NCBI GenBank assembly: GCA_002633005.1 | Contig: NMRA01000584.1 | Location: 130,495-194,494 of the forward strand | From: Phoronis australis | Taxonomy: Eukaryota; Animalia; Phoronida | Direction of reading: 5' to 3' | Length of the DNA: 64,000 nt | Shown here: in pieces, positions 1 through 64,000 of the stretch | Position numbering within the stretch: the stretch's first letter is position 1 | Layout: the number at the start of each line of letters is the position of its first letter | Position numbers and translations under genes: made by a program | The notes under the pieces: model-generated | Told to the model about the DNA's origin: nothing | What the model saw: only the letters and a program-made list of their open reading frames with translations | Database searches by the model: none

Positions 1-360
1 GGCGGTTCTTATTAGGAGACAAAGCGGGCACTGATGTCACAATCAAAACATTGACTTTGCAACTTGTAATTTTGTGGTCAAAGTAATAATAGTGAACTAT
101 CGGGATCTCATGATTCTTATACTGCCGAAGATGATATAGCAAGCGATGTTATTTAATTAAAGCAATAAAGTCCGTAGTAATGATTCACACAGGTAAAGTG
201 ACGGCCCGGGGGATTGGTGAATCTTCGTTAATCATTGACCATTACAGAATGTATCAGAACATTTGATAATCTAACACATTGTCTATTGAAGACATTATAG
301 ATCGGTTATGTAAGACGTGTCACGATGAAACACGGTCAGCATAAATCATGTGACAGCAAT

Positions 361-693
361 TCAGAGGGGGCTGATTTTCCTGGAAGAAAATGAAATGATG
401 TTCGGATGAATGAATACAAAATATCTCACCGCCAACGCTGAACACAGAAATGGTGTAAATGATGCAGAAACAAACCACAGAGCCACAAAATTACTGTATA
501 CTTTCTAAGTGGGCCATGAAAGTCAACATTCGTCACAGGTGTTTTCAATTTCAAATTGCTGTTAGAAACAACAAACATACCTGCAGTAATCAAGGCAACG
601 CCTAAGTGGACCTGTCTTATGGGCGTATCAAACGTATCCACATGCTTAGATCTAATTAGTTCTTCATATGATGTAATCAGTGTTTGATCTCCA
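361..693 (-). CDS. Possible 3' end of an unidentified spliced gene with a C-terminal hydrophobic helix (exons 693-581, 493-430, possibly 379-361)
   Basis: Canonical ttttccag/GTATGT and tacag/GTGAG sites join in phase to give ...QVHLGVALITAVILWLCGLFLHHLHHFCVQRWR(KISPL*); the upstream exon at 947-878 does not phase-match, so it may be a pseudogene. Confidence 0.35.
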
Positions 694-1189
694 CTGGAAA
701 AATTGATTAAAATAAGTCCTATCGACATTCTGCGTCGAATTAACATTGAATATAAAAATAGTCCCATCATTTTCCAACTTGTGCGGCTAATAGACCACTT
801 ATTAACGTTTCAGCTAAAAATTCTCCCGCCAAGATCATGCAGTAAAACAAGGGGTGGTATAGAATTTGAATACTTACTGTCAAAACTGAACTCATTGTAC
901 GATGAGGCATCGCCATTCATTACTGTACAACACGACGTCGAGTCAACCTGTATTACATGTTCCTTTATGTTCTTGCACAACATAACCAAGCGCTCCTTAA
1001 AGAAAAGTTGATTGCGGCCAAATGATGAAGAAGACAGACTTCTCCAACTATATGCGTATCGCGGATACTGCTAAATAGTCTTATACCGCTTGCACCACTA
1101 ATCGTTGTATTTGTAAATTGATTTGGACCTGATTTTGCCCAAATTCGTTTAGCGTTTTATCCAATCATGATTACGTAGCAATCAAGAAC

Positions 1190-1340
1190 CATTGGCGGAT
1201 GGGGGGAGGCAAGGGGACCATGCCCCCCCTAAATTTCTTCCAGATTCCATTTAGCAGTTCGAGGGTGCATGACTGACGGACAAAATCTGGGCTAATACCC
1301 TGCTCTGCCCCCCCGACTCAAAATCCTGGATCCGCCATGG
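1190..1340. mobile_element. Short hAT-like MITE (CA(G/T)TGGCGGAT...ATCCGCC), TSD AGAAC
   Basis: TIRs with a 5-bp direct repeat; same family as 10298-10443 and 33193-33346. Confidence 0.75.
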
Positions 1341-2419
1341 AGAACAGAGGCTTGTTAATACTGTTGGTTGCGTAAAAACAGGGATTGGTAGAAAATGAAA
1401 CTTGTCTTCGTCATTACGCACTTGTGGTGGGTATCTTGCTTGTTCAAACAATGTGCCTTCTGCACTAGTGTAATTGAGAAACGAAACACTAACCCTTCTG
1501 AAGTATCGAAATTACTGTATGCAATAAACAAGCTTCACGACTTTGGTAAGAATTACAAGTTTCATCTCAATTCTTGTTTTGTGTGTTTAGTAAAGTGTGT
1601 GTACTAAAATGGCATGTCTACTATTTCCTTTTTATCACCCCTAAACATGAACAATCAAAAATGTATGGCGTAAATGTCGGATTATGTAACCAGACTATGT
1701 TCTTTACATTACCTGTAGGAGCTGCGGAGTGTTTCATTATTTTGCTATTCAACGACGATAAAAAGAAGACCAATTAACGAACACAATTACATAAAAAGTA
1801 CTATGACGTATTGCTTACAGTTAAGAAAACAAGCAGCAACTTCTGACGACTTTTCCCACTAAACACAATGGAGGATAATTAGCCTATAACGCTGTGATTG
1901 GTTGTCACCATTCTGCGTAGTGTGTATTGGTCAATGAAGACGAGCTTGTTGTTTCTCACCCTTGAACTCGGACATCTAAGTTCGTCATATGAATGTTATG
2001 ATGTTGTTCATCATCGCCACCACCATCATCATATTCGTCATCATCTTCGTCATCATCTCCGTCTTTGTCTTTTCCGTTAATTTCGCCAAGTGTCGCTCAA
2101 GACTGTAGCCTTTTTCTTACTGATTTCGGACTTCTACGTTCGTCATGTGTATGTTATTATTACTTCTTTAGTTCATCTCAGACTTACCCTTTTTCGAGTT
2201 ATTTGACTTTGAATTTCTTAAAAAAAACGCAAAATTTCATTTTTTTCGAAAAATTTACGGAATTAGGCGATACCATCAGTTTAGATAGAGTTTTGAACGG
2301 GCTTTCAGAAGGTGTTTTCCATTTTTCGCTATGACGTCTACTTTTTGAGTTATTTGAGATTTTCTGATAACGCTGTTCCTTTGTTGAGCGCTCTTGCTAC
2401 ATTGATGTTGGTTTATCTT

Positions 2420-2773
2420 CTATTGAACTAGACACTCCACCGCGCAAAACCACAGGAGGAAACAGAAAACGGCAGAAAAAGAGGCCCTGAGAGAAGAGCA
2501 GACTAAGTGAAAGAAGGAGAAACCTGCGAGAAAGCTTGTTGTTGACACACAACCAAAAGAAAAAAGAAGAAAAAATCGCCATCCTCATCTTCAAGCAGCG
2601 AGTCTGAACAGGAACATTTCTGCCTTATTTGTTTAAAGCCATATTCTAACAGCAGGAGTAGAGAAAAGTGGATCAACTGCGTTGAGTGCAAAGGGTGGGC
2701 CCATGAGGAATGCGCTGACGATGGGATGCCGTCCTCCTTTGTGTGCCACAATTGCAACCCGGATGAGGATTAA
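2420..2773 (+). pseudogene. Decayed C-terminus of a pogo/Fot1-like (DDE_1) transposase with a PHD-type zinc finger
   Basis: Basic linker, then ESEQEHFCLICLKPYSNSRSREKWINCVECKGWAHEECADDGMPSSFVCHNCNPDED*; stops and frameshifts upstream. Confidence 0.75.
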
Positions 2774-4799
2774 GGCAAATAGTTTGCGTTTAAACTATCA
2801 TGTTGTTAAAATCCTGCTCTCAAACTGCCCATGTGGTTCCAGTATCCGAAAATATTTACTACATAAATTCTTATTTTCGACACCCTTTCTTTATATTCTT
2901 TTCGCCTTTCTTGCCAAAAACGATTTTTTAACAGTATTTGACCCTTCTCTGTGAGTGTATAATTACCGGCTTTAATGGTTATTTCTGTACCCACATTTCC
3001 GGCTCATCAGTTCAGGAACTTGTCGTGAACGCCGCCATTTTTTCCCTTGTAACTGAATGTGCTATGGCTTGCTCGAAAAGTCTTCATTATTTTGTTTTAT
3101 TAGTAATACCTCGTGATTCGTTTGCATGTGTAGTGTATTTATAGTTTGTAGTTAGTGGTCGTTAATTTTTTTGGGAATGTTACGCGTACTTAGTATGTTA
3201 AAATAGCATTGGTGTTTAGTTCCTTACGTAGGCCGATCGAACCTAGGAACCAATATGGGTCGAACCAAATTTTTTTCGGTTTTATTTTTTTTCTCGTTTT
3301 GAAAAAGTCCTTTACTATCATTGGAAAGGTGGTACATTCTGCTCAATAAAAATCGAAAAAGTATCAAAATCGGGGCAAGCAGTGTAAAGTTATTGCAAGT
3401 TTTGTGGCGAAATTTGGGTCACTTTGTTTGGATCGCGTCGGCCATATTGGAGGACAGCGGGATAAGTTGCGAGTTTAAAACTTTGTGTAAATTGTTTTCG
3501 CCATCAAATTACGGTGAAATTTAGTTAGACATATCTTTACTTACTATTCTGCACGATTTAACAGTGTTCACCAAATTTCAGCCTCGCAGTTGTTACTCAT
3601 TAAGTGATAAATGTGCTCACAATTCCCGTTGGACTTCGTCTCATTTCTGGCGGCACCGACCACATGGCGACTTTTGCTGAACTGAAAGGCATGTTCAATC
3701 GGCTGCTTTGTAATTTGTGAAGATTTAACGTTGATACATTTTGACAAACGTTGCTACCAAAAAGAAACTTTGTTCAATTTTCGTGTTTTTGTGCAAAATA
3801 TAAGATATATTCGAATTATTTTACTGTAAATTTCCCATTCAGGTGATCTTACACTAAGCTAAAAAAATAGTTGAAATAATTTTGAAATGGTTTTTTGTTT
3901 GAATGTCAACTGCTGTTCAAGACTTGATTCGGTGTCACAAAATGATTCATATTTTTCTAAATTTTAGGTCTCAATTGCTTTCAAGTCATGTTTTGTAACT
4001 TATTGCTTCTTAATTCAGGTTATCAAGTCATCAATATGAATAATCGCAATTTGAGAAATAAGCTATGTTGGATTGTGAAGCTTCAAGCCTCTAATTCTTG
4101 TTCCTTGCAACTTCATATTTTTTTAAATTATGCTTGTCAAATTCTGGTGTAAGGAAACACTATTCCGTCACCATGGTAATAGTTACATGTATGTCCACTT
4201 TCACATCATGGAAACTGTTGCTGTTGAATAGTGTTTGTAAAGCTAAATGTTGTAAAGTATTGTGCATTTTAAGTTACTTATTATGTTAAAAGTTTGAATC
4301 GTTTTGGGTTAATGAATAAAAAATGATAACATGTTGTATTGGACTTGTCATACTTANNNNNNNNNNNNNNNNNNNNNNNNNNNNNNNNNNNNNNNNNNNN
4401 NNNNNNNNNNNNNNNNNNNNNNNNNNNNNNNNNNNNNNNNNNNNNNNNNNNNNNNNNNNNNNNNNNNNNNNNNNNNNNNNNNNNNNNNNNCGTTCATTTA
4501 AACTTTTTTCGACTACGGATCGCCGTGTATTAGATATGGGGTAAGTACTTCTTGTATCCTTATAACATTCTCTAACCATGTAATAAGGGTTAACAACGTG
4601 TGAGACCAGGACTTCAAGTTTAATGCCTCAGTAAGAAGAAAAGTAGGAGAAATATTATGTTAGTTGCAAAATATTTTTACCAGATGGTTCATTCAAGCCC
4701 TAGCTGTTGTATAGTTTACGGTCCTTAGGGACAAATAAACAGGCATACATCAACACAAGATTTTGGAAAAATGTGTTTTTGTTCAATTTCAGAGTACCG

Positions 4800-5019
4800 C
4801 AACGAAGGCCGAACTTGCCGGGGCAAGTTGGGCCCCCGAGGGTGCCATTTTGAAAGGAAAATTACTGCAAGACAGGTGCATTACATCTCTCAAATGTGCA
4901 TCATATATTGTGTGACAGACCGTACTTCTCACACAACGCTTTTGTACGAACCAGCTTAAATAGCTTCTACAATATCGCACTTTTTTCAAAAAGGGTCGAA
5001 CTAGTCCCGGTCTCCCCTA
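4800..5019 (+). mobile_element. Right terminus of a pogo-like DNA transposon (...GTCCCGGTCTCCCC|TA), probably the end of the PHD-bearing element
   Basis: The reverse complement TA|GGGGAGACCGGGAC is a typical terminus of PHD-finger pogo-like elements; no left TIR was found in the window. Confidence 0.5.
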
Positions 5020-5632
5020 CGCTTATTTTATTTGGTCACGTTCGTCCACATCATGTTAAGATAAGTGTCCCCCTGAACCCCTTAATCCCCAATAACATCG
5101 AGCTTACAAAAGATTCAATATTTGTAACAGCGGCAACATGAAGTGCGTTGAAATGGCGATGCCGGAGTATGTTTGGTGGACAGCACTCAACCTACAGTTC
5201 ACTGGAGGGAGAAAGCCTCGTTCCGGCCGCTAGCTCCGGTGCACTGGTCAGCTTTGTGTATTCACTTCCTTATTAGGAAATTTGTGTAGTTGTCTAGTCT
5301 ATTAATGGTCTAGTTTCGCATTTAATAAATGGCTACGAAGAAAAATACTGGAAACACCGTTTGTCGCAATTCTTTCCCAGACTGCAGGGAATTTACAAGC
5401 ATGTGTCTTGTGAATAATTGGAAACCTACTGTGGCTGCCATTTTTCTCTTTAGCATTTGATTTGCGGAGGTATTATATAGCTACACGCTGCCGTGGAAGA
5501 ATATTTGTATTGATTGCATTTTCGCGCATGCCCGGCACGATTTCCGGCGTCCTATTATAGCGAGATTTCCAATGAGATAAATCAAATTATATGTAGCTCA
5601 TTGCCTTTCGCATAGGCGGATTTAGGGGGGGN

Positions 5633-6745
5633 CACAGGCGCTTGGGTTTATCGCAAATGACGTCACAATATATATATAAGAAAACATAAAGGTTGGACAC
5701 TCGAAATCTGTTTGCTCAGAATTTTCTACTCAAATGTGCATGGAACTCCACGAAACTAGCATCGGACAACTCTTGGAATACCTTCTTTCATTTGATCTCT
5801 TCAAATTGTCTTCGAGTGGTGACTTGGCAACAAAAATGCCAAAAGAATGCCAAAATCAGAAATTCAAAAACCTTATTCCGTGATGTCATGGCAGACGGTC
5901 TTCGCACATCCGGGTTTTGACAGACGCTCCCGAGCTAAATCCGAAAGTCTAATTTCGCGCGGCTTTAGCCGTCAATCCATTGACTACTTGATCATGAGAA
6001 GCAGAGAGCACTTTATTGCCAAATAAATGTAATTACTCACATATTTGTGTCAAATATAAATTATCCTGATACTGTATTGATATGCGAAGTTTTTTGTGTC
6101 CTGTGATTTCTTATGAAGGTTTTATTTTTGGCCAAAACCATTGAGGTAACTCGTTGGCCACGCGCATTGTAATACTTGCACGGGCTGCGTTTCCTGGCCG
6201 AGTGTGCGTTGTGCTTCAATCAAAAAAGTGCGTGATGTCAAGATGAGAAACAAGATACGCCAGTTTATGTAATAAAGTTCTAAGTTAAGGGCTAAAATGA
6301 GCCGTCAGTGGAATAAAGTTACAAATAATCATTAAAATACTAACTTTAACGTTCTCAATTAGTTGAGTTTTGGATTAGAATTATTGAATTTGAAATATTG
6401 GTTGCTTGCTCAAACTCGAAGTTTCACCTACGTCAGGCGTACAAGTTGAAGCACGACTGAAATCCGCCATGTTTACTATTTCAGGTCCTTGAATTCAGAG
6501 TTTTGAGATTGTTTTGGAAATTCCATCGCCACTTCACCACTCACGAAGACAGTTGATGGGATCTAGGAAAGATAAGGCTTCGAATGTTTATGCAATACTA
6601 AGCTAAGGGAGGTGCACGCAGATTTTATTTGGATTTTGGACGGTTGAAGTTGGGAGCCTCGGCTAAACAGATTTCGAGTGTCCAACCTTTATGTTTTCTT
6701 ATAAATGTATTGTGACGTCATTTGCGATAAACCCAAGCGCCTGTG
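5633..6745. mobile_element. Non-autonomous DNA transposon with ~80-bp TIRs beginning CACAGGCGC (Chapaev/Transib/CACTA-type termini)
   Basis: CACAGGCGCTTGGGTTTATCGCAAATGACGTCACAATA... is mirrored at about 6665-6745; diverged relatives lie at 38330-38760 and 40400-40529 (ending GCGCCTGTG). Confidence 0.8.
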
Positions 6746-6751
6746 GTTAAA

Positions 6752-6812
6752 TCGTGGTGGTGTAGTGGTAATGCATGCGCTGTCTAACCGCGAGGTCGTG
6801 AGTTCAAGTCTT
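6752..6812 (+). other. tRNA-derived (Pol III A/B-box) segment within a repeat; inverse copy at about 36330-36392
   Basis: A-box TGGTGTAGTGG and B-box-like GAGTTCAAGTC; no intact cloverleaf. Confidence 0.55.
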
Positions 6813-9800
6813 TGGTACGTTCAGTTTTCCTGTTTGACACGTTCTCTGTGTTTTTTTTTTCTTGAATAATACTTCAGGAATCAAGGAAAATGATTGATTT
6901 TTAGAGGTAAAAACAGAACAATTTCCTGGGCGGGAGGGGGGCAAACCCCCCTCCCGACCTCCCCCCATTCGGGGCTATGCGCATCTACAATCGTGGTTCA
7001 GTTTGCGCAAATGCTTACAGCCGGACAAAATGTTGCCGCCCCCCCCCTTGTGACATCCTAGATCCGCCACTGCTTTCGACATGCTGATAGACTTTGTCAT
7101 GTGCTCTATATGCAATTTGCCATCTGTTTCTGGCTTCGATTTACCGTTTTCGAGATATTCGAGCTTATTTGATCAGATGACTCATTCTTTACCGACTAGT
7201 CCTCGCTGCACTTTTGTATTCGTACCACAGATTACATATCTCGTATGATCGATATGAAGTCCACACACAACGTGCTCAGTGTTCCACGCCTAGCTGGAAG
7301 TCGATAGCCGGACCCAAGATGGTGTTGTGGCCAACAGTGGCACGAGCCTTTTGTTCAGCAAAGAAATATAACAATGGGACTTAAACTATTAATGGCATGA
7401 ACAACCAAATGACCGAGATCACGTTCGTTCCTTCAATCGTCGTTTGTGTCTCATTTCCCGCCTCCAGCGCCCTTGCGAATTTTGTGAGAAATTCCCAATT
7501 TTGTCAGTCATAATTAATTGCAACGAAATTTTGCTGAAACGTTGGTGCGACTTCATGGCGAGGTATCATATTGAAGTTGCATCGTAAATGTCGCATGGCC
7601 GTCAAACTGCGACATTTGCGGGACAGTCGGTGCCACGAAATTGTGACACTTTATCTTTAATTTATTTATGTTGTCATTTAAGTTTCATAGACGACATTCC
7701 CCCACAAAGCTGACACGAATTGTTGGCACCTCTTCAGTCTGAAAAACTTGAGAAGGTTTCGAGCCAGCTTGAGGCAGCTCTATTGTGTAAAGAAAATATT
7801 CAACCATAATTCACAGGGTTTTGAAACACCAGTGCGAGGCCTCCTCATTAGTCACCGTCAAAATCCAGTGAAATGAAGGATTTGAATTACCAATTGACGA
7901 TGAGTGTGCTTCAAGTTGTAACATCTGCCGCCCGACTCGTTTATCTTGCCAAGTTCATTCTTACTGTGTGTACAATACAGAGAGGCTCCCAATTCCGGAT
8001 TCATAAAGGGGCGGGGTAGAGGTGGAGATTTCCACAAGCTGTCCAACGATCCTCCATTAAAGGATTATAATTTTATAAAACAGAAAATACTGAGACTTGA
8101 TTAAAACAACGGGACCATTAGTTCTGTGTTCCAGGTACCGGCTCATAGGAAAGGATTCCCGTGGTGTGAATTTTGTTAAAACAACTGCGCTGAATTCACA
8201 ATTTGCTCATTGAACCCGAATAAGGTTGATTATGTTGTTTTTATCGTTTTGCACAGGAAAAGTATGAGTCAATTGTCTACACATTCTGGCTGACAAGCAT
8301 AAGCACTGAGATGAGAGATCGACCTGCTTGAACTGACAAGCTCCACCTCAGTGCCAAGTTTTCTCCAGAGACAAGAAACGCGTATTTTGCTCACTCGGGA
8401 ACGTTCTGCCTTAGCTGGTGCAGGCACTACGTTCAAGTCTTGAGCTACATCTCTTAGTGGAAGACAACTAAAGTCCTCATCTCAAACGGTAATCTAGTTC
8501 CAAAACTAGAAAATATGCACCAAATTAAGTAATACGCAACATGGTATAATGTTTACCTCTTTTCTGTTATCACAATAAAAGACTTTTTGAGCACAATTTT
8601 ATACCTTGGCCGAGGTAAGAAAATCACCCGTCTATTTCCATCACCTGAGAATGACGGCCATGTTGTCTTTGAAAACGTATTCATATCACCGTGAGCGTAA
8701 AAGCGTTATTATTTTGTTTGTTTGTTTTAAATTATATTAAGGTTCTTTTCATTCACATTTTATTATCTACCCGCTACTGTCGAAATCATATTTGTTCTTT
8801 GCATCTGAAATTAAATATACGTAAATAGCAAAGGCTTTTTTACTAGCATGATTGATGTGCCACCTAGACTCGAATTATCTGTGTTCAAGTGAGTTGACTT
8901 ACGGCTGTAAAATTTTAGTCACTTATCAATTTTAGTACTACAAATGGGAAATATGTTTTATCAAGCTTTTGCAGTAATTCTATAGTAACAGAATTACAAA
9001 ATGCGACGCTGCTCGGACACAATGGTCCCTGACCATGGACATGGATAACAAGATTCATCCACTGATAGTAACATACGCGAGGTCCAAGTATGTTAAATTG
9101 CAATAATATCTTCAAGGTATTGCTATTTGGATGTATTTGATTCAAGTTATCGTATAATTGTATAGTTAGTTATTTTAAAAAAGCGAAAATAAAAAAATCC
9201 GCGAAAAGTTGACATTTGACACTGTGACATGGTATTGGGGAACACAAATCAGATCATATCCTACAATGCAGTTCACCGCTATTATATCACAGTACATGAC
9301 GAACAAAGACCGTTCAATCTTGGCGTGTTTTTAATTAGCAATGGTGCATCTGTGTGTGTTCTAACACCACCCAGGTGAAAGGCGTGAGCCCATTCAAATT
9401 CTCAAAAGACAAGCATCTGGCCGCGTAATGGCACGTTTACGTGTGCACTACTCGTCTTTGGAAAATGACTGTCGAGTCAGCCATCTGTCGGAGCCGAAAT
9501 ATGCTCCGACCATTTTGAGGACGGCTGCTTCGACGACAAACACGTCATGAAGGTTGAAGCTGGTCTTATAAAAAGGTGAGCTACGTTGATAATTTTGATG
9601 TCTAAGAATTCATGACGCTTTCACAGTGCCTGAACAAAACGATCTTTGTTCACTATCACCATAGTTCTCAAGTGTTTAAAATTTGTTTTCCCGTGAAAGA
9701 TTTAGTTACAATTGGATCAGTAAAACTTAAAGCCACAGCAACCAAAGCTCTCAAAAGACCTGGGAGTAATATTTAGTGCTACCAAAAGATGCATGTATTT

Positions 9801-10297
9801 TGAAAAGAATGCAGACTATGAATAAAGTAAAACACGATGGTAACTCAATTCCAAGGTTTTGATTATTACAGTAATCTGCTTCAAAAAAAAAAAAAAACAG
9901 GATTAAACTCTAGTTTTGGCATTTGCTTGAAGGTTATAAAAGTAGGCGAAAACTTGCAATTAGTTATTGTCGTGTTTTACTTTAATCATGGACTACTCTT
10001 GATTCAAAATGTTTTTTTTTACTTTTGAATTGCTGCTGTTTTGCTTTTCAGAGAAGTAAATGAAGTAAGGGAAAACACCTTGCACTTAGTGCGGAAATCT
10101 TGAAATTCGCTTAGAGCCCCTCCAATGCCGACTGCTGGTGCTCCAGGTGTGTCCAAGGAGGATGCCGTGGCACAGATAAATTCAGACTGGCTGCGTTGTC
10201 AATGGACAACGAATTGTGAAAAGCTTTTGTGTGTGGCATTTGGCTATCCCGTTTGTATAGATAAACCTGGTGATATGCTATGTTCTTATATTGAAAC

Positions 10298-10443
10298 CAG
10301 TGGCGGATTTAGAGGGGGCATGCCCCCCCTAAAATTCTCCCAGATTCCATTTGACAGTTTGGGGGTGCGAATGTCTGACGGACAAAATCCTGACTAATGC
10401 TGTGCCCTGCCCCCCCCAACTCAAAATCCTGGATCCGCTTCTG
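10298..10443. mobile_element. Short hAT-like MITE, TSD GAAAC/GAAAT
   Basis: CAGTGGCGGAT...ATCCGCTTCTG; internal sequence shared with 1190-1340. Confidence 0.75.
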
Positions 10444-10933
10444 GAAATATTTCAATGTTTCTTCAATACAATGACTATAAATATTGTGGCATAGTTTTTT
10501 TAGGTATATTTGATTTGCACTAAACTGTTGCTGTCCCATACAGTGGATCGGTATGGGACTGAAGACTTTCTTAAGTGGGGGTGAAAAGATACCTGTTCGG
10601 GTCGTCAGTCATTTCGTGCGACAATATCATCCAAATTATACACAGAATAATCACTTGCACAGAATTCGAACATTGTCTTGGAAATTTTTGAGTGAGCGAT
10701 GCAAGCACTCCCTCCATATTTCCCACTTCGTACACTTTTTGTGTTTTCATACCATGTCATAGACATCTAAAGCTATTAAATACTGGGAGTGGAGCTTTTA
10801 GGTTGAGATTCAGTGGTTGCTGTGTCCTTTTAGTTGATATCTCATTGAATTACAGTAGAACTCGCTAAGTTGGATCCAGTGAGACTAAGATATTTCATCA
10901 AAGTTAGAGTTATTTGGAGGCGTTACTGCGTAA

Positions 10934-12057
10934 TAGTCCTTTTGCGAGTTTGTAACAATAACGCGAGATTACGTGAGACTTAACTGTGACGTCACGGGAA
11001 GTGGGGCAAAAGCTTGGCGTTTGGCTCATTTGCCCAATACGTTAGCAGAGTGTATTCTGTTATTTTCTTCCACTTTTTGGCCGTTCAGTTCGAAAAATGA
11101 CAAACAAGCATAGCTGTTATGGCAAATGAAATTCAGATTCGCACTACAATACGTTCTATCGCGTTTTGTACTAATTTGGTTTCGTGTATTTTAAACGGGC
11201 GGCGAAATCCGCTCACTGATTAAGTTTTCACCACGTCAAAAATGCATTCTACATCTAAAATTTTCACCTAAAAAGGCGCTTACTTTCTCCAGTGGTACTC
11301 TCTGCTTCTAAACATAACTTCGATGAAGCATAGCTACGGGAATTTAGGTGACTTTGGCGAAGAATTCCAACTCCACATTGTCGTTACTGTTAACTTAAAC
11401 CGCGCGTGCGATAACCACAAAGTAGTTCAACTGGTCAGGTGACAAAGGCTAGCGCGAGACTGAGTGAACCGCGAGACCTGGCGCGTGACACTTGCAAAAT
11501 AACTTGAGAACATATCAAGTGAATTAGTAAGATTTGTGTTCCTTGGACTTACTGTTCGTGATTTCACGTAACTTCCTCAAAATGGCGCCCTGTGAGAGAA
11601 ACTTGAGCGAAACGCGAGGATTTCATGGATAGGTTCAAGTTATTTGTAGACTAAATTGTATCCAGAGTCAGGGTATGTGTTAATTAATTATAACTCCATG
11701 TGCGCATATGCATATTTCATTTGATTTTATTTGCTGCATTTTGAAGTGAGTAACTTTTTATGGGGAGAAACTATCGCCCCTGTGTGCTTGCATTCAGGCC
11801 TAGACCGGGTTTCAGCCCGTTCACAGCTTCGCACAACATAACAAGTTCACATTTTCTTCGTCCATTCACAGTTATTCCACGATCCATCTACCATCTTTTA
11901 AGTTGTGTTAACGTTTTAAGCGTAAAATTCACCATAAGAACTCCAGTAAAATTTAGCGTGTGTAGCAAAGACTCGGCCCAAACAAGAGCAATATGGCGGG
12001 TTTTGCCCCTTTTCCGGTGACGTCACATCGACTAACGAGAAACTCGCAAGTGAGCTA
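10934..12057. mobile_element. Degenerate TIR element with TAG...CTA ends (Academ-like termini)
   Basis: TAGTCCTTTTGCGAGTTT...TGTGACGTCACGGGAAGTGGGGCAAAA is mirrored by TTTTGCCCCTTTTCCGGTGACGTCACA...AAACTCGCAAGTGAGCTA. Confidence 0.5.
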
Positions 12058-13184
12058 ATAGCTCACTTGCTAACCTTTCTAAAGTTCCCACTGAAGCGCT
12101 ACCAATTTAAAGAGTTGCGCTGTATAAGAAGAGGGCAGGAGATTCAGTCTCAGACCTCAGACAATGGCCCAAATTCAAAACTTATTTTTTTATGTTACTG
12201 TTCAATGTGTTCGCTTAAAGCACACAAACTGAACTCCAATGAGACCAATTCCTCTGTTTACCTAGGTAAACCACAAGTTTAACTGATGTTGAGTTTAGAG
12301 GTTTATAATGTAGTCCTAGTTAAATTACACTTGCCATAACCGTGTTATTATAAGTATATAAGATATTCATGATTTCTTTTGGGTTAAAATGAATTTTTAA
12401 GAAGCAAATGTGAACGGGCCTGTTTGGGTCAATCTGCAAAATCCCCCAAAATGTATTGTTTTATTGAGCTCGGCGGGTCAAATCTCACTTCAAAAGGTCT
12501 ACCCCATCATCTAACAGTGAATAATAAATTTGCCACATTTTGCTACTTGAATATTGCTCTCGTGACCAATCATCTGCAAACGCAACGACGCTTCGAGCAC
12601 ATTCAATTAAAATTATCCGTCGGGATTGCCCGGCGTGAACAAAAACACGCACGATACAGTAGGCTCAGACGTATTCATCACCAAAATACATGTACCCGGC
12701 GTACATTATCTGGAATTTCAGACAAAGTTTATCAACGACACCAAAGAACAAATAAAATCTTTGACGACACTGCAGGCTTCTTTGTTATTGTTGGTAGAAA
12801 GATAAATATGGGAGATAGCAGATGTTGGCGATGCTTTGTTTCGAACCCATTTTTTACACGACCCATGATCAATACATCAGTATAGTGAGTCATAGCTCTC
12901 AGCCTTAGGAGACGTAGGCCATCTGCGACCACTTTCCGGACGGGGGTGATGTCCAAATCACGGTAGAGCAGTATTAATAAATAACACTAAACAAGCAATC
13001 AGGTCCCAAACGTAACATATGGTACACTAAAAATATTATGTATAACACTTCTAGGCTGTGGCGCATGTTCACACGGTTTCAGTCGTTCTGCTGTCGCGTT
13101 TTGAACGGGAAGAGCAAATGACGTGAATTTTTGCACGTGGATTCCTTTAAGTATGGCCTTTCAAAAAGTCTGCGAGAGCGTATT

Positions 13185-13790
13185 TCTCAGACTTACCGTT
13201 TTCGAGTTATTTGACTTTGAATTTCAAAAAACGGCAAATTTTCAATTTTTTCGATTTTTTATGATTTTTGCAAAACTATCACTTTAGATAGAGTTTTGAA
13301 CGGGCTTCCAGAAGATATTTTCCATTTTGCGCTACGACGTCTACTTTTTGAATTATTCGAGATTTTCGGATACCGTTGTTCCTTCGCGGTCACCTATGCA
13401 AGCACGCAGGTGACTGGCTTTCTGTTCACTTGGTTTTGGTTATGCCTAGTTGACCCCGACTGACCCAGCCAGCACTGTCCTACTGTAGACTGGAATTCCA
13501 GGCTAAATACTGACTTATTGTAAACACAACTTTGCTCTGCAGACTGTCACATAGCGCTACCTATTTTGGAATGTGGGAACAAAGCATGGCTCGTCCGTCA
13601 TGTTGCGCTATCTATTGTTCTTTATTGTTGTTGATTGTTTGCTCTCTGTTTGATTTCTTCGTTAGTCACATGAATGTTATCGTGTTATTCATAATTGCCG
13701 CCTTGATCGTCACGATTGTCGTCGTCCTCCCCATCGTCGTCTTTTCGATTAATTCCGCCAAGTGTCGCTTCTCCGGCGAGCGCTCTCGGT
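13185..13790. repeat. Dispersed repeat shared with 1985-2385 (blocks in a different order)
   Basis: CTCAGACTTACC.TTTTCGAGTTATTTGACTTTGAATTTC...TTAGATAGAGTTTTGAACGGGCTT and TTAATT.CGCCAAGTGTCGCT occur at both loci. Confidence 0.7.
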
Positions 13791-14549
13791 TTTATATTCC
13801 TAATTGTTATATCGTTTGTAACTCAGGCTCCGATTCCTCGGTCGTTATTTAACTATTTTCAGGAAATGTTACAATTACCGTTGTTTCCATCTTTGTTATC
13901 TCTTTTCAAATAATAAATTGTTACATTTAAAACTGATACTTTACTAAAGAAACATTGTAACCTAACTCCAAGTACGTGCACATAGGTGGTGATCAGCCAC
14001 ATGAACAGTCTGGTTGAAGTACTTAAAAGTCCGCCTAAAAATGAAAGGAACTTAGATTCGAAGCGGATGGGATAAATACAAAACGTACCTCGATTGGCGC
14101 ATTTCGGTCAAGGGCGATACGTGGAATAATGTCGAGATGGATATTACTTCATGTGTACGTCACTCGAGCCCGGTACGTTTTGTGTTGATATTTGTTAATT
14201 GATTTTTATCGGTCAATCTCGTGCAACTTATCTGCGGGAGAGTTTCTATATCCTCGGGCACGTTGTTACCTCGGTGAATATCAAAGATTTCAAATCATTC
14301 AATCATAGTTTTTACAAAATATTTCGAAAATGAAAAAAAAAACAAATTATTTCGACTTTCGAGTGACATTGTTGATTAATTTCTTAAAATAGCTTTCATC
14401 GATTTACTTGTCGAGAGTATATTTCTAGCACGATCAATTTCCGTTTTTTGACATGGACCGCGAGAAATTTTCACTCAAAGGACCTGCACAGTCACTAATT
14501 CCACCGTTCTTGCTCTCAAAAAGTGTACGTCAACTCCTCATTGATCACA

Positions 14550-15732
14550 AACAAGAGCAACGCGGAGCGTTGGAATGCGCCCACGAATGCATTGAAAATG
14601 GTGTGCTTTAAGGGTTATTTATTTGTATCCTAAAAATGGCCACTAGATGGCGCAAAAACATACAATCCATCCAAAAACAGGAACATGCCATATTTCATAG
14701 CTTTAGAGAAACAAAGGAAAACAGAATAAAACGAAATTGCCACTTGAGTGGGCAGTGTCCGTTGGATCCGCCTGAAAGTCGTCGTCGTCTGTTGTTATCT
14801 TCACATAAATACACTTACTAAATTTAGTAAAGATCCTGCACTGGGTTTAGGAGATACAACTATGGGCAAAACAAAACTACCAAAGTAGTCAATCACCATT
14901 ATCAAAGGTCGTCTTCACACTGAGAACAAATATGCCAATTTTCAAATGATTTGGTTGATACAGGGGTAGACACCAAAAACAAGATTTGAAAACAGCAAAA
15001 ATGGCCACAAGCTGGTGCAAAATACCTCGATTCCATCCAAAAACAGAAAGGTAGCGTCAAGCGTCACCACACCAATAGATGCCTATATTTAAAATTTTAT
15101 GAAAATCTGTTGAGGACCTTTGAAGATACTGAGTTAAACGTAAAAAAAACTAAAATTGCCACTAGGGGGCACAGCAGTAGTCAGATCTGTCCTAAAGTCG
15201 TCGTCATCCGTAGTGAACTTCATATAAATACACTTGCTAAATTAAGTAAAGATCCTGCGAACGGTTTAGAAGATACAGCCATAGACGCAACAAAAACAAA
15301 ACTGCCACTAAGAGGCGCCACAGTAGTCGAAATCGTCGGTAAATCATGGTCAACCGTCCTCTTTATAGTAAGCACATACATGCCAATTTTCACATTCATC
15401 TTTTGAGCGGTTTGGTAGATAGAGGGGTGCCTACATGTTAAATTTCATGAAAATCCGTTAAGGACTTTTGAAGATACAAAGTTAAACGTACAAATAAAAT
15501 AAAATTGCCACTAGGGGGCACACCGGTAGTCGGATCCCTCCGAACGTTCGCCCACTCATGCCGTCCCATTCATGAATGGAACATATGTGCCAAATTTCAT
15601 GAACGTATGTCAAAGGGTTTTGGAGATAGAGCAGCGGACGCCGGACACCAGACGGACGCCGCCCGGACGGATGGACGGACGGACGGAGATGACGGCATAA
15701 TGCGTCCACATATAAATTTGTGGGCGCATAAA
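14550..15732 (+). mobile_element. DINE-1/HINE-like non-autonomous Helentron, copy 1
   Basis: AACAAGAG start, subterminal ATGCGCCCAC, internal tandem subrepeats, (GGAC)n microsatellite, end hairpin TGCGTCCAC..GTGGGCGCAT followed by an A-run. Confidence 0.75.
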
Positions 15733-18356
15733 AAGGAATGTGGAATCGGAATTTCAGAATTCAACACATTCACACTGTTTTTGGCGGATCACTGAATCAA
15801 ACTTTGTTTTGAAATTCTGTTAAGGCCACTGGTATTAAAATACCAAAAATAGACTTACACGAATTTATCTCCGGCATTACTTAGTTTTTCGGAGGGTTTT
15901 CATGAAAACACTTCGATTTTTTACATGAATATATTGTGGTGTTCAGAACACGCAATGGCTCCTCGCAAACAGCCGAGACACCAGTAGGCCTAAACACCTA
16001 TAGACCTTCCCGGATGTTGAATCACTGCTTGGCATGGTAACCGTCATTCTGCAACCGTAATCGGCTACAGATTCCCGGTGATGGAATCAGACTCTAAGCG
16101 AAATGACGATCGGCCGTAAAACCAATCAGCACATTCAAGGTTATGTGGGACCTTATCGATTAGCATGCGTATTTAGCCAAATATTATAAAAATATAGATT
16201 TGAACTCAGTAACAATATATCATGGGCGGCGCACCACTTAATTCAGTGCTGCGCAGCCCACGGTTATATTTCCTGAACGTGATTACGTCACACCCTCAAG
16301 CAACTACTCCGAAAGCAGACAAAGTGGCGGTGTCCCATTCCCTAACGTTTTTGTTCAAACCGGGGAAACCCTTCTCGGTGAACCTCATGTCACAAGATCT
16401 GTGAACCACACAGATTAGTATATTAGCCGCTTGTGTTCTAAAGCAAAAATTAACAGTGAACTTTTGACCCATTGTTATTTCCCCAAGAGAAGCGACAAGG
16501 GTTAGATCCAATTAGATGTCGGAATATCCTAAACCCCAGGAAGTTGTTGTCACCCTTCCCGTGCCCAAATGCAAAGACACTGAACCGGCAAGTGTCCACA
16601 AACTAATCAATCCCCACGTCAGTGGCGAGAAATCGGGCTTCACCATATCAGCATAGGCCTATGTCGAAGGCCGTGATACTCCATCCAGTCAGGTCACACA
16701 CCGGTACATGTGCATGTATAGTATGTAATTACACTGTGCTATTATTGATCACAGCACACACGACTGGGCATCCAGTAAAAAGGTGTGCCTGGAATCATAC
16801 AAGAAATTGAATAGCAAGCCTACGCTGACACGGCTTTGTCCAATTCCAAGAATTCCGAACCGAAGACCATTAAAACGGTTAAATGAAAACGTAAATGAAT
16901 GGTCAAGGGACCGGTTGATTTAGCTTGGTGGGTTTATTGAAATCTACCCCTGCCTGCTCATCAAGGTTATGTATGGCTAACAATGAACCGAATGACAAAA
17001 AGAAGAAACGTTCCCAAGTGACGGACGCATCTTTCCAGAAATAAATAGGTTGATAGGATCGGATAGAATTTTTTTCGTAAATTTAACAGCAAGAAACGAT
17101 TTGGTTTTGCATGAATAAATTCGAAATGATGATAAAAAGAGAAGAGGAAACTAGAAATAAAAAACAGGCAGTCCTCTTAAAAATGGAAAATCACGAGTCC
17201 TGATCAGTGGTACGTGCATCCAACCACTTCACGCCTACATGATCGTGCTACCTACCGTTTGGTAATTTCACAATACACCAGTACGTGATGTCAATTACTC
17301 CGTAAACCAACTCATACACACCACTAGTGTTACTCATGGGTATAAATGCAAGTCACGCCTTAGTTTGCAAGCGCGCCCATATTACCATCGCTGACCGCTA
17401 TGGAACTGTCGACAGTAAATTACGCTTGTAAATAATCGGAGCAAAGACACGTTTCGCGTCCTTTTACGAACGCAATCGTTACGTCCAGTGAGAGATTATA
17501 GGTTATATATAGGCATAGGTCATGTGAACACTTGAAACGCCCGTAAAATTACGCTCCTCTAGTAGGCCTGAAGAACGACCAGCGTAAATATTTCGAGCAA
17601 TGATAGGCTATGCAGGGTCTTCAACGACAAGTCTGTTTACTCAGCCAAATATATACAAAACCGTAACTCAGTCAAAATAAGTTTCTGGAACGTACGAAAC
17701 TTCATTTTTGAGTTTATACAAACTACAACCACTTGGGACTGGGTCTAGTTTTTTGTAAAATTTAGCGAAACATAAAGGGATATTCATGGCCAAACAACGA
17801 AATCAATAACATGAGAAAATTTCAGTTGATATAAATGTCCGAGATAACACCTAAGAAACGCTGCTACGGATTCCTAATTAATCACTTGGGTTTTCGTTTT
17901 ATACAATTTCTCATTTGTTCATAAAAATCGTAGAAGTCCTATTTTCGATAGCCTCTCATGCAAAAAGCGAAACATTTAATTTCTCACAGCGTTTTGGAAT
18001 ACAAAGGCATGATAAAGCATAGCATCTAAAAGTTTCATATGAATCCAATCGGCAATTACTGCGATGTTCTGAAGGTAGCCATATTTGGTCATTTCATAAG
18101 GGGTCCTACACAACCTCTGAAGCCATTAATTTACGCTTGTAAATAACCTCACAGCTCCACTCTCGTAATTTAAGCTCGTGAAGCAAGCTGACAAAACGCG
18201 GCTGCGTAACTTACGAGCGTAATCTATTCCGAGTGACACTTTCCACCAGGTGAAAGCCAGTAGAACAAATTAAACGTAACTGATGTCATCAATATGAGAT
18301 ACAACTAAAATAGCTTCAGAGAAATGTTATACAGAATAACTGGGACTCGTGACTAG

Positions 18357-18362
18357 TTTATT
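18357..18362 (-). terminator. Candidate polyadenylation signal (AATAAA) of RNF121
   Basis: AATAAA on the minus strand about 175 nt after the stop codon. Confidence 0.35.
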
Positions 18363-18537
18363 TTTTGTTTTAATTAATTCCTTTTGACTTAAATATATCT
18401 AACAGGAATCAAAAACATTCACAGTCTCCCGTTTTTTAAAATATTACAATACACATAGCAGAGAAGGTTTACACGCCGTCTGATAACCATGTGTAGGAGG
18501 ACATAAATCAACAACAATCTAATGTAGTGAATTATGG

Positions 18538-40749
<22,212 letters not shown>

Positions 40750-41373
40750 TTTGAAAGTAGCGCTCTCTGTTGTCGTATTCCGTAGACCCAAGCCACTTGT
40801 GTAATACAAACAGAACATGGGCTTGCATCGCATTGCACTATCTCGCAAAACCTGCGAGAGTTTCATTTGTTGCGAGTTTCTTGCTTTTATGGAACGCAGC
40901 TCTAATGTTATTTTGTGGCACCCGAGAGTGACTGAATTAATTTTAAACAAAAATATCTTTCGGTTGTGTGACGGTTTGAAACAGGAAAATTGTACGGCAA
41001 ATTTTATCTAGATACATGCATCCACAACTTTTGCTGATCAATTTAAGGGTGTGTTCGGCGTTTTTACCTTTCGTTGAATAAGAGTATCAAAATGCAAATC
41101 GGGTCAACCAAAATATTTTCACCTCATTGTCTTTCCATGGCAGATTTTTATTTGGTTAATTTATTAAATAATACGCGTGATATTTATTATATTGCACATT
41201 GTCACCTATCAAGACAAAAATGGCGAGTACATAACGCAAGAGGGATGAATTCTCTTTTCCCATGTCGTTATGGAATTAGCATTTTGTCAAAACCTTGTCA
41301 GGTGGCAAAACTTTTGAAGACATTTCAAAAGGCGGTTTAATTTGGGCACTTAGTCAGACACATTCCATTCAAA
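40750..41373. promoter_or_regulatory. Bidirectional promoter and 5'UTRs shared by RNF121 and the Jupiter-like gene
   Basis: Divergent ATGs 624 bp apart; YY1-like AAAATGGCG at about 41217-41225; TCTCGC...GCGAGA quasi-palindrome at about 40841-40859. Confidence 0.65.
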
Positions 41374-41426
41374 ATGACTACAACTAACGTGTATCAAGGA
41401 CGCGCGTTGGACAGAAACACATCAAG
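41374..41426 (+). CDS. Jupiter: Jupiter-like exon 1 (MTTTNVYQGRALDRNTSR)
   Basis: caaaATG start and AAG|GTAAAA donor, phase 2. Confidence 0.85.
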
Positions 41427-44400
41427 GTAAAATACTGAATTTGAATCTTGTAAGTTCGCTGTCTTACAGGTGCTGACAGCGGCAGGACCCAGACATGAAA
41501 GTTGACGGCCAAGCTTGGTTGTCACCCCGCTGCGCGCGGGCCCCTCCAGAAGCACATCTACAACAATTTCATATAAATCGCATTAGAGAGGGAGGGAGAG
41601 AGAGAGAGAGATTTCTCGGTTTGCGGTAATTGTTTACAATTGACTTACACAAATGATTTTGGTATTGTTCGATTCCTTGCAACGTTATCTTTCTGAAGTC
41701 AACTAATTTTTTTCCACCCTGCTCCCTTACTATTTTATCGTGAAATTTCGGATCGGACTATTTCCCGGTACTCGGTAGTAACACCGCCATGTTGAATGGA
41801 AGGAGTCACCTGGCGTTCAAAAACTGATCTAATTTACCCACTTCTGCAGATTGTCGCTTTTCATAAGTTCAAATTGACCGAAACCCGTCTATCTCCTGCT
41901 TGAGTTACGGTCCTAAGGGTTCGAATTCGATCCTATGGTGACCCTGGTACGCATCTGCTAGCAAGAATCCGCGAAAAAGCGGAAGTTGTTTTTGAGGTCC
42001 CAATTGGTGAACAGGGTTTCACTTCAAACAATTTTCGTGGAAAAATCTGCTACTTGTTCCTCCATATTATGTCGGGGAAACTAGTGCTAATCTCGCGCGG
42101 GCAAGTCCATTCAGAATCAATGATGCTGTTTCATTCATTAACAACATGTGTCGCTGCAATCTTGAGTTGAGCTAACATGGCGGTGTCAATCGGGAAATAG
42201 TGCGACCCGAAATTCAACAATAAAATACGGAGGAATCGCAGTAGGGGAAACATTCATATATTTTTGGAAAGATATCGTTGAGAGGAATCGAACGATACCA
42301 AAATCATTTGTGTAAGTCAATGTCGTCATATTGTAAACAATTATCCGGTTTGCTTCAAGGAAGCCTATTGCGTTACTTTTATTAGAGGCAAATCACGGAT
42401 CAGTGCTGTTAAAGTGCTCTTGGCAATCGTCAAGCCCTCAGGCTCAAAAAAGTCAACTTGACTCTTAGACATTCATTACCTCTATCTGTCCGTCTCTATC
42501 TCAACTGGCCACAGTACACCGTCTCAACTGACTCCATTAGATACAGGAATCATCCCAAAGACCTTCCATATGCCGAAAGCTTTTTCGATGAATTATGCCT
42601 CACACATAGGCACCTTAATCAGCCCCTCAACGATAGTCCTTCGTTCATCCGAGGAAGGGTGACTGCCTGTGCCTTTTGAGAGGGAAATTTTTTGGAGTGA
42701 GGGTACCTCCCAATCACCACCAATAGCGTCCCCCACACTGTTGTAAGCCCTCATACTCACATAAGCTAGATGCCTCAAGTAGCCTAAATTAACTTTTTGT
42801 GCTCCCTCAATTATTGTCACCTGTGTGAGTTACAAGTGCCTCCAACCTCGAGGGGATTTTTTCAATCACTTGAGGGGAATTTTCGGGCCTCATGAGGGGA
42901 AATTCTAGTGATTTTTCAGAGGGCAATGGAGTGGATATTTTTCCCAAAATCAAGGGATTGAGAGAGCCCTGACATACTACAATAAAGAGAATTAAATTCT
43001 CAGCAGGACCAAAAATAAACTCAAACTTACGACAGAACCTATACTTTATCATGTCAGGACCAAAAATTTACCACGCCAGGACACAAAATTCATTACGTCA
43101 GGAAAATTCACACGTCAGAAAAATTCCGTGCCAGGAGACATGACCATCCACAAGCAAGTGACAGTGACCCCTCAGAGATGACACAATAGGTACACAATGT
43201 CTTGCCGACGACGGTCACATTATCCTGACAATGTTTTACAACAGATGCCACACTAGATATGCCTGAGTATTAGAGACACAGCGTATCGTCATTGTCGCAT
43301 GGTCTCTTGGCATAAAATTTCCTCCTAGCTTGAAATTTTCTCGTGACAAGAAACGATGTCCTGGCGTGATAAATTAGTAGGTTCTGGCGCCATAAATTCT
43401 GGTTTTGATTAAATATTTTTGGTTCTGCATAGCAAATTTGTGTCCTGCAATTTTTTCCGCTTTGGTTTTCCATATGTTAGGCACGAGACGGTCAAGGTAA
43501 AAAGCTATCAACTTCAAACAAAATAGAGTTAAAAATGACAAATCTAGTTGGAGCATTCTAGTCGGTCTATAGCAAAATCGGGAAGTGTCACCTCACTATC
43601 ACTAAATTCTAATGTTTCCTGGCCAATTTTATTTTATGCTTTAAAACCCAATTCCTTTTATACATATGGTTGCTAATTACTTTAGACTTTATTTACAATT
43701 CTTTTGTTTTGATTTATTAATTATTTTCTATGTGTGAAGAGCTTATTTGGATAATTCCATTTGTGACGGACGTACAATCAGAGAAGGTTTTAATCAATTG
43801 TGAAAAATCTTAATACTGGGAAAATAATTAATACACCAATTGATAGGTCTCATTGATAGCTTTCAAAGTGTGTAATCTATCAACTTTTCCCCTATCTTTT
43901 TATCTGACTGAGAAAATTGCCTTTAAAGGGGTGTGAGGAACGTACACAGAGAATTTGAATTTTTGCAAAATAAATTTTAATGTTACCGTATTCGCCTTAA
44001 TAACCGCCCAGGGCGCTTAGAAAAGTTTGGTTCAGGGGGGGCGCTTATTATAACCCAAGGTGGTTGAAACCCGGTCTCCGAAACGGGTGAAATCGGAAGC
44101 TAAGATTCATCAAATTTACGCTCTGTGACAGATATGTAATCTATGAAAGACTTTCAACAAAACTGTGGTGCATTGCTATCAAACTGTGCTGCTGAATTAC
44201 GATCACTGTACAGAAAATTGTGCTGAAATCCTAGGATGAAAACTCGCCAACTGACTGCCTCTAAATCGCGGTCTTCGATATGGCGACTTTAGTGCTTGAA
44301 TAAAAATGGTTTCGACTCAAGCAAATTACCTGAAATCCTCATTAAGTTTTATAAGTAGCGTCTCTAAGATTTTTTAAGTTCCCGTGGAGTCTGGGTTAAC

Positions 44401-47400
44401 GGCAGGTTTAAGTACAAATCTGCAACATCGTGCCATCTACATGCATGATTGGCAACACGGCGAGAAAAATGTCTGAACGAACACACATGTTGTTGTCTTG
44501 TGACGTTTGTTTTGAAGTTCGTCTGCGACTAAGCGAGCGCGTGCGTGTCACCAGAGTTTATTTGCCAAAGCAGACCGTCTTTTGCCCAGAGCCACACAAT
44601 CTAACTAGCTAGATGTGTCTAAAGAAATTTGCACAAGCAGTAGGCCTAAACCAGAGCGTATTTCATTCAGCACTTGCCGGTCTCGTGCTAAAAACTTTCG
44701 ACATTTGTCTCGGTAAGGCCCATATTAGTCGCCGTGTAGCTGGATGCTATCTGACAGTTATTTTCGGTGTAAGGGTGTGTAAGCATTCACTGTCAGTTGT
44801 CATTTTATCGGATATTCGGCTCAAAAACGCCAATTATGGTTAATCAAACAATCCATCTCAAAAATAACGCAAACATGTTTTATAGTATTAGAAATTGTCG
44901 GAAATTAGTGCCAACATTCATTTCTTATCGATGCTATGCTACCCGTTTCATGAATGGATAGTTCCTGACTAATGTCTTTGATGACAAGTTCATGTATGTA
45001 GCGCGCGCTTCCTGGCCACGTGCGTTTAACACCGAGTTATTTTTGTTCATGAGACAGTCGATGTGTTTACTGAAGGGTCAGACCATAGTGAGACACGGTC
45101 GTCGCGAGAGCGTAGCGACGCTGTTGCGTTCTTTTTGAAGCGCTGCGTTACTTTGAAGTGTAAAGTCACGGCTAAATACAAAAGTAGCAGTGCCGCTGGT
45201 GGTCTAGAAGACCCGTGTAAAAACTTTTTGATAAATTGACGTTACTGTAGCCGAGTTTTAGGACTGTAGGTACGTCATTGTTCGCATGTACATGTTCATG
45301 GACTATTTCAGCAAAGTCTGAAAACGCGTGGGGGGGCGCTTATAGGGGCATGGGCGGTTATTACGGCGAATACGGTAATTTTCTGTGAGTTGCATTGAGT
45401 TACATTTTTTGTTTTATATGATAATTTAGCACTGTACAACACCCTGTTTTTTATGATATCTTCTAAAAAATTTTGCCAGACAGCTCACTGTAATTTGAGT
45501 TAGTGTGACAGACATACGTGACAGACGTATGCTCTGAATTTCTAGTATTACATTGTTTGTTGTGACTAAGATCAATTCAGAATGATTCAAACTTTTGCAG
45601 TATTTAAGCTGCCTTGGTGTTTTGCTACTGATTCGATGTTTTTAGTTAAAATGTACCGACTGACATTTTGAATGAAATCATCACAGGTAGGCCTATGCTA
45701 GGAATATACTCTAGGATTTTAACGTTTCATTACATTTGATTAATGATATAAAACAATCCACTAAAATCTTCACTTCCCTTTGAAGATGGTAAACAATATA
45801 GATGGGAATGACAGTGATAATCATTTTGTATTTGAATGCGTGCCACTGTGTGATACCTGCGTGCCGGCTGGGCTAAGTACGCAGGGAAGCAGCGAGTTCC
45901 TCACTCCTGACACAAAAATGGAAGCGCTCAACCAAAAGCAAGAGCGCAAGAAATCAACTTGTCATTAATCGGAAGTCAAACATTCTGTCCACATCCACGG
46001 GGTCAAAAACTTATTCTTTGAACTTTTGATTTGCCTGGTGACTTTTTACATGATGTGTGTTTGCTTCATTATTTTGGCAGCCACGGAGCACCCCTGTGCA
46101 TAATAGTAATATCCTCCCATTGTTGAGTACGTGCTTTAAACCAGTGCAGTTTTGGCTTTGAACTAAAAAAGAAATATACAATGTATATATATAAAATTTA
46201 TGTTGTTCAAACTAAATTCAACGTACTCAGTTAGAAAATGTGTCAATCATTAGCACCTGTTTGGTTGCCTAGGTGTACAGCGGAAAATAAATCTTTACAA
46301 AATCAAGTGCTATCCCTTACAAATACACTACGAACTAGCAGAATCTTGCTTGATCTGTCTTTTCTCTCAAGAAACTTGCCCTACTGAACGCTGCTCGCCC
46401 AGCACCATTTTTACTCACATTGGCGACTAGGCAAGTGGCTGAGGATATCCCTGACAGTGTTATCATACAAGCCATCCAATGACCAAAGACATTGACAAAC
46501 ACAGGTGACTACAGTCGGTGAGGGTGTGACAACATGCTTAATAAAGTAGGTGATGGGTTCCTACCACTTAAAAATGCCCAGTATCAGCTTTTTCAAAACA
46601 AAAATGCATAGCAGGTCAGAACAGAAATAACATGTTGATTCCAGCGCAAAAGCAACTTGACATGTATTCCTTTTGGTCACTTGTTTTTTATACTCTAGAG
46701 CACCTGAGGAATTCTTTTGTATGAATATTTTTGCATCTTGAATTTTCCAAAAGCTAAACAATTTACAAACATGAGACACCAACAGAAAATCCAGAAGTTC
46801 ATTAAATTATCATTTCGTTTTATTTACCTTTTATAATGTGATCCATCTGTCTGATTTTGTTAAGTTGTACTAAGAATAACTAGATGACATTGTAAGATAT
46901 AACTGTTCAGCAAATACTTTTGAAATTAAAAAAGGCCAATGCATCTAGTTTAAATATGTAGCAACTTCACTTAATTTTAAAGCTGCCTTTGTAATATTTA
47001 ATCATAAGGTTCTCTTGTGTGAGATAAATTTTATCTTCTGCAAGTTTAGAAAGTAAAACTATAGACCTAATTCACGCTGACAGGAGGTGCGTTCTAAAAT
47101 GAGGCTCGCTACGATATTTCTGTTGGCTTACCGGCATAGTTGTATTCCGCGTTGCTCAAACGGCTAGAACACGGATGTTGAACTGTCTGTTTTACAATCC
47201 CTAAGGGCGTTGATATTCGGAAGCGTTGGGTCATTGCCATACGCCGCAATGATGGAAAATATGTCCTTGTGAAATTTATAAATGTTTTTGAAAAGTTGGA
47301 TCATATTTTGTCACACATTTTGGATCAGGTGGTTGTGGTAAATAATTGTTAGCATTCAGGTAAAACTTCTGCAGAGAATTCTAATTTGATGTGAACTCCT

Positions 47401-50400
47401 ATTTGTCACGCTTTTCTTTCCAAGTAGAAAGTCAAAAGTGTATTTTCCTCTTGCCTGATAACACTGGTTGCTTGCTGTTATGTTGAGCAGGTTGCTGTGT
47501 TAGTGGTTATTTTATTAATAGCTCCCCTGTTTGTAGAGCCTTGGCATGCTTAGACTAGGATTCCAAGCAGTGATACTGCTTAACATAAATCATGTTCAAT
47601 TATTGATTTGCTAGCAGGCACGCCTTGTTGTTTTCAACTGTAGGAAGCTAGGAATCCAAAAGCAGGTTCTATGATCTTTATTGTTATTCTGTGTTAAAGG
47701 GTCAGGTTTCCCACCGGACTTGGCTTCTAAGTGCAGTAGGATTGTTTGCTTAGACCTTGTGATTCTCAAAATCCTGTGTACTTACACAGAGTAGACCTTG
47801 TATCAGTGGAGGAATTCCTTCCTGTGTTTAAGCATCCGAGGCTGCCTGCCCTTCATCTGGATAGGTTATAGGGTCTTGGTTGGCTAATCTGTCAATCAAT
47901 ATTGTTTGATATCGAAGGCTCTGTATGGCAGCATGTTCTGCAGAAAAATGCACACCAACTGGTGTTTTCAAGATGTACAGGATGTCTAGTAATGAAATTT
48001 CTTATATTACATACCAGGCTGGGTTAGAACTTCAATTTTAATCTCTCTTGCACATGTTTGTTTGCACTTTAGGTTTTTGAACTAATCTTTGAAACTTGAA
48101 GCAAAACCAAGCTCTGTTCATGTTTAAACATAGTAAATGAAATATTTGCAAGTAGTTCTGTAGCTATGTGCTTCTGTCTCAAAGTCCAGAATTAAAGTTT
48201 GCAAAATCAGGGACACCCTGCTGATTAACCTGTGCTTAATTCCAAGTCACCATTGGGTAAATATTGATCCATTCTTGGACCTTTTTGTCTTTTACAATTC
48301 CTGATGGAAAGAAATCCATGCAAGTTTGACCTCTCATTATGGCCGTAGTTTATTGAGCATTTGGCATCTTGGTTGAAGTGATAGCTTATCACCACATAGT
48401 GCTCAGTGTAGAGTCTTCCAAATTATATGTTTGTCTCCAAGAGTGTTCATTGTTTGTGGTCAATCAATGTTTGAATTATTAAGCGACTGAAATGTAGTTT
48501 GTTTCTGTGATTTATTTGTCTACAGTACCAAGGTACCTAAACTACACTGTTAAGGGACTCATAAACACGGTCACGGATGTATGAACATGACTCACGAACC
48601 TGCAAACACCGTCCACTGACTCACAAACACGGGAATGGACTCACAAAACACGATCCATTCACCCAAATACAGGGGACACAGACTCATGTTCACGAGGAAA
48701 CACTGTTAACGGACCGCCAAACACTCATCGGCTTCCTGGCTCGGCTGACATCTACATTTTGTCCGTAAACCGTGTTTAGCGGTCCGTTAACCGTGTTTCT
48801 TCGTGAATGTGAGTCCGTGTCCCGTGTATTTGGGTGAATGGATCGTGCTTTGTAAGTCCGTTCCGGTGTTTGTGAGACAGTGGACGGTGTTAGCAGGTCC
48901 GTGAGTCGTGTTCATGTGTCCGTGACCGTGTTTATGAGTCCGTTAACGGTGTAGTTTAGGTACCTTGAGTACTAAATAGGTTTCAGTAATAAGAAATGGG
49001 TCATGCTGCTTGTTGGCTGTTCTGTTCTTGAGTATTTACTAGAGGGTAGTAGACAACAAATGAGCACAAGCCTCACACACAGTTTTTAGAATATTAGAGT
49101 GACCTAGTTTTGAGAACATCTCAACAAGCTGAACAAAAATAATTGTCAAAATTACTCTTTCTTCATTTGTCATTTGTCATTTGCCTCTAACGTTGTGAAT
49201 GCCCTCACGTTTTCAAGATGTCTAGTGGTACCTATGCCGTGGTAAAAAACAAATTGTAAAAGCATAGATTTTGTGTTAGATATAATTATGGAAAGATGAG
49301 AAAAAAATTCACTAGTACACCATATTGTGTCCAGAAGTGCTGAGATTTAGGAGCATCTCTGGTGACTTGTAATAATTAGGTCAAGTCTAAATGGTCATAA
49401 ATAACTTGAAACCTTGAATAGAGTGACCTCTCCAGGCAGTGGCTGAATAGAGTGACCTCTCCAGGCAGTGGCTCAGTCAGTACCACTTTGCCTTTGCTCA
49501 TATCAAGGATTTTTGTTGTGAACTCAGAGAGCCCTAGATTTCTTGGCCAAACTTCGGCCCCATTCTCCTCTGAAAAATCCCATGAAATTCCCATCATGAG
49601 GCCCAAAAATTTCTCTCAAGTTATTGAAAAATTCACCTCGATGTTCAAATCACTTGTAACAGACACACGTGACACTTTGAATGAGCGCAAAAAGTTAGTT
49701 GTGACTACTTGAGGCAGAACCTGTGAGGGCTTGTAACAGGGGTGAGAGGCCGTTATTGGTGGTGATTGAAGGGTAGAATTTTCCTCTCCCCAAAATTCCG
49801 CTCAGAAGACATAGGCAACTTTACCCAGGGTGATCGACTGCCTTGATTCAGATAGTATAATTTACAACTTAGAATTCACTGCCATCTTATAACCATGCAG
49901 TTCATGATCTAAAAAATTAACGACAACATCCAGGTTTTGAAATGTAAGCATGCACCAGCTTCAGTAACACATTTGCTTCACAGGGAAGTGGGAGTAGAGT
50001 TGCCTACACTAGGTACAGGCAACAGATTCATCTTGACAAACACGTTATAATGTAGCATGAAAGCCTGTTCAAAACTTCCTTTAATCTTGATTTACCCCTG
50101 ACACAGGATTTTTAATACGAATGTGGACTGATCCAAGGGTGATGTCAGGTTACGTGGACCGAGGATGAGCAATATTGCCTGATGGCATAGTCCGGGAACA
50201 ATATTGTTCTCCCGAGGTTGGTCCATATGACCTGAAACTTCCAAGGAATCAGACAACAACCACTGGTGCTTCTTTCTGTTGTTTTTTGTCTCTAATTAGA
50301 TAAGCTTCTTCTCACCTGCTTTGATGTACTAACATCGTCTGCTCTCTTTGTGGTCAGGGTTTCTGGTTTCTGCAGTATCTGATTGGTCAGATCGCGAATA

Positions 50401-53400
50401 GCGATATCTGTTGTCCTGACAATCTGAACAAAGAGTAATATTCTGTGGCCTCGTTGGTCAGTATTGCAGTATAGACAGTTATCATACTGCGTTTCATTGA
50501 TTCAGAAGACAGCAGTACTACTGGCCAGTGGCCATGTTAGAATAACAGTTATAGTGCAGGTGAGACCAAGTGGGTGGTCACAGCTTCGTTATTGCATTAT
50601 GTTGTCCTCAAAGATTTTGCGTAAAAATGAAAGTTGCACTTGTTGAGTGAATTTTTATTGACCTTAATAACTTTTCAGAGTACTGGCAGAACCTGGTGGT
50701 GCTAGCAGCGACATTTTCGGAACCCGTGGAACTTCGTATCCTCAAAGAGAGCAGCCAGCGAATCAAGCAGCACCACCTATGGAGCAATATGAGCGAGCCA
50801 AGCCGTCGCACAGCATTCACGAAAACAATGACATCTTTGGTAGCGGAGATAAGAATGCCATGCACGTTCCAGAACCCCACCATGGCCGACGTATAGGTAC
50901 TTGCGCGAGGTCTTGAAAGTGTTTCTGTGCACTTAAAGCAGTTTTTCTCTCTTATCTGTTTTGAGTAGCCAGCGAGATGTTCAACTTCAAAAAAAATAAC
51001 ATCCAGTTCGGTGTAAACGTCATCATTCAATGTTCTACACAGCCTGTTTTGCAAAGTCATGAATCAACCTTATAATTTCCAGTAGGTCTTCTTTTGCTAT
51101 AAACATATTAGCGAGCACAAAATCAGGATGTTGGTACTTCATGCAAAGTTGGGCTCTTAAATTATAAAATTCAAAATATTGTGGGTGTGTGCTTAACTCT
51201 ACAGAGCCAAACAATAGCCTGGCACAGTGTGCGCTTAATTGAAAATTACCAAAAGTAGTGGATGGGTGCATAGCGGAGCAGTGGGTGCTTACCGTTANGG
51301 GGGGGGGGCGTATTCACAGTAAGAATTTGATAATTCCAACTCGATGTCATAGTTTAGGTTTTTTAAAAAATTCATCTTCAAAGCAAAAAATGACAATTTT
51401 CACAACAATAGTGGTCACGTGGTAGTCGTAGTGCGACGTCTTAGGCATTATTTGCTATCTTTCAATTATGATCATAGATACAGAAAATTTTGAGAGTTTA
51501 AAATGCACACTCAATCAATTGTCAAGATATTTATATTTTCTCTTCAAATACTTGAAGGTCTCAAACCAAAGGATGAGTCTTCATTAAACGTAATGGGTGG
51601 ATCACAGGTAGGCGGTGACCCTCAGGTACGAGGTGACTCCAAGACGATCTCGCAAGAAGAGGCCAAGGCTGCAGTGCAAGGTCAACGATTCAAAGCCAAG
51701 GGTCAAGGTGGGTGTCTTTGGTACCGTATAGTGGTGCCGTGGATGAAATCTAATTTGCATTCATTTTTTTGTTTCAGCAGTTCACAAAATGATATACAGC
51801 CGGTTTGAGAATAAACTGGACAGCTTTAAAATGTGACACTCTTTCGGCGCACAAAATCATGCTAAAGACCCAGTTTGTTGTATTAGAATCAGTTTCATTT
51901 TAGGCTAATCTAGCCAAAATTTTGACAGGTCTCGTTCAATGCGAAGGATGCAATAGCGTCACATTAAACTCGATCTTGTGTTTGACAAAAATGCCACAAA
52001 AGTTCAACTAAACTGGACAAACAATTCTGGTGAGACGATTGTCCACCAAGTTTGACAAAACCCTGTCTAGTGTTCTTCAGAACTCAGTCCAGTTTATTTT
52101 TAACAAACTGGAACGTATACTTTGAGATGACAATAATGTTCGTATTAGACTCTTCTGATTCTCTTGCTTTGCTTAATTCTGAACAAGTTAAAAGCATTCT
52201 TTTATAGCTAAATTTACCACTATAGATTCAGCTTTGATCTGCATGAGACATTGCAGTTCTGTACACTTTGCTTTTATGTTGCCCAGATAAAGGGCGATGA
52301 TTAGTAATGGTGATCGTGCTTTTCAGATTATGTGCCGTGACTACACCGTATCTTTTCAATGTTTTGTCTTAGCTGCTGGAGCTCTTCTGTTTTTGGGGGG
52401 CTCATATCTGCACAGCTAGCTACCTGGTCAATCATTTGTGGGTCATGTAGTGTCCCTAATTGCTCACAAATGTAGTCCTGGTAAAATGTATAGACTATTG
52501 TCTTTTATTTCTGTTCTGCATGTATTCATTGATCACAACTGTTGACCTGATAAAATGTGTAGGCTTACCGTATTTCTGTGCTGCGTATTCTTTGCGCCCA
52601 CAGATTTATATGTGGGTGAATAGTGCTGTCATCTCTGTTTGGGCATCCGGCATCCGCAGCTGAATCTCCTAAACCTTCATACTAGGTTCTCGATAACATT
52701 TGGCAGATGTGTTCCTATGAAGCTGACAATGGATGAAGGCGAGTTTCGAACCTGTCTGACTGCTGGTGTGCCCCCTTATGGCAATTTTAGTTTTTACGTT
52801 TACTTCTGTATCTTCGGAGGTCCTTAAGGATTTTCATAAAGTTTGGCAGTTAGTCATCTATTAGTGAGGTGTTTTCGGATGGATTCGAGGTAATTTGCGC
52901 TACATAGTGGCCATTTTTACTGTTTTTGTGTCTGTTTTTTGCCGTCTTTCCCTCTGTAAACCAAACCACTCGGCAATTTTTTTATTCCCATGCCCATATC
53001 TCCTAAACCCTCTGCAGGATATTTAGCAAGTGTATTTATATGAAGTTGACTAGGAATGACAACGACTTTCAGACGGATCGGACAAACACTGTGCCCCCTA
53101 GTGGCAATTTCTTTTTTTCTCTCTGTGTTTCTTTGAAGCTGTTATCAGATTTTTATGAAATATGGTAAATAGCTTTCTATTGAAACAATGACATGTTCCT
53201 GTTTTCAGGTGGATTCGACATATTTGCATCATCTAGTGGCCATTTTTTCTGTTTTTTAGCTTTTTTTGGCAACTGCCCCTCTATCAACGAAACCACTCCC
53301 ACTCTGAAGACGATCGTGAAAATTGGCATGTATGTTCTTAGTGTGAAGAGGACTGTTGACGATGATGTTCCGACAACTTTAACTATTATGGCACCTCCTA

Positions 53401-56400
53401 GTGGCAGTTATTTTTTGCACATAGTCTCCTAGTGGGAATTTCATTTTTTTTTTTCGTTTTCCTTGGTTTCTCGGAAGTTCCTTGACAGATTTGCATGAAA
53501 TTTGTTAAATAGCTTTGATGACGTAACAGTTTTCGGATGGATTCGACGTATTTTTCGCCGTCTAGTGGCCATTTTTGATACAAATAAACATCCCTAGAAG
53601 CACACTGTTTGCAGTGCATTCGTGGGTGCATTTCAACGCTGCGCATTACTTTTGTTTAGGAAAGGGCAATAATCGCTGGACCCCTGTAACTGAAAACAAA
53701 ACTGCAGGTGGTTCACACATGTTTTTGCGCTCTACCTGCAAAGTATCCCATATAACAATACCGTGCTGCCTTTTAATGTCATGTGACTGCTGATACCCGT
53801 TCAAAAGTCTGCTGCAAGCCTCCTATTAACATTTTCTATGCTATAGGCTTCCCACTGTTACCCTGTGAAAGGTTTTCCAGGGAAAGCTGGTCTATTTCTA
53901 CAGCTCCCTGACCTAGTATTTCTGGTTTCTCTTCCATTGTCTGTGTTGAGAACTGGTAGTCTTTGGCAATTATGTTAAAACTTCACGTGCGAGCATTGGT
54001 GGCAGTTGCAAAGTGATGGAATGAAAGAGGAGAATAAACATCAGATTTGCATTGTGGGTACTTAGAATGGCCACCACACACAATCTGAGCTTTAGAAGTG
54101 GTTTTGCTGAGATAATCTTGGAAATATGCAGTTTTCGAACTTCTCTAATTTAAACTCCGGTTTTGCTGCCACATATTTGCACCTGGGGTTCAGCTCAGGT
54201 GACCTCCCCTAACTCGTAGAAATTCAGGGCACTTTTAGTCTGACAAGTGATTTGGGATAGCTAATGTTCAAAATATTTGTTAAAGACTGAGGACTAAAGC
54301 CGAATTGAATTTTGGCCTTGATACTTTGGCTCACATTCATTTGAGATTGTTGGCTTTCTCGGCACTTTCTGGACAGTGTTTACGTGTGACGTATCCTATG
54401 AGGATCTCAATTGTTACTTGTCTGTGTGCGGTTCGCAGATATCTTGAATACTTCCATGTACTGCTGCCTCCTTCCCTTCAAGGAAGTCTTGAGTTGGTTT
54501 AATTTTGCCCGAATTCAAAAGATTCTGTAGGTGGCCTGACCCCTTGTGGTGCTCTGAAACAACCAGGCAACATCCACAAGTCTTCACTCGACTTTTGCAC
54601 CCAAAATTTCTTGACAGTGAATGCTGGTTTTAAGTGAAATAAAAATGCCGTTAAGTACTCTGGTTCATATGATTGGATGTCATTGAATCCACAACAAAGC
54701 ATAAATTTGATATCTTACTGCACTGTTTTAATAGGCCTTTTGGCTTCAACTGGGCTTGTTCGCATAATAAAAAGAGAAACACAACTTTTCTCCTGTTTTA
54801 GCTATCACTGGCTCAAAAGTATCACTATATATTATAGTTGCATACGTCATAGTTGCATGTTTGAGTTTATGAATTCTGTCGCTAGTGCCACCTAGTGTGT
54901 GGTCTATGAAACATAGTAGACTTGCTCCGATGCTGTCTTCTCAGAACAACTCGATTTTTTAATACCTTTGCCACTGCATTACAGTGCAGGTCATGAATTT
55001 TTGTCCAACCAGAAGTACAGTCGCCTCCAGCAAGGTGAGCAATGGTTTGCTAGAAGCCGTTAACTCGATCCAAACAGCGGTCGACACTCGGGTGACAAAT
55101 CATCAGCACAAGCTTTGGCTCATTCTTTGGAATATTGTGCTCGCCATAAAAACTGGTGAAAATCAGAAAGCGCAGGATCTGGCACAATAGCAGGTGTTTT
55201 AAAGGGGTTGTTCAAGAACCTTTATTGAAGCCAGCACTGAAATACATGTAGGGCTTAAACACATATTGTTTCAATATATTATGTCTCTTAGGTTGTTAAT
55301 CGTCTACATGGACAAGCTACTAATAGGCATACACTCAGATAATCCGATTAATTCCCACTTACTGACTACAGATATGTTTTATAGTGCAGTTGCACTTTGC
55401 TCCATTTTTGTAAGTTTTCTATTCTGAATAATCACAAGAGTAGCTTACTTGAGAAATTTGCTATTAAATGGTTATTGAGTTTTTCAAGTAATGTGCCCCA
55501 CCAGTCATTTGAAACTTGTAGTGCTGGAGTGTGTGCAGTGCTGTCTATTTCTTATCTCAATTAAGTTTCATGAACCAACAAGGCGAGTGAACAACTTAAA
55601 TTGTTGAATCAAAAACATGCAATTTCTGTAACCACAAATTTTCCTTACAGCATTATGGCTGAGCCTGGCATGCGTGTATCCTTAACCCTCGCGAGGAAAT
55701 ACAACAGCATCGCATGTACCCGCACTCTATAATTTATCACCTTTCTTCTAGAATCGTCACAGTGCTTTTATCAATATAAAGAAATTGGGAGAAGTTTAAT
55801 TCACTGTAATGAGATGTGGTATTCTCTGCAATCAGTTGATTACTTATAGCCATCTCTTTACAACATTATTTGCTTGAATTGGTCTTGTCTGTTCAAGTCA
55901 TCCCTTCTGCTGTCTTCAGGCACACAAGATCTTCCTCCAGTAAAGCACATGTCTGGCATTTTCTTACTCTGTATCTGTTATGGTCTCTGATCTCTCCACT
56001 GGTCCTGAGTTCACACATACATAGTCTATAGTTAGTTAGTTGCGTAGAGTTGCCCATTACAATAAACAAGTGAGGGTTTGGCTGAGTACTAGATGTTTGT
56101 GCCAAAATGGCCGGAATTGGCGTAAGATACCCAGAACATTGCATGTGTCTTTTTACCTTCAGCACAAACCCATAACCCGCTGAATTGGCTGGCTAACAGA
56201 GGCTACGAAAACACACAGCCCAAATGTTGGGACGATCAGCCGACTCCTAAAAAAGTGCCAGGAAAAGGTACCGGTCGTTATTAATGGTCCGCCGTGATTT
56301 ACTAACGAGTCCCTGTTATGGTTGAGTTGACACCGTTTGCTGTTTCCAACACCCATGTGTGCTAATGGGAGTCATTGCTGCCTCAGGAGCTTGTAAAATT

Positions 56401-59400
56401 GAAGTGAAATTTTAGTAACTCAAAATTACCAAACGACACAATTTGGTCTCGAGATGTTATGGCAACAGTGACTTGTGTGGAAAGCTGCTTTAGTCCAAAT
56501 TATATTTATGCTGGTAATCAACTTGTTTCTCTTAACTCGGAAGAATGCTGGAATTACAGCCTAAAATCTCATCATTCTTTGAGATTTCCCGCGCTGAAAT
56601 GTTAAGTCGGTTGCTTAGCTAGAACTCGTGGCATGGAACGCAATGTTAAACTACGGGTGGTGAATGAGTTTTCGTGATTGCAGTCCAGACACATAACCTG
56701 TTTACATGGCAGCCATACCCGGGCTTTGACGATATCACTCCCGTCGAACGTACTCCTATAGTTATCAGGATGAAAGGAAAAGGTACACAGTATCTAACTT
56801 AGCGCTGTTGTTGTACACTGTAGTTGCTGCTGCTTCTCATGTTGGCAAGCGCGCATGGCCTTGCATAGATAGAGACACGTGCACGCACTCGGCTTGGTTC
56901 ATGCATTAGGCATGTTGTCATTATTGTAGGTAACACGTAGTTGATAGAATAAACTAAAGCCACCACTTCACAGATCTCACTTGAGCAGAGTTGTGTACAT
57001 GAATGGGTATCTTTATGTCTCAGGTGCCAGATTCCTCCTGCCAAGGGAGTATGAGATTGATGTCCGCAACAGAAGTCTAGGTGTCCATGGATTCTGTCCA
57101 GGCATTCTGGTTGCCTGCTTGAAGATAATAATGTGTAAAAAGAATACTTCATTTTCCTGTGTTATTTCCAGTCTCGTCTGTTGGTTTCAGTAGTCTTGCC
57201 AAGCATAGGAATTTCATGCTTGTGCAGGAAGTAGAGGTGATCTTGCTAGACTTGTCTTTAATGTGCCCGATTTCATCCAAGTGTAAGACATGTCTTGATT
57301 GGAGACCCACTGGTATTGCAGAACTTCAAGAGAGGAGCAGGCATCGTTAGCACTCTTGGTATATTCTGTGTCCTGTCGGGCGGATGGTCTCGAGGTATCA
57401 CAACGCACACTCCACAATTGATGCACTGTGTCGTTCTTCACAGATGGTTGCCATACCCTTGAAACTCCAGCATCATCACTGTCTTCATCATCAGATATCC
57501 ATTATATCACATGCTTCACCACTGTCACTCTTGACTTCTGATGACAGTAGTTGAATTCCCATCACTGCTTCTGGCACCATATTCAAACTTCTTAGTCTAT
57601 CAAGTTTCCAGGCAGAAAGCACCAAGTGTTTTTCACTAGTAATCAAACCAACACACTAACACAAAGACAAGTGTGGAAAGCGGACCGCTTGGCAATGTAG
57701 ACCCATTGATTTCATTTCCTTGATGCTAGTTTCTCAGTTGGGCATAGTGTTCAATGCTCAATGCACTACAGTGACATCACACTTTGCCTTGTGGTGGTGC
57801 AATCAAGCGGACAGTGCAAGGTAACTGGATTGTCTCCCACCATCTGTTGTCCCCTTGATACATTTAGTAATTGTTCACCAAAGGAATGAACAACTACACG
57901 CCTCATAGTTGTACGTGTGCAAAGTATAATGATCGAGGGATTTGGCATGGTGTAATGCGACATGCGATCGCACATTGGGATTACACTTGATTGTATAATT
58001 ACTTTGGAGCATCGGAGAAATAAGAGACACTATTCCATTCCTTGTGCCCGTCTGATGAACTACGATCCAAGCTGTGGCTAGCAGCAGGGTTCCAGGACAC
58101 AAGCCATTAGTTCACCAGCCTCAGTCTATGTCTTTGTCATCAATAATACCACTGGTTGTGTATCCCTCTAGTATCTTCCCACAACCCAATCACGTGGCGA
58201 CCGGCCGAGGACTCCAAAGACTACTGGTACGGCAACAATAAGTCACCAATGAAACCCATGGATGGCCAGCCATTGGACCAAGAGCGCATCAACAGTGCCG
58301 CTAGACGAGGCCAAGGTACCTCTTGCGTGCTTGTGGTGGATTCGCCACGAAATGTCGCGCCTAGCATTTGTGTGCTCTTCTGTGCAGTGATTTTGACGAT
58401 CTTCATGTTTTGTTTTGCTTTGAGTGATTACTAACAAAAGACGGAGAGAAGCTGAACGCTCTTCACTCTGTGCTAGGCAGGTTTCGTCCATTTTCCGTCT
58501 TCATCATTTCCCGCGTCGTGACCTGCCGGACTTCCAATATCTGTATGAGTTTTTCTTGTCGATGTTTCTGTTTGCTAGAAGTGTAATTTCATTTCAATGT
58601 AACCTGCTTCGCACACATAACAGCCTCACACTTATTGTGACTCAACCTCCAAGTTTTCATACGACATCAATGTTTTTATAATTTTTGACACTTAGTAATT
58701 ATGATTCTTGCGTAGTTTTTTTTATTGTGATTTACTTTTTGGTTTCCAGTGTCATTATCAGCATTAGTATAGCTAGTTATTTCAATTTCATTGCTTTGTT
58801 TCAGATAAGAAGCACTCTGGTACTTTTTGTTCACTGCTGTTGAGCCAATTGTTCATGCGCGATACTGAGTCAGTGGACGTGCAGTGAAATTTTGAAATTC
58901 GCAGTGTTCAAAGTTTCGTTCACATACCATCTACTTGGTTTATTGTTCATATTTTGTTGCAGTTGTTGAGGTGCCATGTTCCGCTTCCTCTCATTTCTGC
59001 TTTCAGGACAACTGTGAGAAGTATAAAGTGATTGAACTCGGGCTTATTTTGTCTGATTTATCAGCATTTTCTAAGAATTTTGCAGCAGTGGACTAACGTT
59101 ATTTGAGCACTTGTTTTTTTGTCATGTACTAGCATAGGGGAAAACTCCTTCGAAGAACAGGCTGTCCTGTTCGATTTGTGACGTTGAAATTTGAAAGGAA
59201 AATGACAAATCATCCGTATGCTGTGTAGGAGAAGTATTTCACTGAATTTTGCTACTTTAGCAAGATTTTTCCAGTAATTTAAACTATCATAATCAATACT
59301 AATTGAAACATGTATTGCACTAAAAAGTGTCAAATCTACAATGTTTTGTGGCGTGACAAAATGATTGCCAAAAGGCAAGAGATTGCGTAACAATCCAAAA

Positions 59401-62400
59401 AGTTTTTTATCTAGCTTTGTTGTCTTTTGTTACAAAACATCTTGTGTGCAGTATGCATTGACCTGTTAACGGATAGCGAGACACTTGATATACATGGAGC
59501 ACAGTGTGATAGCAGTCATCGTTAGCATCACTCTCAGCAGACGGAGATATACGATATGTTCACATACCGTAAATATATTTTAGTTGTATTTCTTGCTGCC
59601 AGAAGCTCAGTTCTTCTTAGATCCGTGTTTAACAGGTAGCGTCTATCCCAAATCGAATGGCACGTTATTACCTGCATGGGTTTTCTGGTTGTAAATTAGA
59701 AGACTAATTTCCCATAAATGTTTGCTCTGGGATGTGCAGACATATTACTAGCCTTTTATAGGTCAATGGTGATAACTGATGAAGGTTACTTGAAATACAT
59801 GTAACTGTGTGGTTGGTAAGTTATCTAGTAAGCCAAACTGGACAAAACAAATTGTTAAATTTTGTAGATTATGCAATCTTAAGGGAGCAAAAATACTCGA
59901 GCAATCAGTTATGGCTATTTCCAAAGCTTAAAATCCTGGCGATATACATTGTTTGTAGAATGTTATTATTGTGTCTAATTGTTGTGGTTTAGCAGAGTTC
60001 AAATTTGATGTGCCCAGGTACTCATGGTGCACGCTAAACTACCAACTAAAAGCTCTTCCAGTCAACCCATACTGATTGGGGTAACCAATAGGTTTTTAAT
60101 GAAAACATAAATCCAGATGGAAATTGTGCTTTTCTATTGGCTGCGTTTGCAAGTTCCACATTTCACCTGAGTGTTGCACTTTTTCCAATTGTTTGGCTCT
60201 TGAACCTACAATTTTCTCGACCAAATTTGAACTCTGTTGTATGGTTGATCCATGAAATTCGCTGTGCTGTGAAAGATGACTGTGGGCACCAGACCTATAT
60301 AAGCTGTCAGCGTGTGCCTTTGCTGCATCAGTATGCATCGGTGACTATTCATGTTTTGTGTTCTCTTCAGCGTCTGCCTATAACCCGGTCAGTTGGTCAC
60401 TCAACCCCGGCCAGTCCGACGAACCCTCGGAACCGTTACGCTCGCCCCGCGGGCACGGTCTAGGCCCCAAAGGTACCCACTTCCCTCGACACAGGGAGAA
60501 CACAAGTCTGCATCTTTAGTTGGACGTCTTGCGTAGTACACATCTATCCAGTGATCACTGATAGTTTTAAGTGATGCTGCCAAGTATAGTGGTCAAGCAT
60601 TATTTGTCGGGCAAAAACGAGGGTTACGTTATATGGGTTCTCTCTTTTGTCTAGCTTTGTGTTTTTGTGAAATTCCATTGATGTGCAGAATCAGTGAAGC
60701 TTTTGATTATTGTCAGTGTGTGAAATTTACAGATATTTTGAGAGGATTGTCATTGTAATGAATTCATTGAATCTAGCCGAGGCTAAAAAACGAATTCATT
60801 GACAGCTGAGTGTCAGTTGTTCTAGCAGTCCAACTATTGAGGGGACTTGTGATCTACTCTCTGCCTGTCGCCTGGTGTTGTGGGCTCAGTGTAGTTCTAG
60901 ACATGCTGTAGGCTGTTGGTGTTGTGGGCTGTTTAGTTGCAGACGCCCTCTAGTGGGATATCCTCTATTGGTAGTGCTGGCTTTCTAACCCTGACGCTTG
61001 GTGTTTTCTTATGTAGCGCTATTTCTTTTCTCGTAGATGTGTGACTCTGTCTTTATCTGTACTCCTTGTTTATTATTTTTGGTGCCTCTGATACCCTTAT
61101 TTGAGTGTTTTGCAGTGTTCTTATTATGGTGATGCATTTCGGGAGCCGTGCAATGTTGTGTCACTTGGCAACGTTCTTTCTTGTATGCAACTTTTTTTAG
61201 TGAACATTCACTTTCCTAAAGTATGTGTTTCGATCAGCTGTTTCTCAAATGTTCTACCAAATAAGTTCATGCTTTTAGTGAACAAACTTATGCTAGGAAG
61301 TGTTATTTTTTTCTGACAAAGACACCGGAAATTGGTTTTCTTGAAAAATTACGCTGCATGGCAAAATCGCATTGAAAAGTCACAAACAACTTTTTAGATA
61401 TAAATCCTGCATGCCAGAATGTATCAGTGAACCCATGTTGAATGTTGTATTATTATAAACTGGAATCTGGGTTCTATTCACTCTGAGCTAGTTTGATCAT
61501 GTTGCAATTGCCTGTACATGTCAATATTCTGTGAGGCCTTGTCAAGGTCGTGACTGGCTAACTACAAAACAGAATGCAGTACTACTGTACTAGTCATCCT
61601 GTGATCTCAGTTGCAGGCAGCACCTGCTATGTGTGGTGTGATTTAGAGCATGTAACCTCACTGCAACTAAGAACTGTTGGCGGACCCCGTACCTTGGAGA
61701 TTGTGGCCATTAATGTTGGCCTCTGATGTTTTTGCCTGTCGTTTACTGTTTTCCTATAACAATGACAATTGATTGTACTTGGACCCTGTAGTCAAAACAT
61801 CATACTGAGAATATGTCCACTTGCGTACTTTGGAACGTAAGATGAGTAGCCAATCGCACTACAGTTATTTCCCTTGTAAAAACCCTATTGTGTTACCATC
61901 AGTTGTAGCTTATTACTATTAAGTGTACAGCCTTACACAGCCAGTAAAATTGGTGAAAAGTGTTTCCATTCAAAAGTTTGTTGACATTTCTAACATTGCT
62001 GCTGGTATGTCCGGCCAGTGTGGTGCTGTGCAAGGAATATTTGCACATGGCCATTGTACCAAGAATGCACTTTTCGCGCTTCGAATTTCTGTATTCACTG
62101 ATGGGCGATCTATTTTAGCGGCGGCCGACCAGCTGAGAGAATCAAGAAAATGTTCATCATTTCAAGTCACATTGAAATCATTCTTTACCCCTTTTTTATT
62201 TCCTTCTACTCATCCCGCCGAACCAGTATAACACAAAGTCTGCCCATCCAAGAGAGGGGCAAGATGGTCTGTCTGTAAACCACTGGCGTAAGGGTTTAGT
62301 TTAATGACTGTGTGTATCTACATGCAGGTCCTAACGTGGTGATCGGTGTTCACAGGTTCTTAAACAGTGATTGCACTTGCTTTTAATGTTTTGCTAACTA

Positions 62401-62731
62401 TGTGGGAGAAGTGAATTAATGTTCTTACCTAGTTGTTGCTCAGTGGGCCAGCTAGCCTCTGGGTTTAAAGATAAAAATGTTTTTTGTCACAGTCATTTTT
62501 TGTGGTAAATTGTGACGTCGTCAATGTGGTTACAAGTTTTAAATTTTGATGTCTGTCAACACATGTAATGGTTTGTTGATTGCTTTGTCCTGGTGTTGTT
62601 TAAACGCAGGAACCTCATTCGATGGTGGTGTATCAGTAGATAAAGGTCTGATCAGTCATCTATGTTTTTGTTTTTCAGCATCAACGTTTAATCCACTCAC
62701 AGGTGAAGACTACCCTGGTGCACCTCCTCAG
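41374..62731 (+). CDS. Jupiter: Jupiter/HN1 (JPT1/JPT2) family microtubule-associated protein, 3'-incomplete; core exons 41374-41426, 50679-50896, 51558-51707, 62679-62731 plus cassette exons
   Basis: The spliced N-terminus MTTTNVYQGRALDRNTS-RVLAEPGGASSDIFG resembles HN1/JPT1 'MTTTTTFKG...SSRVLRPPGGGS' and the Jupiter PPGG..S.IFG motif; a later NPLTG resembles Jupiter NPVTG; all junctions are GT-AG and phase-compatible. Confidence 0.85.
41628..42342. mobile_element. TIR element (TTGACTTACACAAATGATTTTGGTA...TACCAAAATCATTTGTGTAAGTCAA) in Jupiter intron 1; interrupted copy at about 35840-37480
   Basis: Long imperfect inverted arms of about 170 bp; the homologous sequence at 35840-37480 is split by the 36090-37031 insertion. 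Confidence 0.75.
42610..42975. repeat. Dispersed repeat; inverted diverged copy at about 49500-49830
   Basis: GAGAGCCCT, GGGCCTCATGA, CACTTGTAAC and TATTGGTGGTGATTG are shared in opposite orientation. Confidence 0.65.
43986..45375. mobile_element. Non-autonomous Tc1/mariner-pogo-type element with CCGTATTCGCC TIRs and TA TSD
   Basis: TA|CCGTATTCGCCTTAATAACCGCCCA...TGGGCGGTTATTACGGCGAATACGG|TA. Confidence 0.85.
47880..47975 (-). pseudogene. Possible Penelope-type GIY-YIG endonuclease remnant
   Basis: The minus frame LKTPVGVHFSAEHAAIQSLRYQTILIDRL resembles the 'TPVGxHF...H...L' C-terminus of Penelope GIY-YIG domains; short and decayed. Confidence 0.3.
48529..48967. mobile_element. Foldback MITE with CAAGGTACCTAAACTACAC termini and a perfect 5-bp TSD AGTAC
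   Basis: Near-perfect arms of about 195 bp around a short spacer; AGTAC at 48524-48528 and 48968-48972. Confidence 0.9.
50679..50896 (+). CDS. Jupiter: Jupiter-like exon 2 (VLAEPGGASSDIFGTRG...NNDIFGSGDKNAMHVPEPHHGRRI)
   Basis: ttttcag acceptor in phase 2, two DIFG motifs, G|GTACTT donor in phase 1. Confidence 0.88.
51558..51707 (+). CDS. Jupiter: Jupiter-like exon 3 (GLKPKDESS...QRFKAKGQG)
   Basis: 150-nt phase 1-1 open frame with AAG|GTGGGT donor. Confidence 0.78.
52590..53656 (-). mobile_element. DINE-1/HINE-like Helentron, copy 5 (inverted), in Jupiter intron 3
   Basis: TTTGCGCCCACAGATTTATATGTGGG end and GTGGGTGCATTTCAACGCT...TTGTT start read in reverse. Confidence 0.72.
54945..55034 (+). 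CDS. Candidate Jupiter-like cassette exon (EQLDFLIPLPLHYSAGHEFLSNQKYSRLQQG; alternative acceptor at 54990)
   Basis: cttctcag acceptor, 90 nt phase 1-1, strong AAG|GTGAGC donor. Confidence 0.5.
56163..56267 (+). CDS. Jupiter-like cassette exon A (AQTHNPLNWLANRGYENTQPKCWDDQPTPKKVPGKG)
   Basis: ttttaccttcag acceptor, 105 nt phase 1-1, AAG|GTACCG donor, HNPxxW motif. Confidence 0.8.
56684..56782 (+). CDS. Jupiter-like cassette exon B (VQTHNLFTWQPYPGFDDITPVERTPIVIRMKGKG)
   Basis: attgcag acceptor, 99 nt phase 1-1, AAG|GTACAC donor; paralogous to exon A. Confidence 0.78.
57024..57080 (+). CDS. Candidate Jupiter-like cassette exon (GARFLLPREYEIDVRNRSLG)
   Basis: tgtctcag acceptor, 57 nt phase 1-1, weak GTGTCC donor. 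Confidence 0.35.
   Translation: MPDSSCQGSMRLMSATEV
58172..58315 (+). CDS. Jupiter-like cassette exon C (VSSHNPITWRPAEDSKDYWYGNNKSPMKPMDGQPLDQERINSAARRGQG)
   Basis: tccctctag acceptor, 144 nt phase 1-1, AAG|GTACCT donor, HNPITW motif. Confidence 0.8.
58805..58819 (+). CDS. Candidate 15-nt microexon (DKKHSG)
   Basis: tttcattgctttgtttcag acceptor containing TGC, phase 1-1, G|GTACTT donor identical to the exon 2 donor. Confidence 0.45.
60371..60472 (+). CDS. Jupiter-like cassette exon D (ASAYNPVSWSLNPGQSDEPSEPLRSPRGHGLGPKG)
   Basis: ttctcttcag acceptor, 102 nt phase 1-1, AAG|GTACCC donor, YNPVSW motif. Confidence 0.8.
62679..62731 (+). CDS. Jupiter: Jupiter-like exon (ASTFNPLTGEDYPGAPPQ)
   Basis: tttttcag acceptor in phase 1, NPLTG motif, CAG|GTAGGT donor. 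Confidence 0.8.
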
Positions 62732-62837
62732 GTAGGTGATACTGATGTGAAAAGAATGTTATTTTAAAGGGGAATGGGCACCTTACATGCATATGGTTAT
62801 GTAGGACCTTACAAACAAGCCTGTCTGTATATCCATG

Positions 62838-63690
62838 TAGATTATTACATGGAGAAATCATCCCCCGTTATTTAGAGCCCGGGTGGATTTTGGAGAATTA
62901 TCACCCGAGGGGCGTTCGCCCAGAGGGTGATAATTCTACAAAATCCACCAGGGCTCTAGATAAGGGGGATAGCGACTGAGAACATGTAATAATCTATTTA
63001 TACCACATACTGAACGAGAAACACTGCAATGAATCGGTCTACCTTTCTCGACTCGCCTCGGCTTTGTAACTACTCTATGTCATAGGCCCGCTGTCGGAGG
63101 TCGTGACCTTTTAAGAAAAGCTGAGCTATTTTTGTCAGATAATGCTTTTACTCAAAAGCAATTGAAAATTTAAACAAAATAGAAATAAAGTGAATCTATA
63201 AGTTAAGGTTTAGCAACTATTATAGCTTACTACACACGCTAAGCTTCGTCCGGGAAAATATCGTCTGCTAAAGTAGGTTACCACTAGTAACTGAGTGTAA
63301 TGCTCAAGTCGAAGGATCCCGATGACACGATACCCGCATTCAGTTCAAATTGGAAATCGGTGATTTACAAGTGAGAGAACACGAGAGAAAAAATTTCACG
63401 GAATTAAGATATGGAAATTATGCCTCTTATTTTTCATAGCGTATAAATGTCAGTACAATGCCCTTTACTGAACATGCGATTGTTGTGCGTGCTCATTTAA
63501 GTATTCTATTTTCACGTTCGATGACGTCAGCCGCTGAGTGGTATAGTGGTAAAGTCGGCAACTCGAAACTTTGGAGGCCCGGGTTCGAATTTCGAAACCG
63601 GCCTCGGTTTTCCGCTAGTGAGATAACTAAATGGGTTATTACACAGTTGTATCTGCCACTTGACGCTAATATTGTGGTATAAATATAATT
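62838..63690. mobile_element. Non-autonomous element with a 160-bp hairpin and an internal junction complementary to both termini (Crypton/DIRS-like architecture)
   Basis: Left end TAGATTATTACATG, internal CATGTAATAATCTATTTATACCACA, right end TGTGGTATAAAT; hairpin centred on CCGAGGGGCGTTCGCCCAGAGG. Confidence 0.6.
63530..63605 (+). other. tRNA-like Pol III segment inside the 62838-63690 element
   Basis: A-box TGGTATAGTGG and B-box GGGTTCGAAT with GCCG...CGGC ends; the anticodon stem is not intact. Confidence 0.5.
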
Positions 63691-64000
63691 ATCTACAAAA
63701 CTCCGGGAAGTATTGTTTTATGAAAATACAAGCTTGTAGAATTTGATGTTTGCTTGTATACCAATATTTGCCAGTAATTTGGTTGCGTGACCACACATTT
63801 CATGCACCCACATATTTTTGTGTGGGTGCATTGTGCCATCACCTTTGTCCCTTGATGTATGTACATGAAATTTTGGTGATGTTTTCCTATCATAGATGGG
63901 CGGCATGAGCAAATTTTTTAACAAATCTGATTACCGGTGTACTTCTATTAGCAATTTTAGTTTTTTTTTTTACGCTTGCCTTGAGTCTGTGTCTGGATTT

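What the first reader, a model, noticed from the sequence alone, without database searches (positions are those of the whole stretch)
56163..60472. Tandem array of paralogous symmetric cassette exons in the Jupiter/HN1 gene (possible combinatorial or mutually exclusive splicing system)
Seen in sequence: four exons (56163-56267, 56684-56782, 58172-58315, 60371-60472) are all phase 1-1 and multiples of 3 in length. They start with [AV][QS][TSA][HY]N[PL]xxW, end in GKG/GQG/PKG, and share the unusual donor AAG|GTAC(C/A). Each begins like the downstream exon (ASTFNPLTG) and ends like the upstream exon 3 (KAKGQG), as expected if one exon was repeatedly duplicated and then diverged. Established: vertebrate JPT1/JPT2 are short proteins, and insect Jupiter carries an NPVTG motif. 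Inference: this lineage built a modular, alternatively spliced repeat array with up to 2^n isoforms, or mutually exclusive choice as in Dscam. I know of no description of such an array for this family.
Basis: partly seen in the sequence, partly recalled or inferred. Interest (0 to 1): 0.85.

Follow-up and report, generated by a model that had tools for sequence, protein, structure and literature searches.

The report
Optional duplicated exons in Jupiter gene
RNA reads show that this invertebrate's likely Jupiter microtubule-protein gene optionally splices in three duplicated exons and a tiny overlooked exon, in mixes that differ between samples, and each duplicated exon adds a variant of a short motif predicted to grip the inside of microtubules.

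Summary
The array is real, but it is not a Dscam-type switch. All four exons (A-D) have the stated coordinates and phases, and each ranks 1 of 634 acceptors in a leave-one-out test. Skipping all cassettes is common (146 of 309 junction reads leaving exon 3), and A+C and C+micro+D co-occur, so strict mutual exclusion is refuted. Use shifts sharply: A and the microexon appear only in X1/X2, D dominates X3; tissue and genotype are confounded. Constitutive exon 4 reads TFNPLTGEDY, close to the GYNPITGEY loop by which protist CFAP213 binds tubulin's taxane pocket (PMC11642885); the cassettes carry variants ending in W. Human JPT2 is a luminal, taxane-sensitive binder (PMC12773733). Likely mechanism, untested: splicing changes the number and type of luminal binding loops, as tau exon 10 changes repeat number. 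Conservation in relatives could not be tested. Jupiter membership is likely but below Pfam's cut-off on the fragment scanned. New variant of a known kind.

The parts
41374..41426 (+). Exon 1, coding part (ATG to donor), 17 codons plus 2 nt
   Evidence: Loose read ends before exon 2 (148/110/84 reads) map here; ATG and donor located
47633..47665 (+). Alternative first exon 1b (5' end not defined). In-frame stop, so translation would start at the ATG at 50779 and lose the N-terminal PGG repeat (inferred)
   Evidence: 28 loose-end reads in X3 against 84 for exon 1; no such row among those shown for X1/X2; mapping; first ATG
50679..50896 (+). Exon 2, constitutive; PGG-type motif at its start
   Evidence: Junction to exon 3 112/81/110 reads; Pfam JUPITER E 0.04 whole exon, E 0.0073 and 16.3 bits on the first 30 residues, cut-off 27
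51558..51707 (+). Exon 3, constitutive, phase 1-1, basic end
56163..56267 (+). Cassette A (105 nt, motif HNPLNW)
   Evidence: Exon 3 to A 18/24/0; A-micro-exon 4 16/10/0; A to C 2/6/0
56301..56306 (+). ACTAAC, candidate QKI/STAR enhancer 34 nt behind A
   Evidence: function inferred
56684..56782 (+). Cassette B (99 nt, motif HNLFTW); paralogue with intact frame and splice sites, not seen spliced
   Evidence: Rank 1 of 634; no listed joint, intron-level depth; an open 32-codon frame alone has an 18% chance here
58172..58315 (+). Cassette C (144 nt, motif HNPITW)
   Evidence: Exon 3 to C 24/15/13; C to exon 4 7/4/7; C-micro-exon 4 18/7/0; C-micro-D 4/0/0
58430..58435 (+). ACTAAC 115 nt behind C
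   Evidence: function inferred
58805..58819 (+). 15-nt microexon, phase 1-1, basic (KKHS), TGC 13 nt before its start; new here
   Evidence: 14 extra letters between joints in 51 listed reads into exon 4 and 6 into D (table 5c); single match in the window with AG and GT ends
59092..59097 (+). ACTAAC 273 nt behind the microexon
   Evidence: function inferred
60371..60472 (+). Cassette D (102 nt, motif YNPVSW)
   Evidence: Exon 3 to D 7/5/57; D to exon 4 21/12/81
62679..62731 (+). Exon 4, constitutive, phase 1-0; TFNPLTGEDY at 62684-62713, like the CFAP213 taxane-pocket motif
   Evidence: Skip-all joint 77/58/11 and X4 contig; motif score; the next exon lies outside the window

Best explanation
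This likely Jupiter/JPT gene splices three duplicated cassette exons and a microexon in or out in sample-dependent mixes, and each cassette adds a variant N-P loop that is predicted to bind the taxane pocket inside microtubules, so splicing would tune how many and which loops the protein carries. Shown: the exons, their paralogy, the junctions, the preserved frame in every combination, and the sample differences. Inferred: the exons arose by tandem duplication of a unit joining an exon-4-like start to an exon-3-like basic end, so every inclusion places one more N-P motif behind a basic stretch. Inferred: choice is by cell-type splicing programmes (A, C and the microexon, each followed by ACTAAC, in one programme; D in another), not by a one-of-n lock. 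Inferred and untested: the constitutive loop of exon 4 docks in the taxane pocket as CFAP213's loops do, and a second loop 32-52 residues away lets one molecule reach a neighbouring tubulin, working like tau exon 10.
For: Junction tables. All 12 combinations translated stay open. Sample bias: A 42 of 228 against 0 of 81 reads leaving exon 3 (p 2e-6); D 12 of 228 against 57 of 81 (p 7e-31); microexon 51 of 230 against 0 of 99 reads entering exon 4 (p 2e-9). In X1+X2, C follows A as often as it follows exon 3 (0.22 against 0.21, p 0.83). Motif: exon 4 is the best match to GYNPITGEY among 127,948 six-frame 9-mers of the window, D ranks 7 and C 13; 40 of 20,000 shuffles of the 158-residue skip form score as high. 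CFAP213 has two such loops in the taxane pockets of adjacent protofilaments (PMC11642885, section 8). JPT2 is luminal and interferes with paclitaxel, and a Drosophila Jupiter C-terminal peptide changes acetylation (PMC12773733 passages). ACTAAC lies within 300 nt behind A, C and the microexon and behind none of the other 6 exons (p about 4e-3 after 8 tests); QKI promotes inclusion from the downstream intron (PMC9786888 passages).
Against: The CFAP213 paper was found by searching for NP[VIL]TG strings taken from this gene, so the rank is partly by construction; only the flanking aromatic and Glu residues and the shared biology are independent. The cassettes have W where the motif has G, and A and B score poorly (8 and 12 of 53; ranks 443 and 123). 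PDB searches found no CFAP213 or other luminal protein; the exon 4 query gave only staphylococcal Aap G5 repeats holding NPLTGE at E 3.6-4.5, which shows the string also occurs in unrelated proteins. JPT2 binds through PPGGK*S, not an NPxTG loop, and only one PGG lies in the 158 residues inside the window. No binding was tested or modelled. X3 differs in genotype from X1/X2 (e.g. 51623: 83/154, 70/113, 115/115), so the switch may be allelic or sex-linked, not tissue-driven. All three raw runs are one study, and about a fifth of each was read. The ACTAAC pattern was noticed after the fact.
Confidence: 0.5

Rival explanations
1. Regulated cassettes, but the N-P-x-x-W head is a short linear motif for some other partner, or the cassettes are disordered spacers; the likeness to CFAP213 is coincidence.
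For: W replaces G in all four cassettes; only about 8 residues are conserved while length varies from 32 to 47 residues; P/G/S/Q make up 25-52%; NPLTGE also occurs in unrelated Aap G5 repeats.
Against: The constitutive copy matches the protist motif beyond the search word, and sits in a family with luminal, taxane-sensitive members.
Confidence: 0.3
2. Mostly neutral products of exon duplication: low-level inclusion tolerated because the frame is kept, B already decaying, and the X3 difference due to genotype.
For: B is not seen spliced and has a weak acceptor; X3 carries different alleles; no conservation in relatives could be shown.
Against: D is in about 82% of X3 reads entering exon 4 (81 of 99); the N-x-x-x-W head survives in four exons whose bodies have diverged; no amino-acid variant at 3 or more reads is listed in A or C, and one C>T at 60445 in D has 4 of 105 reads.
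Confidence: 0.12
3. A mutually exclusive cluster at the level of single cells (Dscam-like), blurred by leak.
For: Cassette-to-cassette joints are only 14 of 109 cassette exits in X1+X2 and 0 listed of 88 in X3; C and D avoid each other in X3 (p 0.0004); direct C-D and A-D joints are never listed.
Against: Skip-all is 146 of 309; A to C occurs at the rate independence predicts; introns of 416-2,206 nt and 18 AGs between the ACTAAC behind A and B's acceptor rule out a steric lock; no recurrent complementary element links the cassettes.
Confidence: 0.08

Closest known systems
Jupiter / JPT1 (HN1) / JPT2 (HN1L), Pfam PF17054
   Same: Small, low-complexity protein; the start of exon 2 matches profile positions 21-42; exon 1 begins MTTT (likeness to JPT1 recalled, no call).
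   Different: JPT2 has four PPGG repeats; this gene has one PGG in the 158 residues inside the window plus an NPLTGE motif. No description of a duplicated cassette array was found. Drosophila Jupiter is recalled to have several annotated splice forms, not checked here.
Tau (MAPT) exon 10, 3R/4R isoforms
   Same: Works like: an optional exon changes the number of repeats in a microtubule-associated protein (PMC5256094 passages; that the repeats bind microtubules is established knowledge).
   Different: No homology shown. Tau toggles one repeat exon; here three expressed diverged paralogues, a silent fourth and a microexon give alternative types as well as numbers.
CFAP213/FAP213 of Tetrahymena and Chlamydomonas
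   Same: GYNPITGEY loop against TFNPLTGEDY in exon 4; two loops bridge adjacent protofilaments (PMC11642885).
   Different: CFAP213 is a protist central-pair protein with long helices; the authors found no homologue in higher eukaryotes. Here only the short motif is shared, and binding is untested.
Dscam1-type mutually exclusive clusters and tandem exon duplication-derived substitutions
   Same: Tandem paralogous exons of equal phase (general class: PMC8373072, PMC5740500, listing and start of abstract only).
   Different: Zero, one or two cassettes can be included; lengths differ (99-144 nt); no docking/selector element found.

Membership tests
Jupiter/JPT (PF17054) | Pfam match above the curated cut-off (27 bits) | tested here: inconclusive
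   13.9 bits for exon 2, 16.3 bits for its first 30 residues; JUPITER was the only family hit, but only single-exon fragments were scanned, not the spliced protein
Jupiter/JPT (PF17054) | N-terminal PGG-type repeat | tested here: met
   Residues 1-22 of exon 2 align to profile positions 21-42
Jupiter/JPT (PF17054) | C-terminal PPGGK*S repeat | tested here: inconclusive
   The last exon is outside the window; the 30 read letters behind exon 4 translate by hand to a basic stretch ending in two Asn, compatible with but short of the motif
Jupiter/JPT (PF17054) | Binds microtubules | not testable with these tools
   No assay or complex model
Dscam-type mutually exclusive cluster | Tandem paralogous exons of equal phase | tested here: met
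Dscam-type mutually exclusive cluster | One and only one exon included | tested here: not met
   Skip-all 146 of 309; A to C 8 reads, C-micro-D 4, A-micro-D 2
Dscam-type mutually exclusive cluster | Docking/selector pairing or steric exclusion | tested here: inconclusive
   No recurrent complementary element among the 25 inverted repeats shown of 30; steric lock excluded; short selectors need conservation data
CFAP213/FAP213 | GYNPITGEY-type loop | tested here: met
   Exon 4 scores 29 of 53, rank 1 of 127,948; cassettes 8-21; selection caveat applies
CFAP213/FAP213 | Homology beyond the motif | tested here: not met
   No hit to such chains in the PDB sequence searches (short queries, weak test); filed as working like, not as a member
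CFAP213/FAP213 | Loop sits in the beta-tubulin taxane pocket | not testable with these tools
SRRM4/eMIC-type neural microexon (features recalled) | 3-27 nt, frame-preserving, UGC close to the acceptor | tested here: met
   15 nt, phase 1-1, TGC at -13
SRRM4/eMIC-type neural microexon (features recalled) | Neuron-specific inclusion | not testable with these tools
   Tissues of X1-X3 are not given

The most novel reading that the evidence does not exclude
Invertebrate Jupiter proteins are the animal carriers of the CFAP213 taxane-pocket loop that the Tetrahymena study could not find in higher eukaryotes, and this lineage multiplied that loop into a spliceable toolkit: different cell types make Jupiter forms with one, two or three luminal loops, some ending in W, that bridge protofilaments and set microtubule curvature or stability, a tau-3R/4R-like code acting from inside the tube.
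Probability: 0.3. Interest if true: 0.8.

Novelty: new variant of a known kind. Interest (0 to 1): 0.5.

Why it matters
The splicing itself is a known kind of event, but it is now documented by reads in a family where the searches found no such array. The wider value is the motif: the CFAP213 study states as an open question whether higher eukaryotes use other luminal motifs, and this gene offers an animal candidate together with four natural variants and a natural dosage series (none, one or two extra loops). That makes the question directly testable with short peptides, and would tie cell-type splicing to control of the microtubule lumen and of taxane binding.

Tried and rejected
No whole genome is held. 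The run search listed no RNA holder; the four runs came in by species label. Homologue searches with exon 2 found nothing: 18 candidates, none at E 0.01 or better; 11 candidates, none at E 10 or better; 0 hits in the full HMMER scan. These blanks reflect a short, diverged query, not absence. The Atlas gave no answer. The two metagenome loci L001/L002 are chance matches in stop-riddled frames without the PGG motif; rejected. Pfam found nothing for exons 1, 3, 4 or the cassettes. PDB searches gave only Aap G5 repeats at E above 3 and nothing for the cassette profile. A distant branch point locking A against B was rejected. RBFOX motifs show no pattern. Passages of PMC8572007, PMC12154619 and 10.1101/2022.01.23.477438 held nothing on Jupiter isoforms or the motif; PMC13406575 names JPT1/2 as luminal and does not mention CFAP213. 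Earlier scan findings: nothing on this locus; two Jupiter-like genes in other genomes do not bear on it. No structure or complex prediction was run: the cassettes look disordered and no tubulin sequence was at hand.
Full report
Observation. A leave-one-out scan over every possible phase-1 exon of 60-210 nt on both strands ranks each one's first 8 residues 1 of 634 acceptors and finds no fifth copy. Similarity is confined to the head ([HY]N[PL]xxW) and a basic tail; bodies have diverged. Two details were off: the last G of 'GKG/GQG/PKG' is a split codon read into the intron, and GTAC donors also occur on exon 2 and the microexon.

The gene. Stranded RNA reads (X1-X3, one study, about a fifth of each run read) and one contig set (X4) define it: exon 1 (41374-41426), exon 2 (50679-50896), exon 3 (51558-51707), exon 4 (62679-62731), and a last exon outside the window. 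Pfam JUPITER is the only family hit, weak and below cut-off on a fragment, so the family call is likely rather than proven. The neighbouring gene is RNF121; the best named hits of its exon are two nemerteans (81%, 79%), then annelids, a limpet and Lingula (best 120 of 350 listed). The animal is therefore likely a lophotrochozoan; the top hit (84%) is unnamed.

Splicing. Junction reads, X1/X2/X3. Leaving exon 3: to A 18/24/0, to C 24/15/13, to D 7/5/57, to exon 4 77/58/11 (15 joint rows shown, 13 weaker rows hidden). Among the cassettes (6 joint rows, none hidden, listing threshold 3 reads): A to C 2/6/0, A-micro-exon 4 16/10/0, C to exon 4 7/4/7, C-micro-exon 4 18/7/0, C-micro-D 4/0/0, D to exon 4 21/12/81; table 5c adds A-micro-D, 2 reads in X2. 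No listed joint or shown loose end touches B (7 loose-end rows were hidden), and its bin has intron-level depth. All 12 combinations translated keep the frame.

Logic of choice. Strict mutual exclusion is refuted: skip-all is 146 of 309 reads, and cassettes join each other. In X1+X2, C follows A at 0.22 and follows exon 3 without A at 0.21, as independence predicts. Against simple independence: in X3 at most 2 of 9 C exits go to D where 84% is expected (p 0.0004), and the microexon was seen only behind A (at least 88% of non-C exits) or C (72%). A mixture of cell types with different programmes explains both; this is inference. A and the microexon are absent from X3 and D dominates it (p 2e-6, 2e-9, 7e-31; reads, not independent animals). 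X3 also uses another first exon near 47665 in 28 of 112 loose-end reads, which would drop the N-terminal repeat. X3 has a different genotype from X1/X2 and tissues are not given, so tissue, sex and allele cannot be separated. ACTAAC lies behind A, C and the microexon and behind none of the other six exons, the position from which QKI promotes inclusion in mammals (PMC9786888, passages); this was noticed after the fact and is a lead only.

What the cassettes may do. A search for NP[VIL]TG strings turned up PMC11642885 (passages and section 8 read): Tetrahymena CFAP213 puts two loops with consensus GYNPITGEY into the taxane pockets of beta-tubulin on adjacent protofilaments, and the authors found no homologue in higher eukaryotes. 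Exon 4 reads TFNPLTGEDY. It is the best match among 127,948 window 9-mers, D ranks 7, C 13, B 123, A 443, and 40 of 20,000 shuffles of the skip form do as well. Because the paper was found with this gene's own string, that rank is partly built in. Independent support is biological: human JPT2 is a luminal protein that interferes with paclitaxel, though through PPGGK*S repeats (PMC12773733, passages). Each cassette puts one more N-P head behind a basic stretch, so isoforms would carry one, two or three loops. That would work like tau exon 10 (PMC5256094, passages). Against: W for G in every cassette, poor scores for A and B, NPLTGE in unrelated Aap G5 repeats, and no luminal protein in the PDB searches. 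Binding was not tested.

Novelty. Five searches on Jupiter/JPT/HN1 with splicing, microexon or evolution terms (listings and abstract starts) showed no description of such an array. A search for the motif strings and CFAP213 gave 5 papers, 4 listed, of which only the CFAP213 study is relevant. The library lacks most subscription papers, including, as I recall, the original Drosophila Jupiter paper, and database annotations of Jupiter isoforms were not seen. Tandem exon duplication with alternative splicing is a known class (listing only). Conservation in relatives is untested because no homologue could be retrieved.

Verdict. Observation confirmed; interpretation partly supported: combinatorial and sample-biased, not Dscam-like, with one silent paralogue and one extra microexon. 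New variant of a known kind, interest 0.5; 0.8 if the luminal-loop mechanism holds (probability 0.3 for the full form).

Noticed in passing
window 18541-32895, minus strand: RNF121-like RING ligase gene, six tblastn segments, head to head with the Jupiter-like gene; used to place the organism.
   Followed up: partly
window 47633-47665: Alternative first exon used in X3 (28 reads against 84 for exon 1); would give a protein starting at 50779 without the N-terminal PGG repeat.
   Followed up: partly
window 52500-53620: Interspersed repeat copies in the intron behind exon 3 attract many divergent reads from transcripts elsewhere; their joints are not GT-AG and are not splicing of this gene. Similar text recurs on the minus strand at about 14800-31700.
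   Followed up: no
window 56990-57700, minus strand: Acidic, stop-interrupted frame between B and C that looks like a decayed DNA-transposon piece (piggyBac-like by recall, not tested); slightly raised read depth at 57050-57509.
   Followed up: no
window 48520-48970: About 450-nt element with long inverted arms upstream of exon 2, MITE-like by eye.
   Followed up: no
window 50800-50895 (exon 2): A second DIFG motif without a preceding PGG, at residue 69 of the skip form; may be a degenerate second Jupiter repeat.
   Followed up: no
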